A stretch of 64,000 nucleotides of DNA, from NCBI GenBank assembly GCA_965198225.1, contig CBDAOY010000008.1, forward strand, positions 736,001 through 800,000. The letters are read 5' to 3'. The stretch comes from Terriglobia bacterium. GTDB taxonomy: Bacteria; Acidobacteriota; Terriglobia; 20CM-2-55-15. The notes under the pieces were generated by a model. The model searched no databases. It saw only the letters and a list, made by a program, of their open reading frames with translations, and had not been told where the DNA came from. The number at the start of each line of letters is the position of its first letter. Positions within the stretch are counted from its first letter, which is position 1. This document shows, in pieces, positions 1 to 64,000 of the stretch. Both the position numbers and the translations under genes were made by a program.

Positions 1-1252
1 GCACGACAAGTCTCAGTGTTGGTTCGGTGACGGCGGCCGCGAGTCTGGCTCCAGAGGGTGCCGCGCTCGATTCGAATAACGTACCGACGGCATCCGGTGG
101 GTATCCCAGATTCGTACCGGCCGAGGTGGGGTCTGTTGCCAATATCGCCATCGGTGCATCTCCGGCGATACCAGTTGCGGGAGCGACGAATCCCGTACCT
201 ACCGTTATTGGCCTGGTTCCTGCAAAAGGTCCCCCCGGAATCAGTTTTGCCGCGACCCTTTTTGGTGCGAATCTCACGGGCGCAACGTCGATCGACTTCA
301 CCGGGACGGGCGTGACCGGGGTTGTCGGTTCCGGCGGCACGTCCAGTCGTGTTCCGCTTTCGGTCACGATCGATTCCGACGCGCCGAGTGGGCCGAGATT
401 GGTGACAGTGACAACCTCTTTGGGTATTCTGTTCCGTTCGAAGGCTTTGCCGTGGAACAGCCACAACCTCGACGGCCAGCGAGCCCCCTGGAACTCGTAC
501 CGGCAGTAGAGCAGGGAATTGTAATCACCGGTTACGCCATCGTGACACCGGATCCGACAACACCTGTTCCCGTGACGTTTGTAACCTTGAGACTGATGGA
601 GCAGGGATTAGTCGTGTCTCAGGCGGACATCCCGGTGGCGACTATCGCAACCACGGCTTCACTGTTTGCTGACGTAGCATCCACGATCAACAGACGGATG
701 GGAGTCGCTGTGATCAATCCCGGCTCTGCAAGAACCGATATCGCGATCACGCTTGTAGATCAGAGCGGGGCACCCGTTGCCAGTTCTACAACAATGGCGG
801 TAGAACCCTATTCTCAGGTGGCACGGTTTCTCGGAGAGTTGTTCCCAGCCGCTGCCGTCGAACCCGCATTCACCGGACATCTCAGCTTGCGCGGAGATCT
901 ACCCTTCGCGGTTGTTGCCTTAAGCTTCAACGGGCGAGTTTTTGCCGCAACCGGTCCTCGAAACGCTGGCGAGGCAGTCGCGGTTCCGGAAAGAATCCTG
1001 CAACAAGTCGGTCCGTTCACGACAGCGAAAGTTGGCGGGCCGCTCGCTCAGATCCTCCCACAAGTCGCTTTCGGTGGCGGTTGGGTGACTCAAATCGCTC
1101 TGGTCAACACTGGCGCCTCGCTGTCTACCGGCCGGCTTGACGTTTTCGATTCGGATGGCCTGCCGTTAGCGGTGAAGTTTGACGGCGAGACAAACAGTAC
1201 AGTCGAGTACTCCATACCAGCGGGAGGAACCTTAGTCCTTACGCCACGGTAG
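1..1252 (+). CDS. C-terminal part of a large secreted/surface protein (IPT/Ig-like domain plus beta-rich C-terminal domain), 5'-truncated by the window edge, with a frameshift near 427
   Basis: ORF 27..509 (PTVIGLVP..G...GANLTGAT, IPT-like) continues as SVPFEGFAVEQ in the frame of ORF 452..1252 if one T is added at ggtattct (423-430). Confidence 0.6.
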
Positions 1253-1436
1253 CGACCGATCAAGCTTTGGTAAAAGCATGAGCCGCGTTCTTGGTCCAAC
1301 CTGACCGATCGAGAGCGCTGTCGGAGAACTGCGATGCGGTGGGCACAGAATGACGTACAATCTGCCTCACCTTCCAGTCGAGTGGAGAATACCCATTGAA
1401 ACAGACGCTTCAGATCCAATAACTTAGACACACCCG

Positions 1437-1509
1437 GGGCGGTTAGCTCAGTTGGAAGAGCATTCGGTTTACACCCGAAAGGTCACAAGTTCGAGCCTTG
1501 TACCGCCCA
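1437..1509 (+). tRNA. tRNA-Val (anticodon TAC), CCA not encoded
   Basis: Acceptor stem GGGCGGT/ACCGCCC, D arm TAGCTCAGTTGGAAGAGC, anticodon arm TTCGG-TTTACAC-CCGAA, T loop GTTCGAG. Confidence 0.96.
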
Positions 1510-1543
1510 TTTTCCCACCCATTTCAGTTCTGGAAGGAGCTCG

Positions 1544-3190
1544 ATGACGACGAAGGATCCGGACGAATCCGCGGGCAGCGCCGAGATAGTCGGGAGTGAG
1601 CTTCTTTACCATCCCTGGGTCAACAAGGGTACCGCGTTCACCGAGGAAGAGCGTGCCGCCTGGAAGCTGGAAGGGCGGCTGCCGCCGCGTGTTCACTCCC
1701 AGGACCTTCAGGTGGAGCAGGTCATGGAGATGTTCCGGAAGAAGACGTCCGACCTGGAGCGGCATATCTTCCTCATGGCGCTCCAGGATCGGAACGAAAG
1801 GCTCTTCTATCGCACTCTGGGGGACAACATCGAAGAGTTGATGCCGATCATCTACACCCCGACGGTCGGTGAGGCCTCACGGGAGTACTCCCACACCTTC
1901 CGTCGTCCACAGGGCCTCTATATCTGTGCCGGTCACAGGGGCCGGATTGGGAAAGTGCTCCGGAACTGGTCGGCGCCCGACGTCGGCATCATCGTCGTCA
2001 CCGACGGAGAGCGAATCCTCGGTTTGGGGGACCTCGGCGTCAACGGGATGGGCATTCCCATCGGGAAGCTGGTCCTCTACACCGCCGCTGCGGGAATCCA
2101 TCCCTCGCTCACGCTACCGATCGCGCTCGACGTCGGGACGAATAACGTCGAACTGCGCGAGGACCCCATGTACCTGGGCTTGGCTCAGGAGAGACTGGAC
2201 GGGAAGGAATACGACGAGTTTCTCGACGAGTTCGTCGAGGCAGTCGAGGAGGTGTTTCCACGAGCGCTACTTCAATTCGAGGACTTTGCCAACAAACACG
2301 CGATCCCGCTTCTCCGGCGCTATAAGAACCGGACCCGAACGTTCAACGACGACATGCAGGGAACCGCCGCGGTTGTCCTGGCCGGCTTCTTTGCCGCCAA
2401 TCGTATCGTCGGTAAGAGCTTGATCGATCATAAGATCCTCTTCCTGGGCGCGGGGACGGCCGGGACGGGAATCGCCGACCTGGTCGTGACGGCAATGGTG
2501 AAGGAAGGGCTTTCGCAGGCCGAAGCCAGGCGGCGCTGCTGGTTTGTCGATGTCGATGGCTTGCTCGTCAGAAGTCGAACCAATCTTTCCGAGCACAACC
2601 TTCCTTATGCCCACGAGCACGAATCCCTGCGTGACCTCCATTCCGCCGTGGCCGCGCTGGGGCCGACGGCCCTCATCGGAGTTTCGGGACAGGCCGGCCT
2701 GTTTACACAGTCCGTCGTCGAGGCGATGGCCCGCTTCAATCGCCGGCCGATCATCTTTCCCCTGTCGAACCCCTCATCCAATGCCGAATGCAGCGCCGAA
2801 GAGGCCTATCGGTGGACGAACGGTGCCGCCGTGGTCTCGACAGGCAGCCCTTTCCATCCAGTCGAGCTCCAGGGTCGCACTTTCGTCCCCGGCCAGGGCA
2901 ACAACGCCTACATCTTTCCGGGACTCGGGTTGGGGGTCATCGCTTCCGGTTCCAGTCTGGTGACCGACGAGATGTTTTTCGTGGCTGCGAGAACGCTCGC
3001 GGATCAGGTAACGCAGCAATCGTTGGAGCGAGGGACGATCTATCCGTCCTTGGGCGACCTCTACCGGGTTTCGGTTGAGATAGCCACAGCGGTGGCCCGG
3101 CTCGCCTACGAGGAGGGGTTGGCCACGGTGCCGGAACCAAACGACCTCGAAGAGCATGTTAGAGCGATGAGATACGATCCCCGCTACTAA
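1544..3190 (+). CDS. maeA: NAD-dependent malic enzyme
   Basis: 548 aa; motifs PIIYTPTVG, VTDGERILGLGDLG, QFEDF, FNDDMQGT, GAGTAG, LSNP, GQGNNAYIFPG. Confidence 0.95.
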   Translation: MTTKDPDESAGSAEIVGSELLYHPWVNKGTAFTEEERAAWKLEGRLPPRVHSQDLQVEQVMEMFRKKTSDLERHIFLMALQDRNERLFYRTLGDNIEELMPIIYTPTVGEASREYSHTFRRPQGLYICAGHRGRIGKVLRNWSAPDVGIIVVTDGERILGLGDLGVNGMGIPIGKLVLYTAAAGIHPSLTLPIALDVGTNNVELREDPMYLGLAQERLDGKEYDEFLDEFVEAVEEVFPRALLQFEDFANKHAIPLLRRYKNRTRTFNDDMQGTAAVVLAGFFAANRIVGKSLIDHKILFLGAGTAGTGIADLVVTAMVKEGLSQAEARRRCWFVDVDGLLVRSRTNLSEHNLPYAHEHESLRDLHSAVAALGPTALIGVSGQAGLFTQSVVEAMARFNRRPIIFPLSNPSSNAECSAEEAYRWTNGAAVVSTGSPFHPVELQGRTFVPGQGNNAYIFPGLGLGVIASGSSLVTDEMFFVAARTLADQVTQQSLERGTIYPSLGDLYRVSVEIATAVARLAYEEGLATVPEPNDLEEHVRAMRYDPRY

Positions 3191-3399
3191 CCAGCGACTC
3201 GCTCCCCCCCGGAATTCTCCCAGAAATCCTGTAACGATTCGCCGCCCGAACCGGTCTTAGAGGTGTCGGCGGTACTTACACGGTAGATTTGACCGGCCGT
3301 GGCGCGATTTTTTTGAACTTTTTTCCGCAAGCTTCGTATTCGAGTTCAAGCGCGCGGATGTGCGATAGCAAGTTTGCCGATTCTGGAGGATGAGACGCG

Positions 3400-4107
3400 A
3401 TGAACGAGCAAAGTCAGGAATTGATTCGACTCGAGAACGTGACGAAGGTGTTCTACACGGATGAAGTAGAAACACATGCCCTGTCGGGGATTCATCTCGA
3501 CATCCGTGCTGGGGAATACGTTTCGATGTCGGGACCGTCGGGTTGCGGAAAGTCGACGCTGCTGTCGATCCTGGGACTCCTGGACACACCCAGCGAGGGC
3601 ACCTACTGGCTGAACGATCGCCATGTCGCCGATCTCACGCTGGCCGAACGAGCTCGTATCCGGAATCGCGAAATCGGCTTTATTTTCCAGAGTTTCAACC
3701 TCATCGGGGATCTGACCGTATACGAAAACGTGGAGCTGCCCTTGATCTACCGCGGCATGCCCGCATCGGAACGGAAATCACGCGTCCAGGAAGCCTTCGA
3801 ACGGGTTCAGATGGCGCACCGAATGAAGCACTATCCGTCTCAGCTCAGCGGTGGACAGCAGCAGCGCGTCGCAGTCGCGCGTGCCCTGTCGGGGCACCCC
3901 TCGATCCTCCTGGCCGACGAGCCGACAGGGAACCTCGATTCCAAGAACGGCGAAGCGACGATGGAGCTTCTCGAGGAGTTGCACCGGGACGGTTCGACAA
4001 TCTGCATGGTCACCCACGACCCGCGGTACGCGGAGAGGGCGGAACGTATCGTGAACCTGTTCGACGGCGTGATCGTCGAGGAACAGGCTGCCGCCGGGGT
4101 GAGCTGA
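3400..4107 (+). CDS. ABC transporter ATP-binding protein (LolD/MacB type)
   Basis: Walker A GPSGCGKST, signature LSGGQQQRV, LADEPTGNLD, MVTHD. Confidence 0.93.
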   Translation: MNEQSQELIRLENVTKVFYTDEVETHALSGIHLDIRAGEYVSMSGPSGCGKSTLLSILGLLDTPSEGTYWLNDRHVADLTLAERARIRNREIGFIFQSFNLIGDLTVYENVELPLIYRGMPASERKSRVQEAFERVQMAHRMKHYPSQLSGGQQQRVAVARALSGHPSILLADEPTGNLDSKNGEATMELLEELHRDGSTICMVTHDPRYAERAERIVNLFDGVIVEEQAAAGVS

Positions 4108-4161
4108 GCGCTCCAGAGTTTTTCCGAAGCCGGGGCCCGACCGAAACACCTCCCACACTCA

Positions 4162-4436
4162 GCAGCCCGTGGCCAGCAGTCTGATGGCTCGCGTTACGGC
4201 GGCGTTGCGCCAGATGCTAGGCGTCGCGCCGACCGATCTGCGTGTCCGGATAAATGTCGCGCGGCAACAACGCAGATGGTGTGACGCCGCCGTAACCCTT
4301 CGGGCGCACGGGGGTTGCGGTCGGATACTTTGTTGCTCGTCGTCATGATGGAAACAGCATCAGTTCCTCCTCGCGCCTCGTCTCCGCCTCGCAAGACCCG
4401 TGCGCGCGAACCATCAGACTGCTGGCCACGGGTTGC
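4162..4436. mobile_element. ~275-bp non-autonomous TIR element (structured MITE, copy E1)
   Basis: 26-bp TIR GCAGCCCGTGGCCAGCAGTCTGATGG / CCATCAGACTGCTGGCCACGGGTTGC (1 mismatch); internal layout shared with 46073-46347 and 55815-56090. Confidence 0.8.
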
Positions 4437-4450
4437 ACGGCCTCGGCGAA

Positions 4451-4588
4451 TACGGTGTAAGCGTCACCGATCCGTTCACTTTCATCGCTGTCGCTGGCCT
4501 CTTCACCGCCATGGCTTTCCTGGCCTGCTACCTGCCGGCCCGACGGGCGACCCGCCTCGACCCACTGACGTCACTGCGGTACGAATAA
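4451..4588 (+). pseudogene. C-terminal stub of an ADOP/FtsX-MacB-type ABC permease
   Basis: YGVSVTDPFTFIAVAGLFTAMAFLACYLPARRATRLDPLTSLRYE* is the typical permease C-terminus; the rest of the gene is absent. Confidence 0.8.
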
Positions 4589-4593
4589 ACAAG

Positions 4594-4717
4594 GTGTGGG
4601 TGCGGCCTATGACCGCACACCCTTCGAACCGAAACACGCTCAGGCACGTGTAGGTGCGGTCTATGACCGCACAATCTTCGAGCCGAAACAATGTGCGCTC
4701 ATGGAGCGCACCTACAC
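4594..4717. repeat. GTAG-type REP cluster (3 units, BIME-like)
   Basis: GTGTAGGTGCGGTCTATGACCGCACA-type hairpins and an inverted GTGCGCTCATGGAGCGCACCTACAC. Confidence 0.85.
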
Positions 4718-4810
4718 CCGATCGTGAAGTGTCGCGGCTACTTCCGGGGCTTGCGCTTCCTACCCCAGTGACTTAGCCTTTTCGACAAACCAGCCTCCTG
4801 GAGGTTCCTC

Positions 4811-5944
4811 GTGAAGCGAAGACTTGTTTTGGCGGTGGTCCTGTTTGCCGTTGGCAGCCTGGGCCATGCCCAGCAGAACGAACGACCTCGGGTTCGCGAT
4901 GTTGGTATCAATCCGGGAGTGCTCTCGCCCGGGCCGCTGAACGCGATCACCGACGTCGGGGGCGTTGCCGTTGGACACACCACGATCATTCGCGGCACCG
5001 ACATCCGGACCGGCGTCACGGCTATTCTGCCGCACCAGGGGAACCTGTTCCGCCGGAAGGTCCCCGGCGCCGTGTTCATCGGAAACGCTTTCGGCAAGCT
5101 CGCGGGCTCGACGCAGGTCAACGAACTCGGCGAAATCGAGACCCCGATCGTCCTGACCTCCACCCTGTCGGTGCCGCGCGTGGCCGACGCGGTGATGGAC
5201 TACATGCTGGCGCTGCCGGGCAACGAGAACGTGCGATCGATCAACCCGCTCGTCGGGGAGACCAACGATGGCGGCCTGAACGATATTCGTGGCCGCCACA
5301 TCACTTCAGAAGACGTCGCCAACGCGATCCGAGAGGCCTCGAGTGGCGCCGTCGACGAAGGTGTCGTGGGGGCCGGAGTCGGTACGACTGCGTTTGGCTT
5401 CAAGGGTGGGATCGGATCGTCTTCCCGGCGCCTGCCGGACGGATCGGGTGGATACACGGTTGGCGTCCTCGTGCAGACCAACTTCGGGGGCGTCCTGACG
5501 ATCAACGGCGCGCCGGTTGGAGAAGAACTGGGACGTTACTACATGCGGAATCAGATCGAGGGCGCGCCGGCGGGTGGCGCCGGAGGAGTCGACAATGCGG
5601 ACGGTTCCATCATGATCGTCGTTGGCACCGACGCCCCGATCGAAAACCGGAACCTCAAACGCCTGGCAGCCAGGGCAATGATGGGTCTGGGCCGAACCGG
5701 CTCGGCCTCCACCAACGGAAGCGGGGACTTCGTCATCGCGTTTTCCACCGCCCGCGAACCGGAACAGCTTCTGAGCAACAACCGCATGTCGCCTCTGTTT
5801 CTCGCCGTGATCGAAGCGACCGAAGAAGCAATCTACAACTCCCTGTTCCGCGCCACGTCCACGACAGGCAGGGGCCGCACCGTCGATGCGCTTCCGATAG
5901 AAAGAACACTGGAGATCATGCGCAAGTACGGCGCGATCCGTTAG
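4811..5944 (+). CDS. DmpA-like peptidase family S58 (P1), with signal peptide
   Basis: NAITDV.GV.VGH, GETNDG.LNDI, FKGGIG.SSR, VQTNFG, autocleavage site DG/SI, NGSGDFVIAFST. Confidence 0.92.
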   Translation: MKRRLVLAVVLFAVGSLGHAQQNERPRVRDVGINPGVLSPGPLNAITDVGGVAVGHTTIIRGTDIRTGVTAILPHQGNLFRRKVPGAVFIGNAFGKLAGSTQVNELGEIETPIVLTSTLSVPRVADAVMDYMLALPGNENVRSINPLVGETNDGGLNDIRGRHITSEDVANAIREASSGAVDEGVVGAGVGTTAFGFKGGIGSSSRRLPDGSGGYTVGVLVQTNFGGVLTINGAPVGEELGRYYMRNQIEGAPAGGAGGVDNADGSIMIVVGTDAPIENRNLKRLAARAMMGLGRTGSASTNGSGDFVIAFSTAREPEQLLSNNRMSPLFLAVIEATEEAIYNSLFRATSTTGRGRTVDALPIERTLEIMRKYGAIR

Positions 5945-6018
5945 TGATCAAGCGTGATGTCAGCCCTCAGCGGCCAGCTATCAGCTCAGGCGGATGGGAC
6001 TATCGTCCCGTTCTTGAA

Positions 6019-6091
6019 GTGTATGTGCGCTCTATGAGCGCACAACGCGCCGGTCCGCGGGCATCTGTGCGGTCATAGACCGCACCTACAC
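6019..6091. repeat. GTAG-type REP inverted pair
   Basis: GTGTATGTGCGCTCTATGAGCGCACA ... TGTGCGGTCATAGACCGCACCTACAC between convergent genes. Confidence 0.85.
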
Positions 6092-6106
6092 CGGGGGGAG
6101 ACACGT

Positions 6107-7210
6107 TCAATTGACCGTAATCGTGCCGGGACCGATGCGCCCCAGGTTTCCATTGCCGGCGGTGATTCGGATCCCGGTCGTAAACAACAGGTCGTTCTGT
6201 TTCTTTCCCGGGACGGGGTTACTGAGGTAACGGTCGCTCACGGTGACCTGCCAGCTCAACCAGTCGTTGAGCCGCGTCACGGCCGTTGTATCGAATGTCA
6301 ATCGAAACTCCCCGAGGTCACTCATGTTCGGAAACACCGCCAGGCGCTGAGTCACCGATGTCAGGCTCGTGAGCCGGTAGCTCAAGTCTTCTCCGAAAAC
6401 GGACTCCCCAGACCTCCGGTCCAGGCCGTTCGCGAAGAACTCCTGGTTGGACGACGCACCCGCAAACAACTCGAGAGACGCCTGCGGCGTTTCCACCAGA
6501 TCCACACCCAATCCACCACCCAGTACCAGCCGAAGGTCGAGATCCTGGAACCGATCGAACTCCAGATCTGTAAAACCGAAAGTGAAGAACCGGTCGCTGA
6601 GGCTGAGCTCGTACCGGGAGCCGCCGCGGACCGCATTGGCGGTCGTAACCGATTCTCCCGTCGTCGAGTTGTCGGCGAAGACAGTGGTGAAGTAACCGCT
6701 GAGCTCATTGTCCTCGGTCGTCCGTGCCGCCCGGACACCGACGTTCAGCGCGCGCGTGTCGGCATTACCCTGAGTGGAACTGATGGCGGCGTCGATTGCA
6801 GCGGACCAGAAATCCGTGAAGCGGGGATTGTCCAGGCGCTCCCTCTCGATGCGCAGCCTTTCGTATTCGGGTTCGGAACGGATGGAGACGACACTCTCCC
6901 TGTTGACGGCCACCGTCTCGGCATCGGTTCGCACTTCGAGAGTTCCGGCGCCCGCCGACAGAGCGCCGACGATCAACCGCTCGTCGGCCAGCGTGACATA
7001 CATGCGGTCGTCGGACTGGATGTCCGAGATCGAATCCCAGTCGGCAGAGAGACTCCCGAGCAGCTCGGACCGGACTTCGATCCGGCCTCCTTCGAGACGC
7101 ACAATTGCCCCGGTAACGCGGTCTCCGTTGGTCAGGACGAGGCGATCGGCCTTGGCCGCCGTGCTGAAGAATGAGAGGGCGACAAGCGTGGGGAGGATGC
7201 GTTTCATCAT
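6107..7210 (-). CDS. DUF481-family outer-membrane beta-barrel protein
   Basis: Signal peptide; N-terminal D..L.NGDR.TG domain; barrel motifs GNADT, EFDRFQDLDLR..GGGLG, DRYLSNP. Confidence 0.8.
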   Translation of the reverse strand: MMKRILPTLVALSFFSTAAKADRLVLTNGDRVTGAIVRLEGGRIEVRSELLGSLSADWDSISDIQSDDRMYVTLADERLIVGALSAGAGTLEVRTDAETVAVNRESVVSIRSEPEYERLRIERERLDNPRFTDFWSAAIDAAISSTQGNADTRALNVGVRAARTTEDNELSGYFTTVFADNSTTGESVTTANAVRGGSRYELSLSDRFFTFGFTDLEFDRFQDLDLRLVLGGGLGVDLVETPQASLELFAGASSNQEFFANGLDRRSGESVFGEDLSYRLTSLTSVTQRLAVFPNMSDLGEFRLTFDTTAVTRLNDWLSWQVTVSDRYLSNPVPGKKQNDLLFTTGIRITAGNGNLGRIGPGTITVN

Positions 7211-7249
7211 CCTCCCAGCTTACCCAAAGAACGGCCGGAAAAGGGGTCG

Positions 7250-8695
7250 CTATGCCTCTTCGGGCTGGTGCAATTCTGTGATCTCCTCGATCATCGCCCT
7301 CGATTCGCTCGCGGCGAATGTCCCCCCTATCCACATGAGGAGCGCGCTGGTCGGGATCGCGAACAGAATCGCCGAGCCGGGCGGGAACACGGCCGGCGAG
7401 AACTGGACGATGACGTAGGTGGCAGCGCCTCCCAGCAGGGCCCCGATTCCGCCGGCAAGGTTCGCCTTCTTCCACCATATACCGGCAATCACCGGTACGA
7501 ACAGGCCGGCGCTGAGGAGGCCGATTGCGATCGTGTAGAACTCCGTGATCAGGGCTGGAGGATTGTACGCCAAAGACATCGCCGTCAGCCCCACGACCCA
7601 CGCGACGCCGACGGTAATCCAGTGGCCGGTCTTGTGGCTGACTTTTTTCTCGAGAAAGTTGCCGAGCAGGTCATGGGCAATCGCTGAGCTGCAGGCCAGC
7701 AGGAGCGCATCGGTCGTCGACATGACCGCTGCCAGAACCGCCGCTACCGCTATTCCCCGGAAGACAGGGCTGAATTCGGCTTCCATGACGCGGAGGAACA
7801 CCGTGTCCGCATCCTCGAGGTCCGGGAAGTTCATCTTGCCGACGGGCGTGACAGCTAGGACGGCGGCCAGGATCAGAATTGCGTAAAAAACCATCGAGAG
7901 GTTCAGGGACAGTTTGGCGCCACGGGAATCTCTCGCCGTGAAGACACGCATCACGATATGAGGGATGACCGAAATAGCCGACGCCCAGATCACGAACGAT
8001 CCCAGGTAGCTCGTGATCGGTTGGTCCGCTCCCATACGGCCCAACTCCGGCGCCGCCGCGGTCGCCTGGTCCATAATCGTCAGCGGGGAGCCGATGCGGA
8101 AAACCAGCAGGACCGCTGCGCCGACGACGACGAACAACATCAGCGTGCCCTGAAAAACGTCCGTCCATGTAATCGCAAGCATTCCGCCCAGCGAAACATA
8201 TGTGATGAACACCAGCGTGGCCAGAGTCAGCGCCGTGTTGTAGGGAATACCCAGGAGGGCGTTCGCGGTGATTCCGGCGGCCTTCATCTGGGCGATGATG
8301 TAGACGGTAAAGGTTACGACGATCAGGATCGGGACCAGGTAACGGACGATGGCGTGTGGGTATCGGTAGACCATGAAATCGGTGATGGTGAACTTACCGA
8401 ACTTCCGCAAAGGCGCAGCAACCAGGATCGCGGCTATCGGAAAGCCGATACTCGCACCGGTAAAGAGTGCCAGGGTTGCGGGGATACCCGAGGCGTAAGC
8501 CAATCCCATCACCCCGATTATCGAGCCGCCGCTCGCCAGCGCCGCCATGATTGCCATGCTGTTGACGACGGGTCCGATCTTCCGTCCGGCCACCCAGTAC
8601 TCGTCGCTCGATCGACTCACTTTGCGCGATGCGATCAGCCCGACGGCGATACATCCGGCCAGATACAGGACTGTCAGGACTTGCTCGACGATCAT
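7250..8695 (-). CDS. Sodium:solute symporter (SSS, ActP-like)
   Basis: YWVAGR, SGGSIIG..G, GGMLAITWTDVFQG, AAVMSTTD; about 13 hydrophobic segments; start MIVEQ after a GGAG RBS. Confidence 0.9.
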   Translation of the reverse strand: MIVEQVLTVLYLAGCIAVGLIASRKVSRSSDEYWVAGRKIGPVVNSMAIMAALASGGSIIGVMGLAYASGIPATLALFTGASIGFPIAAILVAAPLRKFGKFTITDFMVYRYPHAIVRYLVPILIVVTFTVYIIAQMKAAGITANALLGIPYNTALTLATLVFITYVSLGGMLAITWTDVFQGTLMLFVVVGAAVLLVFRIGSPLTIMDQATAAAPELGRMGADQPITSYLGSFVIWASAISVIPHIVMRVFTARDSRGAKLSLNLSMVFYAILILAAVLAVTPVGKMNFPDLEDADTVFLRVMEAEFSPVFRGIAVAAVLAAVMSTTDALLLACSSAIAHDLLGNFLEKKVSHKTGHWITVGVAWVVGLTAMSLAYNPPALITEFYTIAIGLLSAGLFVPVIAGIWWKKANLAGGIGALLGGAATYVIVQFSPAVFPPGSAILFAIPTSALLMWIGGTFAASESRAMIEEITELHQPEEA

Positions 8696-8916
8696 CGATC
8701 TCCTCCCCCTGGACTGCGCTTTTTCTCGGAGCGTACGAAACGAATCAGTGCGCTGCTGGGGACGTACACCATCAGGAACACCATCCACCAGCCGAGCATC
8801 GACAGGCCGGCGACCTCCATGCCGCGCCAGAACGGCAGAAACGCCACTGCCGAGAAACCGATCAGTACGATCAGGTACCACCGGTCACCGGATGGCATAC
8901 TGATGAAATTGGACAT
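8692..8916 (-). CDS. Small 2-TM partner subunit of the SSS transporter
   Basis: 74 aa, two TM segments, RBS GAGGAGG, overlaps the SSS start; typical arrangement for this family. Confidence 0.7.
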   Translation of the reverse strand: MSNFISMPSGDRWYLIVLIGFSAVAFLPFWRGMEVAGLSMLGWWMVFLMVYVPSSALIRFVRSEKKRSPGGGDR

Positions 8917-9242
8917 GAATCCTCCTCGCTGGTCACTCGCCGAACCCGGCGGCGTCGTTAATATAGTGGATAAACGGATCACCCGCAATCTGCACGGGAG
9001 GCACACGATCGAAATTCGCTATCGGGCGGTTCGATCCGGTTTGAGGTCGTTCAGGCGCCGTCCAAAAGCGTTGATCTTGTGCTGGAAAACCATTATTTTG
9101 TTGATCTCCGACTGCCGGTCGAATCCGCACCCTGGACCGACCGGTGTTCCTGTCACAGCCTGCGTGTGTAAGTTTTGGGAAGAACGTGTGGTCGGCCGGC
9201 GCCCCAGCCGGTCGACAGCCTGATGAGCGGTATAGGAGGACT

Positions 9243-9605
9243 ATGAGTCTGTCAATGAAGACCCGGAAAATAGAGGATATTGTCGCGTTGGATCTGGCCG
9301 GACGCCTGACGCTGGGTGAACCGACGTTGCTGCTTCGTGAGACGGTCCGACGCTACTCGACCGATGGATCCAGAAAATTCATCGTCAATCTTGGCGACGT
9401 GTCCTACATCGATAGTGCCGGCCTGGGCGAGCTGATCGCAACCTACACTACGATTCGCAACAAGAGTGGTGACGTGAAGCTCCTCAACCTGACATCGAAA
9501 GCGAAAGATCTGCTCCAGATGACAAAGCTGCTGACGGTTTTCGACACATATGACGACGAAGAAAAGGCTGTCGAGGCCTTGAAGGGCGGAGCGGCCGGTG
9601 CGTAG
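9243..9605 (+). CDS. STAS-domain anti-sigma-factor antagonist (RsbV/SpoIIAA-like)
   Basis: VSYIDSAGLGEL phospho-Ser motif; RBS AGGAGG. Confidence 0.92.
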   Translation: MSLSMKTRKIEDIVALDLAGRLTLGEPTLLLRETVRRYSTDGSRKFIVNLGDVSYIDSAGLGELIATYTTIRNKSGDVKLLNLTSKAKDLLQMTKLLTVFDTYDDEEKAVEALKGGAAGA

Positions 9606-9684
9606 ATAGCTACCGGTTTCCGATGCAGGAGGGAAACCGCCGCGGTCCTTGTGTTTCGAAGCTTGCCGTCCAGAAGAAACGCCG

Positions 9685-11364
9685 ATGACGAAGCCAATGC
9701 CGGATGCGATTCTCGAGGTTGTGGAAGAGGTTGGCACGACCCGGACCGTCCACATCACCGAGACCCCGTTCCGGATCGGTCGGAGCGGGGGAGGAAAGAA
9801 TCACCTGGCGCTGGAGGACGGGCGGATATCCCGTCAGTCTGCGGCGATCCGGTTCGAGGATGGACAGTTCTACCTCGAAGACCTGGGTCAGCGCCGTGGT
9901 CTGTTCCTGAACGGTGGGAAGGTCAACGAACCCCTGCCGCTCCGCGAAGGGGACGTTGTGACGTTCGGCAACGCGGAGAGCATCAATCTGATCTTTCGAA
10001 GCGGCCCGACGAAGGAGTCCCTGACCAACCTTTTGTCGCGTCTCGATCAAACGTCGGTCACCGAGGAAACCGGCGATCGGGATCTGAGGCAGCTCAGCCT
10101 GCTTCTCGAAGCCACCGCCCTGCTCCAGGCACACATGCCTTTCCAGGAAGTTCTCGGGGCCATGGTCGATCGGGCCATCACTGTGACCGCGGCGGATCGC
10201 GGGGTGTTGATCGAGGCTGATTCGGAGCGCGAATTGCGGCCGTTGGTGGCACGCCGCCGGGGTGGATTCAACCTGCCGGTCAACAGTGTCGAAGCCAGCA
10301 AGACCGCGATCGATCACGCGCTTGCCGAACATCGTGGCTTTATCGAGCAGGACGTCGACCTGGCCGACGAGTCGGTGCGACAGGCCGAGAGCATCGTCAA
10401 CCAGCAACTGCGCTCGGTCATCGCCATACCGCTGTACTCCATGGCACGGGTTCATTCGCTCGACTCGACGAGCTTGTCGTCTGGAGGAAACCTGCTGGGC
10501 GTTCTCTATCTCGACAGTCGCCGTCCGGCAGCGTTTTCCGGATTGGACAAGCAGATCCTGGACGCGCTGGCGATCGAGGCCGCCAGCGTCATCGACAATG
10601 CGCGGATGGTCGAGATCGAGCGAGAGCGCCGCCAGATGGAACAGGATCTGTCCATCGCCAGGGACATCCAGCAGAGGCTCCTTCCGAAGGAGATCAAACC
10701 GTATCCGTTCTTCGAGGTCACCGGCGTCGACGATTCCTGCTATTCGGTCGGCGGAGATTATTACGACCTCGTTGACCTGGGACCGGAACGCACGGCGTTC
10801 GTTATCGCGGACGTGGCCGGAAAGGGCCTGGCTGCAGCTCTGTTGACAGCGATGATCCAGGGCGGTTTCGCGGGCATGAGCTTGACGCAGGATCCGACGC
10901 GCTTGATCACCCACTTCAACCGGTACATCTGGGCGCGTTCGGAACCCAATCGGTACGCAACGGTCTTTATGGGGTTGCTCGACGAGCAGGGCCGGTTTGA
11001 CTTCATCAACGCCGGCCATCACTCGGCCCTGCTCGTGCGCAACGGCGATGTCGACGAGCCGTTCCAGCCCGATAGTTTTCCGGTCGGTATGTTCCCAGAC
11101 GCCGAGTTTGCAACCAGAACCTCCCAGCTGGAGCCGGGCGACACGCTCGTGATGTTCACGGACGGCATCAACGAAGCCGTCGACGCAAAAGGGGAAGAGT
11201 TCGGAACGGAGCGGTTGCGCGAGGTCGTGCATTCCAACGCCGAGTCATCGGTTCAAGAGATTCAGCAGTCGATCCTGAAGGCCGTTTCGGAGTTCGTTCA
11301 CGGCGCGGACCAAGCCGACGATATGACGTTGCTGATACTACGTTATACGGGAACAGTGAATTAG
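9685..11364 (+). CDS. FHA-GAF-PP2C (SpoIIE/RsbU-type) phosphatase
   Basis: FHA (IGRS..ISR..S..G.FLNG), GAF (GVLYLDSR), PP2C (VGGDYYD, DVAGKG, FTDGINEA, DDMT). Confidence 0.9.
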   Translation: MTKPMPDAILEVVEEVGTTRTVHITETPFRIGRSGGGKNHLALEDGRISRQSAAIRFEDGQFYLEDLGQRRGLFLNGGKVNEPLPLREGDVVTFGNAESINLIFRSGPTKESLTNLLSRLDQTSVTEETGDRDLRQLSLLLEATALLQAHMPFQEVLGAMVDRAITVTAADRGVLIEADSERELRPLVARRRGGFNLPVNSVEASKTAIDHALAEHRGFIEQDVDLADESVRQAESIVNQQLRSVIAIPLYSMARVHSLDSTSLSSGGNLLGVLYLDSRRPAAFSGLDKQILDALAIEAASVIDNARMVEIERERRQMEQDLSIARDIQQRLLPKEIKPYPFFEVTGVDDSCYSVGGDYYDLVDLGPERTAFVIADVAGKGLAAALLTAMIQGGFAGMSLTQDPTRLITHFNRYIWARSEPNRYATVFMGLLDEQGRFDFINAGHHSALLVRNGDVDEPFQPDSFPVGMFPDAEFATRTSQLEPGDTLVMFTDGINEAVDAKGEEFGTERLREVVHSNAESSVQEIQQSILKAVSEFVHGADQADDMTLLILRYTGTVN

Positions 11365-11367
11365 CAG

Positions 11368-11491
11368 GTGTAGGTGCGGTATATGACCGCACATTCTTCG
11401 AACCGAAACGCCGTGCGCTCATAGAGCGCACCTACACTTGATCTAGGGTTTCGCCCTACGGCTCGCTGTGCGGTCATAGACCGCACCTACA
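11368..11491. repeat. GTAG-type REP cluster (3 units)
   Basis: Same consensus and same linker TCTTCGAACCGAAAC as 4594-4717. Confidence 0.85.
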
Positions 11492-11492
11492 G

Positions 11493-12305
11493 TTACCGGA
11501 ATAAGAACTCCTTCAGTTCGCCCAGCTTTTCCAGTCCCAGCCCCATGATCGCTCCTTCGTGGACTTCGCCGTCAACTGCGAAGAAAAGTTTAGGCTCGTT
11601 CGCCGCATCGAACAGTTCGGCGCCGAGGTCGAACGGGAGGACGGGGTCGTCCTGGGCATGGATGATGGCGATCGGGAAGCGGATGCGGCCGATCTTTCCG
11701 ATCGAATCGTAGCGTGTGCGCAGAATCCAACCCATTGGGAGCCCGAAGATCCGCCGGGCAACTCCGGCAACGCTCGTAAGTGGAGCCTCGAGGATCAATC
11801 CGCCGACCCGTTCCTCGCTTGCGAGATCCACACTGACCGCCGTGCCCAGCGACTGGCCCATGAGATAGATCTTTTCTGGGGCGTAACCTCGCGACCGCGC
11901 ATAGTCGTAGGCTCCCCGGATGTCGGAGTACGTTCCTTCTTCCGACGGACTCCCGTCGCTGTTACCGTAGCCGCGGTAGTCGTAAGCAAAGACATCAATC
12001 TCGAGTTCCTGCCTGAGGAAGTCCGCCATCTCGCGCCTGTGGCCGATGTTGCCGCCGTTCCCGTGGCTGACGATCAGCACTCGCCCGGCGCCATGCGGGA
12101 GGAACCATCCGTGCAGGCGCGTTCCGTCGCGAGCCTCGAAATACACGTCGTCGTGGGGGGATGACGGGCTCCCGATGACGCCGCCCGTCGGGTAGTAAAT
12201 CAGTCGATGTTCAAACAGCAGCATGTAAGCAACCAGCACGACGGAAGTGATGACGACGATACGCACCAGGGGCAAAAGTGACCGGGCGTGGCGAAAAGGG
12301 GGCAT
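11493..12305 (-). CDS. Membrane-anchored alpha/beta hydrolase (ABHD/Bem46-like)
   Basis: HGNGGNI, YDYRGYG.SDG.PSE, GQSLG nucleophile, HAQDD; the longer ORF to 13691 is antisense read-through. Confidence 0.88.
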   Translation of the reverse strand: MPPFRHARSLLPLVRIVVITSVVLVAYMLLFEHRLIYYPTGGVIGSPSSPHDDVYFEARDGTRLHGWFLPHGAGRVLIVSHGNGGNIGHRREMADFLRQELEIDVFAYDYRGYGNSDGSPSEEGTYSDIRGAYDYARSRGYAPEKIYLMGQSLGTAVSVDLASEERVGGLILEAPLTSVAGVARRIFGLPMGWILRTRYDSIGKIGRIRFPIAIIHAQDDPVLPFDLGAELFDAANEPKLFFAVDGEVHEGAIMGLGLEKLGELKEFLFR

Positions 12306-12428
12306 TTCTGGCGAGTCTCTCTCAGGCGTGGTCCGAGCGCAAGCGCCGATGCCCAAAACTCGGTCTTTCAGACAGCCGGGACTTGTGCTGAAATATGCCG
12401 GTCGAAGCAATCCGGAGGAGTGTTTCTT

Positions 12429-13379
12429 ATGCAGCGATTCTCGGTTTATCTGACCCTCTTTCTGCTTCTGTGCGTTGGAGGCACGGCCGTCGCCCAGGAT
12501 GTGATCCGCACCTCGAACCCCGGCGACCGGGGTCTGGGCGAAGACGACTTCCCGAGAGTCAAGAGGATCGCTCGGAATGTCTATACCTACGAAGCGCTGA
12601 CAGGACCGGCCGACGACCGCTACACCACGAACACGATGTTTGTCGTCAGCGACGAGGGTGTCCTGGTTGCCGATGGCCAGGGAAACCCTGCCGAGACGGC
12701 GCGGCTCGTGGAAGAGATCGGCAAGATCAGTGACGCGCCGATCACGCAGGTCGTGATCTGTTCCGATCATGGGGATCATACGAACGGCAACGTGTCGTTT
12801 CCTCGGACGGCCGACTTCATCGCTCATCCAGACTCGAAGGCGAATCTGGAGCGCGCGGCGAGCAATCCCGCCCGGAGGCCCGATGCACCTGAGGTCGTGA
12901 TGCCGACGACACTGGCCCAGGACCGTCTGGTCGTGGAACTCGGGAGTACGGAAATCCAGATTCTGTTCCTTGGTCGGGCACATACCGGCGGAGATCTGTT
13001 CGTCTACCTGCCGGAGGAAAAGATCCTGTTCACGACCGAGGTCTTCCTGAACCGGCTCTTTTCGGGTTATCGCAGCTCCTACCCGAGCGAGTGGCTGGAG
13101 GTTATGACCAAAGCGGAAGAGCTCGACGTCGATGTCTACCTTCCAGGCCACGGTTTCATCGATGATCCTGAGGTTCTCGAGGAAGAATGGTTCGCGTACA
13201 AGCGCCACATGGAGGTCGTACTTGCAGAAGTCCAGCGCCTGCACGCGGCGGGACTCTCCGTTGAGGACGCGATCGATCAGGCGGATTTCGGCGAGTACTC
13301 CACGTGGTCCGGAGCCGAATCGCAGGGGCCCATCGGGATCCGGCGGATCTACGCGGAGCTGAACGGAGAGTTGAACTAG
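12429..13379 (+). CDS. Secreted MBL-fold metallo-hydrolase (cyclase-like)
   Basis: Signal peptide; SDHGDHTNGN, GRAHTGGD, PGHG; RBS GGAGGAG. Confidence 0.85.
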   Translation: MQRFSVYLTLFLLLCVGGTAVAQDVIRTSNPGDRGLGEDDFPRVKRIARNVYTYEALTGPADDRYTTNTMFVVSDEGVLVADGQGNPAETARLVEEIGKISDAPITQVVICSDHGDHTNGNVSFPRTADFIAHPDSKANLERAASNPARRPDAPEVVMPTTLAQDRLVVELGSTEIQILFLGRAHTGGDLFVYLPEEKILFTTEVFLNRLFSGYRSSYPSEWLEVMTKAEELDVDVYLPGHGFIDDPEVLEEEWFAYKRHMEVVLAEVQRLHAAGLSVEDAIDQADFGEYSTWSGAESQGPIGIRRIYAELNGELN

Positions 13380-13450
13380 TGGCCTGTAACAGTGCGATCG
13401 GTACCTGCGTTCGGCGGAACGGCGTCGGATTCTAGGAGTGACGCTCGAGC
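13376..13450. mobile_element. Truncated left part of the E2-type structured MITE
   Basis: Near-identical to 46073-46147 (CTAGTGGCCTGTAACAGTGCGATCGGTACCTGCGTTCGGCGGAACGGCGTCGGATTCTAGGAGTGACG); starts on the MBL gene's TAG. Confidence 0.85.
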
Positions 13451-13490
13451 TGAAGGCTGATTGCTCTGCGATACTTGAAGAATTAGTGGG

Positions 13491-13519
13491 TTGACACACT
13501 TCAGGCGGGAGTTCAAACT
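13491..13519 (+). promoter_or_regulatory. Sigma70-like promoter of the phhA leader
   Basis: TTGACA-17 nt-CAAACT; predicted TSS a few nt before ATG 13530. Confidence 0.65.
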
Positions 13520-13529
13520 TGTTGTTGCG

Positions 13530-13664
13530 ATGAACCTCGAGAGCACAAATCGAATTGGACAAACCGACGACGCGGCCACTGCCGCAGCCCAGCGGCGTGC
13601 TCTGTCTGCCGGCTACTACTTTTATTACTCTTACGCGTACTCGCGGAGGTGGATAGCCGGGTAA
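13530..13664 (+). CDS. Tyr-rich attenuator leader peptide (44 aa)
   Basis: MNLESTNRIGQTDDAATAAAQRRALSAGYYFYYSYAYSRRWIAG*; 6 Tyr in 9 codons just upstream of the hairpins. Confidence 0.8.
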   Translation: MNLESTNRIGQTDDAATAAAQRRALSAGYYFYYSYAYSRRWIAG

Positions 13665-13689
13665 GCTGATCGAAACAGCAAAGGATTTC

Positions 13690-13732
13690 AAAGCCCGCTT
13701 CCACCGACGGTGGAGGCGGGCTTTTTCTTTTT
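13690..13732 (+). terminator. Intrinsic terminator (3:4 hairpin of the attenuator)
   Basis: AAAGCCCGCTTCCACC-GAC-GGTGGAGGCGGGCTTT followed by a TTTTTCTTTTT tract. Confidence 0.9.
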
Positions 13733-13749
13733 GGAAGGAGGAAACTCAG

Positions 13750-13920
13750 ATGATTCACGATCCATTCGATGATCCGGGCCTGGAGGTGGCCTGGGAACCT
13801 GCACCAGATGACGAGCCACCGGCTCGCCTGTTGCGGTTTCCCGGGGTCACAGTCGCTTCCGAGTTCGACGAGCGTGTGTTGAACGACCCCAAGGAGGTCC
13901 TCGATGGAAGTCGCGCTTAA
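13750..13920 (+). CDS. Small acidic hypothetical protein (56 aa) preceding phhA
   Basis: RBS AAGGAGG; MIHDPFDDPGLEVAWEPAPDDEPPARLLRFPGVTVASEFDERVLNDPKEVLDGSRA*; overlaps the phhA start. Confidence 0.5.
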   Translation: MIHDPFDDPGLEVAWEPAPDDEPPARLLRFPGVTVASEFDERVLNDPKEVLDGSRA

Positions 13921-14767
13921 GAGCATCGCTTTCCTGGACCTTGACCACCCCGGCGCCAGGGATCCGGTATACCGCCTCCGCAGGGATTCCATCGCGCAAC
14001 TGACTCGGGAGTCGAGAGAGAAGGGAGAGCCGCCGCCGGTTCTCGAATACACCGAAGAAGAGCATGGCGTCTGGAGGATCATTTGCACCAGGCTGGGTCC
14101 GCTGCACGAACAGCATGCGAACAGGCGCTATCTGGAGGCGAAGAAGGCGCTTCGAATACCCGAGGATCACATTCCGCAGCTTCGGGAGTTGAGCGATCGA
14201 CTTGCCAGCTACCATGGTTTTCGGCTCGGGGCGGTCGAGGGGCTCGTCGATTCCCGGAGCTTCCTGAGCCAGTTTGCGCAGAAGTCGATGTGGTGCACTC
14301 AGTACATCCGTCACGCCTCCAGGCCCGAATACACACCGGAGCCCGACATCATCCATGAGGTCATCGGACATGTACCCGCGTTCACGGACAAGGACCTGTG
14401 TGACCTTTCGGTTTTGATCGGCCGGGCGGCGAGGGTTGCGAATGAAGAACAGCTCGAGCAGTTGGAGCGGATCTACTGGTTCACGATCGAGTTCGGGCTG
14501 ATCGAAGAGGCCGGACAGGTGAACGCCTACGGTGCGGGCCTCCTGGGTTCATTCGGCGAACTGCAACACGTGTATTCGGGAGAAGTCGAGAGGAAACCTT
14601 TTGTTCTGGATGAAGTCGTCAACGCGACCTACAACCACACCGAGATGCAGTCCAGGCTGTACGTCGTCCCGTCGTTTGCATTCTTGAGGGAACAGATCGA
14701 GCTCTACCTCCGGAAGTACGGGTTGGAGCATGCGCTGGAGAAGGAAGAAGTGACGAGCGAGCAGTGA
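13904..14767 (+). CDS. phhA: Phenylalanine 4-hydroxylase (biopterin-dependent aromatic amino acid hydroxylase)
   Basis: CTQYIRH...P.YTPEPDIIHEVIGHVP, YWFTIEFGL, AYGAGLLGSFGEL; Fe ligands His, His, Glu present. Confidence 0.93.
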   Translation: MEVALKSIAFLDLDHPGARDPVYRLRRDSIAQLTRESREKGEPPPVLEYTEEEHGVWRIICTRLGPLHEQHANRRYLEAKKALRIPEDHIPQLRELSDRLASYHGFRLGAVEGLVDSRSFLSQFAQKSMWCTQYIRHASRPEYTPEPDIIHEVIGHVPAFTDKDLCDLSVLIGRAARVANEEQLEQLERIYWFTIEFGLIEEAGQVNAYGAGLLGSFGELQHVYSGEVERKPFVLDEVVNATYNHTEMQSRLYVVPSFAFLREQIELYLRKYGLEHALEKEEVTSEQ

Positions 14768-14844
14768 GAAGAAGAAGTGGCGAGTGACAAGTGACGAGCA
14801 AGAAAGGACATAGAATGGGGACAGTCTCAACTGTCCCCATTCTA
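14749..14844. repeat. Heptamer tandem repeat (AGTGACR) plus GGGGACAG palindrome
   Basis: AGTGACGAGC..GAGTGACAAGTGACGAG; TAGAATGGGGACAGT-CTCA-ACTGTCCCCATTCTA. Confidence 0.65.
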
Positions 14845-14927
14845 TCGTACGTGTTTTGTTGCGTTTAAGGGACCCCTCGCACGCACCCGGTCCCCGCGGC
14901 GCAGCCGCCAACGGCCTACGACCTCCC

Positions 14928-16958
14928 CTACCGCTGGTCTCCTCCCCCCATCAGGTAGTCCCAGTGCTCCCGGGCCCGGCCGAGGATCCGCGGAAGGTCT
15001 TCCCCGAGAAGGTACCCGTCGTCGATCAGTTCGATCGCAGCCTCGGACACCAGGCCCAGGTAGTGCTCCCGGCTCTGGTAGCGTTCCTGGATCGAAGACC
15101 TCGGGTCGTCTTTCTGCATGCGCTCGGTCCGCGTGAGAGGGAGCGGTATGTAGGACCCCTGCATCCCTGACAACACGTTCTCCGGTCCGGATTCCGGACG
15201 GAACAGGTTCCAGCCGGTGTAGGTCGCAAGCGGTACTGCTACCTCCGGCATTTTGAGGCCGCCGACCTCGTTGCCGTCCGCATCGACCTGGGGAACCATC
15301 ACCGGAAAGCTGGACAGGACTGCCGGGGGTTCGATCGTCACGATTCCCTTCGTACGAAACTCCGGACCGTAGTCCGCGCGATAGGCGCCGTGGGGAGCGG
15401 CGGGCTGACCCACGCCCGGGAGTTCGGGGAAATCCACGTCCGCGGGAAGGACCAGTTCGTCACCGGCGATGCGCGGATAGCTGCTCGCCGGTGGAGGTAG
15501 TCCGTCCCGCGTCCAGTTGTCCATCGCCAGGAGCAGGCTCCGCATGAACCAGGAGTAGTCGTTCGGATTGCTCAACTGCTGCCCGCTGGTTTGTACCGGA
15601 GGGAATCGTCCGGGCCCGTGCTGGCCGCCGGCGAACGAGTAGATGCGGACGTTCTCCATCAACGGTATGTCTTCCAGACCGTCGATGGTCGTATGAATCA
15701 ACGATGCCGCCCGGCCCCAGTACTCGTAGGACGAGTTCGTGTAGAAGACCTTCGGCAGGAACTGCGGTTCGACGCGTGACAGGAGACCGTCCCGGATGCC
15801 CGTCTCCGCGTCGTTCTGCTCGACGTCCGTGAACGGGAAGATGTCGCTCGGGTAGAGCTTGTTCAGGAAAGGATGCCCGTCGCGGGACGGCTGCGCGAAC
15901 CGATGGTTGAAGCTTCCTCGGCCGCCCCCGGCCACGTGGGCGATGACGCCGTCAAAGGCCTTCCGGTGCCCCTCGTCCTCGTTGAACCCATAGTAGAGAA
16001 ACGTCCGTAGAAACCGGCCGCTCTGGGAGATGCCAAAGGCCAGGGCCCTGTCGATCGCGCCCTCGGGCAGCGAGAGTTCTTCGGAGGAGCCGTACTTCAG
16101 GCGCGAGACCGCATCCCGGATGGCAGCAGAACCCAGGCCGACGAGCGGCGGATCCTGCGACGTGTAGACGACGTCGTAGAGCTTGTGGGGTTCGAATCCG
16201 CCTGCCAGATAGACGCGCCCCCGATCCGGAACGACCTGTCCGTCCTCCAACCTCGCGAACTGCCACTGATCGCGGGGGACGACGCGGCGCTGGCCATCGA
16301 CCGAGTCCCGGACCGTCATCACGTTGGTGGAAGCATCCGGGTTCGCGACCAGGTAGGGGATGTGGTTGCGGTCGGCCAGGGACGCGTCGAACACCTTCCG
16401 GTTCACCACGACCTCACTCCGGACCAGGCCCTCGAGGGCCTCCCCGTCGTCGGTGGCGATCGGGGGATAGACACGAACCAGCCCATCCCGGAGGGGAGGA
16501 TCGAACTGCCAGCCCAGCCACAGCAGGGTGAACCCGTTCCGCATCAGGAAGCCGTCGCCCATATGCGCTTCGGTCTCCGGATCGATGCTTCCCTGGCCGC
16601 GGTTGAAGTATCGCAACATACCCTTGCCGCCCCGGTTCGACACTTCATAGAGGACCGTGCCGTTTCCCCTGGCGGCATCTTTCGGTTTGATGAGAAAGAA
16701 GTCGGAGTGAAATTCGACCCGGCCGCGTGTGTTTCGGGGCGCCAGGTCGATGTCGGCGATGATTCGGTTGGCCGAGTTGGCTGGATCGACCTCGAAGTAG
16801 ATCGTGCCCACCAGCTTCTCGTACGCGCCGGCCAGGCCATAGGCCTTCCCGACGGCCAGGTCCTCGCGCGAATGCACCTCGATACGAACGACTTCGGCCG
16901 ACGCGGTCGAAACGGCCAAGAAAACCACCGCTAGAAGTATGGGTAGGGAGCGACGCAT
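14928..16958 (-). CDS. Secreted alpha/beta hydrolase-domain protein (Abhydrolase_10 type)
   Basis: Signal peptide; YEVSNRG, GWQFD, GISQSGRFLR, EYWGRAASL, VDADGNE.GG, PLATYTGWN. Confidence 0.82.
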   Translation of the reverse strand: MRRSLPILLAVVFLAVSTASAEVVRIEVHSREDLAVGKAYGLAGAYEKLVGTIYFEVDPANSANRIIADIDLAPRNTRGRVEFHSDFFLIKPKDAARGNGTVLYEVSNRGGKGMLRYFNRGQGSIDPETEAHMGDGFLMRNGFTLLWLGWQFDPPLRDGLVRVYPPIATDDGEALEGLVRSEVVVNRKVFDASLADRNHIPYLVANPDASTNVMTVRDSVDGQRRVVPRDQWQFARLEDGQVVPDRGRVYLAGGFEPHKLYDVVYTSQDPPLVGLGSAAIRDAVSRLKYGSSEELSLPEGAIDRALAFGISQSGRFLRTFLYYGFNEDEGHRKAFDGVIAHVAGGGRGSFNHRFAQPSRDGHPFLNKLYPSDIFPFTDVEQNDAETGIRDGLLSRVEPQFLPKVFYTNSSYEYWGRAASLIHTTIDGLEDIPLMENVRIYSFAGGQHGPGRFPPVQTSGQQLSNPNDYSWFMRSLLLAMDNWTRDGLPPPASSYPRIAGDELVLPADVDFPELPGVGQPAAPHGAYRADYGPEFRTKGIVTIEPPAVLSSFPVMVPQVDADGNEVGGLKMPEVAVPLATYTGWNLFRPESGPENVLSGMQGSYIPLPLTRTERMQKDDPRSSIQERYQSREHYLGLVSEAAIELIDDGYLLGEDLPRILGRAREHWDYLMGGGDQR

Positions 16959-17035
16959 GATTCCTCCTGTGGGTCTGGGAGTGTCGTTGCAAACGTAATT
17001 GTAAGGGGCTTAGGTGTCAATCAGTTTTGGGGGAG

Positions 17036-17113
17036 AGAAGAAGTGACGAGTGAAGAGTGACAAGTGACGAGTCGGAGGCGCACTCCTTTAACTGACTACT
17101 GACTACTGACTAC
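17036..17113. repeat. Short tandem heptamer repeats (GTGACRA / ACTGACT)
   Basis: AGTGACGAGTGAAGAGTGACAAGTGACGAGT and ACTGACTACTGACTACTGACTAC. Confidence 0.7.
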
Positions 17114-17165
17114 CCACATGCTGTATCATTCCAGAATCCTGATTCCTTCCGAGAGGCACAACATC

Positions 17166-18122
17166 ATGAAGAAACCTATCGTCACAGTCGTGCTGGTTTT
17201 ATCGCTATTCGCCGGCAGCGGGCTCGCTCAGACAGACAGCCATGTTTTCGTGTTGAACAAGCAGTCCGACACGTTGTCGATCATCGATGCCGCTTCCCTG
17301 GAGGTGAGTGCGACCATCGAGGTCGGGCAGCAGCCTCACGAACTGGCTATCGTTCCGGGCGGTGGCAAGGCATACGTTTCGAACGTGGGGGAGAACTCCA
17401 TCTCGGTCGTCGACCTGAACAGCCGTTCCGAGACTAAGAAGATCACGACGCCGGATTTCTCGTTCCCACATGGGATTGCGTTCACACCCGACTCGAGGAT
17501 CGCGGTGGTGACGAGCGAGCGCGCCCAGAAGATCGTCATCATCGACGCTCAGGCGGATGAGATCCTGCGCTCGATCGACACGCCGGAGGCCGGAACCCAC
17601 ATGGTCGTGCTCGATTCGACCGGTCGCTGGGCTTATTTTTCGAACCGCGACTCGAACACGGTTTCGATCATGGATCTCGAGGACTACAGCCTGGTCGCCT
17701 CGATCCCGGCGGGCGACGGAGCCGAGGGTATTGCGCTCTCGCCCGACGGCAAGCAGGTCTGGACCGGCGACCGCCGCGGCAATAGCGTGACCGTCATAGA
17801 CACCGAGAGCCGCCGCGTGATCGAGCGGTTGCCGGGCGGCGAAGCGCCGATTCGGGCCGCCTTCAGTCCGGATGGTTCCCGTGTCTATGTTCCCAATTCG
17901 TCTTCGGCCGACGTTTGGGTGTACGACAGCCAGTCGCGTGAGCATCTAAAGACGATCGAGGTTGGAGGCAGTCCCGGCGGTGTAGTGTTTTCCGACGACG
18001 GATCGAAGGCCTACGTGGCGTGCGGCGGGGAAGGCGCGGTCTACGTGATCGATACCGCGAGCCTGGAAGTCACCGGCAAGGTCGGCGTCGGCCGGGGTCC
18101 GGACGGGATCACTTATCGGTAA
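17166..18122 (+). CDS. Secreted YVTN/YncE-type beta-propeller protein
   Basis: Signal peptide; repeated VG..PH....PDG...YV.N.....VSVID blades. Confidence 0.85.
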   Translation: MKKPIVTVVLVLSLFAGSGLAQTDSHVFVLNKQSDTLSIIDAASLEVSATIEVGQQPHELAIVPGGGKAYVSNVGENSISVVDLNSRSETKKITTPDFSFPHGIAFTPDSRIAVVTSERAQKIVIIDAQADEILRSIDTPEAGTHMVVLDSTGRWAYFSNRDSNTVSIMDLEDYSLVASIPAGDGAEGIALSPDGKQVWTGDRRGNSVTVIDTESRRVIERLPGGEAPIRAAFSPDGSRVYVPNSSSADVWVYDSQSREHLKTIEVGGSPGGVVFSDDGSKAYVACGGEGAVYVIDTASLEVTGKVGVGRGPDGITYR

Positions 18123-18161
18123 GGCGGCGGGCAGATGCTGGTGCCCGCAAGGAGGCGTTCG

Positions 18162-20210
18162 ATGAAAGCCATAGGACCCATTTCGGTAACTCTCGCCGTC
18201 GTGCTGGTTTTCGTGCCGGGGGCAGGAGCACAAGCTCCGACGGTGGACGACCTGCTCGGTATCGAGACGGTTTCTACGGCCCGGATCTCTCCCGACGGGA
18301 AGACGGTTGCGTTCGTAGTGACGCGGGCGGACTTTGACGAGAACGCCAACATCGGGCAAATCTGGCTGGCCGACGTGGGTTCCGCGGAGTCCTTCCAGTT
18401 GACCCGGGGCAACCGGTCCTCCTCGAACCCGCAGTGGTCACCCGACGGCCAGTGGCTGACGTTTACGAGCAGCCGCGCTGAAGGGAAGAATCAGATCTTT
18501 GCGATCCGGCCGGGGGGAGGCGAGGCGTTCCCGCTGACCGACTCTGAAACGGGAGTTGGCGCCTTCGAGTGGTCCAGGGACGGAAAGAGGATCGCCTTCG
18601 TCGCGTCTCCGGAATCGGAAGCGAGGAAGAATCGCGACGAGATGTACGGTGCCTTTACCGTGGTCCGGCGGGATTACACGTTCCGTCACGTCTTTACGAT
18701 CGACGTCGGGGACGCGCTGCGGAGTCCAGCGAAACCGACACAGCGGACCAGCGGCCGGGACTTCAACGTCGGCAACTTCTCCTGGTCACCCGACGGGACA
18801 CGGATCGCATTCAGCGGCACCGTCAACCCGGATCTAACCCAGCGGCACACCTCCGACATCTATGTCCTCGAACTGAACGACGACTCCGTACGGAAGATCG
18901 TCTCGACGCCGGGTTCGGACAGAGCTCCGCAGTGGTCACCCGACGGGACGCGGATTGTTTTCACCAGCATCATGGGGAGGACCGACGAATACCCGGTGAA
19001 CTCACGGCTCGCGCTCGTACCGGCGGACGGCAGCGCCGTCCCCCGCTCGATCACCGATGCGTTCGACGAGAACGTCCGCTTCGTCGACTGGAATTCCCAT
19101 GGCTTGTTTTTTTCCGCCTCGCAGAAGACGGCAACCCATTTATTCCGGGTCGATCCCGGGGACGGGCGCGTGGAGCGTGTGTCCGGACCGGACGCGTTCA
19201 TGGGCGGATCGTTTTCGTTCTCCGAAGACGGTACCGAACTGGGTTTGACGGTTCGTTCTCCAACGACGCTCAACGAGGTTGGCGTGACTGGACTCGAAAC
19301 GTTCGCGCCGAGAACACTGACGCGGATGACCGAGCAGACCAGCGGTTTGATGCTCGGCACCCGCGAGGTGATCTCGTGGACGAGTCGCGACGGGGCGACG
19401 ATCGAAGGTGTGTTGATCAAGCCCGCGGATTTCAATCCGTCGAACAAGTATGCCCTGCTGACCGTAATTCATGGCGGTCCGACGGGGATCGATCGTCCGG
19501 CCCTGCTCGCCGGAGACACCCGCTACTACCCGTCCGACATCTGGGCGGCTCGCGGGGCGCTCATCCTGAAGGTGAATTACAGGGGCAGCGCGGGTTACGG
19601 GGAGCAGTTCCGACAGTTGAACGTCCGGAACCTGGGTGTCGGTGATGCCTGGGACGTGTTGTCGGGAGTCGACCATCTGATCGATCAGGGTTGGGTCGAT
19701 CCCGACCGGGTCGGGTGCATGGGATGGAGCCAGGGGGGCTACATCTCCGCTTTCCTGACGGCCTCTTCGGACCGTTTCGCGGCGATTTCGGTCGGAGCCG
19801 GGATTTCGAACTGGGCAACCTACTACTACAACACCGACATCACGCAGTTCACTATCAACTACCTCGGAGACGACCCGGTGGACGATCCGGACATTTACGA
19901 GAAGACCTCCCCGATGGCCTACATCAAAAACGCCCAGACACCGACGCTGATCCAGCACGGAGAGCTGGATCGGAGAGTGCCGATCCCGAACGGGTACGAA
20001 TTGCGTCAGGGTCTGGAGGATCGTGGCGTTCCCGTGGAGATGGTCGTCTACAGAGGGTTCGGCCACGGCATCAACAAGCCGCGATCGACCCGTGCGGTGA
20101 TGGAACACAACCTGGCCTGGTTCAACCACTTCATATTCGGGGACCCCATGGTCGACCTGACCACCCTGGGAGCCGACGAGTCGAAGGAAAAGACCGATCA
20201 GAGGCAATAG
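18162..20210 (+). CDS. S9 family peptidase (acylaminoacyl/dipeptidyl peptidase)
   Basis: PD40 WSPDG repeats, IHGGP, NYRGSAGYG, GWSQGG, HGELDRRVP, GHG. Confidence 0.93.
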   Translation: MKAIGPISVTLAVVLVFVPGAGAQAPTVDDLLGIETVSTARISPDGKTVAFVVTRADFDENANIGQIWLADVGSAESFQLTRGNRSSSNPQWSPDGQWLTFTSSRAEGKNQIFAIRPGGGEAFPLTDSETGVGAFEWSRDGKRIAFVASPESEARKNRDEMYGAFTVVRRDYTFRHVFTIDVGDALRSPAKPTQRTSGRDFNVGNFSWSPDGTRIAFSGTVNPDLTQRHTSDIYVLELNDDSVRKIVSTPGSDRAPQWSPDGTRIVFTSIMGRTDEYPVNSRLALVPADGSAVPRSITDAFDENVRFVDWNSHGLFFSASQKTATHLFRVDPGDGRVERVSGPDAFMGGSFSFSEDGTELGLTVRSPTTLNEVGVTGLETFAPRTLTRMTEQTSGLMLGTREVISWTSRDGATIEGVLIKPADFNPSNKYALLTVIHGGPTGIDRPALLAGDTRYYPSDIWAARGALILKVNYRGSAGYGEQFRQLNVRNLGVGDAWDVLSGVDHLIDQGWVDPDRVGCMGWSQGGYISAFLTASSDRFAAISVGAGISNWATYYYNTDITQFTINYLGDDPVDDPDIYEKTSPMAYIKNAQTPTLIQHGELDRRVPIPNGYELRQGLEDRGVPVEMVVYRGFGHGINKPRSTRAVMEHNLAWFNHFIFGDPMVDLTTLGADESKEKTDQRQ

Positions 20211-20213
20211 CCC

Positions 20214-20813
20214 TCAGGTCAGGGATCGAGTGAACAGGTCGCCGAAATCTTCGGCGATCTGTTCGGCCGTCATCTTCCCCCGGGGCGAGTACCACTGGAC
20301 GATCCAGTTCAACGCGCCCAGAATCGCCCACACAGTCGTCTTGACGTCGGAGGCCCTGAAGACTCCCTCCTTCATACCTGCCTCCACCACCTGGCGGTAG
20401 GCTTTCTCGTACCGATCCCGCTTCCGGACGATTTCCTTGAGTTGATCCTTTGGAAGCGACCGAAAGTCCGTGTGGGCTGTCGAGCCCGGCAGCTCCTCGA
20501 GCACCGTCCGGACGTGAAGCGCGATCAACCCTTTCAGTTTGGCGTCGGCCGTCTGATCCGATTCCACGACTTCGTCCGCCTGCTCGGTGAGACGTTCCAG
20601 GGAGTATTCCTGGCAGAAATAGAGGAGGTCCTGCTTGGAAGAGAAGTAGTAGTAGAGGTTGCCCTTGGCCATCTGCGCTTTTTCGGCAATCTCTGCCATC
20701 GTAGCTCCGGTGAATCCGTTGCGAGTGAAAGCGGCCGACGCAGAGCGGAGGATCTCCAGCCTGCGTTCGGTGAAGCGCCGATTACGCTTGACGGGTTTTT
20801 GTTTGTCGGCCAA
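20214..20813 (-). CDS. TetR-family regulator (KstR2/PaaR-like, CoA-thioester sensing type)
   Basis: HTH GFTGATMAEIA..A..AKGNLYYYFSSKQDLL; C-terminal GALNW..QWY.P.G. Confidence 0.88.
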   Translation of the reverse strand: MADKQKPVKRNRRFTERRLEILRSASAAFTRNGFTGATMAEIAEKAQMAKGNLYYYFSSKQDLLYFCQEYSLERLTEQADEVVESDQTADAKLKGLIALHVRTVLEELPGSTAHTDFRSLPKDQLKEIVRKRDRYEKAYRQVVEAGMKEGVFRASDVKTTVWAILGALNWIVQWYSPRGKMTAEQIAEDFGDLFTRSLT

Positions 20814-21708
20814 TCGGGCCTCCTCGGTGGATCTTTCGTCGCTTGCCCTTCGGCTCAGGGTCTTCCGGACGTGCCGCGCGGACCGATGCCGTGATCAATC
20901 CGACGGCGTCCCGGATCGGGGTCGAGCTCGTGTCGATCGTCTGTGTGGCCTCCGAGTAGAGAGGCGACCGAATCGACAAGATCGAGCGCAGTTCGGTCAT
21001 CGCGGATCGTCGGTTGGCCATCGGACGGGTGTCACCCTGGCCAAGCACGCGTTCCCAGTGGTCCTCCGGTGAGGCCTTCAGCCACACGGTATGCGTGCGG
21101 CGCTTCAACAGGGACCAGGTTTCCGGGTCGGTCACGATCGATCCACCGGTTGCGATCACCATCTGTTCGTTACGGGACAGAAGGCGCAGCATCAGGTCGT
21201 GGGCAAGGCGCTTATAGTAACTCTCGCCATGGAGAGAGAACAGCTCCGACAGTGAGAGGTTGGATTCCTCCTCGATCATGGCGTCCAATTCCACGAAAGA
21301 GATTTTCAGACGTCCTGCAAGGTTGGGTCCGATCGTCGATTTGCCCGCTCCGCGCAGACCCACCAGCGAGATCGACGGCCGTCTGTCTTCCTGAAGGCGT
21401 GTTCCGAGCCAGGCTGACAGCTCCTCCAGATCCTCGTCGGAGCATCGATCAACGAGAGCGATGACCCGCTCGAGCGAACTCCCGCTGCCCGTGTCCGGCG
21501 GCAGCAGCTTGACGAGCGGAACGCCCAGGGCCCGGGCAACGTCGGCCAGGCGGGCGACGGAGATGTTGCCCCTGCCGGCCTCCAGATCCGAAAGAAAGCG
21601 AGACGAGACGCCGGATCTCTCGGCAACTTCCTTGATTGTCCAGCCGGTTGTGTTCCGCAAAGTCCGGACGCGTTGTCCGACCTCAAGCAAAAGAGTGTCC
21701 TGATCCAT
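20782..21708 (-). CDS. boxR: BoxR/BzdR-type regulator (XRE HTH + shikimate-kinase-like domain)
   Basis: SGVSSRFLSDLEAGRGNIS HTH; LVGLRGAGKSTIG; ATGGSIV; LKASPEDHWERV..QGD.RPMA. Confidence 0.9.
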   Translation of the reverse strand: MDQDTLLLEVGQRVRTLRNTTGWTIKEVAERSGVSSRFLSDLEAGRGNISVARLADVARALGVPLVKLLPPDTGSGSSLERVIALVDRCSDEDLEELSAWLGTRLQEDRRPSISLVGLRGAGKSTIGPNLAGRLKISFVELDAMIEEESNLSLSELFSLHGESYYKRLAHDLMLRLLSRNEQMVIATGGSIVTDPETWSLLKRRTHTVWLKASPEDHWERVLGQGDTRPMANRRSAMTELRSILSIRSPLYSEATQTIDTSSTPIRDAVGLITASVRAARPEDPEPKGKRRKIHRGGPIGRQTKTRQA

Positions 21709-21728
21709 GTCAGCCTATATACGCAATA

Positions 21729-21776
21729 TGCAGTATAGTGCGTATTGACTTCAAGCATAATGTGCAATATAGTACA
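21729..21776 (+). promoter_or_regulatory. Sigma70 promoter overlapped by two BzdR/BoxR-like TGCA-N6-TGCA boxes
   Basis: TGCA-gtatag-TGCG (21729-21742) and TGCA-atatag-TACA (21763-21776); -35 TTGACT (21745), 17-nt spacer, -10 TATAGT (21768). Confidence 0.75.
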
Positions 21777-21849
21777 AACTTCGCTCTCAGCACTTTTCTG
21801 TATCTATACCCTCACACAAGATCAAGTTTGGGGCTTTAGGGAGGACCGA

Positions 21850-23286
21850 ATGGCCAAGATGTTTATCGGTGGGGAGTCGGTGGATGCCGCTTCCGGAGAC
21901 ACGTACGACGTCATTAACCCTGCAACCGGCGAGGTCGTCGACACGGTCGCCAAAGGCAACGAGGAAGACACGAGGCGTGCAATCGACAGCGCCACGGAGG
22001 CGTTTGCAGAATGGGCAGACACCGCCGCCGAATCCCGTGCCCATCTGATACAGAAGGGGATCGAACTCGTCAAGGCCGAGATCGACGACCTGTCAGTCAC
22101 TCTGACCAAAGAGCAGGGTAAACCCGTCAGCGAGTCGAAGCGCGAGATCGAGCACTTCCTCCACGGGATGTCGTTTTACGCGGGTCTCGCTTCGAAGGTA
22201 CGCGGCTCCTACGTCCCTCTCCCCAACAACAGCATGTACGGCATGGTTTTGAAGCAACCCGTGGGCGTATGCGGGGCAATCGTTCCCTGGAACTTCCCGA
22301 CGACGTTGATGGGAACCAAGATCGGCCCGGCCATGGCGGCCGGATGCACCTCGATCGTCAAGCCCGCATCGACGACCCCGCTGACGACGGTTCGGATCGT
22401 CGAGCTGTTCAACCAGGCCGGGCTCTCGAAAGGGGTGCTGAACGTGGTGACGGGTCCAGGCAGCGTGGTCGGCGAAGAACTGCTTCAGAATTCGAAAGTC
22501 AGGCGGATCGCATTCACCGGAGAGAGCGGAACCGGCAAGCACATCATGGAGGTTGCCGGCGGCAACATGAAGCGCGTGACGCTGGAGTTGGGCGGCAGCG
22601 ATCCCATGATCGTCTGCGAGGACGCGTTCATGAAAGGTGCGCTGACCGGCGCTGCTGTTGGCCGTTTCTACAACTGTGGTCAGGCCTGCCTGGCAGTCAA
22701 GCGGCTGTTCGTATTCGAGAATGTTTATGACGAGTTCGTCGAAGGGCTGGTCGGCAAGGCCGGGCGACTGGTGCCCGGCAACGGAATGAACGAAAAGGTC
22801 CGGATGGGACCGATGCACACGGCGGCCCAGAGAGAGGAAGTCGAGTCCCAGATCAAGGATGCCGTCGATCGCGGCGGGAAGGTCCTGGTCGGCGGCACCC
22901 GGCCCGAAGGCGAGGAATACGACAAGGGCAACTACCTGACTCCGGCCATCATCGTTGACGCGCCGCTGGATTCCCGTATCGCGACCGAAGAAGTGTTCGG
23001 GCCCGCCCTGCCGGTCTTCAAGGTCGGCGACCTGGATGAGGCGATCGAGAAAGCCAACAGCTCGGTGTTCGGCCTGGGTGCTTCGATCTGGACGAGCGAC
23101 CTGACCCGGGCGCGAAGGGCGGCGGAGCGGTTGGAGGCAGGAAACGTCTGGGTCAATTCGCTACATATCGGCTACGACGAAATGCCGTTCGGCGGGGTGA
23201 AGGACAGCGGAATAGGCCGCGAACACGGTCCCGAAGCCCTGGAGCATTACCTGGAACCCAAAGGGGTGGTGGTCGCGACCTTGTAG
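21850..23286 (+). CDS. NAD(P)-dependent aldehyde dehydrogenase (paralog 1)
   Basis: IVPWNFP, FTGESGTG, LELGGSDP, NCGQAC, EEVFGP, PFGG.K.SG.GRE. Confidence 0.93.
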   Translation: MAKMFIGGESVDAASGDTYDVINPATGEVVDTVAKGNEEDTRRAIDSATEAFAEWADTAAESRAHLIQKGIELVKAEIDDLSVTLTKEQGKPVSESKREIEHFLHGMSFYAGLASKVRGSYVPLPNNSMYGMVLKQPVGVCGAIVPWNFPTTLMGTKIGPAMAAGCTSIVKPASTTPLTTVRIVELFNQAGLSKGVLNVVTGPGSVVGEELLQNSKVRRIAFTGESGTGKHIMEVAGGNMKRVTLELGGSDPMIVCEDAFMKGALTGAAVGRFYNCGQACLAVKRLFVFENVYDEFVEGLVGKAGRLVPGNGMNEKVRMGPMHTAAQREEVESQIKDAVDRGGKVLVGGTRPEGEEYDKGNYLTPAIIVDAPLDSRIATEEVFGPALPVFKVGDLDEAIEKANSSVFGLGASIWTSDLTRARRAAERLEAGNVWVNSLHIGYDEMPFGGVKDSGIGREHGPEALEHYLEPKGVVVATL

Positions 23287-23294
23287 CGGGTCGG

Positions 23295-23546
23295 GTGTAG
23301 GTGCGCTCTATGAGCGCACATCGTCTCGGTTTGAAGAGTGTGCGGTCACAGACCGCACCTACACCGGGCCATAGGTCGTTCCTGCTTGGATACCTTTTGG
23401 GAAAACGGTCCGTGAGGGAGCCACTGTGAGGGGGACAGGGGTATAGCCCTGTCCCCGGGTTTTGAGGCAAGCAGACAACGTTCCCGAACGACGGAGCGCG
23501 CATGGTCTCGGTTCGAAGAGTGTGCGGTCATAGACCGCACCTACAC
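23295..23546. repeat. GTAG-type REP cluster (3 units) with a GGGGACAGGG palindrome
   Basis: REP units at 23295, 23339 and 23521; GGGGACAGGG-GTATAG-CCCTGTCCCC at 23431-23456. Confidence 0.8.
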
Positions 23547-23616
23547 CGGCGCAAGGTTGCTCCTGCATAGATGCGAAAGACGGGAACACGTAGAGTCGAA
23601 AAAGAAGGCAGGCTCA

Positions 23617-25065
23617 ATGCCGACAAAGATGATGGTCGCGGGCGAGTGGCGGAACTCGGCGGGCGGCAAAGAAAAAGAGATCCGGAACCCGGCCACAGGA
23701 GAGGTCGTCGACACGGTCGTCGAGGCGACGGAGTCGGATATCGCGGCGGCAATCGACTCCGCGGAGTCCGCTTTCCGGGATTGGGCCGCCACCCCCCCGC
23801 CGCGACGAGCCGAGATCGTGGACAGGGGAGCCCGCCTTGTCAAGGAGCGCGAGAAGGACTTAGCTCGCCTGCTGACTCAGGAGCAGGGCAAGCCGCTCCG
23901 GGAGGCGATGCTGGAGATTCGCCGCTTCGTTCACACGCTCAATCACTACACCGGTATGGCCAAAAGCATCCGGGGCGGCTACGTTCCCCTGCTCAACGAG
24001 CGCAGCTACGGGATGATCATCAAGAAACCGATCGGTATCGTGGGCTCGATCGTTCCATGGAATTTTCCGGTTGCGCTGATGGGGAACAAGATCGGGCCCG
24101 CCCTGATCGCGGGTGACACGATTGTCGTCAAGCCGGCCGGCACGACGCCCCTGACGGCGACGGCCTGCGTCGGTGTGCTCAACGAGGCTGGACTTCCACC
24201 GGGAGTCCTGAACATCGTGCCTGGACCCGGTGGGGTAGTCGGGGAAGCGCTGCTGAAGGACCCTAGAGTGCGCAAGATTGGATTTACGGGTGCGACGGAA
24301 ACAGGGCGACATGTCATGGAAGTGGCCGCCGAAACCGTGAAGCGAGTGACGCTTGAGCTGGGGGGGAGCGACCCGATGATCGTCTGCGACGACGCGAATA
24401 TCGATGCCGCGGTCAGCGCGGCTTCGGTCGGGCGCTTCTTCAATTGCGGTCAGGCGTGTCTTGCCATCAAGCGGCTGTACCTGTTCGACGAGATCTATGA
24501 CGAGTTCGTCGAGAAACTCGTCGCCAAAGTTGGGAAATTGCGTATCGGCAATGGACTCGAACAGGGTGTTCTGGTCGGACCGCTGCACAGCGCCGCTCAG
24601 CGTGAAGAGGTCGAAGAGCAGGTGCGGGATGCCGTGGAGGGTGGAGCCACCGTACTCGCCGGCGGGAAACGCCCTGAGGGAGACGGCCTGGACAAGGGAC
24701 ACTTCTACATGCCGACCCTTCTGGCGGACGTCGATGAGCAGTCGAAGGTCGTCCAGGAAGAGGTATTCGGCCCCGCCCTTCCGATCATGCGGGTCTCGGA
24801 GATGGACGAAGCGATCGAGCGTGCCAATTCATCGATATTCGGCCTGGGCTCTTCGGTGTGGACGCGCAACATCGACCGTGCCAACGAAGGGGCCGAACGG
24901 CTGGAGTCGGGTTACACGTGGGTGAATTCCCCGCAGATCATATTCGATGAGCTGCCCTTCGGGGGCGCCAAACAAAGTGGCCTCGGTAAGGAGCACGGGT
25001 CGGAGGCGTTCGACTACTACATGGAAACCAAGTCGGTTGTGATCGCGAAGAACACGACAGGCTGA
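23617..25065 (+). CDS. NAD(P)-dependent aldehyde dehydrogenase (paralog 2)
   Basis: IVPWNFP, FTGATETG, LELGGSDP, NCGQAC, EEVFGP; closely similar to paralog 1. Confidence 0.93.
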   Translation: MPTKMMVAGEWRNSAGGKEKEIRNPATGEVVDTVVEATESDIAAAIDSAESAFRDWAATPPPRRAEIVDRGARLVKEREKDLARLLTQEQGKPLREAMLEIRRFVHTLNHYTGMAKSIRGGYVPLLNERSYGMIIKKPIGIVGSIVPWNFPVALMGNKIGPALIAGDTIVVKPAGTTPLTATACVGVLNEAGLPPGVLNIVPGPGGVVGEALLKDPRVRKIGFTGATETGRHVMEVAAETVKRVTLELGGSDPMIVCDDANIDAAVSAASVGRFFNCGQACLAIKRLYLFDEIYDEFVEKLVAKVGKLRIGNGLEQGVLVGPLHSAAQREEVEEQVRDAVEGGATVLAGGKRPEGDGLDKGHFYMPTLLADVDEQSKVVQEEVFGPALPIMRVSEMDEAIERANSSIFGLGSSVWTRNIDRANEGAERLESGYTWVNSPQIIFDELPFGGAKQSGLGKEHGSEAFDYYMETKSVVIAKNTTG

Positions 25066-25127
25066 ATACTTCATTCGGACCAAAGCTATGGGATTCAGCG
25101 TCGCTGAAACCCGGGAGTGAAACGATT

Positions 25128-25910
25128 ATGGCCCTGGTAGATTATCGGGTTGAAGGCGGCCTCGGGATCATCGAGATCAACAATCCGCCGGCAAACGTCT
25201 ACACCCTGGACAGTCTGAAACTACTGGACGAGGCGATCGTGAAGACGCGGTTCGATTCCTCGGTCCACGTGATCGTGATAATGGGTGCCGGCGACAAGTT
25301 CTTCTCTGCGGGTGCCGACATCCGGATGCTCTCCTCGGAGACCACGGACTTCAAGAACAACTTTGCGCTGTTCGGTCACGAGACCCTGTTGCGTCTGGAG
25401 AATACGCCAAAGCTGGTGATCGCCGGCATCAACGGTCACTGTGTGGGCGGGGGCCTGGAGATCGCGATGGCGTGTGACATCCGGATCGCAAAAAAGGACG
25501 CGGGGCGGGTGGGGCTTGCCGAGGTCAATCTCGGTGTGATTCCCGGAATGGGCGGTACCCAGCGGTTGCCACGCCTCGTCGGTCGGGCACGCGCCCTGGA
25601 ACTCGGGGCGACCGGGCGCATGATCGCCTTCGAGGAGGCCGAAGCCTGGAACCTGATTCACGACATCTTTGATCCCGAAGACTTCAAGCAACAGGTGATG
25701 GACTACGCCGGCCAGTTCGTCGCTCCAAACAAGCCGAGCAAGGCGGTGGGTTTGATCAAGCGCGCGATTCAATCCGGTATCAACGGAAGTCTCGCCGACG
25801 GCCTGGCCCTGGAAAGGGAAGCCCTGGCCCAGGCCTTTGACAGTGCGGATGCTGCCGAGGGATTGAGCGCTTATCAGGAGAAGCGGGTGGCCAAGTTCGT
25901 TGGCAAGTAA
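25128..25910 (+). CDS. Enoyl-CoA hydratase/isomerase (single crotonase domain; candidate ring-opening enzyme)
   Basis: FFSAGADI, NGHCVGGGLEIAMACD, EVNLGVIPGMGGTQRLPRLVG. Confidence 0.88.
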   Translation: MALVDYRVEGGLGIIEINNPPANVYTLDSLKLLDEAIVKTRFDSSVHVIVIMGAGDKFFSAGADIRMLSSETTDFKNNFALFGHETLLRLENTPKLVIAGINGHCVGGGLEIAMACDIRIAKKDAGRVGLAEVNLGVIPGMGGTQRLPRLVGRARALELGATGRMIAFEEAEAWNLIHDIFDPEDFKQQVMDYAGQFVAPNKPSKAVGLIKRAIQSGINGSLADGLALEREALAQAFDSADAAEGLSAYQEKRVAKFVGK

Positions 25911-25972
25911 GCTGGGCAGGGTTCAACGGTGACAGGTCCTCGACCTGACCCGTTATGAGGAGGTAAGTTTAC

Positions 25973-27076
25973 GTGGCCAGAATTTCGACATTTGATGACT
26001 GGACCGACTATTTCCGCGAGTGGCAGAAGGACATCGGTCTGGATGCTTCGCGATTCGACGACTACGAATTTGAAGTGAAGTTCGGCCCGGTTGCATCGGA
26101 AGAGATCGAATTCGGCGATTTCGCCGGGCGCCCCAAGTGGGAGAGGGTGATCCAGATACCGGACCAGCGGATCCGGGACTCCCTGCTGCACTTGATTACG
26201 TTCCAGGGAGACACCGAGTTCGCGTCCGTCGAGCAGCAGAAGCACCTGCTCGACACCGCTCCGAGTGATTACGATCTGCAGTCGGCGCTCAAGATCATGA
26301 GGGAAGAGATGCGTCACGGGACGCAGATGTGCTACCTCCTCGTGAAGTACTTCGGCGACACCGGAAAACTCGAAGCTCAGAAACTCCTGGAGAGGCGTGC
26401 GTACGAGAACAGTCGCCTCCTGGGAGCTTTCAACCAGGACATCAGCGATTGGCTCGATTTCTACTGTTTCACGGAACTGGTCGACCGCGACGGCAAGTAT
26501 CAGCTGACCATGCTGAGCCACTCTGGGTTCAAACCTCTCGCGGCGAGTATGCAGCCGATGTTGGGAGAGGAGTTCTTCCACCTCCTGACCGGGCACACGG
26601 GTTTGAGCAGGATCATTAAAGCCGGAAAGGTTCCTCATGACATCCTGCAGAAACACGTCAACAAGTGGTATTCCGTCGCCCTGGATCTGTTTGGTGTGGA
26701 CCAGTCTTCCTCGGCGGCCTGGTTCTACGCCTGGGGACTCAAGGGACGTTACGACGAAGGGAGTGTCGAAGGCGAACCTGATCGGGACAAGCTGAACGAG
26801 GCGGCCCGCGGTCATTACATGGCGGAAGTTGCCGAGTTGTTCGCCGCACTGAACAAGTTGATACCGGAAGACCAGCCCAAGCTGAGCCTGCCGGATCCGA
26901 AATTTCACCGCGGTATCGGTGAGTTCGCGGACAAGAGATACGGCGCAACGGGAGAGCTGCTGTCACCGGATGCATACGCGACTCATCTCGAGAAAACTCT
27001 TCCTACCGCGGCGGACAAGGCGAAGCTGTCTGAGGTCTTCAAGGACCAGGACTGGATTCTCAAGGTAGAACAATAG
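25973..27076 (+). CDS. boxB: BoxB-like di-iron (benzoyl-)CoA epoxidase oxygenase subunit
   Basis: QGDTEFASVEQQ.HL...APS.YDL, EEMRH, DRDGKYQL, EEFFH, LDLFG...SS.A...Y..GLKGRY match BoxB motifs. Confidence 0.82.
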   Translation: MARISTFDDWTDYFREWQKDIGLDASRFDDYEFEVKFGPVASEEIEFGDFAGRPKWERVIQIPDQRIRDSLLHLITFQGDTEFASVEQQKHLLDTAPSDYDLQSALKIMREEMRHGTQMCYLLVKYFGDTGKLEAQKLLERRAYENSRLLGAFNQDISDWLDFYCFTELVDRDGKYQLTMLSHSGFKPLAASMQPMLGEEFFHLLTGHTGLSRIIKAGKVPHDILQKHVNKWYSVALDLFGVDQSSSAAWFYAWGLKGRYDEGSVEGEPDRDKLNEAARGHYMAEVAELFAALNKLIPEDQPKLSLPDPKFHRGIGEFADKRYGATGELLSPDAYATHLEKTLPTAADKAKLSEVFKDQDWILKVEQ

Positions 27077-27080
27077 ACTG

Positions 27081-27404
27081 ATGTCCGACAAGTACGTCCT
27101 CGTTTGTCAGAACGCCGATTGCAAAGCCCGGCAGGCGGGCGAGTTGTTGGAGGCGCTGGACAAACGGCTGAAGGATTCCGCCGACATTACGGTTAAACCG
27201 TACATGTGCTTCGGGGCCTGTCAGTCGGGCCCGAACATCGTGATGTATCCCCAGAAAGTCTGGTACGCGAAGGTGAGCCCGGACGACGTTGAGGACATTG
27301 CGGGCTATGCCGAGGGCGGGCCGGAAGTCGGGCGGTTGACCGAGGGCGTCGACCGGGGACTTCAGGAACTGATCTACCAGCTGTTGGACGCGGGACTGTT
27401 CTAG
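27081..27404 (+). CDS. Thioredoxin-like [2Fe-2S] ferredoxin (NuoE-like)
   Basis: CQNADC...CFGACQSGPNIVMYPQKVWY. Confidence 0.88.
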   Translation: MSDKYVLVCQNADCKARQAGELLEALDKRLKDSADITVKPYMCFGACQSGPNIVMYPQKVWYAKVSPDDVEDIAGYAEGGPEVGRLTEGVDRGLQELIYQLLDAGLF

Positions 27405-27424
27405 TGGCCTGTAGCAGGTCACTA
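27402..27424. repeat. Collapsed TIR-only copy of the E2-type element
   Basis: TAGTGGCCTG-TAG-CAGGTCACTA on the ferredoxin stop codon. Confidence 0.65.
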
Positions 27425-27453
27425 TACGCCTGATCCTCGGGATCAAGCGTGCG

Positions 27454-27541
27454 GTCAGCGGTCAGCTTTCAGCTTCCTGCCAGGAAACGGGACGCTCAGG
27501 GCCTTCATCCAGAAGCCTGAACGCTGAAAGCCGATGGCTGA
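27454..27541. repeat. Inverted heptamer arrays (TCAGCNN ... NNGCTGA)
   Basis: GTCAGCGGTCAGCTTTCAGC ... CTGAACGCTGAAAGCCGATGGCTGA. Confidence 0.6.
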
Positions 27542-27553
27542 TTGCATCTGCCC

Positions 27554-28843
27554 ATGATTGTTTTCCCAAACGGCGTCAAGTCGGCTCCAGGCAGCCCCGG
27601 CCGGGCGGGCCGTCCCGCGGAGCCCGAAAGCTTTGAGGCCTATCTGTCTTCCGGCGGGTATCAGGCGCTTGAAGCCGCCCTCGGCCGGTCGCGGTCCGCC
27701 GTCATCGACGAGATTGCCGCTGCGGGACTGAGAGGGAAGGGCGGCGCGGGCTTTCCGGCCGCGAAGAAGTGGCAGATTGCCGCCGAGACAGACGCCCGTC
27801 CGCGCTACGTCGTCTGTAACGCCGGCGAAGATGAGCCGGGAAGTTTCAAGGACCGAGCCGCGATCGAGCACCGGCCGCACCTGGTCTTGGAAGGAATGAT
27901 CCTGGCGGCTTACGCGGTCGGTGCGGAGCAAGCCTACCTCTACCTCAACGAGACCTACGACACCTGTCACGATCGCATCAGCGGGGCGATAGCGGAGGCT
28001 CGCGGGGCGTCCTACCTGGGCGAGCGGATCTGCGGCACGACGTTTTCGATGGAAGTGTCAATCTGCAGAGCGCCGACGACGTATGTAGCCGGAGAGGACT
28101 CGGCATCCCTGGAATTCCTGGAGGGGCGCGAGGCGAAGCCGCGGGAAAAGCCACCTTACCCTGCAGTGGCCGGCCTGTACGGTAAGCCGACGATCGTCAA
28201 CAACGTGGAGACCCTGGCGCACGTTCCCGCGATCCTTCGGCACGGCGCCGCCTGGTATCGTGGTTTTGGAGTGGAACACAGTCCAGGCACGATGATCTTC
28301 TGCCTGGGCGAGGAGGTGAACGCGCCGGGCGCCTACGAGCTCCCTGTCGGGACGACCGCACGGTACTTGCTCGAAGAATGCGGGGGAGGGCTGCGGGACG
28401 CTCGATCGGTTCGGGCGTTCCTTCCCGGCGGGCCGTCGTGCGCTTTCCTGAAGGGCGACGACCTGGATGTTGCGCTCGAGCCGGAGGCGCTCAAGGCGGC
28501 GGGATCGAGTCTCGGTTGCGGTGTGATGCGGTATTATCCGGAAGGAACGTGCATGCTCGAACCCGCCCTAGATCTGGCGGGGTTTTTTGCGAAGGAATGC
28601 TGTGAGCAGTGTCCTGCGTGTCGAATGGAGACGTCGATGCTGGCAGCCTTGTTGGAGAGGATCCGGCAGGGGCAGGGCGATCGGCACCTGTACGAGCAGT
28701 TTCCGAAGATCATCGAATTCAATCGCGGAAAAGGTTACTGCGCTCTCATCAACATGCCGGGCCCCCCGCTTCTGAGCGCAATCCGGCTGTTCCGGGAGGA
28801 CTTCGATCATCACCTGGAGCATGGCACCTGCCTGCAGGCCTGA
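27554..28843 (+). CDS. NuoF/HoxF-like FMN- and NAD(P)H-binding [4Fe-4S] flavoprotein, outside any complex I operon
   Basis: GLRGKGGAGFP, CNAGEDEPGSFKDR, YVAGEDSA, PTIVNNVETL, PGGPS, CCEQCPACR...GYCAL. Confidence 0.9.
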   Translation: MIVFPNGVKSAPGSPGRAGRPAEPESFEAYLSSGGYQALEAALGRSRSAVIDEIAAAGLRGKGGAGFPAAKKWQIAAETDARPRYVVCNAGEDEPGSFKDRAAIEHRPHLVLEGMILAAYAVGAEQAYLYLNETYDTCHDRISGAIAEARGASYLGERICGTTFSMEVSICRAPTTYVAGEDSASLEFLEGREAKPREKPPYPAVAGLYGKPTIVNNVETLAHVPAILRHGAAWYRGFGVEHSPGTMIFCLGEEVNAPGAYELPVGTTARYLLEECGGGLRDARSVRAFLPGGPSCAFLKGDDLDVALEPEALKAAGSSLGCGVMRYYPEGTCMLEPALDLAGFFAKECCEQCPACRMETSMLAALLERIRQGQGDRHLYEQFPKIIEFNRGKGYCALINMPGPPLLSAIRLFREDFDHHLEHGTCLQA

Positions 28844-28845
28844 AC

Positions 28846-29571
28846 ATGTTTGACGACAAGATTGAAGCCGCTGACTTCAACAAGATGCCGGAGGAATACC
28901 GGGATCTGCTGGTTCGCGTGTTGCGGATTCAGGCCGACTGCGAAATAGGCGGACCGCATCTCTACGTACGCGAATGGTTGCTGGGGGCACCGAGCGCCGA
29001 AGAACAGTGGAAGGTTGCCAAGACAGCGGCGGAGGAGATCGACCATTTTCACAAGATCAATGTCCTGTTGAACGAGCTCGGCTTTGACGCCTCGGATCGC
29101 CTGTTCATACAGAAGCCGGAGCGTTACGTGGACGCGTTCCGGAAGGACATGCCGACGTGGGCGGACTGGGCCGTTTTCGGGATGCTGATCGACCGGGTGG
29201 GACAATATCAGCTCGACGAGTTCGTCGATTGCAGCTACCTGCCGTTGGCACGCCTTTTGCCGCCCTACGACAACCAGATCCTCGAGGAGGAGCAGGGACA
29301 CGTCCACTTCGGCCTTTTGAAGATGGTCGAGCTCATGAAGACCGAGGAAGGCAAGCGACAGGTCCAGAACGCTGTCGACCGGTGGTACATCACCGCCCTG
29401 GACATGTTCGGTCAGACGGAATCCCGGCGCAGCCATCGCTACATCGACTGGGGCATCAAGCGGCGCACGAACATGGAAGCGCGGCGGGCTTACATTGCCG
29501 AGGTGAACCCGATCCTGGAAAAACTGGGGCTGAACATTCCGGATGCCGAAGAGGGAAGGAAGTTCATGTAG
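28846..29571 (+). CDS. PaaA-like ferritin-fold di-iron protein
   Basis: KIEAAD..KMPEEYR, ADCEIG, APS, EEIDH, TWAD...G.LIDR, CSY.PLAR, EEQGH, Q.AVDRW...LDMFG, WGIKRRTN. Confidence 0.82.
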   Translation: MFDDKIEAADFNKMPEEYRDLLVRVLRIQADCEIGGPHLYVREWLLGAPSAEEQWKVAKTAAEEIDHFHKINVLLNELGFDASDRLFIQKPERYVDAFRKDMPTWADWAVFGMLIDRVGQYQLDEFVDCSYLPLARLLPPYDNQILEEEQGHVHFGLLKMVELMKTEEGKRQVQNAVDRWYITALDMFGQTESRRSHRYIDWGIKRRTNMEARRAYIAEVNPILEKLGLNIPDAEEGRKFM

Positions 29572-29658
29572 CAGGGAAGTGACAAGTTGTTGAAGAAGTG
29601 GTCAGCCAGCCGGAAACCCCTGCGGCCATCTCTCAACTGACTACTGACTACTTCTTCT

Positions 29659-30444
29659 TCACTTCCCCTTGAACTTCGGCTCCCTTTTCTCCAGGAACGC
29701 CTCGACGCCTTCCTTGAAGTCATCGGTGCGGGTGGTTTCGGCGATCAGGGCACTCTCCTGCGCGAGGTGGACGTCGAGCAGGTTCTTGTGGCTGCTGTTG
29801 ATCAAAAGCTTGATCCTGCCCAAGGCCTCGGTGGGCCCCCGGGCCATTTGCTTCGCCCAGACGGAAGTCTCTTCCTCCAATCGATCATCCGGAACGACGC
29901 GATTGATGATTCCCCATTTGTATGCGTCGGTCGCCGAAATGGAATCCCCCGTGAAGAACAACTCAGTCGCCTTCCCGACTCCCACGAGGCGCGGGAGGAA
30001 ATAGGTTCCTTCGGAGGTCAGGCCGAGCTGGACCCACGATTGGTTGAAACTGGCCGACTCGGCGGCGATCCGAAGGTCGCATGCCAGCGCGAGGTTGAAC
30101 CCCTGACCGCTCGCGACGCCGTGGATGGCGGCGATCACGGGCTTCGGGATCGTCCGCAGTTGCATCTCGAGCAAGTGCACCCGGTTGATCCAGTTCTTCA
30201 TGAACGCCTCGGTGTCGCCATCCATCATGTTTTCCATGACATGGATGTCGCCGCCGGAACTGAAGGCTCTGCCGTTCCCCTTTAGGATGATGGCGCGAAC
30301 ATCGCTGTTCTGAGTGGCATCGAAGATTGCCCGGAGCATCTCGTCCAGCATGTCGAGATCGATGGCGTTCAGGTTTTCGGGCCGGTCCATAGTGAGCGTA
30401 CCGACCTGATCGACCACTGAAAACTGGATGTTCTTGTAGTCCAT
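29659..30444 (-). CDS. Enoyl-CoA hydratase/isomerase (PaaG-like crotonase)
   Basis: RPENLNA, AFSSGGD, PKPVIAAIHGVASGQGFNLALACD, DFKEGVEAFLEKREPKFKG. Confidence 0.85.
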   Translation of the reverse strand: MDYKNIQFSVVDQVGTLTMDRPENLNAIDLDMLDEMLRAIFDATQNSDVRAIILKGNGRAFSSGGDIHVMENMMDGDTEAFMKNWINRVHLLEMQLRTIPKPVIAAIHGVASGQGFNLALACDLRIAAESASFNQSWVQLGLTSEGTYFLPRLVGVGKATELFFTGDSISATDAYKWGIINRVVPDDRLEEETSVWAKQMARGPTEALGRIKLLINSSHKNLLDVHLAQESALIAETTRTDDFKEGVEAFLEKREPKFKGK

Positions 30445-30518
30445 AGGGCGGCGATTATACCAGATCGATTTCGGGGCCCTCGGCCTCGACTGAAGCGGTC
30501 GGCGGCCCAAGGGTTGTC

Positions 30519-31592
30519 TTAGGCGAGAAGGGCGCGCTGGACGAACCAGTAGAACCCCAATGACATGATCGCTACCGAAGCGACGGTCATGACACGTTCC
30601 TTCCAGCGAGTTCGGCCGAGGTAGATCAACAGGGGAAACAGCGCGCTGACAAACACCAGTTGGCCGATCTCCACTCCGATATTGAAGGAGAACAGCGACA
30701 CCGCAAGCGTTCGGCGGCTCAGCTCCATTTCCTGCAGGACGTTCGAGAACCCGAACCCATGGACGAGTCCGAAGAGGAAGGTGATCTTCCAGCGATGGAC
30801 CAGGGTGTGACCCGTGAAGTTTTCGATGGCGATGTAGGCGATGCTCAGCGCAATCAGGCTCTCGATGAGTCGCGCCGGCAGGGCGACCAGGCCGAAGGTT
30901 GCCAACGCGAGAGTGACGCTGTGCGCGAGGGTGAAGGAAGTAACGACTTTGGCAAGCGCCAGGAGAGTGGTCGTCGCCATCAGGAGGCCCACGAGAAAGG
31001 CCAGATGGTCGTAGCCCGTGAATATGTGTTCGATCCCGAGCTCGCTGAAATCCAGCATCGTCACCCAGAGGGGAACGCCGGCAGCATAATCGATGTCGAT
31101 TTCCGGTTCGTCGGCGCTGAGCACACCGTGGCGTGCTTCGTCACCTTCGCCGATCTGCAGGAGGTGGCGATGGTTGGGTTGTGTGATCTCGTCGAGCCTC
31201 GACACAACCCGGAGGTCGGTCACCTCGTGTTCGAATCGGTAGACGATGTTCAGCCGGGCGACGTTGTCGGCGACGAAATCATAGTTGTCGAGAAAGGACT
31301 CCGCCGGAACATCGGGTGCCCGGACCAGAAAGTGCTCTCGGATCGCCTCGAAAAACTCGACGATGACTTCATCGAGCTCGTCGGAGGTGGCGAGGCCGTC
31401 GGCGTCGGCGTCGACCTGCGGCCCGGCGTGCAGGTCCAGGAGGTTCAGCGTCAGCGCGACCCGAACGACCGGGCCTTCCGCGGAGAAACGGGAATAGCTG
31501 GTCGAGAAGTCGTGGGCCGTGGCTCTCGTGGCAAAAGCCAGAGCCAGGAGGAGAAAAAGACCTACTGTAAAAGCCCTACGTCGTTTCAACAT
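30519..31592 (-). CDS. HupE/UreJ-family protein with an extracytoplasmic N-terminal domain
   Basis: Signal peptide ending AH; GIEHIFTGYDHLAF, TSFTLAHSVTL, FGLVHGFGFS, FNIGVEIGQ. Confidence 0.88.
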   Translation of the reverse strand: MLKRRRAFTVGLFLLLALAFATRATAHDFSTSYSRFSAEGPVVRVALTLNLLDLHAGPQVDADADGLATSDELDEVIVEFFEAIREHFLVRAPDVPAESFLDNYDFVADNVARLNIVYRFEHEVTDLRVVSRLDEITQPNHRHLLQIGEGDEARHGVLSADEPEIDIDYAAGVPLWVTMLDFSELGIEHIFTGYDHLAFLVGLLMATTTLLALAKVVTSFTLAHSVTLALATFGLVALPARLIESLIALSIAYIAIENFTGHTLVHRWKITFLFGLVHGFGFSNVLQEMELSRRTLAVSLFSFNIGVEIGQLVFVSALFPLLIYLGRTRWKERVMTVASVAIMSLGFYWFVQRALLA

Positions 31593-31686
31593 GCCCTCCA
31601 GATCGTATACTGATTCCGGCACGGGTGTTGCATTACTTTTCTCCGTCCGAGATCGGTGAATCGGACCGGTTGACGCTCCGACTCCT

Positions 31687-32172
31687 ATGACCTACATCCT
31701 CGCAGCGACACTGCTCCCGCCCCTCTTGATTTTCGGGCTGTATCACCTGGCCACGTGGTTCGACCTGTTCGGCATCAATAAAATGGCGTTCTGGCGGCGG
31801 CTCGCCCTGACCTCCGCGATCGCGCACGCATTCCTCGTCACTGGCTTCTTTCTGTTCTCCTACTATGATTTTCAGGACAACCGCCTGCTGCTGTCCGGAG
31901 GGAGCAGCTTTGAAGCGTTCCTGTTCGGCAGGTCTGAATTCTGGCGCCTGATGGTGATCTTCGACACCGTCCCCGCAATGGTCACCTTGGGATTGTTCTC
32001 GGTGGCCGATCGCTTGGAAGTCGGCTTACCCGCCCCGCTCTTCGCGACCATCGTGATCGTCTACATCGCCGGAACGGCACAGTGGTACTGGGTAGGAGGA
32101 GGCCTGGCCGCCGCCCTGGAGAGGATCTGGGAAGGGCTGAAGACGCAGGATGATGACCTGGATTGGATGTAG
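31687..32172 (+). CDS. Hypothetical membrane protein (about 4 TM)
   Basis: Hydrophobic 161-aa ORF with an acidic tail. Confidence 0.6.
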   Translation: MTYILAATLLPPLLIFGLYHLATWFDLFGINKMAFWRRLALTSAIAHAFLVTGFFLFSYYDFQDNRLLLSGGSSFEAFLFGRSEFWRLMVIFDTVPAMVTLGLFSVADRLEVGLPAPLFATIVIVYIAGTAQWYWVGGGLAAALERIWEGLKTQDDDLDWM

Positions 32173-32219
32173 TGGGGAAGTAGTCAGTTGGCGAGAACAC
32201 CAGGTTAGCAGAAACCCAG

Positions 32220-32326
32220 ACTCCCCTCCTCAGATGAGGAGGGGTGGCGCGAAGCGCCGGGGTGGTGCTGACCAAGAGATTCTGCGCCTGTGGCGCAGCT
32301 ACGCCTCCTTATCCAGGGAGGGGAGT
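32220..32326. repeat. CTCCCCTCCT..AGGAGGGG palindromic repeat family
   Basis: CTCCCCTCCTCAGATGAGGAGGGG...CTCCTTATCCAGGGAGGGGAG; related copies at 36753 and 39815-40014. Confidence 0.75.
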
Positions 32327-32404
32327 CGTTTTTAACTTCCACACTGCTGACCAACTGACTACCGACTACGGACAACGGCCTACGTCTTCTGTTATCCTGC
32401 CCGC

Positions 32405-33113
32405 GTGATTCGCCGCGTTGCGCTCTTCGTCTCCTGTCTTGTAGATCAGTTTTATCCTCAGGTCGGCTTCGACACCGTCCGGGTGCTGGAACGCGCCGGA
32501 CTGGAGGTGATCGTTCCGCCCGACCAGACCTGCTGCGGACAGCCCGCCTGGAACAGCGGATACCATGACGAAGCGCGAGGTGTGCTCGAAGCCGCCGGGC
32601 GATGTCTGGCGTCTGCGGACGTGGACGCGGTTGTGGTTCCATCCGGTTCCTGCGCGGCCATGATGCGCGTCTCCTCGGCGGAATTGACCGATAGTCCTCC
32701 GGCCGTGTTCCAGAGGACCTACGAATTGTCGGAGTTGCTCGTCCACCAGATGGGGATCGAGGACATCGGCGCGAGGTTCGAGGCGAAGGTCGTCTACCAC
32801 GATTCCTGCCATCTGCTCCGCGGCCTCGGTGAGTCCGTCGCGCCACGCCGTTTGCTTGGGGCAGTCAAGGGGCTGGAGCTGCTCGAGATGCCGGAGGCTG
32901 AATGCTGCGGGTTTGGCGGCGCGTTTTCAATCAAGATGCCGGCGATCGCGAACGCGATGCGTTCGGACAGGATCGACGCCATTGTTGCCAGCGGAGCAAA
33001 CGCGGTCGTGTCGGCCGACATGGGTTGTCTCATGCATCTTAGTGGTGGTCTGAGCGACAAGGGGGGCCGCGGTGCGGACTCTGCATCTCGCGGAGGTCCT
33101 GGCCAGATCATGA
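32405..33113 (+). CDS. lutA: LutA/YkgE CCG-domain Fe-S protein (probable +1 indel in the G run at 33061-33066)
   Basis: SCLVDQFYP, QTCCGQP, PSGSC, YHDSCH, CCGFGG, DMGCLMH; the true end VRTLHLAEVLARS* lies in the shifted frame. Confidence 0.82.
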
Positions 33114-34483
33114 AGTCCTTCACAGACCGAGTCGAAGAAGCGCTGACCAATTCGGGACTTCAGCGTGCCCTAACGTCGGGGACGCGGCTGGCGCGGCAGA
33201 ACCGCGCCGAGGCGTTCGAATGGATGCAGGGCGAGGGACTCGAGACGGAGCAGATGCGTGAGGCGGCCCATCGGACCAAGATGGAGATTCTCGGAGACCT
33301 GGACCGATGGCTGGATCGACTCGAGGAGAGCGTCGTCGCCAACGGCGGCGTGGTCCAGCGAGCGGGAACGGCCGCGGAGGCCTGCGACTACATCCTTCGG
33401 CTTGCAGACGACAACGATGTTCGATCGGTCGTGAAGAGTAAATCGATGGTCACCGAAGAGATCGATCTCAACGAACGGTTCGAGCGCGCCGGTATCGAAG
33501 TCCTGGAGACGGACCTTGGGGAGTACATCATTCAGCTCGCGCAGGAGCGCCCCTCCCACATCGTTGCTCCGGCGATCCACAAGTCCCGTTCCGACGTTGC
33601 CGACCTGTACCACGAACTGTTTGGCACCGATCGCGACATGACGGCGGCCGAGCTGACAGCGTGGACGCGGCGGCGGCTTCGCCCCCGGTTCCTGGACGCG
33701 GACATGGGCGTATCCGGTGCGAACTTCGCGATCGCCGACACCGGAACCCTGGTCATCGTCGAAAACGAAGGCAACGCCCGGTTGACGACGAGTGTTCCGC
33801 GAATCCATGTAGCGGTCACAGGCATCGAGAAAGTGATCCGCTCCTGGACCGATTTGCAGACGCTACTGCCGTTGCTGCCGACCAGCGCGACGGGCCAGCG
33901 GATTACCAGCTACGTTTCGTTCCTGAACGGCCCGCGCCGCCCGGGTGAAACCGAGGGTCCCGAGCAATTCCACCTCATTCTCCTCGACAACGGCCGCCGC
34001 GAGATCCACAGCGACCCGGTCTTCAGGGAAGCGCTCGCTTGCATCCGGTGTGGCGCCTGCCTCAACGCATGTCCCGTTTATAGTCGAATCGGGGGGCACG
34101 CCTACGGATGGGTGTACCAGGGACCGATCGGCGCCGTCATCACTCCCCACCTGAAGGGAATCGAGGCGGCAGGAGAACTGCCCTTCGCATCGTCGCTTTG
34201 CGGTGCCTGTATGGACGCGTGTCCCGTAAAGATCGACATTCCCAGCCTCCTCATTCATCAACGCGATCGCATCAACCGGGAGGACCGCCCGCACGCACCG
34301 TTCGAGCGGTGGGCCTTCAGGCTGTGGAGCTGGTTTGCCGCCCGGCCGCGAATGTATCGTCGAGGCGCTCGTCTTGGGCGTTGGTTAGTGACTCGGAAAA
34401 TACCCGCGACAAGGACGGGTAAGAAAAGTTTCCTGGAACAATGGAACTCGTCAGGAAATTCGAAGCAGCAGCGCGCACACTAG
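33110..34483 (+). CDS. lutB: LutB/YkgF lactate-utilization Fe-S protein
   Basis: VKSKSMVTEE, ETDLGEYIIQL, PSHIVAPAIH, ENEGN, CIRCGACLNACPVY, SSLCGAC..ACPV. Confidence 0.92.
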   Translation: MKSFTDRVEEALTNSGLQRALTSGTRLARQNRAEAFEWMQGEGLETEQMREAAHRTKMEILGDLDRWLDRLEESVVANGGVVQRAGTAAEACDYILRLADDNDVRSVVKSKSMVTEEIDLNERFERAGIEVLETDLGEYIIQLAQERPSHIVAPAIHKSRSDVADLYHELFGTDRDMTAAELTAWTRRRLRPRFLDADMGVSGANFAIADTGTLVIVENEGNARLTTSVPRIHVAVTGIEKVIRSWTDLQTLLPLLPTSATGQRITSYVSFLNGPRRPGETEGPEQFHLILLDNGRREIHSDPVFREALACIRCGACLNACPVYSRIGGHAYGWVYQGPIGAVITPHLKGIEAAGELPFASSLCGACMDACPVKIDIPSLLIHQRDRINREDRPHAPFERWAFRLWSWFAARPRMYRRGARLGRWLVTRKIPATRTGKKSFLEQWNSSGNSKQQRAH

Positions 34484-34932
34484 CCACACCCTGCGTGCAG
34501 ATGGACCGCGATCAACTCGAGTCAGGTCTCGCGGCCTACCTCGGTGAAATGGGTGTTCGGAGCGTCGTGGTCGACTCCGAACGGGTTCGCCTGGAGGCAT
34601 TCGAGCACGTGGATTCGCCTCGAGCCGATTGTGGCGTGACCGACGTACTGTGGGGCATCGCATCGACGGGTACCCTTGCGATACCGATGACACCGGACAA
34701 CCGACGAACAACGTCCTTGGTTCCCCCGCTTCATGTCGCTCTGCTCGGAAAGGAGGATCTGATTCCCGATCTCACGATGGCCCTCGATCACCTGTATCAG
34801 GGAATGATGAAAAGGGAGGATCGTCCGTCGAGCGTAGTTTTCGTCACCGGTGCGAGTCGGACCGCCGATATCGAGTTGGACCTGGTCGTCGGGGTGCATG
34901 GGCCTCGGGAGTTACACGTGGTGTTGTTCTAG
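34441..34932 (+). CDS. lutC: LutC/YkgG LUD-domain protein
   Basis: IASTGTL, SLVPPLHV, TGASRTADIEL.LV.GVHGP. Confidence 0.9.
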   Translation: MELVRKFEAAARTLATPCVQMDRDQLESGLAAYLGEMGVRSVVVDSERVRLEAFEHVDSPRADCGVTDVLWGIASTGTLAIPMTPDNRRTTSLVPPLHVALLGKEDLIPDLTMALDHLYQGMMKREDRPSSVVFVTGASRTADIELDLVVGVHGPRELHVVLF

Positions 34933-35745
34933 GGCGTGTTAACACTAATGAGCATGAATGTTTTATAATCACGCATGGAGATCACACAGGAGCAGTATTG
35001 TCGCATCGAGCCGGAACTGCCGCGTCAGCGGGGCAACGTCAGTCTTTCGAACCTGACGGTCTTGAACGCCATTTTGTATGTGGCTGAGCAGGGCTGCAAG
35101 TGGCGCGGTCTGCCCAAGCGCTTTGGCAACTGGCACACCATCTACACCCGGATGAACCGCTGGTCCAAGAACGGCGTGCTCGACGCCGTCTTCGAGAAAC
35201 TCCAGCGCGAGCAACTGGTCCGCATCCGGGTCGAAGCCGTTTCGATGGACTCAACCATTGTGAAGGTGCATCCCGACGGCACGGGAGCGTTAAAAAAAAC
35301 GGTCCGCAAGCGATCGGCAAATCCCGCGGCGGATGGACCACCAAGATTCATCTGGTTGCCGCGAATGCTCGAACGGCGATAACGTTTGCGCTCTCGCCCG
35401 GCCAAGCGCACGACGCCCCGCAGGGCCGCGATCTGCTCGCCGGCCTGGGGCCATTGCCCGCGCCGCTGCCGCTGCTGATGGACCGTGCCTACCAGGACGA
35501 CCAGACCCGCCAATTGGCTCTGGATTTTGGGTGGATTCCCGTCGTGCCGCCCAAGCGCAACCGCCTGGAGCCGTGGGAATACGACCGCGTGCTCTACCGC
35601 CGCAGGAACGAAGTCGAGAGGCTCTTCCGCCGACTCAAGGGTTTCCGGCGTATCTTCTCCCGTTTCGATAAACTCGACGTCATGTTCCTCGCCTTCCTTC
35701 ACTTCGCGCTCATCGTCGAGGCACTACGTTAGTGTTAACACGCCC
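34932..35745 (+). mobile_element. IS5-family (IS427 group) insertion sequence, apparently complete
   Basis: Perfect 16-bp TIR GGGCGTGTTAACACTA / TAGTGTTAACACGCCC; inserted in CTAG with TA duplication. Confidence 0.92.
34975..35732 (+). CDS. IS5-family DDE transposase (two ORFs joined by a probable -1 frameshift at A8, 35292-35299)
   Basis: GCKWRGLP..FGNWHTIY.R..RW; DST.VK.H; IGKSRGG.TTKIH; MDRAY; YRRRNEVERLFRRLK.FRRI..RFDK. Confidence 0.9.
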
Positions 35746-35769
35746 TAGTGACCTGTTACAGGTCACTAG
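35745..35769. repeat. Collapsed TIR-only copy of the E2-type element (25-bp palindrome)
   Basis: CTAGTGACCTGT-T-ACAGGTCACTAG, matching the TIR starts of 46073-46347. Confidence 0.75.
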
Positions 35770-36038
35770 CCAATAGCGGGAACGATTTCGACTTCGGCGC
35801 CGTCCGGGATTACCGCACTCATGTTTCCGGTGTCGCGAGCATCTTCGCCGTCGATATAGATGTTGAGTCCGGGATGGATCCGACCGTCTCTTCCGCAGGC
35901 ATGGTTCCGGAAACCGGGATGCCGTCGCTCGATGGCGGCGATCAGTTCCGAAACTGTCGCAACCTCCAGCTCCATCCGGGCCTTGGTGCGGAGATTCTGC
36001 CGGAGGGGCAGGTGAATCCAGACGCTGGAGACTCCCAT
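35766..36038 (-). CDS. MoaD/ThiS-family ubiquitin-like protein (ends PAIG)
   Basis: ATVSELIAAIERRHPG, NIYIDGED, DGAEVEIVPAIG*. Confidence 0.78.
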   Translation of the reverse strand: MGVSSVWIHLPLRQNLRTKARMELEVATVSELIAAIERRHPGFRNHACGRDGRIHPGLNIYIDGEDARDTGNMSAVIPDGAEVEIVPAIG

Positions 36039-36046
36039 CGGCTGAG

Positions 36047-36634
36047 CTACTGTGCGACGGGTTGTTCTTTCCGGTTCGGGACGACGCTGTCGTTCTTGAA
36101 CGGGCTTACTCCGCGCGTCGAGAACGTCGGTTCCGAGGTGTTTCTGCAGTCGTAGTAGTCCCACCGTTGGGTGTGGTCGCACACGAAGACTTCATCGAAC
36201 AGCATGGAGCTGATAGGCAGAGTCACAGTTTTCCGGGTGTTGCGTATCACGAAGACCGGATGGAAGCCTTCCCGCGACAGTCCGTTCCACCGGATCCGGT
36301 CGTCATCGCTGAGCGGCCCGACGGCATCGCTGAGGACCTCGCGGAAGAACCGAAGCTTGAAGCCGTCATGAAGGTGGTTCGTTGCAACAACATAGTCGTT
36401 GCCCTGATGGAAAAGGAGGAGCTTGCTTGTGGCCCGGCGGTAAATGAGCGGAAAGATCGAAAGTACGAGGGTGACGACTGCAACCAGACCCAGACCCATC
36501 AGACCCAGGCGGACCGGTCCAGAGCTGCCAGGAAAGGTCGATGCAACGCCGATCAGAACGGCGATCGCCGAGACGATGGCCAGGGCGCCTGCCAAACGCA
36601 TGCGGTTGATTTCGTTCCGTCCGAGCACGACCAT
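36047..36634 (-). CDS. Hypothetical protein with two N-terminal TM helices
   Basis: RBS GGAGG, ATG 36634, 2 TM then a soluble domain. Confidence 0.55.
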   Translation of the reverse strand: MVVLGRNEINRMRLAGALAIVSAIAVLIGVASTFPGSSGPVRLGLMGLGLVAVVTLVLSIFPLIYRRATSKLLLFHQGNDYVVATNHLHDGFKLRFFREVLSDAVGPLSDDDRIRWNGLSREGFHPVFVIRNTRKTVTLPISSMLFDEVFVCDHTQRWDYYDCRNTSEPTFSTRGVSPFKNDSVVPNRKEQPVAQ

Positions 36635-36794
36635 GATTGACCCTCCGGCCCAAACTTCAAACCTGTCATTATACCGGGGCTGCAGGCGTGTTGCCAGCAG
36701 CCCCGGTAGTGGCCGGTTGTCACGAGTCAGTTGCCGGTTGTGCAGGGAACGACTTCCCTCCTCAGATGAGGAGGGAAGTCGTTCCCTGACTCTC

Positions 36795-37150
36795 ATGAGA
36801 TATTCATCCGACGCATTGAGAGCCCACGCTTCTCCATTGATCGAGATCGCGAGTGCCGCCGAGCAAGTTCCGGGTGTTTATCGTCTCTTCTACGGTGAGT
36901 CATCAGTCTTGGGGAGCAGGAGGCGCTGTGGCAAATGGCCCTGGCGCACGACTTTGTGATTCTGAGCGACGAGGTCTACGAACGGCTGGTGTTTGATGGG
37001 CGAGTTGCGCCTTCGTTCGCGAGGGTGGCGACGGACAGAGAGCACTTGCTTGTCGTCAACAGCTTCTCAAAGACCTACAACATGACCGGTTGGCGGTTAG
37101 GCTATGCTTTGGGTAGCCCAACTTTGATCGCTCTGATGACGAAGGTTGAA
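36795..37150 (+). pseudogene. Class I/II PLP aminotransferase remnant
   Basis: N-terminus MRYSS..L.YGES, then an internal deletion, then ILSDEVYERL and NSFSKTYNMTGWRLGY; truncated at the IS21 fragment. Confidence 0.82.
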
Positions 37151-37211
37151 GACCCGGATCGGCGTAAATGGTGTCGTTGCAGGCCGGTTTGGCGGCCCCG
37201 ATTAGACGACG

Positions 37212-37529
37212 GTGCAACTGCTGGCCCGAGCCCGCCGCGCTGGCACCCACATCGGCACACTCTGTGACGCCATTCACCGCCGACAAGGGGAAGCTGCGGT
37301 CCGCCGCATCCTGGGTGTGCTCTCCCTGGCCAAGAAGTACGGTGTCTCCGCCGTGGAGGATGCTTCGGCTGCGGCACTGGAACTCCACGTCTACGAGTAT
37401 CGTTTCGTCCGCCGCTATCTGGAGCGGCGACCTCCACTCGCCCTGCGTCAGGTCGATCCTCTCATTCGCGAACTGACTCAGTATCGCGATCTCATCAACC
37501 TCAAAATCCAGGAGCAGGAACACTCATGA
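37212..37529 (+). pseudogene. istA: IstA transposase C-terminal fragment
   Basis: RRILGVLSLAKKYG...LRQVDPLIRELTQY directly upstream of istB; DDE core absent. Confidence 0.72.
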
Positions 37530-38281
37530 ATCTGATCGAACTCCAGCGGGCTCTCCGACAACTCCGGCTCGGCGGCATTGCCGAGGTGTTGGAAACACGC
37601 CTCCACCAGGCCCAGACCGAAGCCATGGCGCCGATCGACTTGGTCTCTCGTCTGGTCTCGGATGAACTGGACCGTCGCAGCATCCGGTTGTTGGAACGGC
37701 GTCGGAAACAGGCCCGGTTCCGCGATCCCCAGAAGACGCTCGACTCCTTCGACTTTACTTTCAACAAGAAGATGAATCGTAGTCTGGTCTTCGACCTGGC
37801 GACGGGCGCCTTCATCTCCAGGCACGACGATGCCTTGTTTCTCGGTCCTCCTGGCACCGGCAAGAGTCATCTGGCTCAGGCCATCGGCTTGGCTGCCATT
37901 GAGCAGGGCTATCGGGTCGTCTACCGTGAAACTCATGCGCTTCTCGACGACATCGCCGAAGCCACCATTGACGGTACCCGAAAGGAGTGCATGGAAGCTT
38001 TGGCGACGGTCCCGCTGCTGATCATCGACGATCTGGGGATGCGGAAGCTTCCTCCCACTGCAGCAGAGGAACTCCTCGAGATCGTGATGCGACGCTATGA
38101 ACGGACCAGTACGTTACTGACATCGAATCGACCCGTCCAAGACTGGGGAAAACTACTGGGTGATAGCGCCGCCGTCACAGCCATGCTGGACCGGCTGCTC
38201 CATCACGGCCACATCCTCAAATGCGGCCCTCGGAGTTGGAGGACTAAAACGGGCTTGCCGAGTCCAGTCCCAAAGAGGTAG
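37526..38281 (+). CDS. istB: IS21 helper ATPase IstB
   Basis: FDFTFN, GPPGTGKSHLA, LLIIDDLG, RYE..S.LLTSNRP..DW, AMLDRLLHH, SWR. Confidence 0.93.
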   Translation: MNLIELQRALRQLRLGGIAEVLETRLHQAQTEAMAPIDLVSRLVSDELDRRSIRLLERRRKQARFRDPQKTLDSFDFTFNKKMNRSLVFDLATGAFISRHDDALFLGPPGTGKSHLAQAIGLAAIEQGYRVVYRETHALLDDIAEATIDGTRKECMEALATVPLLIIDDLGMRKLPPTAAEELLEIVMRRYERTSTLLTSNRPVQDWGKLLGDSAAVTAMLDRLLHHGHILKCGPRSWRTKTGLPSPVPKR

Positions 38282-38623
38282 AACAACACCGTCCCGGGCC
38301 ATCCCCGTTGGCCGGTTTTGAAGTGACCATCGTTGGCCGGTTTTGAAGTGACCACTGAGGCCCGGAGCGATGCGCATCCATAGGTCCGGGTTGTGGCGAA
38401 GTGGATCGATTGAAGGGTTGGCTAAAGAGGGGTCGGAGCCTCTTCCTCGTCCTGCCCGGGTGACAATATAGATACGAATTGGCAGATCCCCAGGGACGAA
38501 ATGGCAATGGGCGTAATCCACTGATACAAAAGGGGATGCGAACTCACACGAAAGCTCGGGGAAACAGCCCTGGTGCTGATATCATGGTTCGATATCAACC
38601 AATCGGAGGTTCGCAGCGCAGCC

Positions 38624-39754
38624 ATGATACGAGGCAAATCTTCTGTCGTTCGGATTGTTCTGATCACATTGACCGGTCTGATGCTGACTGCCGCCTGTGC
38701 ATCCGAGCCACCGCAGTCGTCCCTGGAAAAGATCAACCTTCCGTCGGGTTTCAGCATCAGCACTTACGCTGAAGGCGTGCCCAACGCGCGGTCCATGGCG
38801 CTCAGTCCCGACCAGACGTTGTACGTGGCGACCCGCCGGGCGGGCAACGTCTACGCGGTCCGCGACGACGATGGGGACAACAGGGCGGATAGAGTGTTCA
38901 CCATCGCTTCGGGCCTGACGATGCCTAACGGCGTGGAATTCCGGGAGGGTGCGCTCTATGTTGCGGAGGTCAACCGCGTCCTCCGATACGACGGCATCGA
39001 GGGCAAGCTGGAGAACCCACCGTCGCCCGTGGTGCTCAACGACACACTACCCACGGAAACCCACCATGGCTGGAAGTATCTTCGCTTCGGACCGTACGGC
39101 AAGCTGTACTTCAATATCGGAGCTCCCTGCAACATCTGCGAGCCTGGCGATCCCTATGGTTCGATCGTCCGTATGAATCCGGACGGCACCGGTCTCGAAG
39201 TGTTCGCGCGGGGCGTTCGAAACAGCGTCGGCTTCGACTGGCATCCGGAGTCCGGCGATCTCTGGTTCACCGACAACGGCAGGGACAACCTGGGTGACGA
39301 CGTCCCGCCCGACGAATTGAATCGGGCCTCGGAGGCCGGAATGCATTTCGGCTACCCGTACTGTCACGGCCAGGACATCGCCGACCCCGAATTCGGTAGG
39401 TCCGGTCTCTGCGCCGAATACCAGCCCGCGGCCCAGAATCTGGGACCGCATGTCGCGGCCATCGGTATGACTTTCTACACCGGCGACATGTTTCCGGATG
39501 AATACAGGAACCAGATCTTCATCGCGGAACACGGCTCCTGGAACCGAAGCGTCCCGATCGGCTACCGCCTGACGCTGGTCCGACTTGAAGGGAACAAGGT
39601 TGTCAGCTACCAGCCTTTTGCCGAGGGCTGGCTCGAGGGCGACGAGGACTGGGGTCGCCCGGCCGACGTCCTCGAGATGCCGGACGGCTCACTCCTGCTT
39701 TCCGACGATACCGTCGGTGCGATCTACCGAATCACCTACGAAGCGGAAAGATAG
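38624..39754 (+). CDS. PQQ-dependent sugar/sorbosone dehydrogenase (GSDH family), lipoprotein
   Basis: Lipobox-like LTAAC; HHGWK, GVRNSVG.DWHP, DNGRD.LGDD.PPDELN, AEHGSWNRS, GRPADV, LSDD. Confidence 0.9.
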   Translation: MIRGKSSVVRIVLITLTGLMLTAACASEPPQSSLEKINLPSGFSISTYAEGVPNARSMALSPDQTLYVATRRAGNVYAVRDDDGDNRADRVFTIASGLTMPNGVEFREGALYVAEVNRVLRYDGIEGKLENPPSPVVLNDTLPTETHHGWKYLRFGPYGKLYFNIGAPCNICEPGDPYGSIVRMNPDGTGLEVFARGVRNSVGFDWHPESGDLWFTDNGRDNLGDDVPPDELNRASEAGMHFGYPYCHGQDIADPEFGRSGLCAEYQPAAQNLGPHVAAIGMTFYTGDMFPDEYRNQIFIAEHGSWNRSVPIGYRLTLVRLEGNKVVSYQPFAEGWLEGDEDWGRPADVLEMPDGSLLLSDDTVGAIYRITYEAER

Positions 39755-39794
39755 GCTAGGATCTACCGAATCACCTACGAAGCGGAAAGATAGG
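39721..39794 (+). repeat. 35-bp direct duplication of the gene 3' end, separated by CTAG
   Basis: GATCTACCGAATCACCTACGAAGCGGAAAGATAGG at 39721 and 39760. Confidence 0.85.
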
Positions 39795-39814
39795 ACTCCT
39801 AGGCGGCCACCAAA

Positions 39815-40014
39815 ACTCCCCTCCTCAGACCACCCCGTCTGCGCCCCTGGCGCAGCCACCTCCTTATCAAGGAGGGGAGTCCGGGGTGAGGCGAAGGGCC
39901 GGGGTGGTGTTGATCAATAAAATCCCGCCTAAACTTCTGGCGCATCCAATAGCGTGATCCAACCACCCCGTCTGTGCCTTCGGCACATCCACCCCTCCTT
40001 ATCCAGAGGGGAGT
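39815..40014. repeat. CTCCCCTCC/CCACCCCG palindromic repeat family copy
   Basis: CCACCCCGTCTG...CTCCTTATCAAGGAGGGGAG units shared with 32220-32326. Confidence 0.7.
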
Positions 40015-40070
40015 CGGCTCTCGTCAAGGACAGTGCCGCCACAACGGCCTACGGATAACGGCCTACGCCT

Positions 40071-42137
40071 TCACTCCTCCGGGTACGGGGTCCGGTTTCT
40101 GTAAACGATCCACAACGTGGACACGAGTGTGACTGCGGCCAGGACGTAGACGACGGGGTCGAGCTGATCCACCGGGAATCCCTGTTCACCGGCCCAGATC
40201 GCCAAGGCGTTGTTTCCAATGTGAAGTACGATTCCGGGAAAGATCGACCCGGTCATCAGCGCGACTGCGGTGATCACGATGCCGAGGAATCCGGTCGTGA
40301 TGATCCTGAAGATCGTCACGTGGAAGAACCCGAAGATGCCGCCGACGACGAGTGCGAGCACCACCGGCCGGAACTTGCGGCGCAGACCGTAGAGTAGAAC
40401 TCCCCTGAAACCGATTTCCTCGCAGATTCCGGGCAGCACCGCCACGAAAAACATCAACTGCCACAGCGGCAGCCCCTCGGCGGCGAAGGCCTCCGACATC
40501 TGCTCCATGACGCTCTGAGGGACTGGGAATACCGTGCTCGCGAACGCCAACACTGGGATAGCACTGAGCGACATGGCAGGCAGCATCAGCAGGATCACCG
40601 GCCAGAGACCGACTCGAATCGGTCTGATCGCCAGGGTCTTTCGAGGGTCGAGTCCGTAAACCTTGACGATCAGCAGCGTGGTCCCGATGAACAGCACCAG
40701 CTCGTTGAAAATGAGCTGAGCGCGCAGAGTGCCCAGCTGCGGCACTCCTATCGCGACACCGAACATCACCGCCCAGAGCACGGCAAACCATCGCCAGACG
40801 TTTGCCCGGAAAGCCGCCGGACCGGTCATCTGTGCCGGGTGCCGCTCCTGTGTGGCCGTGATGAGACGTTCCTCTCCGAGCAGGCCGGCCGAAAAGCGGA
40901 CGAGCGTGAAGGCCAGCAGGGAATTGACCAGAAAGGCAACCACGGTCATCGGCCAGTCGGGGTTGCCGGCCAGGACCTCCCTGGCGGCGACACTGACGTT
41001 GGCTACCGGGACGAGTGCGATAGCGGACCGCAGGTCGACGCCCGGGATCGCGCCGGCGAAGGCCGGCAGCATGCCCACCATATAGACAGGAAAAAAGTAT
41101 AGCTGGGCCTCCTTGTACGACTTTGCGTAGGCGGACAGCATCAGGAGGACTCCGGCGACAAGAACGGCAAGCGGAACGTAGAGCAGCATCAAAGCGAGCG
41201 CAGAAGACGTCGATACCCGAAAAACGAAGTCCTCCGGCAGAGGAATGATGTCGAAGCTGGTGTAGACGAGAAGGTTGCCGACCTGGATCAACGTGATCAC
41301 GAGAGCGACTGCCATGATGACCAGCTGCTTGGCGGCGATGATGTCGGTCCTGCCGGCGGCCGTCGTGAGGAGGGTTTCCAGCGTGCCACGCTCCTTCTCG
41401 CCGGCAATGATGTCCATGGCCACGACCGAGCCGCCGGTCAAGGTGAGCAGGAACAGGAAGGCGGTGATGAACCGACCGATCTGGAGACCCGATGTCTCGG
41501 CCGCCGAGGCCATGCTGGTTTCTTCAATCGCTATGAGTTCGGAGAATCGAATGGGGATTCCCCTGTCTTCGAAAGCGCCTTCGGCCCCATCCCGTCGGCC
41601 CAGCGTCAGCAGTCGCCGCATCCTGTTCGCACCGTCGGCTGCGGATGCCCTGTTGCCGGGAACGAAGATCTGGATCACGGGAACGCCGTCCAGGCGCCGG
41701 GCGAGTTCGTGCGGAAGTTCCCCGTCCTCATCATCCTGTTCGTCCTCGCGCGCCGCCCATTCCTCATCCGCGGCTCCGGAGCTCAGCGCGTTCAGATAGA
41801 ACTGAATTTCGCGTTCCCGGAGGCTGAGTTCCGGGTCCGGAACCTGCACCTCGTGACGTTTGAAGTTGTGCAGCTCCGAATCCGGGTCCGATTGCAGGGC
41901 CTCCTCGGCACGACCGATCAAAAGACGTGCCTCCTCGCTCCAGTCACCGGTGATTGCGTAGTCGTAGACGGTCTCCACGAGTTGCAGGTCCCGGCGTTCC
42001 GAAGCGAAGCGGGTGGCGAACAACATCACGGGCATGACCAGCATGGGAAGGATGATCGAGAGGATGATCGTCCGCCGCGACCGCAGGAGCGTGCGGATTT
42101 CCAGCTGCCAGATGAGACGAACCGTGTCCCAGTTCAA
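40071..42137 (-). CDS. NatB-type ABC permease fused to a CPBP (CAAX/Abi) intramembrane protease
   Basis: AGEKERGTLETLLT, AKSYKEAQ; C-terminal PGICEEIGFRG, FGFFH, H..NN. Confidence 0.85.
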   Translation of the reverse strand: MNWDTVRLIWQLEIRTLLRSRRTIILSIILPMLVMPVMLFATRFASERRDLQLVETVYDYAITGDWSEEARLLIGRAEEALQSDPDSELHNFKRHEVQVPDPELSLREREIQFYLNALSSGAADEEWAAREDEQDDEDGELPHELARRLDGVPVIQIFVPGNRASAADGANRMRRLLTLGRRDGAEGAFEDRGIPIRFSELIAIEETSMASAAETSGLQIGRFITAFLFLLTLTGGSVVAMDIIAGEKERGTLETLLTTAAGRTDIIAAKQLVIMAVALVITLIQVGNLLVYTSFDIIPLPEDFVFRVSTSSALALMLLYVPLAVLVAGVLLMLSAYAKSYKEAQLYFFPVYMVGMLPAFAGAIPGVDLRSAIALVPVANVSVAAREVLAGNPDWPMTVVAFLVNSLLAFTLVRFSAGLLGEERLITATQERHPAQMTGPAAFRANVWRWFAVLWAVMFGVAIGVPQLGTLRAQLIFNELVLFIGTTLLIVKVYGLDPRKTLAIRPIRVGLWPVILLMLPAMSLSAIPVLAFASTVFPVPQSVMEQMSEAFAAEGLPLWQLMFFVAVLPGICEEIGFRGVLLYGLRRKFRPVVLALVVGGIFGFFHVTIFRIITTGFLGIVITAVALMTGSIFPGIVLHIGNNALAIWAGEQGFPVDQLDPVVYVLAAVTLVSTLWIVYRNRTPYPEE

Positions 42138-42883
42138 TGCTGTTGCCCCTTCACGTACTTGACGAAGATGTCTTCCAGATAATGCTCGCCCGTCGCGGAA
42201 CGCAATCCCTGCAGCGTGTCGCACGCCAGGATACGACCGTCGTGGATGATCGCGATCCGGTCGCAGAGCTTCTCGGCCTCGCTCATGATGTGTGTCGAGA
42301 ACAGGACGGTCTTGCCCTCGTCACGAAGCTCCTTGATCGCCTCGGCCACCTCCAGGGCGTTGAGGACATCGAGGCCAACGGTCGGCTCGTCAAAAATCAG
42401 GACCGGAGGGTCGTGGGCGACGGTCCGGGCAATCGACACCTTCTGTTTCATACCGGAGGAGAGCTTCTCGACGCGAGCGTCGGCGTACTCCGTGATGCCG
42501 AAGCGATCGATCAGCCCGGAAACACGGGCGGTGACCCCGTCGGCCGGATAGTGGTTCACGCTGGCGAAGAATTCGATCGTCTCGCGTGCGGTGAGTCGTG
42601 GGTAGAGCGCGGTCGTTGCCGAATAGAAACCGAGGCTGCGCCGCACATCGGGGGCCTCGTCGACGACATCGTAGCCCATGATTCGGGCTGTTCCCGATGT
42701 CGGAAGAATGATCGTCGAAAGCATACGCAGCGTCGTCGTCTTTCCGGCGCCGTTGGCACCGAGGAGGCCGAAGACCTCGCCGGTGCGCGCTTCGAATCCG
42801 ATGCCGTCGACTGCACGGACCTCGCCGCGGGATTCGTCTTGAAAGGTCTTGTGAAGGTCGAAGACCGACACCGGCGCCCTCAT
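42134..42883 (-). CDS. natA: NatA-type ABC ATP-binding protein
   Basis: GANGAGKTT, LSSGMKQKVSIAR, FDEPTVGLD, FSTHIMSEAE. Confidence 0.88.
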   Translation of the reverse strand: MRAPVSVFDLHKTFQDESRGEVRAVDGIGFEARTGEVFGLLGANGAGKTTTLRMLSTIILPTSGTARIMGYDVVDEAPDVRRSLGFYSATTALYPRLTARETIEFFASVNHYPADGVTARVSGLIDRFGITEYADARVEKLSSGMKQKVSIARTVAHDPPVLIFDEPTVGLDVLNALEVAEAIKELRDEGKTVLFSTHIMSEAEKLCDRIAIIHDGRILACDTLQGLRSATGEHYLEDIFVKYVKGQQH

Positions 42884-44139
42884 CAGGCTCCCTTCCGGAG
42901 TACGCGTTCCTTGAAAAACCGGCTGAAACTCCCGCTGTATCCGCCCATGATGAAGTCCTCGTACTGAATGATCTTGAGAGCGAGCGCGATCGCGATCGCG
43001 ATCGTGACGATCTCCACGGCCAGAGTGATTCCGATCAACCGCCACTGGTACACGCCGGCGATCGCTTCGCGGAACATCAAGGCGATGTTCGCGACGGGGA
43101 TCGCAGCCAGCCGGGGAGTGAATTCGATGTCGGGCACCTGCAGGAACATCAGGGGCAGAATCATGAGAATGTAGAAGGGACCGATCATCGACTGGCCTTC
43201 CTTGAAGGTCCTGGCGAAGGAGGCCAGGATCATCATGCCGGCGGCGATGAACAGGGCCATCAGGGCGGCGCCGACGACGATCACCGGAATCGATCCGAGC
43301 GGGATGCTCATGGTCAGACCCGACACGTCTTCTCCCATCAGAGGCGTCAGGACGGCTTTCATGGAGAACGTCATCGCCGCCACATTCAGCATCCCTGCGG
43401 CGAACGACATCGTGGCGACGTAGAGGTACTTCGAGATGAGGATGCTGCTCCGGTCCGGAGCGACCGTCATCAGCGTCTCCCAGGTCGAGTTCTCGCGCTC
43501 ACCGGCAGTTGAATCGATCGCCGGGTAGAGTCCGCCGACCGAGAGCATGATGATGAGGAACATGGGAACGATCAGGCCCAGTATGAACTGACCCATCTCG
43601 CGGCCGGTCGCGACATTCCGATTCTCGATCCAGAATTGCTGGAGTTCTGCCGGTTCGATACCGGCCTGACGGGCGACCCCGAGCAGATACGTCTGCCTGT
43701 AGTCGTTCAGGTGAGATTCGAGTCGGGATCGAGCCAGCAGGCTGCGATCCTTGGCCGCGTCATAGACCAGCGTCACCTGGAAGTTGTCGGCAAACAGCGG
43801 GATCGTTTCCTCGGCCTCGTCGAAGCGGACAATGATGTCCAGGGTACCGTCACGAATCGCCCGCTCATCCCGGATGGCGAGAAGTTCCAGCGTGCTCTCC
43901 GCCTCCAGCGTTTCGCGGAATGCAGCATGTTGGACGGGCAGGTCGGCCAGCGTCACCCGGGACGGCATCTGTTCGGATTGGCCGGCAACGAAAGAGATGC
44001 CGGAGTAGGCGACCCACAGAAAGGCAGGGTAGAGAAAGATCGGGAGCAGGATGCTGTTGATGATGATGTTCCGCTCGCGAAGAGCGGACCGAAGCTCGCG
44101 TTTATATAGCAAGCCGATGTCGGAGAGACGGCGTTTCAC
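42883..44139 (-). CDS. natB: NatB-type ABC permease
   Basis: YPAIDSTAGERE..TWETL, ARTFKEGQ; GTG start at 44139. Confidence 0.82.
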   Translation of the reverse strand: MKRRLSDIGLLYKRELRSALRERNIIINSILLPIFLYPAFLWVAYSGISFVAGQSEQMPSRVTLADLPVQHAAFRETLEAESTLELLAIRDERAIRDGTLDIIVRFDEAEETIPLFADNFQVTLVYDAAKDRSLLARSRLESHLNDYRQTYLLGVARQAGIEPAELQQFWIENRNVATGREMGQFILGLIVPMFLIIMLSVGGLYPAIDSTAGERENSTWETLMTVAPDRSSILISKYLYVATMSFAAGMLNVAAMTFSMKAVLTPLMGEDVSGLTMSIPLGSIPVIVVGAALMALFIAAGMMILASFARTFKEGQSMIGPFYILMILPLMFLQVPDIEFTPRLAAIPVANIALMFREAIAGVYQWRLIGITLAVEIVTIAIAIALALKIIQYEDFIMGGYSGSFSRFFKERVLRKGA

Positions 44140-45056
44140 CCCGATTCCTCCGTGACCATTATCGATTCGGCCTTCTGGGACCGCACGATAAATATGCCCG
44201 CGAGAATGAGCACGATGCTGACACCCTGACCGATCACGGGACGTTCCCCCAGCAGCGCCCATGCGGCCAGCAGAGCGACGATCGGAGTCAGGTTGCCGAC
44301 GACCGCCGTCCGGGCGACCCCGATGGTCTTGATGGCGTAGGACCAGACGAAGTAGCTGTAGACGATGGCCAGCCAGGCCGACGCGGCAACGCCAAACCAG
44401 GCCCAGAGGGGAACCTCCGACCAGCGTTGTTCCAGTAGCGAGGGAACGGTCAGCGGCAGCAGGACCGCTACTCCGAACACCATCGCGAGCACCGTGATCT
44501 CGAGCGTTCCGTAGCGGCGCAGTAACGAGGTTGCGGCCCCCGTGTACCAACCCCAGCAGAATGCCGCCGCCACGATCATCAGGTCTCCGACCCAGGTCCC
44601 TCGAAAAGACACCTCATTGCCACCGAAAAGGACGATCGCCGCGACGCCCAGGACCGACAGGACGATTCCACCCAGGACCCGTCGGTTGAAGCGTTCCCGT
44701 TTCAACACAACCCCGGCCATGTACGCGAATATGGGAGTCAGGGCGAGAAGCAGGCCGACGTTGCCTGCCCGGGTCCGGGCCAGACCGAGGACGAAGAACA
44801 TCTGGTACCCCGTGTTGGACATGATACCGAGTCCGATCAGCGCCAGTACGTCCCGCCGGTCGATCCTCAGACTGACGCCGCGCAGTTTGAGGATCGAGAC
44901 CATCGTCAACGTCGCGATTGTCATCCGGACGGCATTGAACGCGAGGGGATGGAGGTATTCGTAGAGGACCTTGATGATTGAGAAATTCGTACCCCAGATC
45001 ACGGCGACGGTCAGCAGGAGAAATTCCACAAGGTAGATTCGCGTGCTGTCTTTCAA
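44136..45056 (-). CDS. EamA/DMT-family transporter
   Basis: IWGTNF, about 10 TM, GDLM, NLTPIVA..A...LGE. Confidence 0.9.
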   Translation of the reverse strand: MKDSTRIYLVEFLLLTVAVIWGTNFSIIKVLYEYLHPLAFNAVRMTIATLTMVSILKLRGVSLRIDRRDVLALIGLGIMSNTGYQMFFVLGLARTRAGNVGLLLALTPIFAYMAGVVLKRERFNRRVLGGIVLSVLGVAAIVLFGGNEVSFRGTWVGDLMIVAAAFCWGWYTGAATSLLRRYGTLEITVLAMVFGVAVLLPLTVPSLLEQRWSEVPLWAWFGVAASAWLAIVYSYFVWSYAIKTIGVARTAVVGNLTPIVALLAAWALLGERPVIGQGVSIVLILAGIFIVRSQKAESIMVTEESG

Positions 45057-45127
45057 TATGTCCGTTCTCGATCCGTGCGGTCTGGGGAATGTTCCGGCCC
45101 GAACTGCAGTTCGAGTAGTATAAGCCG

Positions 45128-45982
45128 ATGCTGATGAAAGACTTCGGGAATTCCGGCACGCAAGTACCCGTCATCGGACAGGGTACATGGGAAATGGGTG
45201 ATCGTCCCGCTGATGCGAAGCGCGAAATCGAGGCCTTGTGCGCGGGGCTGGATATGGGCCTGACCCATATCGACACCGCCGAGATGTATGGCAACGGGCG
45301 CTCGGAGCGACTGGTCGGTAAGGCGATCGAGGGTCGGCGGGAGGAAGTGTTTCTGGTCAGCAAAGTGTTGCCGTCACACGGCGCCTATGACGATACGATC
45401 CGAGCGTGCGAATCCAGCCTTCGCCGGCTGGGGACCGCCTACCTGGACCTATACCTGCTGCACTGGTGGACGGGGGGGAATCCGATTGAAGAAACGATGC
45501 GCGCAATGGCGAAGCTGGTCGACGACGGTAAGATACGGTTTGCAGGCGTGAGTAACCTGGAACTCGATGAGATGGACCAAGCCCGAGAGGCTCTCGGCGG
45601 GAAACCCCTAGTCTGCAATCAGGTGCTCTACCACCTGCAATCGCGCGGCATCGAGTTCCGCATGATCGACGAGTGTGCGGACCGTAGTGTGGCAATCGTC
45701 GCGTACTCGCCTCTGGGTCAGGGAGATTTCCCGACGCCGCAGGGCCGGCAGGGCAAGGCTCTCGCGCGAATTGCGGATCGCCACGGTAAGACGCCGCGTC
45801 AGGTGGCGCTGAATTTTCTCACAAGACAACGGAGCGTCTTCGCAATCCCGAAGGCCGCTCGGAGCGATCATGTTCGTGAAAACGCCGGCGCCCTCGGATG
45901 GTCCCTGACCAGGGAAGATCTCGCTCTGCTCGATGAAGCGTTTCCGCCCCCGGCGAAGGAAGTCCCTCTGGAGATGATCTAG
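45128..45982 (+). CDS. Aldo/keto reductase
   Basis: IGQGTW, IDTAEMYG, LVSKV, YLDLYLLHW, GVSN, NQVLY, AYSPLG, AIPKA. Confidence 0.95.
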   Translation: MLMKDFGNSGTQVPVIGQGTWEMGDRPADAKREIEALCAGLDMGLTHIDTAEMYGNGRSERLVGKAIEGRREEVFLVSKVLPSHGAYDDTIRACESSLRRLGTAYLDLYLLHWWTGGNPIEETMRAMAKLVDDGKIRFAGVSNLELDEMDQAREALGGKPLVCNQVLYHLQSRGIEFRMIDECADRSVAIVAYSPLGQGDFPTPQGRQGKALARIADRHGKTPRQVALNFLTRQRSVFAIPKAARSDHVRENAGALGWSLTREDLALLDEAFPPPAKEVPLEMI

Positions 45983-46072
45983 CCGTTGCGGGTTTTCGAG
46001 GAACGAATTGAATCAAGCTCGGGCCAGGAAGGGGCGTTGCTTCGAAGGTGCCGCGGTAGGATCTTTAGAAGG

Positions 46073-46347
46073 CTAGTGACCTGTAACAGTGCTATCGGTA
46101 CCAGCGTTCGGCGGAACGGCGTCGGATTCTAGGAGTGACGCCCGAGCCAATGCTGTTTCATTGCGAGGGCGTTACGACACCGAAGACGGCGCCGTTGGGC
46201 CGAACCCTTCGGGCCGATGGGGGTTGCGGGCGATCTCTTTGTCGGAAGCCGTCACCGATGAAAGAGCATCGCTTTCCGTCTCCCTCCTCGACCTCGCCCG
46301 CAAGACCCATCGGCGATGGTGCCGATAGCACTGTTACAGGCCACTAG
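46073..46347. mobile_element. ~275-bp structured MITE (copy E2)
   Basis: 26-bp TIR CTAGTGACCTGTAACAGTGCTATCGG / CCGATAGCACTGTTACAGGCCACTAG; two internal hairpin arms. Confidence 0.85.
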
Positions 46348-46406
46348 ATGTCGATTCCGAGAAACATCTTCCCCTTATCGGGTCGCTGACTCAAGGGTTC
46401 TCTTCG

Positions 46407-47924
46407 TCAATTCAATCGAAAGATCGTGCAACACGCCGATCGAAAGGCTTCTTCAGCTTCGGGGTCGGAATTGAGCGCGCGAATCAGATTGCCGTGATCG
46501 TTCGTCACGAAGACAAGCCGAGACTGAAAGTCGTTCCGTATGACTTCCGCCGCTCGATTACCGGTGCGCGTGACGTCGACGTACCTGTCGTACAGTTCGG
46601 GGTCCTTCAGGTACATGAACAGAGGATCGAGCCCCACGATGAAGGTGTTTTCAGGAGCGGCGTAGAATAAGACCGGGAAGTCGTCCCAATCGGCGTTGAA
46701 CACCCGCTCGCCGGGCCCGGTGTTTTCCCTGAACCATCCGGCCGCTTCGAGAGCCGGGCGATCGATTCCTTCACCCTGGAGTTCGTCGATCGCAGCACGC
46801 CCATTCGACCAGGCGAAGAAGCCGGCCAGGACCAGTGCCGCCGTCATCGACACCGCCTTACGGTATCCGGCCCAGGGGAAGGGTCTGGCTCCAACAGCGA
46901 CCGCTGCCAGCAGAACGGAGAACAACGGCCAGTATTCCGAGAAGCGCCGGTGCTTCAGAAAGAGCACAAAGAAGAGGACCGACACCAGGGCCAGCGCATA
47001 TCGGGCGGTGCGATTGTTCTCATCGGAAGCCCTCGCGAAGCCGAGCCCCGCGAGGAAGCATGTCAGCGCGATCCAACTGCTGGACAGCAGGTGGTCGGTC
47101 TCGAATGGGTACCACTCGTTGCCCACGCGAACCGGAAACCCGCCGATGAGCTTGGAGCTGGCATGCACGATGACGAACCTCGCGTAGTCGAGCATGTAAG
47201 GGTGAATCAACATCCCCGCGAGCATCCCGGCGCCGGCGAACCAGATCGGATCAAGATTCCATTTTCCCTCGGCCACGGCCGCTCCGAGCACGGTCAAGGC
47301 CACAACGCCGCCCAGCATCGGGAAGGCCGCGTAGGTCCAGGCAAAGATAAAACCGACGGCGAACAACCCCCAGCGATACCGGCCGAGCGTGAGCCAGCAA
47401 CCCAGCAGCAACAGGATCGCACCCAGCGACTGGGCGCGAAGCAGGGACATCCGGTAGAGAAAAGGCTCCGATGCCGCTCCCAGGAGCACGAACCAGAACC
47501 ACGGCCACCGCACGCCGAATTTGCGGAGGAGGAAAAAGAAGGTTCCCGCCATCGCCGTAGCGAAGACGACGGCGGCGAGTTTCACCATGATCATGGGATC
47601 GCCGAGCGCGGTGAACGGTGCCATGAGGGCATGGAACAGGTAGTGGTGATCTGCGAAGTCGGCCTCCGATAGGATCGTCATCGAGAGGTAATCGAAGCGG
47701 AATGGCAGGAAGAGATGATCCAGCATGAGGGCGGCCATTCGCGCGTGATAGTACCCGTCGAATCCGGCCAGACCCGTCACCGAGAACTGAATCCACCCGA
47801 AGAATCCGAATGCCAGAGTCAGCGCCAGGGTGTACTGGTAGAAGGGTCTACGGATGAGGACTGCTGCCAGCGCCAGGCTCGGGGGTTCTTCGCCCCGGGT
47901 CGATGATGTGGTTTCCTCGAGCAA
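46407..47924 (-). CDS. Polytopic membrane protein, probable GT-C glycosyltransferase
   Basis: About 11 TM; FDGYYHARMA in the first loop, GNEW, RRFSEY, C-terminal soluble domain VFNADWDDFP..GLDP. Confidence 0.6.
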   Translation of the reverse strand: MLEETTSSTRGEEPPSLALAAVLIRRPFYQYTLALTLAFGFFGWIQFSVTGLAGFDGYYHARMAALMLDHLFLPFRFDYLSMTILSEADFADHHYLFHALMAPFTALGDPMIMVKLAAVVFATAMAGTFFFLLRKFGVRWPWFWFVLLGAASEPFLYRMSLLRAQSLGAILLLLGCWLTLGRYRWGLFAVGFIFAWTYAAFPMLGGVVALTVLGAAVAEGKWNLDPIWFAGAGMLAGMLIHPYMLDYARFVIVHASSKLIGGFPVRVGNEWYPFETDHLLSSSWIALTCFLAGLGFARASDENNRTARYALALVSVLFFVLFLKHRRFSEYWPLFSVLLAAVAVGARPFPWAGYRKAVSMTAALVLAGFFAWSNGRAAIDELQGEGIDRPALEAAGWFRENTGPGERVFNADWDDFPVLFYAAPENTFIVGLDPLFMYLKDPELYDRYVDVTRTGNRAAEVIRNDFQSRLVFVTNDHGNLIRALNSDPEAEEAFRSACCTIFRLN

Positions 47925-48074
47925 TGTGGTAGGTCTTGATCTGTATCAGCTTAGTGGTGGTCCGACTCTGCCGATCATATGAGGGTCAGCGGCTGGCACG
48001 GCAGGGAACCAGCCGGGAGAAGTCCAGCCAGACCCCGGCGTCCGGTCGCGAGATCCTGGATCGGTTGATACGAC

Positions 48075-48848
48075 CTACGGCGTGTCGTGCCGTTCGGCCG
48101 GTAGTTCGCCGCGAGTAGGCACCTCGCCCCACCGGACGCTCCACCAGACCCGCGGCAGCTCGAGCAGCGCGCGAAGGACCACGTCGAGCCGCGCTCCCGA
48201 TTGCCGGCCGTGCCGACGGGCGTAGTGGTGGACTCCGATCTCTTCAAACACGTGCCCGCGCAAGCGGAGGCGCGCGAGCAGTTCGGCGTTGAAGAGAGCT
48301 CCGGTCGAAGAAAGGGAGACTCCGGCGATGGCGGACCGCCGGAAGAGCTTGAAGGCGCAATTCATATCCCTGCAATGGACACGCAGGACCACCCCGATCA
48401 GGGTCGTGTAGAGGGAGCCGAGCAGTCCCCGTCCCGTGGCATCCTGGCGGTTCAACCGGTACCCGAGTACGCCATCCGCTTCGCCGAGGACTTCGATGAG
48501 CCTGGACAACTCGGAAACGTTGAACTGGCCGTCGGCATCGGTGAAGAAGACGAACTCGAACCTCGCTGCTTTCATCCCGCTCCAGACAGCGGCGCCATAC
48601 CCGCGATTCCGGACGTGTATCACGGTCCGCAACGTTGGATATTCCGATTGCAGCCGTTCGGCTTCGTCCTCGGTACCGTCGGTGCTGCCGTCGCAGACGA
48701 CGATGATCTCGTGCGTTTCCGCGCAGGAAACGCCCGTTGCCGCAGCTTCTCGGACGACATCGGCGAGGTTCTCTCGCTCGTTGTGACACGGAAGGACGAT
48801 GGAAAGTCCGGATAGCCTCAACCTTCTCTCCTCATCTGTTCCATCCAC
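48075..48848 (-). CDS. GT2 glycosyltransferase (DPM1-like polyprenyl-phosphate glycosyltransferase)
   Basis: SIVLPCHNE, DGSTDGT, NRGYGAA, TDADGQF, D.NCAFKLFR. Confidence 0.9.
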   Translation of the reverse strand: MDGTDEERRLRLSGLSIVLPCHNERENLADVVREAAATGVSCAETHEIIVVCDGSTDGTEDEAERLQSEYPTLRTVIHVRNRGYGAAVWSGMKAARFEFVFFTDADGQFNVSELSRLIEVLGEADGVLGYRLNRQDATGRGLLGSLYTTLIGVVLRVHCRDMNCAFKLFRRSAIAGVSLSSTGALFNAELLARLRLRGHVFEEIGVHHYARRHGRQSGARLDVVLRALLELPRVWWSVRWGEVPTRGELPAERHDTP

Positions 48849-49567
48849 CGGCGCTCCTCGAGTGCCGCAACAAGGAAACAGGTCACGGCGACCAACTCCA
48901 CTCCTTCGTCCCAGAAGTCGACGTACCAGTTCCCTCGGGTCGCGGCGGGGAACAGGCCGACGTCAAAAAATTGCGACAATGTAAAGAGCGCAACTCCGGC
49001 GGCAGCCAGCCGTCCCGAGCTTCTCCGGAACAACTGCCGGAACTGTCCGGTCCGGATCAACGGTCGGATGAGAAACACGAGCAGGGTCAGAACGACCCCT
49101 GCCAGCAACAAGGTGATAAGCAAGGTCAGCCAGGGTTGGTGCTGGAAAAGGTCCTCGAGAGTATTGTGGACGTTCAACATGTTGTAGTCGACCCTTCCTT
49201 CCCGTACCGCCCTGATCTGCCGGGTCACGTTGCCCCAGTCGGATTCCTCACCCGCGCCCAGGATGCCGAGAACGCCGACGGCCCGCCAGCAGTTGGGGAA
49301 GGAGGGTCGCAGGTCGCGACTGGCAGCCTGAAACGCAAATACGGAGAGGAGGATGTAGCCGACGAACTGTGCCGTTTCGACCGGACCGTTCTCCTGGAGC
49401 ACAACAAGGACGAAGTCCGATTGGGGTTCGACCAGCATCAGCAGTTCGACGATGCTGACGAACAGGATTACCAGGCCGAGAGAAAGCCGAGTCGAAGGGC
49501 TCGTCGAGGCTCGTGAACGCGGTGGGTCCGCCGTAAACGCGCGGCCGAGGAACGTTTCCGCCTTCAC
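48818..49567 (-). CDS. Hypothetical membrane protein
   Basis: About 6 TM with ENGPVE, GEESDWG, NVHN, DEGVEL; translationally coupled within the operon. Confidence 0.65.
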   Translation of the reverse strand: MKAETFLGRAFTADPPRSRASTSPSTRLSLGLVILFVSIVELLMLVEPQSDFVLVVLQENGPVETAQFVGYILLSVFAFQAASRDLRPSFPNCWRAVGVLGILGAGEESDWGNVTRQIRAVREGRVDYNMLNVHNTLEDLFQHQPWLTLLITLLLAGVVLTLLVFLIRPLIRTGQFRQLFRRSSGRLAAAGVALFTLSQFFDVGLFPAATRGNWYVDFWDEGVELVAVTCFLVAALEERRWMEQMRREG

Positions 49568-50790
49568 TTCCGGACCTCCCGGAACGTGATGACCCTGGTC
49601 CGGATCGACGAGAGGTAGTTGCTTATCCGAGTCATGTCGAGCGCCAACTCGAAGCTGCCTCCTCCTTCGAAGTCCCCCCCGGCGATCGCCGCGCCATAGA
49701 GATTGTGGACCGACCCCCCTCCGCCAACGTCGAAATTTCCGGAACAGATGATCAGACCGTAGAAGGCGATGTTGGACAGGTCGACATCGCCGTCCGCGAT
49801 GAGGATGCCGTAGGCGCTGTTGTTGTTTCCGTTGATGTCCACGGAACGGTCGCTGTACATGAGCGCAGGATTGGCGTCTGTGCCCACGGCAAAGCCAGTG
49901 TAGCGGTAAAGGTCGGATTGGGTGACCGTCGGCGTCGCGAGATCCGTTATCGGCGTGAAAGCGGCGCTGGCGGCGGCGACGTAGCTGGCGACGTCATAGT
50001 CGGGGCTGACGCTTCCGACCATGTCGTTCGGCGCTGCCGGGAAGAACAACTGGGTCGGGGGACTGGGAGTCGGAGGGGACGTATCTGCAGCCCGAACGCC
50101 GTCGACAGTCACACCGGCAGTCACGTCGATTCCGTTGACCGAGATGTTTCCCTGCAGGGTCACGTCCCCGTTGGTTCGAACCACAGCGTCGATCGTAGGG
50201 CTGATGATGAATGCCGGAACGATTTCAGCCTCGACCAACTCTCGACGCCCGTTGAGGGTGGCGTAGGCCTGGATCGTCCGGATCGGCACGCCGTTGCCGG
50301 TCAGATTTCGGGTCAGGTTGCCCGTCGTAGCGTCCGGTCCCAGGTAGACGACAGTGGTCGCGTCCAGACCAGCGACACCGTCGATGTCCCGGTTCTTGTT
50401 TGCTTCAGTGTTGTAGAAGATCTTGACCAGGACGTAAGGCGGGGTTCCCCCCAGCGCGGTCGCGACGGAGGTCGAGCCGTATCCACCGTATGCGGGATCC
50501 AGACCCAGGATGTTGACGGTCGTGTCCGAGCGGATGTACCCGGCCCAGTTGGCCGTCGGTACCGCTGGCAGACTGGGTAGCTGCGACGCGGAACCGTAAA
50601 GAAGGCGTGCGCGCGCCTCCTCGATCCCGGCATCCGCGAAGTAAAACAGTTGGAGATTCCGTTCCAGGACCGAACTCGAGCGAGCATCCTCGAGCAGGTT
50701 CATCATCAGCAGGAGGGTCAGCGCGCTCATCATCGAGAGCAGGATCAGGACCGTGATCAGCGCGACTCCGCGTGCTTTCGATGCTCTCAT
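49564..50790 (-). CDS. PilX-like minor pilin
   Basis: G/VALITVL class III-like leader lacking E5; FYFADAGIEEA; C-terminal beta-helix-like GILIADG, GLIICSG, GAAIAGG. Confidence 0.8.
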   Translation of the reverse strand: MRASKARGVALITVLILLSMMSALTLLLMMNLLEDARSSSVLERNLQLFYFADAGIEEARARLLYGSASQLPSLPAVPTANWAGYIRSDTTVNILGLDPAYGGYGSTSVATALGGTPPYVLVKIFYNTEANKNRDIDGVAGLDATTVVYLGPDATTGNLTRNLTGNGVPIRTIQAYATLNGRRELVEAEIVPAFIISPTIDAVVRTNGDVTLQGNISVNGIDVTAGVTVDGVRAADTSPPTPSPPTQLFFPAAPNDMVGSVSPDYDVASYVAAASAAFTPITDLATPTVTQSDLYRYTGFAVGTDANPALMYSDRSVDINGNNNSAYGILIADGDVDLSNIAFYGLIICSGNFDVGGGGSVHNLYGAAIAGGDFEGGGSFELALDMTRISNYLSSIRTRVITFREVRK

Positions 50791-50852
50791 CGTCCTATCC
50801 GCCTCCGTGCGGATTGTCGATCATCTTGCAGGCGCTCCAGGGCGTCGGTGTC

Positions 50853-51992
50853 TCATCGGCTTGAATTCGAGTTGGAGTTGCCGTTCGAGTTGGAGTTGCC
50901 GTTCGAATTGAAGTTGCCGTTCGAGTTGGAGTTGCTGTTCGAGTTGGAGTTGCTGTTCGAGTTGGAGTTGGAGTTGCTGTTGCTGTTGGAGTTGCCGTTC
51001 GAATTGGAGTTGGAGTTCGTGTTCGAGTTGGAGTTCGTGTTGCCACCACCACCATTGGCGTTGCCGCCATTGCCGTTGCCCCCGGAGGGCGTCGTCATGA
51101 AGCCGAGGATCCCGCTCCGCCGAAGCGTGACGTCGGAGCTGAGGGTCACGTTGATCTGATTACCCGAGACGGGGTGGTTCTGACTCGCGAAGGATGTGAC
51201 CGAGAGGTTGATCCGCGTGATATTGCCGAGGGTGCCGGTCGGAACCGAACTCTGTCCGCTACCGCCGCCGCTACCACCGCTGCCACCGCTACCGCCGTTC
51301 CCGTTGGAATTTGTGTTGCCGTTGGAGTTCGAATTCGTGTTGCCGTTCGAGTTCGTGTTGCCGTTCGAGTTTGAATTCGAGTTGGAGTTGCTGTTCGAGT
51401 TGGAGTTGCTGTTCTGGTTGGAGTTGCTGTTTGAGTTGGAATTGCCGTTCTGCGCTGCCAACGTGATGAAGCCCCATCGGCGGAGGAGTCGAGCGACGGG
51501 AGACGCCGTGGGTGACGGGGGATTGCTGACGAAGCTTCCGGCATCACCGGTCGACACGAAATACGCAAAGAGCAACGCCGAGATATTGGATGCCAGTTGC
51601 TGCGACGTCGCCGTGCCTGTCAGGGCACCGGTCGCGTCCAACGGTTGTGTCGTCCGTGTGATGATGTTGTTGGCGTAGCTGAACGTCACCCGTTCGACCG
51701 TTCCGTCATCATTCGTGTCGCCCGAAAAGGCGACCGTGGACTGATCGGCCTGGGCGATCGGCGTCACACCGGCGGGAGTGTTGTAGCCGGCGGACAGCAA
51801 TTCCCGCCCGATGCGTTCGGCTGCGAGCCGGGAATTCTGGCCGGCCTCGAGCTGGGACTGCTGGATCTGATAGGTTCTCTGATTCTGGGTGACGAGGAGA
51901 AAGACCGCTCCGAGGACGACCATCAACACAGCCACAACGATCAAGACTTCCAGCAGGGTGAAACCTTTGCTTCCTCTCTGTGCAGCTCTCAT
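50853..51992 (-). CDS. PilW-like minor pilin with two Asn-Ser/Asn-Gly low-complexity tracts
   Basis: G/FTLLEVLI prepilin motif; REL.SAG; (NS)n tracts at about 50865-51075 and 51300-51450. Confidence 0.8.
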   Translation of the reverse strand: MRAAQRGSKGFTLLEVLIVVAVLMVVLGAVFLLVTQNQRTYQIQQSQLEAGQNSRLAAERIGRELLSAGYNTPAGVTPIAQADQSTVAFSGDTNDDGTVERVTFSYANNIITRTTQPLDATGALTGTATSQQLASNISALLFAYFVSTGDAGSFVSNPPSPTASPVARLLRRWGFITLAAQNGNSNSNSNSNQNSNSNSNSNSNSNSNSNGNTNSNGNTNSNSNGNTNSNGNGGSGGSGGSGGGSGQSSVPTGTLGNITRINLSVTSFASQNHPVSGNQINVTLSSDVTLRRSGILGFMTTPSGGNGNGGNANGGGGNTNSNSNTNSNSNSNGNSNSNSNSNSNSNSNSNSNSNSNSNGNFNSNGNSNSNGNSNSNSSR

Positions 51993-52011
51993 AGACAAAC
52001 TCTCCCTCGTG

Positions 52012-52416
52012 TTACGGGGCCCGATAGGTTCGGGCCGAGAGGTCGATCGGCGATGTTCCACCGATACCGGTGATAACGGTCGTGGTCACCGTGATCTCTT
52101 TCATCCCGACGCCCGGGGAATCGACTGTGACGGTCCAGGATCGGGTGAAGGCAGCTCCTGTCTCGGAAGTTTGCGGAATCCCGTCATCGTCCAGAAAGTC
52201 ATTTCCGCTCTGCAAGGAATCATACGATGTGGCCTTCAATTCCTCCATCTTTTGTCGCAGGGCGGAGGTCATCCTCGAGATGTCCTGACTGTTCTTCGTT
52301 CCGATGACACTGGTGCTCATCGCGCCGGCCACCGCGAGGACGCCCGTCATCAGGATGAGCGAGGCAAGCATCAACTCGATGAGGCTGAAGCCTCTCTGGC
52401 TACTGGATGCTGACAT
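52012..52416 (-). CDS. PilV-like minor pilin
   Basis: QRG/FSLIELM; KMEELK; FTRSWTV. Confidence 0.82.
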   Translation of the reverse strand: MSASSSQRGFSLIELMLASLILMTGVLAVAGAMSTSVIGTKNSQDISRMTSALRQKMEELKATSYDSLQSGNDFLDDDGIPQTSETGAAFTRSWTVTVDSPGVGMKEITVTTTVITGIGGTSPIDLSARTYRAP

Positions 52417-52924
52417 GGCTGGTTCCGGACACGGTTACCTGGAGGCTGTTCCCCAGATCGTTCGTCACCGTGACGGTGTAGTTCGCGGTGATGTAATCAT
52501 TGTTCAGATCCACGACGTCGCCCGCGCTGTCGAACGAGATTGCGTGGACTCCTGCCGAGACCGTCGGCGCGTTCGAAGAAATGTCGACGCCGCTTGGAAG
52601 CACGATCGGGTCGCCGAGATCCGCGTAGACGGTGCCAGCCGTCAGGGAAAAGGGAGCCGTCGGGACGACGCGCTGTCGCTTGTAGGAATTGGCGTTCGTC
52701 GCCGACGTGGAGGCATAGAGCAGTATCCGATAGCCGGTGGTGTCCGAGATCGCGTCAAAGTGGCTGCGCTGAACCAGGGCGGCGATGCCGCGGGCCGACC
52801 CGTCGAGGACGTAGTTGGCGTTGATACTGGTCAGGTTCGGCACCGCTATGGCCAACACGATCAGCATGATAGCGATAACCATCGCTACTTCGAGCAAGCT
52901 GAAGCCGCGGTTTGTTCGAGCCAA
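52400..52924 (-). CDS. FimT/GspH-like minor pilin
   Basis: RG/FSLLEVAMVIAI...IAVP; ISFDSAG; TTG start after GGAGGAGG. Confidence 0.82.
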   Translation of the reverse strand: MARTNRGFSLLEVAMVIAIMLIVLAIAVPNLTSINANYVLDGSARGIAALVQRSHFDAISDTTGYRILLYASTSATNANSYKRQRVVPTAPFSLTAGTVYADLGDPIVLPSGVDISSNAPTVSAGVHAISFDSAGDVVDLNNDYITANYTVTVTNDLGNSLQVTVSGTSHVSIQ

Positions 52925-53394
52925 TCCTTTACCTCCTCCAGTTTGCCGCAATCAAACGCGCAAACGGAGCATCTGGGCCCGAGGGGGCCGTCAAACATCA
53001 ATCCATCGAGTGGAATGGCAGTTTCGGTTCCAAAACTCGACCACTCATGGTGTGAGATGTCCGGTTCCCCTAGGGGCCGGCGCAAGAGCCCCCTTTTTTA
53101 AGGATAGAACAACGCGATTATACGAACGGGACGGAACGACTGTAAAGCGGATATTGGAGTAGGATAGCGTCCTAGACACAACGACTTGTCGTTCTTGCGC
53201 GCTTTTGACTCAGAACTTTGTCGCTAGGAGAGTGCCCCGGCACGGACGGCTTCGCGGCATTGCCAGCGCGGATCGAACGGCTACTCTTGTCAGCGCCGAA
53301 CCAGACGCTCGGCCTCTGCGGGGTCGGCGAGGCAGTCAGAGCGTTGACAGCCTGAGGGTGGTCGCATCCGATGGGGCCGTCTATCGCACCCGAC

Positions 53395-54207
53395 TCAGGG
53401 GAGACGCTCAACAAGTCGGGAGTGGAGATCCGCCAGGACCACCTCGGCGGCGCCCTGGATCGAGACATCCAACTGCGCGGAGACGGCTGTCGCTTCGAGA
53501 TTGATTTCCGCGCACCCGAAGGTGGAGATCCGCGTGAGACATCCCTTTGCTTCGAGATTGATTTCCGCAGCAAAGGCTCCGCGTGCCTTTGCGGTACTGC
53601 TGAGCGATGCTGCAGGGTAGACGACCGACGAGGTCCCAACGGTCAGGAATACGTCGCAGACCAGGGCCCCGGTCGCCTGCTCGAGCGTTTCCGAGGCGAT
53701 TCCTTCACCGAACCAGACGACACCGGGTCGGATGGGGCCATCACAGTGCGGGCATGTCGGCGGCAGCTTCTCGAACGTCGTCGTTTCGTCGAGCCACTTC
53801 GGTGGCGAGGACGGGCAATCGTTCCAGCAAGAGACCTCCCAGATCGATCCGTGGAAGCGAACCACGTTGCTCGTGCCGGCTCGCTCGTGGAGGCCGTCGA
53901 TGTTCTGAGTGATCAGGGTGAACTCGGGATAGCGATGGCTCCAATCCGCGATGACTTCGTGGGCCCGGTTGGGCCTGCAGGCCGCGATCTTTTCCCTGCG
54001 CCACTGATACCATTCCCATACGAGTTGCGGGTTCTCTGCGAATGCCTGGGGTGTGGCGAGGCTTTCCGGACGGTAGGACTTCCACAGGCCTTCCTGGCCA
54101 CGAAAAGTGGGGACGCCGCTGGCTGCCGACACGCCCGCACCGGTCAACACGGTGAGGCTTCGCGCACCGTCCAGGGCGTCGACGATCCGATCGAGTGGGT
54201 CCTCCAC
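53395..54207 (-). CDS. cobB: NAD-dependent deacylase (class III sirtuin), with a 57-nt insert near the C-terminus
   Basis: GAGVSA.SGVPTFRG, WEWYQWRR, TQNIDGLH, HGS, CxxxC..CPHC, RPGVVWFGE, GTSSVVYPAA, EIN. Confidence 0.92.
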   Translation of the reverse strand: MEDPLDRIVDALDGARSLTVLTGAGVSAASGVPTFRGQEGLWKSYRPESLATPQAFAENPQLVWEWYQWRREKIAACRPNRAHEVIADWSHRYPEFTLITQNIDGLHERAGTSNVVRFHGSIWEVSCWNDCPSSPPKWLDETTTFEKLPPTCPHCDGPIRPGVVWFGEGIASETLEQATGALVCDVFLTVGTSSVVYPAASLSSTAKARGAFAAEINLEAKGCLTRISTFGCAEINLEATAVSAQLDVSIQGAAEVVLADLHSRLVERLP

Positions 54208-54581
54208 TGCGGAGGATTGTAGAATGGGGACATCGTTCCGCAAGGATTTGTTGAGGGCAAAAAACAATAGGGGCGGACCGGCTCCGTGCTCGATCGATCT
54301 TGGTGGTTTAAAGCGCCTGCCGTTGAACACCGCAATCTGCGACACAGTCGGCGGAGACCTACTTCCGGATAGCGACGATAGTCGCATCCGATCGAGCTGA
54401 AGGCTGAACGCTGATCGCCCACCTGCCCGGATTTTGTGGACAGGAGCTCGTGTCCGATTGATTATTAAGCCGAACGACTTAAACGGGACGAATGCCACCG
54501 GGGTCTATCCGGTAAGCGAGCTCTCGGAAGCTCGCGGTCGCACGATGGTTCGGAAGACACTCAGTTCTGGATGAATCGCCA

Positions 54582-55817
54582 ATGAAGAACGCGAAACTGC
54601 ACGCCTTCAACAGACTCGCATTTGGGCCGCGGCAGGAAGATCTCGATCGCGATCTGGTCGATCTTCAGGAACACGTCGAGGTCCAGCTCCACCCGGCCGA
54701 CATCGCCGACCAGGCGATAGAGCAGCGGCTGGCGACCCTGGAAACGCTCGGCATGTCGCCCCTGGAGTTCCTGAGGAAGTATCCCGGGCGCCGGGACTGG
54801 CGGATCGGTTTGCAGCAGCTGACGGCCGCAAAGCTGCTGCGCGCCGTCCAAAGCGAATGCCAGCTCCGGGAAGTGATGGTCGACTTCTGGTTCAATCACT
54901 TCAACGTATTCGCGGGTAAAGGTGCATGCCGGCTCCTGGTTTCTTCCTACGAGAGAGACGCCATCCGCCCGTACGTCTTCGGAAAGTTTCGCGAACTGGT
55001 GTCGGCGACGGCGCGCCACCCTGCGATGCTGTTCTACCTGGACAACTGGCTGAGCGCGTCGCCCGACGCCGAGCCGCGTGGGCGTCGTCGTGGGCTCAAC
55101 GAGAACTATGCCCGGGAGTTGATGGAACTGCACACGCTCGGCGTCGATGGTGGCTACACGCAGGAAGACGTCGTCGCCGTGGCGCGCGCCTTCACCGGCT
55201 GGACGATAGAGGCCCCCCGGCGCCCGAGCTTCATGTTTGCCCCACCGCTGCATGACGACGGTGCCAAGACCGTCCTTGGCAGGGCGATAGACGGCGGCGG
55301 GATGCGGGATGGCGAACAGGTGATCGATGTGCTCTGTGGTCACCCGTCTGCGGCGCGGTTTGTCGCGACCAAATTGATTCGGCGTTTCGTCTCCGACGAT
55401 CCCCCTGCGGCGCTGGTGGAGAGTGTGGCGCGGACGTTTACCCGGACGGATGGCGACATCCGGGAGATGCTCCGCGTGGTGATCCATTCGCGGGAGTTCG
55501 CCGAATCGGAACAGCAGAAGGTCAAGACGCCGTTCGAGTTCGTCATCAGCGCCGTGCGTGCGCTCGGAGCCGAGGTGAGCAATCCCGGTATTCTCGCGCG
55601 GTTCCTGCAGCGGATGGGTCAGCCGCTCTACATGGCCATACCGCCGACCGGCTACTCCGACGAGGCGGCCGATTGGATGAGCTCCGGCACGCTGATGTTG
55701 CGTCTCAACTTCGTGGCGCAGATCGCTGCGGGGCGATCGCGGGGAATTCAGCTCGACGGGCGCGAGCCGGAGCAGATCGTCAGGAATCTGGGGACGCCGG
55801 AGTTTCAGCGGCGCTAG
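54582..55817 (+). CDS. DUF1800-family protein
   Basis: RLAFG, FWFNHFNV, HPAMLFYLDN, NENYARELMELHTLGV, ARAFTGW, PPTGY, PEFQRR. Confidence 0.92.
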   Translation: MKNAKLHAFNRLAFGPRQEDLDRDLVDLQEHVEVQLHPADIADQAIEQRLATLETLGMSPLEFLRKYPGRRDWRIGLQQLTAAKLLRAVQSECQLREVMVDFWFNHFNVFAGKGACRLLVSSYERDAIRPYVFGKFRELVSATARHPAMLFYLDNWLSASPDAEPRGRRRGLNENYARELMELHTLGVDGGYTQEDVVAVARAFTGWTIEAPRRPSFMFAPPLHDDGAKTVLGRAIDGGGMRDGEQVIDVLCGHPSAARFVATKLIRRFVSDDPPAALVESVARTFTRTDGDIREMLRVVIHSREFAESEQQKVKTPFEFVISAVRALGAEVSNPGILARFLQRMGQPLYMAIPPTGYSDEAADWMSSGTLMLRLNFVAQIAAGRSRGIQLDGREPEQIVRNLGTPEFQRR

Positions 55818-56090
55818 CAGCCCGTGGCAGAACTCTGCAGGGCCGCGTTACGGCCAAACGGGGACCGGATTCTAGGAGGCGAGGACGAAACAATGCTCAT
55901 TCATTGGGAGGAGTCGGCGACAACGAAGACGGCCCCATTTCGCCGTAACCCGAAGGGCGCAGGGGGGGGCGGGCCGCAGGCTTTGTCGCTCGTCGGTCAC
56001 GATGAATGATCATCGCTCCGCTCCTCTCTTCGCGCCTGCAACCCGAAGACCCCTGCGCGCGACCCTCCAGAGTTCTGCCACGGGCTGCTA
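55815..56090. mobile_element. ~275-bp structured MITE (copy E3)
   Basis: Perfect 23-bp TIR TAGCAGCCCGTGGCAGAACTCTG; begins on the DUF1800 TAG stop; same two-arm layout as E1 and E2. Confidence 0.85.
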
Positions 56091-56157
56091 TAGGGATGTT
56101 ATTTCTGATTCAGGACGCCAGTTGGGTGAGGGAATGGGCTTGACCAAGGAGTTTCGC

Positions 56158-57357
56158 ATGGATCGCAGGAGTTTCCTGAAAGGTACCGGTGCATCGATCG
56201 TCACGCTCGGGTTTGCCCCTCGACTGGTGTGGGGCCAGGCGGCACGGCCCAAGGTGGTCGTGTCGGTGTTCCAGAGAGGTGCCGTGGACGGGTTGAATAT
56301 GGTCGTCCCGTTCGCCGAGCAAACCTACTACGACAGCAGACCCAACATCGCGATCCCGATGCCTTCGCGTGAAGGGGAGGGGAAGGCTCTGGATCTGGAC
56401 GGTTTCTTCGCCTTCCACCCTGCGATGGCTCCCCTGAAGCCCCTCTTCGAGGAGGAACGGCTCGCCGTGGTTCATGCCGCCGGTTCGCACGACCCCACGC
56501 GATCGCACTTCGACGCCCAGGACTACATGGAGTCGGCGACTCCTGGTGTGAAGAGCACCCGCGACGGCTGGATGAACCGCTACCTTCAGAGTGCTGCCGG
56601 TGACGCCAGTCCCCTTCGGGGTATGTCGATCGGCCGCAGCCTGCCCCGCACGCTCGCCGGGCGCTCGGCGACATTCTCTCTGGGTTCACTGGCGGAAGCC
56701 CGCCTGAACGGGCCCGCGCGTCTGTATAGGGAACTCTTCCAGGGTGAGCGGGAAGACATCGTTTCTCAGGCGTCGGTCGAGCTGTTCGAGACCCTGGACT
56801 TTCTCGAAGGCAAGCGTCTGGAAGACTACTCCCCCTCGGTCGACTATCCCAACGGACGGTTCCCTGCCGCCATGCGCGATGTGGCGCAGTTGATCAAGAC
56901 CGACGTCGGGCTGGAAACGGCGTTCGTCGAGATTGGCGGGTGGGATCATCATGCCAACGAGGGTGGGACACGCGGCCAGATTGCGAATCGACTCCGCGAG
57001 TTCTCGGGTGGACTGCGCGCTTTCTACGACGATCTCGGCGATCGGGTCGAAGACGTGGTCGTGGTCACGATGTCGGAATTCGGCCGGACCGTACGCGAGA
57101 ACGGCAACCGCGGGACCGACCACGGCCACGCCAACGCCATGCTCGTCCTGGGGGGACCGGTGCGCGGCGGCAAGGTCTACGGTAAATGGCCCGGGCTCGA
57201 AACCGAGAAACTCCATGAAGGGCGGGATCTGGCCGTAACCACCGACTTCAGGAACGTCCTGGCCGAAGTCTTGGCCGAGCATCTCGGAGCGGGCGACCTG
57301 GATGGTGTATTTCCGGACTTCGAGATTGCGAAACCGTTCGGTCTCATCCAGGCCTAG
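56158..57357 (+). CDS. DUF1501-family protein (Tat signal)
   Basis: DRRSFLK; RGAVDGLN, RSHFDAQ, GGWDHH, SEFGRT..ENG..GTDHG, TTDFR. Confidence 0.92.
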   Translation: MDRRSFLKGTGASIVTLGFAPRLVWGQAARPKVVVSVFQRGAVDGLNMVVPFAEQTYYDSRPNIAIPMPSREGEGKALDLDGFFAFHPAMAPLKPLFEEERLAVVHAAGSHDPTRSHFDAQDYMESATPGVKSTRDGWMNRYLQSAAGDASPLRGMSIGRSLPRTLAGRSATFSLGSLAEARLNGPARLYRELFQGEREDIVSQASVELFETLDFLEGKRLEDYSPSVDYPNGRFPAAMRDVAQLIKTDVGLETAFVEIGGWDHHANEGGTRGQIANRLREFSGGLRAFYDDLGDRVEDVVVVTMSEFGRTVRENGNRGTDHGHANAMLVLGGPVRGGKVYGKWPGLETEKLHEGRDLAVTTDFRNVLAEVLAEHLGAGDLDGVFPDFEIAKPFGLIQA

Positions 57358-57411
57358 GCGTTCTGGGGCTTTCGTCCCCCGAAAGCTTGCCTTGGCGATT
57401 GTAGGCGGATC

Positions 57412-57975
57412 TCAGCGGCGAATTTTGCCGGTGATCACTTTGATCGTCTGAAGTTCGCTGTCGATGATCCGAAGCAGACGGATGTCGACGATGTCTGGAG
57501 ACCGCACGACCCGGCGGAGTTTTGGCCGAAGGCTACTGACGAGTCGCGAAATGAGCGTCAGTTTGCGGAAAAGCGGCATCGCCTCCAGGTTCTCGGGCCG
57601 CAGCCGGGGGTTTGGCGCAAACTCCACCAGGTACGACGCCACTTTGTCGATTCTGTCTTCCAGATCTTCGGCCGTCTCTTTCGCCTCGTCGATCGCCCAC
57701 GTCGCGCCTTCTGGCGCGTAACGATAAGACAGAATGTCGCGGGCCGACGCGTAAAAATCGTTGATGCTGGACACGAATGCCTCTATGTCCCCCCGTTCGT
57801 CCAGGCGGCCGATGGTCCATGGCGCAGGCAACCCTTCCTCGATCCCCTCCCAATGAGTCCGGATCACCTCGTCCAGGCTCAACTCCCGCAGGAGGTCGTC
57901 CGGGCGCTGCCCGTAGGCCGGGATCGCGCAGGCAATCGCAAGGGTGATGAAGGCTGTCCGTGTTCGGGAAGTCAT
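57412..57975 (-). CDS. Hypothetical exported helical protein
   Basis: Signal-peptide-like N-terminus, 187 aa. Confidence 0.55.
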   Translation of the reverse strand: MTSRTRTAFITLAIACAIPAYGQRPDDLLRELSLDEVIRTHWEGIEEGLPAPWTIGRLDERGDIEAFVSSINDFYASARDILSYRYAPEGATWAIDEAKETAEDLEDRIDKVASYLVEFAPNPRLRPENLEAMPLFRKLTLISRLVSSLRPKLRRVVRSPDIVDIRLLRIIDSELQTIKVITGKIRR

Positions 57976-58070
57976 GGCCGTCTCAAGGGTACTATGACGA
58001 ATTCAGTGTATCCAAGACCGTTCGCACCCTCCGTAATTCACAACACGAACCTGCGTATAATCTGTGAAAT

Positions 58071-58190
58071 GAATTCGGGGACGGAGACCGAATTCAGGTG
58101 AGGATTGAGATCAGGGACGGAGACCGAACTCTTGGGAACCGAAAATCAACGGTTTGATAGTCCGGATAATTCGGTCTCCGTCCCCGAATT
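58071..58190. repeat. GGGGACGGAGACCGAA repeat (2 direct, 1 inverted)
   Basis: AATTCGGGGACGGAGACCGAATT, GGGACGGAGACCGAA, AATTCGGTCTCCGTCCCCGAATT. Confidence 0.75.
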
Positions 58191-58216
58191 TAGCGAAGAA
58201 CAGGAGGAGTGAAGAG

Positions 58217-58537
58217 ATGGGTCTTTCCGACAAAACCTGCATCCCATGCCGGGGAGGAATTCCGCCGCTTACTGCGGACGAGATCACCCCTCTGGCCGCC
58301 GAGGTGGCGACATGGTCGGTTGTCGATGATCACCACATCGAGAGGAAATTCGAATTCCCCGACTTCAGCGCCGCGCTGGAGTTCGTGAACAGCGTTGGAG
58401 GGATCGCTGAAGCAGAAGGGCACCATCCCGACATCTACCTGGCATGGGGCAAGGTTGGCGTGACGATCTGGACGCACAAGATCGACGGACTTACCGAGAG
58501 CGATTTTATCCTCGCGGCCAAGATCGACAAGATCTGA
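58217..58537 (+). CDS. phhB: Pterin-4-alpha-carbinolamine dehydratase
   Basis: CIPC.GG.PPL, F.DF..A..FVN, AE.EGHHPDI, WTHKIDGLTESDFILAAKID. Confidence 0.93.
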   Translation: MGLSDKTCIPCRGGIPPLTADEITPLAAEVATWSVVDDHHIERKFEFPDFSAALEFVNSVGGIAEAEGHHPDIYLAWGKVGVTIWTHKIDGLTESDFILAAKIDKI

Positions 58538-58645
58538 CCGGCCGGTTCAGCGCGCGCTTGAGGCCGGCCGTGATTGGCTGACAGGGTAGGTGATCCCTGC
58601 TAACATTTCGTCGAATTCATCCACGAGAAGTTGTAGGAGGTAGAC

Positions 58646-59626
58646 GTGAACGAAAAGAGGTCCGGCGCGTCCCGCCGGGAATTCATCCGGGGCACCGGTA
58701 TCGTCGCCGGAGGTCTGGCCTCTGGCGCGATCGTTTCCGGCCCGACCCTGGCGGAAACGGCGAAGCCAACGCAGGCGAGCGGCGGCACGCCGGGCGCTCG
58801 GTTTGCGAACTTGATCGCTCGGGGTGAACCGTTGATGGCGCCGGGGGCCTTCGAGGTACTCACGGCTCGTCTGATCGAAACGCTAGGGTTCGAAGCGGCC
58901 GTGGTCGGTGGAAGCGCCGTTTCGGCCAACGGCTACGGCGTTCCGGATCACGGTCTGGTCTCGGTGACAGAGTTGATCGAGTTCTCCGGCCGGATTGCGC
59001 AGTCAGTCGACATACCGGTCATGGCCGATGCGGACGATTGCGGCGGCAGCGCGATCGCCGTGTACCGGGCCATCCAGGGCTTCGAGCGTGCCGGTCTGGC
59101 AGCGGTCATGATCGAGGATCACGTTCAGGCTAAACATCTCGGTCAGGGTGGCCGGCTTGTCACGACCGACGAGATGGTCAACAAGATTCGAGCAGCGGTG
59201 GATGCCCGCAGGGACCAGAACCTCACGATCGTGGCGCGGGGCGATGCAACGTCGATCGGCGTGTCCAAAGAGGAAGCCCTCGACCGTGGGGCGGCCTACG
59301 CCGAGGCCGGGGCCGACATACTCTTCTTTGCCGGCCTGCCGCAGGACGAGATGCCGGGGGTTGCCGATCAGATGGGGAAACCCTTGATGACGACTGTCAA
59401 CAACACGCCGATTCCCGAACTGCGACGAAACCGGGTCAGTCTGGCCGTCTACGCCGGTCAGGCCGTCAACGCGGCGATGGGGGCTGCCTATGAGGCCCTG
59501 AAACAGTTGAAGGAGACCGGGCAGGTATCGGGTTTGCCGTCTGTGCCGCGCGACATCCGTTCCACACTGACGCGGACTCAGGAGAGCATCGAGCGGGGCC
59601 GACGGTACGGGCTCGCGGGCGAGTGA
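58646..59626 (+). CDS. Isocitrate lyase/PEP mutase-superfamily enzyme with a Tat signal
   Basis: SRREFIRG; G.PDHGL, ADADDCGG, IEDH, KIRAAVDAR, ARGD, AY.EAGAD. Confidence 0.85.
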   Translation: MNEKRSGASRREFIRGTGIVAGGLASGAIVSGPTLAETAKPTQASGGTPGARFANLIARGEPLMAPGAFEVLTARLIETLGFEAAVVGGSAVSANGYGVPDHGLVSVTELIEFSGRIAQSVDIPVMADADDCGGSAIAVYRAIQGFERAGLAAVMIEDHVQAKHLGQGGRLVTTDEMVNKIRAAVDARRDQNLTIVARGDATSIGVSKEEALDRGAAYAEAGADILFFAGLPQDEMPGVADQMGKPLMTTVNNTPIPELRRNRVSLAVYAGQAVNAAMGAAYEALKQLKETGQVSGLPSVPRDIRSTLTRTQESIERGRRYGLAGE

Positions 59627-59676
59627 TCCTGCTCGGCAACGGCCAAGGAACGATCTCGTTCGACAACGGCGGATGA

Positions 59677-60723
59677 ATGGAGAGCAGACCCAGAGGGCGA
59701 GGGGCGGCGGAGAATCCCGGGAATCGCTTCGAGACCATCTCCTACGAACGGGACGATTGGTCTGAGGACGATCCGGCTCCGACCACGCGCTTCCTGAGAG
59801 ACCGGACCCGTTCGGTAATCAGTCGCAACGAGAGCCCCGACGTCGGCTTCGACGCCAGCGTCAACCCGTATCGGGGATGTGAGCATGGCTGTATTTATTG
59901 TTTCGCTCGACCGAATCATGAATATTTAGGTTTTTCGGCGGGGCTGGACTTCGAAACCCGGATCATGGTCAAGGACGACGCCCCGGATCTGCTCGCGAAT
60001 GAACTCTCCGGTCGCGCGTGGCGTCCACAGGTCGTTGCGATGAGTGGTGTGACCGATCCCTACCAGCCGATCGAACGGCGGCTTGGCTTGACCCAGCGGT
60101 GTCTGGAGGTTCTGGCTGAGTTTCGAAACCCGACCGTCATAATTACTAAGAGTGATCTGGTCGTTCGAGACCGGGATGTCCTCGGGCACATGGCGGACTG
60201 GGACGGCTGTGCGGTCTTCGTTTCCGTCACGACCCTGGATGCGACTCTCGGTCGGCGTCTCGAACCTCGGGCGGCGCATCCGGGGCGACGGCTGGCGGCA
60301 CTCCGGCAACTGAGCGAGTCTGGCATCCCGACGGGAGTCCTGGCCGCGCCGATCATACCCGGCCTGACGGACCATGAATTGCCCGCCATTCTGGATGCGG
60401 CGAAACGCTCGGGGGCGCGCTTCGCGGGCTTCATCCCGTTGCGCCTGCCCTACGGCGTCGGTGCCTTGTTCGAGAGCTGGCTCGAGGACAACTTTCCAGC
60501 GCGTAAGAACAAGGTCATGCATCGAATCCTGGAAATGCGCGGCGGGCGTCTGAATGACCCGAATTACAACACCCGCATGCGCGGCGAGGGAGCACACGCC
60601 GTTCAGATGAAGAAAATGTTCGACATCGCTTGCCGGAAGGTCGGGTTAAACGAGACCGAGCCAAAGCTTTCGGCCGAAGAGTTCCGGCCTCCGGCGTCGG
60701 CACAGCGGTCTCTGTTTGGTTGA
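59677..60723 (+). CDS. PA0069-family (spore photoproduct lyase-like) radical SAM protein
   Basis: NPYRGCEHGCIYCFAR, SGVTDPYQP.E, LEPRA, RLPYGV. Confidence 0.9.
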   Translation: MESRPRGRGAAENPGNRFETISYERDDWSEDDPAPTTRFLRDRTRSVISRNESPDVGFDASVNPYRGCEHGCIYCFARPNHEYLGFSAGLDFETRIMVKDDAPDLLANELSGRAWRPQVVAMSGVTDPYQPIERRLGLTQRCLEVLAEFRNPTVIITKSDLVVRDRDVLGHMADWDGCAVFVSVTTLDATLGRRLEPRAAHPGRRLAALRQLSESGIPTGVLAAPIIPGLTDHELPAILDAAKRSGARFAGFIPLRLPYGVGALFESWLEDNFPARKNKVMHRILEMRGGRLNDPNYNTRMRGEGAHAVQMKKMFDIACRKVGLNETEPKLSAEEFRPPASAQRSLFG

Positions 60724-60866
60724 ATGAGAGGCGATCAGCTCGATCGGATGGGACTATCGGCGCGCTTCCGAAGTAAGCTGATAGCTGAAGGCTGAGAGCA
60801 CGCTTGATCCTCACGATTGGAGAACAAGCTCCCGGACCGAGGATCAAGCGTTTAAGGAGAAGCAAG

Positions 60867-62045
60867 ATGAGGAGTATCGGTCGCCGGTTCGGCCTGTTGT
60901 TTTTCGCCGCGTGGTTCCTGGTATTGCCGGTTGCTGCGCAAGAGGCGATTCCTCTCGATCTTCGTCTGGGGGTCGAGCATGTCGATGCGATGGCGCGCGA
61001 CGAATTCGAGCAGGACGACGTCGGCAGCGTGGCGATCGGAATCGTTGATGGTGCGGATCTGATCTGGACTAAGAGCTACGGTTACGCCGACATGGAGTTG
61101 GAAAGCCTGGCGGACCGGAACACGGTCTACCGGGTCGGCTCGATAACCAAGCAGTTCACCGCGCTGATGTTGCTCCAGCTCGCCGATGCAGGCATCGTCC
61201 GGCTTTCCGACCCGGTCGAGATCTACTTTCCCGAGATCAACCGCGTGCAGGACCGCATCCCCGATGCCCCCCCGATCACGCTCGTCCAGCTGGCCACCAT
61301 GACGTCCGGGCTGGCCCGCGAGCCCGACGATCTGGCCACCTACCTGAGAGGACCGGTTTCGGAGTGGGAGCAAGTCCTGATCGCCGCTCTCGGCGAGACC
61401 CACTATTCACACGAGCCCGACACGCGCTACATGTATTCGAACATCGGGTATGGATCGCTGGGCGCCACGCTGGGAAGGGCGGCTGGAAACGTGTTTACCG
61501 ACTACATCCACGAACGGATACTTGAGCCCCTCGGGATGGCGCATTCCGCCTTCGAACCGAACGACGCAATTAAGCCTCACCTGTCGAAGGGCTACAGCGT
61601 GAGCCGCGAAGGCACAGTGGACTCGGAGACTCCTGCCAGGGAACACGCTGGGCGCGGCTACAAGGTGCCGAACGGTGCGCTCTACACGAGTGTGGTCGAT
61701 CTCGCTCGTTTCGTATCATTCGAACTCGGTCGTGGGCCCGCAGAAGTGCTGCCGCCGGAGGTCTTGGCCGAGAACTTCGAACGGGTCAATTCAGCCGACG
61801 GCGACCTCGAGTCCGGCTACGGCGTCGGCTTCCAGTTGAGCCGTCGTGACGACCTGATATTCCACGGCCATGGTGGGGGGGTGTCCGGTTATCGTGCCGC
61901 CGCGCACGTCCATCTGCGAACTGGGATCGGAGTCATCGTCCTGCGGAACGTCAGCGGTGGCGCCTTCGACGTGGGAGGCCTCTGTCTGGACGCTCTCGAA
62001 GTCCTCGTTCGCGCACGACTGGCTTCCTCTGAAGACCCGCACTAG
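60867..62045 (+). CDS. Secreted serine hydrolase (beta-lactamase class C/AmpC-like)
   Basis: SxxK GSITK, YSN, HGGG; signal peptide. Confidence 0.9.
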   Translation: MRSIGRRFGLLFFAAWFLVLPVAAQEAIPLDLRLGVEHVDAMARDEFEQDDVGSVAIGIVDGADLIWTKSYGYADMELESLADRNTVYRVGSITKQFTALMLLQLADAGIVRLSDPVEIYFPEINRVQDRIPDAPPITLVQLATMTSGLAREPDDLATYLRGPVSEWEQVLIAALGETHYSHEPDTRYMYSNIGYGSLGATLGRAAGNVFTDYIHERILEPLGMAHSAFEPNDAIKPHLSKGYSVSREGTVDSETPAREHAGRGYKVPNGALYTSVVDLARFVSFELGRGPAEVLPPEVLAENFERVNSADGDLESGYGVGFQLSRRDDLIFHGHGGGVSGYRAAAHVHLRTGIGVIVLRNVSGGAFDVGGLCLDALEVLVRARLASSEDPH

Positions 62046-62211
62046 CAGGCTGCTGAAAAAACTCCGTTTTTCGGCAGTCTGTGTCGCGGCACCGGACGTG
62101 CCGCCATTTTCGATGGCTGTATGCCATTGAAAATGTGAGGCACCTGAGAATCAACCTTCTCAGGTGACGTTGCTGAAAAAGCCACTGAAGGCTTTTTCAG
62201 CATCCTGCTAG
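62042..62211. mobile_element. MITE with IS1182/IS5-like ends
   Basis: CTAGCAGGCTGCTGAAAAA ... TTTTTCAGCATCCTGCTAG; starts on the gene's TAG stop. Confidence 0.75.
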
Positions 62212-62509
62212 TGTCCTGAGTCGGGAACAATATCGCTATCGCAGACGAGTGTTGCTCGAGCAAATTTCGGACTCAGGACACTGTTACATGCCACCAGACG
62301 AGCCCCCGCTTTCGGAACCTTCCGAGGCGGCGACTCCTGACTACCCGTCCAGGGGCCCCTCCCTACCGAGGAGGGTCGCACCCCCCTGATGAATTCCTGT
62401 ATTTCCTGCATGGAGACGCGCAATTTTTACGTCTTATTAAGTGAGACGGCCATATGGAGACGTACGCAAGAAATTCGCGCGAGGGATTAAATCACTGATT
62501 CTATTTTTC

Positions 62510-62540
62510 TTGACAGCAAGCGTGTCAACGATAGTATAGT
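62510..62540 (+). promoter_or_regulatory. Sigma70-like promoter with an overlapping inverted repeat
   Basis: TTGACA-N7-TGTCAA followed by TAGTAT/TATAGT. Confidence 0.5.
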
Positions 62541-62726
62541 GTTTATAGTTTTTTCACTAATGGTTGGATAACGCCTGCCGAAATGTAACAGTAAACGTTC
62601 GAGGGGAGGCCGGAGACGAGGTCGCGCAAAAGCGAAGGCGTCCCCGGTCGGATCCAATAAAGTGGATGGCGGTTCGTCGTCGCCTTCGAAGAGCTTTTTC
62701 CGAACCGCACCCTAGGGAAACGACCT

Positions 62727-63923
62727 ATGGAGAAGACATTTGTAAGTAGACACCCCATCTACGAATCGCACGTCAACTTGCTCGCATACGAGTTGCAGTC
62801 TCAGAACAGAGTCGCGAATGGGAACGGACCGATCGACTCCGAAACGATCAAAGCGGACCTGAGCACGTTCTCCGATGTCGGCCTCGACCACATCGCGGGC
62901 GACCATCTGGCGTTCCTGAACGTTTCGCGGGAGGCCGTCCTCGGGGGGCATTGCGCTGCGCTGTCAAAGCAACGAGTCGTGCTGGAAGTTCTGTCTGACG
63001 TGGTGTTCGACGAATCGCTTCGCGATGGACTCGAAAACCTGGCGGCCGATGGGTACAAAATCGCTATTCCGGACCCTCTCGTCGGAGATGAAGCCGTTAA
63101 TCTAACCAGCGTGGCTGACATCGTCCGCGTCGATGTCAGCGAGATGGACGAGACTGGTCTCAGCGAGCATCTGGAGCTGCTTTCGAAGTTGAGCGTGACG
63201 CTGCTGGCGGAGAAGATCGAGACCTACGAAAAGTTCGAGCTCTGCAAGAAGTTCAATTTCGATTACTTCCAGGGTTATTTTTTCTGTGCGCCAAAGTCGG
63301 AACATCACGACATTCCTGTCAACCGGCTCGCCGCAGTCCGGGTTCTAGCTCAGCTGCAGGACCCCGACATCAGTATCAACAAGCTCGAGCAGACGATCAG
63401 CACCGATCTCTCTCTCAGCTACAAGCTCCTCCGGTACGCCAATTCGGCCTACATCGGACTGAATCGGGAGGTGGAGTCGATCAGCCACGCGGCGAAGATG
63501 GTGGGTATCGCGCGGATCCGCCTGTGGGCCAGCCTCCTTGCGTTCGCGAAGATGGAAGACAAGCCACGCGAGTTGATGATCACCGCGATCGTCCGCGCGG
63601 CGATGTGCGAACGCCTGGCGGCATCGGCAAAGGAAGAGCCAAAGGAAATGTTCTTCACGGTCGGGCTGCTGTCGGTGCTCGAAGCGTTGCTCGATTGCTC
63701 GATGGAGGAGGCACTGGAGAAGCTTCCGCTGGTCCGGGAGATCCGAAGCGCGCTGCTCCGGGGCGAGGGCGCGGCCGGTGAAGCACTCGCCTGCGCGCTG
63801 GCGTATGAAAGAAGTCAGTGGGATGCAGTGCAATACAAGGATCTGGGTTCCATGACCATCCGGGGCCACTACCTCGATTCGCTCGGATGGGCCCGGCGGA
63901 TTAGTGAAGGTTTGATGATCTGA
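62727..63923 (+). CDS. EAL-like + HDOD domain protein (YuxH/PdeH family)
   Basis: R.PI...AYEL, LLAEKIET, YFQGYFF, D.SLSYKLLRYANSA, R..MCE, F.VGLLS. Confidence 0.88.
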   Translation: MEKTFVSRHPIYESHVNLLAYELQSQNRVANGNGPIDSETIKADLSTFSDVGLDHIAGDHLAFLNVSREAVLGGHCAALSKQRVVLEVLSDVVFDESLRDGLENLAADGYKIAIPDPLVGDEAVNLTSVADIVRVDVSEMDETGLSEHLELLSKLSVTLLAEKIETYEKFELCKKFNFDYFQGYFFCAPKSEHHDIPVNRLAAVRVLAQLQDPDISINKLEQTISTDLSLSYKLLRYANSAYIGLNREVESISHAAKMVGIARIRLWASLLAFAKMEDKPRELMITAIVRAAMCERLAASAKEEPKEMFFTVGLLSVLEALLDCSMEEALEKLPLVREIRSALLRGEGAAGEALACALAYERSQWDAVQYKDLGSMTIRGHYLDSLGWARRISEGLMI

Positions 63924-63963
63924 GTTGAGCTGATAGCTGAACGCTGACGGCTGATCGCTTACC

Positions 63964-64000
63964 CAAAAAGGCGACGACTCCTCGAGTCGTCGCCTTTTTG
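63964..64000. terminator. Bidirectional intrinsic terminator
   Basis: CAAAAAGGCGACGACTC-CTC-GAGTCGTCGCCTTTTTG. Confidence 0.85.

Follow-up and report, generated by a model that had tools for sequence, protein, structure and literature searches.

A predicted tyrosine-codon leader-peptide attenuator upstream of the phenylalanine hydroxylase gene phhA in an acidobacterial genome

The stretch of DNA analysed here (64,000 nucleotides in full, hereafter the window) carries phhA, encoding a predicted phenylalanine hydroxylase, preceded by a short open reading frame rich in tyrosine codons and by an intrinsic terminator. On the combined basis of conservation and of folding models, we consider it very probable that these elements constitute a classical ribosome-mediated leader-peptide attenuator, which would read the level of charged tRNA-Tyr and gate transcription into a small ORF and phhA. 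A Tyr-sensing attenuator on phhA was the reading put forward in the first-pass annotation of this DNA, and it is supported by our results, by computation only. The features found are those of an attenuator, i.e. a cluster of regulatory codons, an intrinsic terminator, mutually exclusive 1:2 and 2:3 pairings, a (modelled) stall and stop codon geometry and conservation in related loci.

In a classical attenuator, a short ORF with regulatory codons is combined with four RNA segments that form protector, antiterminator and terminator hairpins, segment 2 becoming inaccessible once a ribosome has reached the stop codon. In the case of phhA, transcription would start a few bases 5' of the leader ATG. 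When Tyr-tRNA is plentiful, the ribosome would reach the TAA at 13662 and cover segment 2, such that the 3:4 terminator forms and transcription ends near 13725-13734. With scarce Tyr-tRNA, the ribosome would stall on the first five Tyr codons (13614-13634), leaving segment 2 free to pair with segment 3 while segment 4 is still to be transcribed; formation of the terminator would then be prevented, with consequent read-through into phhA. Were the leader to go untranslated, the 1:2 and 3:4 hairpins would both form and termination would be predicted. PhhA is envisaged as making Tyr from imported Phe, with the leader acting as product feedback on that single step.

Leader ORF, terminator and alternative RNA pairings

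The coordinates of the predicted features are collected in Table 1. The putative promoter comprises a -35 TTGACA (13491-13496), a 17-nt spacer and a -10-like CAAACT (13514-13519); all six aligned loci share the -35 hexamer unchanged, with CA[ACG]ACT at the same distance from it. A consensus promoter scan of the window listed no site at 13491-13519, because CAAACT agrees with TATAAT at three of six positions only, and we count the weakness of this -10 hexamer against the attenuator reading. The leader ATG follows the -10 hexamer at a distance of 10 nt, with no Shine-Dalgarno sequence before it, so that translation of the leader would depend on a near-leaderless start, which we infer from the sequence.

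Table 1. Predicted features of the phhA leader region (positions are those of the window)
Feature	Position	Strand	Details
Putative promoter	13491..13519	+	Read from sequence; -35 conserved in aligned loci
Leader peptide ORF	13530..13664	+	44 codons + TAA; ATG 13530, TAA 13662
Regulatory codon cluster YYFYYSYAY	13614..13640	+	6 Tyr + 1 Phe in 9 codons
Segment 1 (5' arm of 1:2 protector hairpin)	13609..13622	+	Minimum-energy folds
Segment 2	13646..13662	+	Pairs with segment 1 (via 13646-13660) or segment 3 (via 13648-13662)
Segment 3 (terminator 5' arm)	13690..13705	+	13693-13705 alternatively pairs with segment 2 (antiterminator)
Segment 4 (terminator 3' arm, 13709-13724) and T-run	13709..13734	+	
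Conserved small ORF	13750..13920	+	56 codons, MIHDPFDDP..., own GGAGG
phhA, predicted pterin-dependent phenylalanine 4-monooxygenase	13904..14767	+	287 aa; PF00351, NF008877

The leader ORF translates as MNLESTNRIGQTDDAATAAAQRRALSAGYYFYYSYAYSRRWIAG. Within its cluster the Tyr codons start at 13614, 13617, 13623, 13626, 13632 and 13638, and the single Phe codon (TTT) at 13620. When all six frames of the 6.4-Mb genome were scanned for ORFs no longer than 90 codons in which a run of seven codons includes at least four Tyr and which have a terminator within 110 nt, one match was returned, this being the leader before phhA. Other leader types sought in the genome yielded no candidate that was retained: a two-Trp criterion gave 76 matches, which we take as noise, and a candidate Thr/Ile leader near 106191 of G000:C3 was rejected, since it came from a 52-codon ORF with its own GGAGG that had been read in the wrong frame.

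Between the leader ORF and phhA lies an intrinsic terminator with a stem of 16 pairs (13690-13724) followed by TTCTTTTTGG; folded alone, the hairpin has a predicted energy of -29.8 kcal/mol. The minimum-energy fold of 13526-13740 contains the 1:2 protector (13609-13622 with 13646-13660) together with the terminator (z = -4.82), and none of 200 shuffles folded as stably. The 2:3 antiterminator pairs 13648-13662 with 13693-13705 (-26.3 kcal/mol for 13641-13712). Protector and antiterminator are mutually exclusive, as are antiterminator and terminator, and the end of segment 2 coincides with the leader stop codon. The promoter (TTGACA-17-CAAACT), the 44-codon ORF with YYFYYSYAY and the 1:2, 2:3 and 3:4 pairings had all been picked out in the first-pass annotation; each is present, and the pairings were recovered by folding, at the position given there.

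The effect of a ribosome on these pairings was modelled by masking the occupied codon plus 12 nt and cutting the RNA before segment 4. A modelled stall at any of Tyr codons 1-5 gave the antiterminator (-22.2 to -28.0 kcal/mol), with 13 of the 16 bases of the terminator 5' arm tied up, compared with -1.5 kcal/mol and 5 of 16 for a ribosome at the stop codon. The same switch was seen for the other five aligned loci; footprint folding thus agrees, as a model, with the proposal that segment 2 is released by a ribosome stalled at Tyr codons, permitting read-through. At the sixth Tyr codon segment 2 is partly covered (7/16), a result that we count against the attenuator reading. At -29.8 kcal/mol, the terminator hairpin is no less stable than the antiterminator (-22 to -28 kcal/mol), which means that the switch would need to be under kinetic control, as in the classical cases.

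With respect to transcription, two of four RNA runs (metatranscriptomes from one study) contain a 100%-identical contig over 13535/13536-13698, the strand and ends of which are not readable from contigs, and which is a weak hint of leader transcription. Other 100%-identical short RNA contigs from the same four-run study cover 13785-13950 and 14026-14193. Transcript level is likewise not readable from contigs, an inverted repeat can break an assembly, and uncovered stretches prove nothing.

Conservation of the leader across phhA loci

A Tyr-rich leader with a terminator is found in seven of the eight evaluable close orthologues (the window, L002, L003, L004, L005, L007 and L095), the eighth, L006, having a terminator-like hairpin without Tyr codons before it. 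The orthologous leader ORFs lie at the same place, and comprise 36-44 codons in L002, L003, L004, L005 and L095 and 26 codons in L007. The wider set consisted of 160 phhA loci, six of which were left out as having too little upstream sequence. At least three Tyr in seven codons occur upstream of phhA in 77 of the 154 evaluable loci, with a terminator past the stop codon in 70 of these; in the reverse-complement control the corresponding values are 12/154 for the Tyr-rich frame and 2/154 for frame plus terminator. The presence of a Tyr leader with a terminator before phhA is not due to chance. The seven loci with a Tyr-rich frame but without a terminator (L022, L044, L058, L082, L091, L165 and L174) were taken as chance occurrences, and, in the genome collection, Pyrinomonadaceae-type phhA loci are mostly without a Tyr leader. 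When applied to the wider set, the footprint model predicts that a ribosome stalled at the middle Tyr codon leads to sequestration of at least half of the terminator 5' arm in all 70 loci, and that one at the stop codon does so in none of the 70.

The three stems are likewise maintained. Among six aligned loci, 93.2% of cells are paired in the antiterminator, compared with 30-52% when the partner is slid, 91.4% in the protector (39-63% with the partner slid) and 92.2% in the terminator, in which three pairs are changed on both sides. Covariation in the antiterminator is thin in this six-locus alignment, with one compensatory pair and 80 of 500 shuffles being equal or better; one column of segment 3 co-varies with both its segment 2 partner and its segment 4 partner. 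The 55 leaders of a sister family have 14 antiterminator cells changed on both sides, a number reached in 0 of 500 shuffles, and 11 such terminator pairs (0 of 500 shuffles). Retention of the Tyr cluster and covariation of the stems in homologous leaders had been suggested in the first-pass annotation as checks on its reading: the cluster is kept (seven of eight close loci and 70/154 in the wider set versus 2/154 in the control), and pairing of the stems is maintained in related loci, where a few of the changes are compensatory.

Role of PhhA and alternative readings of the leader

The assignment of PhhA is based on matches to PF00351 (Biopterin_H; 257.4 bits, E 2.3e-76) and, by a narrow pass, to the NF008877 equivalog (250.6 bits, cut-off 247); its best relatives of solved structure are PAH catalytic domains (E 5e-66). 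A profile search of the window's genome (G000; 6.4 Mb, 97% complete) with PDH_N and PDH_C gave no match for TyrA, whereas control genomes were positive in 14/14 and 12/14 cases, respectively. Prephenate dehydratase (PDT), chorismate mutase (CM_1, CM_2) and homogentisate dioxygenase (HgmA) were also not found in this genome, nor was a true 4HPPD, the best score being 31.7 bits (cut-off 277). The genome does encode chorismate synthase and PhhB. Among the genomes with a close phhA, 0 of 7 have PDH_N above the cut-off, compared with 48 of 60 relatives overall. Given that TyrA, prephenate dehydratase, chorismate mutase and homogentisate dioxygenase were not found, PhhA is, from gene content, most likely the only tyrosine source of this organism and not a catabolic enzyme; that prephenate dehydratase and chorismate mutase were not found implies that the cell probably imports phenylalanine. 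Whether the genome lacks tyrA had been posed as a check in the first-pass annotation, and the failure to find it, like that to find a homogentisate pathway, fits the view given there of PhhA as biosynthetic rather than as the PhhR-type catabolic enzyme. The leader is not a necessary companion of biosynthetic PhhA, since many phhA genomes in which tyrA was not found are also without a leader (family f38, genus g100).

The genes flanking the phhA locus encode hydrolases, and phhB lies 44 kb from phhA, at 58262-58534. The conserved 56-codon ORF that follows the terminator, a feature additional to those of the first-pass annotation, shares its last 17 nt with the beginning of phhA and has no Pfam or NCBIfam match; a complex prediction for its product with PhhA (score 0.02, mark 0.32) is neutral as to binding.

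The Phe codon in the cluster raises the question of whether the attenuator senses both aromatics, or mainly Phe, with stalls at Phe codons adding much of the read-through. We consider this unlikely. Inducing a Phe-consuming enzyme under Phe shortage would be harmful, more so where Phe synthesis genes are not found, and the best 7-codon windows across 57 distinct leaders are 71% Tyr and 2% Phe, the cluster being free of Phe in L007, L021, L059, L049 and the f38-type leaders. It is the case that the window, L002, L003, L005 and L095 all retain YYFYY, including its TTT codon (with a shorter YYFY in L004), that the L002 and L003 leaders have three Phe codons in the cluster versus one in the window, and that the Corynebacterium glutamicum aroR leader (Phe-Tyr-Phe) is, according to the relevant part of PMC11802643, responsive to Phe and not to Tyr. 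However, the TTT codon lies within segment 1 and pairs with segment 2, so that RNA structure may be what keeps it.

Still less probable is a constitutive terminator, or the end of a small RNA, with the Tyr-rich frame being an untranslated accident and phhA having its own downstream promoter. The T-run ends only 16 nt before the start codon at 13750, leaving little room for a separate promoter, and loci whose peptides otherwise differ have in common the reading frame, the Tyr cluster and the placement of the stop codon with respect to segment 2. Such an arrangement would accommodate the lack of a consensus promoter and of a Shine-Dalgarno sequence before the leader, as well as the hairpin before phhA in L006, which has no Tyr-rich frame; the RNA contigs over 13535-13698 would also suit a stable short RNA. 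It is, however, difficult to reconcile with 70/154 loci versus 2/154 in the reverse-complement control, or with a single genome-wide match that is located before phhA. The least probable reading is that the sensor is not Tyr-codon stalling but an RNA that binds a ligand or a tRNA, in the manner of a riboswitch or T-box, or that the peptide is itself the functional product. It draws on the strong structure of the region (z = -4.82) and on the conserved peptide past the Tyr run in f38-type leaders (GPLSAWRDGRAMGCRE), but that peptide coincides with the nucleotides of segment 2, and the leader types share only the Tyr run and the architecture and not the peptide sequence. Moreover, Rfam searching gave no family at gathering score, and T-box and riboswitch families were missing even from the matches with E up to 10.

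Implications and comparison with known systems

The tyrosine-responsive attenuator that we propose is compact, at about 210 nt. In the literature considered here (PMC1173090, PMC1262725, PMC11802643), Tyr is the aromatic amino acid so far without a described leader-peptide attenuator, its control being assigned to TyrR/PhhR or to T-boxes; a Tyr-codon leader on phhA would bring both a new amino acid and a new type of target within the scope of the classical mechanism. Such a leader may also be useful as a sequence-level marker of anabolic, rather than catabolic, PhhA, which annotation otherwise cannot tell apart. Acidobacteria in which TyrA, prephenate dehydratase and chorismate mutase are not found are predicted to be phenylalanine auxotrophs, knowledge of which may be useful in cultivating hard-to-grow bacteria and in metabolic models. 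More tentatively, it is possible that the Tyr-leader attenuators of phhA form a class of regulatory RNA that is widespread but uncatalogued, and that marks lineages in which TyrA has been replaced by a eukaryote-like phenylalanine hydroxylase. In this scenario the window's genus would be without the whole post-chorismate Phe/Tyr branch, and free-living Acidobacteria would have an animal-like aromatic economy, with Phe essential and Tyr made from Phe on demand, the leader being the single gate between the two and the small ORF between the terminator and phhA a second layer of control.

An Rfam 15 search of 13000-15000, with E up to 10, gave matches well below gathering score to Thr_leader (RF00506, 21.2 bits versus 55), Trp_leader (RF00513, 16.8 versus 41) and Leu_leader (RF00512, 15.2 versus 50), together with a sub-threshold match to the PyrG leader; the T-box covariance model was not among the matches. 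A HepC_CRE match (28.8 bits versus a gathering score of 140) was rejected as spurious. Across 13 related loci no family was found at gathering score, and a literature search for a Tyr leader or a phhA attenuator found nothing relevant. The Tyr specificity and the phhA target thus correspond to no Rfam 15 family and to none found in the literature search, although the mechanism itself is of the classical leader-peptide kind.

The closest likeness is with the enterobacterial leaders (trpL-trpEDCBA, pheL-pheA, pheM-pheST, hisL and thrL), which have the same anatomy and in which the target also makes the sensed amino acid; the trpL, pheL and pheST leader attenuators are among those described in PMC11802643. 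The phhA leader differs in that its codons are for Tyr, its target is a hydroxylase (Phe to Tyr) and not a chorismate-branch enzyme, its start looks near-leaderless and it has no sequence membership in the Thr, Trp and Leu models. The aroR leader of the C. glutamicum aroF operon is similar in being a leader peptide with aromatic codons, including Tyr, in employing ribosome stalling and in preceding an aromatic amino-acid gene; it differs in having one Tyr codon, compared with six here, and a DAHP synthase target rather than phhA. In aroR, Phe limitation acts and Tyr availability is without effect, as stated in the relevant section of PMC11802643, citing Neshat et al. 2014.

Tyrosine genes are under T-box control in other species (PMC1262725). 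The Tyr T-boxes of Firmicutes similarly sense the charging of tRNA-Tyr, with a terminator versus antiterminator output, but they bind tRNA directly, translation is not needed, and no T-box match was obtained here. In Dyella japonica and Legionella pneumophila, PAH is the route to tyrosine, with no prephenate or arogenate dehydrogenase being found (PMC7311316); the part of that account considered here describes no regulatory leader, and in the window's genome the Phe branch was also not found. The same enzyme family is under aromatic amino-acid-responsive PhhR/TyrR control in Pseudomonas aeruginosa phh (PMC1173090). That system relies on a sigma-54 activator protein, and the operon that it induces, phhA-phhB-phhC, is catabolic and supplies the homogentisate pathway. 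Neither such an operon at the locus nor that pathway in the genome was found here: phhB lies at a distance, and HgmA and a true 4HPPD were not detected in the genome. In place of an activator protein that induces catabolism, the phhA leader is predicted to be an RNA/ribosome device following the logic of product repression.

Leader region upstream of phhA

The 520-nt spacer between the metallo-beta-lactamase-fold gene and phhA, which encodes the pterin-dependent phenylalanine 4-monooxygenase making Tyr from Phe, very probably carries a Tyr-sensing attenuator. This reading, first proposed in the first-pass annotation, has computational support, both comparative and structural, and is backed by leader conservation, alternative pairings, modelled ribosome footprints and gene content. 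The putative promoter, ATG, 44-codon Tyr-rich ORF and hairpin claimed in that annotation are each present in the spacer, and observation of the leader elements at the tabulated coordinates is confirmed. There is no Shine-Dalgarno sequence before the leader ATG, and a consensus promoter scan listed no site at the putative leader promoter because the -10 hexamer is weak. The RNA from 13526 to 13740 folds at -88.8 kcal/mol (z = -4.82; equalled by 0 of 200 shuffles) into a structure containing the 1:2 hairpin (protector) plus the terminator (3:4), with the terminator 5' arm as alternative partner of segment 2 (the 2:3 antiterminator); all three claimed pairings are thus seen in folds of the leader RNA.

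Features of the phhA region (window positions)
Feature	Position	Strand	Remarks
Metallo-beta-lactamase-fold gene	12288-13379	+	Upstream flank of spacer
Putative promoter, -35 TTGACA	13491-13496	+	From sequence; then 17-nt spacer
Putative promoter, -10-like CAAACT	13514-13519	+	From sequence
Leader ORF, 44 codons	ATG 13530; TAA 13662-13664	+	From sequence
YYFYYSYAY within leader ORF	13614-13640	+	
1:2 hairpin	13609-13622 with 13646-13660		In fold of 13526-13740
2:3 pairing	13648-13662 with 13693-13705		-26.3 kcal/mol
Terminator, 16-pair hairpin	13690-13724	+	Then TTCTTTTTGG
56-codon ORF (MIHDPFDDP...)	13750-13920	+	Own GGAGG; 17-nt overlap with phhA start
phhA	13904-14767	+	PF00351, E 2.3e-76
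16-pair hairpin	14810-14845	listed for -	Terminator scan; between convergent phhA and alpha/beta-hydrolase gene
Alpha/beta-hydrolase gene	14928-16958	-	Convergent with phhA
Pterin-4a-carbinolamine dehydratase gene (phhB, Pterin_4a)	58262-58534	+	44 kb from phhA

The window's genome (6.4 Mb, nine contigs, completeness score 97%) has nearest relatives in the public collection that are labelled by their depositors as Terriglobia or Acidobacteria MAGs. A six-frame scan of the whole genome for stop-to-stop frames of up to 90 codons with at least four Tyr in seven codons near the frame end, followed within 110 nt by a hairpin and T-run of -12 kcal/mol or stronger, returned the phhA leader as its single match, and no second Tyr leader.

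The phhA product also scores above the cut-off of the NCBIfam equivalog NF008877 (250.6 versus 247 bits). Among solved structures it matches animal PAH, TH and TPH catalytic domains with E values of 5e-66 to 1e-53, the solved bacterial PAHs being much more distant (about 1e-28 to 1e-32). phhA and phhB are not in one operon; the hairpin downstream of phhA may act as terminator for both phhA and the alpha/beta-hydrolase gene. At the metagenome locus L095 and at six loci from genera g1 and g10, the 56-codon ORF retains the motifs MI.DPF..P..EV (N-terminal) and [RK]L[LV], and is variable outside these motifs; it is absent from the genus g5 loci compared, and its product has no Pfam or NCBIfam match.

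Short contigs identical to the window occur in four metatranscriptome runs of one study. Two runs each hold one contig of about 164 nt spanning 13535/13536-13698, i.e. from the leader to the terminator 5' arm; one further contig covers 13785-13950 and another 14026-14193. These place the sequence in RNA libraries and no more, as contigs cannot give ends or levels and assemblies can break at a hairpin.

Conservation of the leader

PhhA matches were found in 13 of 60 related genomes, six of which (G002, G003, G012, G020, G007 and G017) hold close orthologues at 56-72% identity. A Tyr-rich leader with a terminator occurs at seven of eight evaluable close loci, in keeping with the Tyr cluster predicted for homologous leaders; L096 and L097, with too short an upstream sequence, lie outside this tally. 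The leaders end in ...SFGYYFYYFSFRGGG (L002/L003), ...RAYYFYTGGGG (L004), ...RAYYFYYFYAAGGG (L005) and ...SFSYYFYYVS (L095, 71% identity), that of L007 reading MTSGTAEVTHSYYYGYPYWSRRRGEK in full; each is followed by a stop codon and then a terminator. The locus scored as a miss, L006 (= L018; G017), has a short frame without Tyr before a terminator-like hairpin. This genus g5 locus retains a -10-like TAGACT and that hairpin about 100 nt upstream of phhA, and is without the Tyr-rich frame and segments 1-2 of its congener L007, which looks like a deletion.

In an alignment of the window with five orthologues (A2), all six loci share the -35 hexamer, the -10 element is CA[ACG]ACT at a constant 17-nt spacing and the leader ATG lies 10-13 nt past it; this conservation supports a real promoter, still putative, and a very short 5' leader.

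A wider set of 160 loci came from two collection scans (L015-L019 duplicating L003, L004, L002, L006 and L007), and 154 were evaluable after six with less than 200 nt of upstream sequence had been set aside. A frame with at least three Tyr in seven codons is present at 77 of the 154, and at 70 it is joined by a terminator beginning no more than 160 nt past the stop codon, versus 12 and two, respectively, for the reverse complements of the same regions in an identical pipeline. The 70 loci collapse to 57 distinct leaders, the best seven-codon windows of which are 71% Tyr and 2% Phe.

The majority of leaders are of a second type, e.g. M..SYRYYYYYGPLSAWRDGRAMGCRELIN before the stop codon, on soil metagenome contigs with PhhA 42-47% identical to the window's. 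In a sample of 401 genomes from the window's phylum, this type falls in one family, f38 (genera g71, g134 and g166), with leader and terminator at seven of nine loci. A short leader at L049 ends in ...LYAYSYRYALGVRA. Very short leaders (MK[FL]SWLSS..YYYPPLGGG) with a terminator lie 40-120 nt upstream of phhA at L021 and L059, from MAGs labelled Candidatus Peribacteria; given PhhA identities of 52-57% to the window's protein, these MAGs may be mislabelled or misbinned. A Tyr leader is absent from most Pyrinomonadaceae-type loci examined, from the unpublished genome G082, which was scanned with the other genomes and on which no conclusion depends, and from the 650 nt upstream of phhA in f38 genus g100 (e.g. 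L191, L193, L196 and L197), where a biosynthetic PhhA seems to be under some other control.

Alternative pairings and the modelled switch

Covariation of the stems, which the attenuator reading predicts, was borne out in part. Within A2, six related sequences with little statistical power, 93.2% of antiterminator cells are paired versus 30-52% when the arms are slid, and the terminator (92.2%, with three pairs changed on both sides) and protector (91.4%) are likewise kept; compensatory change in the antiterminator is limited to a single pair, a result reached by 80 of 500 shuffles. One segment-3 column, with U in the window against C in the other loci, co-varies with its partners in segments 2 and 4 (A versus G in each). 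Across 55 f38-type leaders (A4), 87.6% of antiterminator cells are paired versus 30-63% slid, and the 14 antiterminator cells and 11 terminator pairs changed on both sides were each reached by 0 of 500 shuffles. This covariation supports the predicted design at the level of the class rather than that of the window's own copy.

A ribosome was mimicked by masking everything from the RNA 5' terminus through 12 nt past a given codon and folding the nascent transcript as far as the terminator loop, i.e. before segment 4 is made. With the modelled stall at Tyr codons 1-5 of the window, the antiterminator forms at -22.2 to -28.0 kcal/mol and occupies 13 of 16 bases of the terminator 5' arm, falling to -10.4 kcal/mol and seven bases at the sixth Tyr codon and to -1.5 kcal/mol and five at the stop codon. 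Folding under a ribosome footprint thus gives the proposed switch, with an antiterminator on Tyr stalling and a largely free 5' arm at the stop codon, and the five other A2 loci behave in the same way. Among the 70 leaders, half or more of the 5' arm bases are occupied in 67 for a stall at the first Tyr, in all 70 at the middle Tyr and in none at the stop codon. On its own, the window's terminator hairpin folds at -29.8 kcal/mol and equals the antiterminator in stability, so that the choice between them would have to be kinetic, as it is in classical attenuators.

Gene content and relation to known leaders

The biosynthetic, rather than catabolic, role proposed for PhhA fits the gene content of the window's genome, in which the suggested search for tyrA found neither PDH_N nor PDH_C (14/14 and 12/14 control genomes positive). 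Nor were there matches to PDT (prephenate dehydratase; 14/14), CM_2 or CM_1 (chorismate mutase; 13/14 and 3/14) or HgmA (homogentisate dioxygenase; 1/14), and 4HPPD reached 31.7 bits versus a cut-off of 277 (exceeded in 1/14 controls); these absences mean "not found" in a MAG and are no proof of absence. Chorismate synthase (14/14) and PhhB (6/14) were found; for chorismate mutase and chorismate synthase, this was the only genome of the close-phhA group searched. PDH_N exceeds its cut-off in 48 of 60 relatives, in no member of the seven-genome close-phhA group (G007 and G017 reach just 22-24.5 bits) and in none of 20 phhA-bearing f38 genomes, leaderless g100 included. PDT was not found in the window's genome, G001, G002, G012 or G020, and is present in G003, G007 and G017; assembly gaps are unlikely to explain the lack of PDT and PDH_N matches in G002, a one-contig assembly.

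These observations are consistent with PhhA being the tyrosine-making step under Tyr feedback via the leader, and suggest dependence on external phenylalanine in the window's genus. Because chorismate mutase, PDT and prephenate dehydrogenase were not found and chorismate synthase is present, phenylalanine auxotrophy is predicted, with Tyr made from imported Phe.

The leader would work, as proposed, on the same principle as trpL, pheL and hisL; by sequence, neither it nor any related locus searched belongs to an Rfam leader family. Of the known leaders with a Tyr codon, the nearest is the C. glutamicum aroR (Phe-Tyr-Phe), and since it is reported to respond to Phe, not Tyr (PMC11802643), we retain, as an improbable rival, a leader that senses Phe, or both Phe and Tyr. 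As to Tyr sensing, a 2005 Actinobacteria survey, which describes tyrosine genes as under T-box control elsewhere, reports no RNA element for tyrosine (PMC1262725); the part available of a TyrA-family review gives attenuators predicted for tyrA operons, assigns phhA to regulators of the PhhR or AsnC type, and makes no mention of a leader on phhA (PMC1173090). Full-text searches, covering few subscription journals and no supplementary tables, turned up neither a Tyr leader peptide nor a phhA attenuator. The mechanism is classical; the amino acid (Tyr) and the target (phhA) are new to the catalogues and literature searched.

Follow-up and report, generated by a model that had tools for sequence, protein, structure and literature searches.

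All coordinates refer to the window, the 64,000-nt stretch of DNA that was analysed, in which genes were assigned to domains and families by Pfam and NCBIfam. Two regulatory genes on the minus strand encode a 199-aa TetR-family regulator (20214-20813; Pfam TetR_N and TetR_C_24) and a 308-aa BzdR/BoxR-type regulator with HTH and shikimate-kinase-like domains (20782-21708; Pfam HTH_3 and SKI). They overlap by 32 bases, are probably co-transcribed and, as a unit, diverge from the catabolic genes. The latter follow on the plus strand behind a predicted operator and promoter (21729-21776) and comprise two aldehyde dehydrogenases, ALDH1 (21850-23286, 478 aa) and ALDH2 (23617-25065, 482 aa), a single-domain crotonase, ECH1 (25128-25910, 260 aa), a short BoxB-type di-iron protein (25973-27076, 367 aa), a thioredoxin-like [2Fe-2S] ferredoxin (27081-27404, 107 aa), a NuoF/HydB-type flavoprotein (27542-28843, 433 aa) and a PaaA-like di-iron protein, mini-PaaA (28846-29571, 241 aa). 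A PaaG-like crotonase, ECH2 (29659-30444, minus strand, 261 aa), converges on them. This gene order is the one given in the earlier note, and every gene named there was found.

ALDH1 most likely begins at ATG 21850. Its longest open reading frame begins at TTG 21745, which was rejected as the start because this TTG is part of the -35 box of the promoter. ALDH2 and ECH2 most likely begin at ATG 23617 and ATG 30444, their longest frames beginning at 23557 and extending to 30510, respectively. The flavoprotein has two alternative starts, TTG 27542 (433 aa) and ATG 27554 (429 aa). Mini-PaaA starts at ATG 28846, 3 bases past the flavoprotein stop; a 320-aa PaaA-like frame from 28609 was rejected, as it overlaps the flavoprotein gene and its N-terminal conservation is an echo, in another frame, of the flavoprotein C-terminus. 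In a single study, two RNA libraries yielded contigs, which may contain DNA, that cover parts of ALDH1, the flavoprotein and mini-PaaA; one of these contigs (28702-29054) spans the junction between the last two genes. They are a weak hint that the operon is expressed.

The closest known counterpart of the short BoxB and its neighbours is the BoxABC(D) system of Azoarcus/Aromatoleum evansii and the Burkholderiales (PDB 3PER, 3PM5). They have in common a BoxB-type oxygenase whose di-iron ligands are the same and whose benzoyl pocket is almost the same, a crotonase-family enzyme and aldehyde dehydrogenase alongside, a BzdR/BoxR-type regulator with TGCA(N6)TGCA operators, and CoA thioester substrates. 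The short BoxB matches 3PER with E = 3.9e-56 and scores 247.4 bits on the BoxB model TIGR03225, which is half of the cut-off (499.1). It is indeed below canonical length, as had been noted earlier: the about 473 aa of BoxB are reduced to 367 by trimming of the two termini and of two loops. The predicted structure has a TM score of 0.78-0.79 to BoxB. All six di-iron ligands are kept, E120, E150, H153, D211, E240 and H243 of BoxB corresponding to E82, E112, H115, D171, E200 and H203. Six of the seven benzoyl-pocket residues, as listed in the accessible part of PMC5489048, are likewise kept in the alignment (Q116, T119, S123, F193, F203 and F206 in BoxB numbering), the sole change being T210 to V. 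The ligand and pocket positions are conserved across 41 homologues.

The putative reductase sets the operon apart from BoxABC(D). BoxA is described in the accessible part of PMC4498308 as an NADPH reductase with FAD and two [4Fe-4S] clusters, whereas its position is taken here by the ferredoxin and a flavoprotein of the NuoF-type FMN/[4Fe-4S] class; the 260-aa ECH1 stands in place of the two-domain BoxC. In the genome, which is 97% complete, BoxA was not found (best match 20.8 bits, cut-off 459), nor were a two-domain BoxC (the best match being the operon's own ECH1, 86 bits against 712) and PaaE (32.7 bits against 421). The earlier note had reported these three as missing from the cluster and had named a canonical boxA elsewhere in the genome as grounds for abandoning its reading; all three proved to be missing genome-wide.

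That note had also described the ferredoxin and flavoprotein as a NuoEF-like diaphorase pair. The NuoF part of the description stands. The flavoprotein shares its three Pfam domains (Complex1_51K, SLBB and NADH_4Fe-4S) with the NuoE/NuoF-type modules of complex I, HoxFU, HydBC, NfnBC and FdsBG, and is predicted to bind FMN and NADH and to carry a [4Fe-4S] cluster. Besides it the genome has two further paralogues, to which it is 43% and 37% identical. It scores 402.9 bits on TIGR01959, below 558.65, and gives similar bit scores (310-322) to HydB, NfnB, Nqo1 and HoxF. The NuoE part does not stand. The ferredoxin scores 29.7-30.8 bits on PF01257 (cut-off 24.8), against 175 and 151 bits for the two NuoE-type genes of the genome, is without the N-terminal part of NuoE, and has Aquifex Fd4 (1F37) as its best PDB match; Cys9, Cys14, Cys43 and Cys47 and the C-terminal tail are invariant in 11 orthologues. 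Judged by its sequence, it is a free-standing thioredoxin-like ferredoxin of the Fd4 type and not NuoE, its fold family being common to NuoE and the N-terminal domain of HydB. In 7T2R_B, a single chain of a HydB-type subunit, the ferredoxin aligns to residues 7-99, in that N-terminal domain, and the flavoprotein to residues 127-531. Unlike HydB, the flavoprotein here is without C-terminal ferredoxin domains, and unlike the known modules the pair lies outside nuo, hox, hyd and fds operons, its partner genes being oxygenases.

The operon has two aldehyde dehydrogenases, in difference to BoxABC(D), both recognised by Pfam Aldedh (529.6 bits for ALDH1 and 543.2 for ALDH2), with no NCBIfam equivalog at cut-off for ALDH1. 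ECH1 (Pfam ECH_1) stands beside short BoxBs more often than any other gene, its orthologues with 57-91% identity adjoining the short BoxB in 24 of 38 short-BoxB rows, and is a candidate for the ring-opening hydrolase in the role of BoxC. It is closer to ordinary short-chain enoyl-CoA hydratases (182 bits to 2PPY) than to BoxC (90 bits to 2W3P). ECH2 (Pfam ECH_1) scores 214 bits on the PaaG model TIGR02280 (cut-off 345) and 212 on the oxepin-CoA hydrolase model NF046063 (cut-off 300).

A PaaG-like crotonase and an aldehyde dehydrogenase also accompany the ferritin-like di-iron acyl-CoA epoxidase of PaaABCDE, so that the gene-set logic is the same, and mini-PaaA, an extra component relative to BoxABC(D) that occurs in part of the clade, has the ligands and fold of PaaA. 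Mini-PaaA scores 109.5 bits on TIGR02156, below 280; the six ligand positions of PaaA are kept and are invariant in 36 homologues, and the predicted structure has TM scores of 0.84-0.85 to PaaA and 0.73-0.76 to PaaC. By alignment and structural model it is predicted to be a di-iron protein of the catalytic, PaaA kind. It has 241 aa against about 309 in PaaA, and shares its size class and fold with the PaaA-like SSO1313 of Sulfolobus solfataricus (PDB 4MUD, 235 aa; TM 0.81), although the identity is only 25%. The genome contains only two PaaA_PaaC-family genes, both inside the operon. Both keep the metal ligands, so that a PaaC-type structural subunit is absent, unlike in PaaABCDE.

The regulator and its conserved operator point to benzoyl-CoA as the substrate. 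The regulator scores 305.3 bits on the BzdR/BoxR model NF006015 (cut-off 204), and BzdR, according to the accessible part of PMC6678401, senses benzoyl-CoA and has TGCA(N6)TGCA palindromes as operators. Two such boxes are predicted ahead of ALDH1, TGCA(N6)TGCG at 21729-21742 and TGCA(N6)TACA at 21763-21776, together with a -35 element (TTGACT, 21745-21750) and a -10 element (TATAGT, 21768-21773) separated by 17 bases, and boxes of this type are conserved between the window and the 8 loci aligned with it. In two relatives (L019 and L051) the short BoxB adjoins 4-hydroxybenzoyl-CoA reductase, the product of which is benzoyl-CoA; the alpha subunits, at 994.4 and 1041.9 bits, lie just under and above the cut-off of 994.55. 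The earlier statement that the cluster has no CoA ligase is correct, but a gene of the benzoate-CoA ligase family (594.8 bits, cut-off 375) lies unlinked about 495 kb away.

The score of the short BoxB at half of the TIGR03225 cut-off and the replacement of T210 nevertheless mean that its substrate may differ. The same architecture might act on another aryl-CoA, for instance a substituted benzoyl-CoA, in a peripheral pathway instead of the benzoyl-CoA pathway. Two aldehyde dehydrogenases and mini-PaaA suggest chemistry beyond the canonical Box route, and the want of a ligase in the cluster would also fit. This alternative is considered rather unlikely in view of the retained ligands and pocket residues, the BzdR/BoxR-type regulator with its matching operator, the benzoyl-CoA-forming reductase next to the relatives and the ligase gene in the genome.

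The linkage of the short BoxB, ferredoxin and NuoF-like genes, to which the earlier note had drawn attention, is conserved in other genomes, so that the second sequence-based ground which that note gave for abandoning its reading, a lack of such linkage, does not apply either. The ferredoxin and flavoprotein genes follow the short BoxB in all 11 close public genome loci (at least 72% identity), in a further genome (G377) and in all four metagenome loci with enough upstream DNA. In the family to which the window belongs, the two genes are adjacent in 13 of 13 genomes holding both, and 18 of 34 genomes are without both. This arrangement, at the 11 close loci and in the 13 genomes, is far from chance. 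Metagenome orthologues of the flavoprotein (at least 56% identity) have the ferredoxin directly upstream in 7 of 7 cases. Among the matches listed, 21 of 120 NuoF-like clusters share the exact size of the longest contig with a listed short-BoxB cluster, a coincidence that serves as a proxy only. Nine of the 11 close loci retain the BzdR/BoxR-type regulator, and the TetR gene is kept next to the operon in five loci (L010, L011, L016, L017 and L023).

Short BoxBs do not generally come with this pair, which is absent from 19 of the 20 short-BoxB loci fetched from the phylum sample and from 6 of 6 short-BoxB loci at 55-59% identity. The five genomes checked that have a short BoxB without the pair hold no orthologue of the flavoprotein, only NuoF paralogues with 37-41% identity, so that short BoxBs are evidently reducible by unlinked donors. 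A BoxB-family gene is present in 116 of 401 genomes of the phylum and BoxA, at the family cut-off, in none of the 401; the 16 loci with canonical boxC-boxB that were retrieved from this phylum likewise showed no linked reductase. "Instead of BoxA" is therefore no description of a swap within the lineage. These findings indicate that the pair is a putative clade-specific dedicated reductase rather than a local replacement of BoxA. Recruitment of the pair as the epoxidase reductase in place of BoxA, as proposed in the earlier note, is partly supported, by the conserved linkage and the genome-wide absence of BoxA, but not as a general rule for short BoxBs or as a replacement within the lineage.

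The scarcity of linked reductases beside the short and canonical BoxBs of the phylum also allows that the pair serves mini-PaaA or some other acceptor, the short BoxB using unlinked housekeeping donors as its relatives must. At one of the seven metagenome flavoprotein loci (L079) the pair lies beside mini-PaaA, and no BoxB was found on the contig, so that the pair is associated with more than one kind of di-iron oxygenase. However, mini-PaaA is absent from 7 of 12 pair loci, where the ferredoxin and NuoF-like genes still come directly after the short BoxB; the ferredoxin gene begins only 5 bases past the BoxB stop, and the pair-linked BoxBs form a clade of their own (12 members, 99% support), which together make this explanation improbable. 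Very improbable indeed is a pair that is no oxygenase reductase, being either a diaphorase part of another enzyme (acting, for example, on formate from ring cleavage) or an epoxide-deoxygenating module at low oxygen: NuoF-type modules are otherwise known, by PDB names, from complex I, hydrogenases and formate dehydrogenases, and the accessible part of PMC5489048 proposes that BoxB deoxygenates its own product, but neither formate dehydrogenase nor hydrogenase is represented by a catalytic subunit in or near the operon, and deoxygenation, for which electrons would have to reach the di-iron site by the same route, would be a variant of the dedicated-reductase reading.

Gene content, active-site conservation, the missing usual reductases, the linkage and the operator are observed, and from them all catalytic and electron-transfer steps of the following pathway are inferred. 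Benzoyl-CoA, made by the unlinked benzoate-CoA ligase, would free the boxes overlapping the promoter from the BzdR/BoxR-type repressor. The flavoprotein would take two electrons from NAD(P)H, probably NADH, onto FMN and pass them one by one via its [4Fe-4S] cluster to the ferredoxin, which in turn would reduce the di-iron centre of the short BoxB. The reduced enzyme would activate O2 and epoxidise the ring. ECH1 would then open the ring hydrolytically, one or both aldehyde dehydrogenases would oxidise the aldehyde product in the role of BoxD, and ECH2 would shift a double bond for beta-oxidation. Mini-PaaA may be an optional second oxygenase fed by the same reductase.

With moderate confidence, the locus is read as an accessory operon with which a soil acidobacterium of the Solibacteraceae type catabolises benzoyl-CoA, or an aryl-CoA very close to it, by O2-dependent ring opening, the electrons being fed by the NuoF-type flavoprotein and the ferredoxin. 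A ferredoxin together with an NADH-dehydrogenase-type flavoprotein is probably an undescribed electron supply to a BoxB-type enzyme.

The gene set described for positions 20214-30510 is borne out by Pfam and NCBIfam scans. Two regulatory genes, for a BzdR/BoxR-type and a TetR regulator, lie on the reverse strand and overlap each other by 32 bases. Seven genes follow on the forward strand: two aldehyde dehydrogenases (ALDH1, most likely start ATG at 21850, and ALDH2, most likely start ATG at 23617), the 260-aa crotonase ECH1 (25128-25910), a 367-aa short relative of BoxB (25973-27076), a 107-aa ferredoxin (27081-27404), a NuoF-like flavoprotein (27542-28843) and a PaaA-like di-iron protein (28846-29571). 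The PaaG-like crotonase ECH2 (29659-30444, most likely start ATG at 30444) converges on the last of these from the reverse strand. The PaaA-like gene starts with the ATG at 28846, three bases past the stop codon of the flavoprotein gene, and encodes 241 aa. A longer open reading frame of 320 aa, whose first 79 residues overlap the flavoprotein gene, was rejected as the gene: the apparent conservation of these residues is an other-frame echo of the flavoprotein C-terminus, and the echo recurs, interrupted by stop codons, at a locus lacking any PaaA-like gene.

The flanks of the operon are unrelated to it: peptidase genes border one side, and the opposite side has genes for a lactate-utilisation fusion and a HupE/UreJ-family membrane protein. 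The HupE/UreJ gene (367 aa, 30519-31622, reverse strand) is directly upstream of ECH2 on the same strand, and this position is kept in four related loci (L010, L011, L017 and L023). Insertion-sequence genes for a DDE transposase (35100-35732) and an IstB-like ATPase (37526-38281) are found about 5 kb downstream, and a gene for a biopterin-dependent aromatic amino acid hydroxylase (13904-14767) about 6 kb upstream. The 330-base spacer between ALDH1 and ALDH2 (23287-23616) contains a roughly 75-base repeat in more than one copy, which has the look of a REP-like or MITE-like insertion within the operon; a short-word BLAST search with the spacer returned 1238 hit rows genome-wide, the self-match counted, and the DNA contigs of run X3 contain many alternative joints here. 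The spacer between the ferredoxin and flavoprotein genes (27405-27541) is 137 bases long in the window; the two genes abut in L010 and L017, and at 27451 a single DNA contig of run X3 is 7 bases shorter. Two RNA libraries from a single study yielded contigs that agree at 95% or more with parts of ALDH1, the flavoprotein gene and the PaaA-like gene, and one of these contigs spans the junction of the latter two. Such libraries can hold DNA, so that these contigs are only a hint of expression; much of the operon has no cover in the two runs, which is not a sign of silence.

Against the BoxB equivalog model TIGR03225 (about 470 aa, cut-off 499.1 bits) the short BoxB reaches 247.4 bits, roughly half of what the model demands, and is matched piecewise over model positions 64-324 and 353-437. 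It aligns with the solved BoxB structure 3PER with E = 3.9e-56. Compared with canonical BoxB, about 40 residues are gone at each end together with two internal loops. Its AlphaFold model has a pLDDT of 80.7, and the ten best PDB matches of the model are all BoxB (TM 0.78-0.79, E about 1e-17). PMC5489048 gives the di-iron ligands of BoxB as E120, E150, H153, D211, E240 and H243, and the second shell that orients the benzoyl group as Q116, T119, S123, F193, F203/F206 and T210. All six ligands are aligned and identical in the short BoxB when compared with 3PER, and are invariant in 41 homologues. Six of the seven second-shell residues are kept, T210 being replaced by V, and the positions are conserved in the same 41 homologues. 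By its sequence, the second shell is compatible with benzoyl-CoA as the substrate, which is not proof thereof. A quick tree built from 45 BoxB rows supports three groups: a single clade with all the short BoxBs (SH-aLRT 100), a clade of 12 pair-linked BoxBs, namely those accompanied by the ferredoxin and the flavoprotein (SH-aLRT 99), and another clade of 23 unlinked BoxBs (SH-aLRT 98).

A second BoxB-like copy is present outside the window, on contig C9 of the same genome (G000:C9:872670-873557, locus L008:10488-11579), and was left out of the tree. It shares 68% identity with the short BoxB in the stretch of residues 4-127 and 41% in that of residues 223-365, has a 35-residue insertion, lacks approximately residues 124-222 with three of the metal ligands, and gives no Pfam match. 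Its neighbours, a universal stress protein and an aconitase, are unrelated. The internal deletion, the loss of three ligands and the neighbourhood eliminate it as an alternative enzyme, and its sequence is probably that of a decayed gene.

The two proteins encoded between the oxygenase genes resemble parts of known diaphorases. The thioredoxin-like [2Fe-2S] ferredoxin matches PF01257 with 30.8 bits (cut-off 24.8), and its best PDB match is the free-standing Aquifex ferredoxin Fd4 (1F37). Its cysteines C9, C14, C43 and C47 and its C-terminal tail are invariant in 11 orthologues, and the tail is retained even beside a different oxygenase. The flavoprotein has FMN/NADH-binding, SLBB and [4Fe-4S] Pfam domains, all three above their cut-offs, and a glycine-rich FMN motif can be read in its translation, as can a CxxCxxC...C pattern. 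It scores 402.9 bits against TIGR01959, the NuoF model for the 51-kDa subunit of complex I, which is below the cut-off of 558.65 bits, and it sits between oxygenase genes, not in a nuo operon. By PDB score rank it is nearly equidistant from HydB, NfnB, Thermus Nqo1 and HoxF (310-322 bits). The HydB-type chain 7T2R_B aligns with the ferredoxin through its residues 7-99 and with the flavoprotein through residues 127-531, so that the two genes are the counterpart of what is elsewhere one fused protein. Two further NuoF-type genes elsewhere in the genome, 43% and 37% identical to the flavoprotein, make it the third paralogue, and the two true NuoE-type genes also lie at other sites. A complex prediction for the short BoxB with the ferredoxin gave a score of 0.20, the mark being 0.32.

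The association of this pair with the oxygenase was followed across genomes. A scan of public genomes with the short BoxB gave 25 loci, of which one (L033) was dropped for having a match of only 21 residues; the remaining 24 fall into three groups. The pair is directly downstream of the short BoxB at all 11 loci with at least 72% identity, the ferredoxin match being in two pieces at two of them, and at none of the six loci with 55-59% identity. The seven loci with 36-38% identity are canonical boxC-boxB clusters (L026 confirmed by NCBIfam), from which the pair is absent. The window's family, which is of the Solibacteraceae type, comprises 34 genomes, 15 with an orthologue of the flavoprotein and 14 with a pair-type short BoxB. 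Both genes are adjacent in 13 of the 13 genomes that hold both, 18 genomes have neither, and the three with only one of the two are fragmented assemblies. These genomes partly overlap the loci of the public scan, and the two linkage counts are not independent. Of eight metagenome loci examined from the side of the flavoprotein, seven hold an orthologue with at least 56% identity. The ferredoxin is just upstream in all seven; the short BoxB is present in four, and two end at the ferredoxin. The 6.1-kb metagenome contig L079 carries a crotonase, a CoA-transferase, the ferredoxin, the flavoprotein and the PaaA-like gene, and BoxB is absent from it.

The distribution of the pair in the phylum can be seen in 401 evenly sampled acidobacterial genomes. 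A BoxB-family match was found in 116 of them, a tally that counts the unpublished genomes G024 and G152, and a full-length short BoxB in 24 besides the window's own genome. Twenty of these 24 short-BoxB loci were fetched: the pair occurs in one (G377), an orthologue of ECH1 adjoins in eight, and 12 have neither. In five genomes that have the short BoxB without the pair, the NuoF paralogues are only 37-41% identical. The proposal of a NuoF-type reductase for BoxB is supported in so far as the linkage is conserved, and is narrowed in that the pair is confined to one clade of short BoxBs.

The usual partners of Box and Paa oxygenases were searched for in the genome, which is 97% complete. The best match is 20.8 bits for the reductase BoxA (cut-off 459), 32.7 bits for the reductase PaaE (cut-off 421) and 86 bits for BoxC (cut-off 712.3), the last being ECH1 itself. 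Only two genes of the PaaA_PaaC family are present in the genome, the short BoxB and the PaaA-like gene, both in the operon. A gene of the benzoate-CoA ligase family (594.8 bits, cut-off 375) lies at a distance of about 495 kb; the genes around it are unrelated, and none belongs to an aromatic pathway.

The idea that the pair stands in place of BoxA needs qualifying: BoxA was not found in this genome, nor at or above the family cut-off in any of the 401 sampled genomes of the phylum. At the 16 canonical acidobacterial boxC-boxB loci fetched, the pair was not found within about 9 kb, nor was an adjacent reductase. The genes downstream of the canonical boxB at five of these loci were considered as reductases and are not. 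According to PMC4498308, BoxA is needed in small amounts only and its binding to BoxB is transient, which makes replacement of BoxA by other donors plausible. Some canonical BoxB matches (in G224, G244, G268, G284, G372 and others) fall within open frames 746-1179 aa long, which could represent fusions of boxC with boxB or just extended reading frames in G+C-rich DNA.

The PaaA-like protein, here called mini-PaaA, is a second candidate for the electrons of the pair. It scores 109.5 bits against TIGR02156, the model of the PaaA catalytic subunit, below the cut-off of 280 bits. The six PaaA ligand positions are kept in the alignment and are invariant in 36 homologues. Its structural model is closer to PaaA (TM 0.84-0.85, 28-30% identity) than to the ligand-less PaaC (TM 0.73-0.76), which together with the ligands argues for a minimal oxygenase of the catalytic type and not a structural subunit. 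Mini-PaaA is present in the window and in five of the 12 loci carrying the pair, and in none of the other 400 genomes of the phylum sample.

No other gene occurs beside the short BoxB as often as ECH1, and the role of BoxC is proposed for ECH1 solely from this linkage. It consists of 260 aa and one domain, as against the two crotonase-fold domains and about 550 aa of BoxC. Its PDB matches place ordinary hydratases well ahead of BoxC (2W3P); the similarity ranking gives no support to ECH1 as a specific relative of BoxC, and ECH1 resembles an ordinary hydratase. PMC4498308 describes BoxC as relieving product inhibition of BoxB and as having one active domain with a pair of catalytic glutamates. 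Inspection of the translation by eye places glutamates at both corresponding crotonase positions of ECH1. Five of the 16 canonical boxC-boxB loci (L082, L084, L085, L088 and L089) carry, after boxB, a TetR gene, an ECH1-like crotonase with 53-56% identity to the ECH1 of the window, and an ECH2-like crotonase. The ECH1 family, to judge from these five loci, accompanies both long and short BoxB.

The regulatory region also bears on the substrate. The BzdR/BoxR-type regulator has HTH_3 and SKI domains and scores 305.3 bits against NF006015 (cut-off 204). BzdR operators are TGCA(N6)TGCA palindromes and the inducer is benzoyl-CoA, as stated in PMC6678401. A predicted operator, TGCA(N6)TGCG, at 21729-21742 adjoins the -35 box of a promoter with the elements TTGACT and TATAGT separated by a 17-base spacer, and a second TGCA box lies over the -10 element in the same intergenic region. 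The operator boxes are conserved in the window and eight related loci, and L023 has the exact TGCA(N6)TGCA. Two relatives without the pair have the short BoxB beside a molybdenum enzyme, whose alpha subunits score 994.4 and 1041.9 bits against the 4-hydroxybenzoyl-CoA reductase equivalog (cut-off 994.55). The product of that reductase is benzoyl-CoA.

It is fairly probable that this is a Box-type operon for aryl-CoA epoxidation, with benzoyl-CoA as the likeliest substrate, in which a trimmed BoxB would be served by a dedicated ferredoxin and a NuoF-type flavoprotein. The wider proposition, whose chances appear about even, is that in this pair the ferritin-like acyl-CoA oxygenases would have a modular reductase of a new class: a diaphorase of the complex-I/hydrogenase type turned into a dedicated NADH-driven supply, serving the trimmed BoxB, mini-PaaA or both, and arisen in a phylum that runs Box epoxidation wholly without BoxA. 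To our knowledge, every di-iron aromatic-CoA epoxidase characterised so far draws on an FNR-type reductase (BoxA, PaaE). If the reading is true, the combination of a NuoF-type flavoprotein and a thioredoxin-like ferredoxin would be a different solution, probably with another nicotinamide cofactor. Full-text searches of the literature, supplementary files aside, gave no description of such a system, and metagenome annotation labels these genes merely "NuoF" and "BoxB". Marker-based surveys that look for boxA, or for boxB and boxC at full length, would give a wrong picture of how far the abundant soil Acidobacteriota can use benzoate aerobically. With BoxA in 0 and the BoxB family in 116 of 401 genomes, how Box chemistry obtains its electrons in the phylum becomes a testable question.
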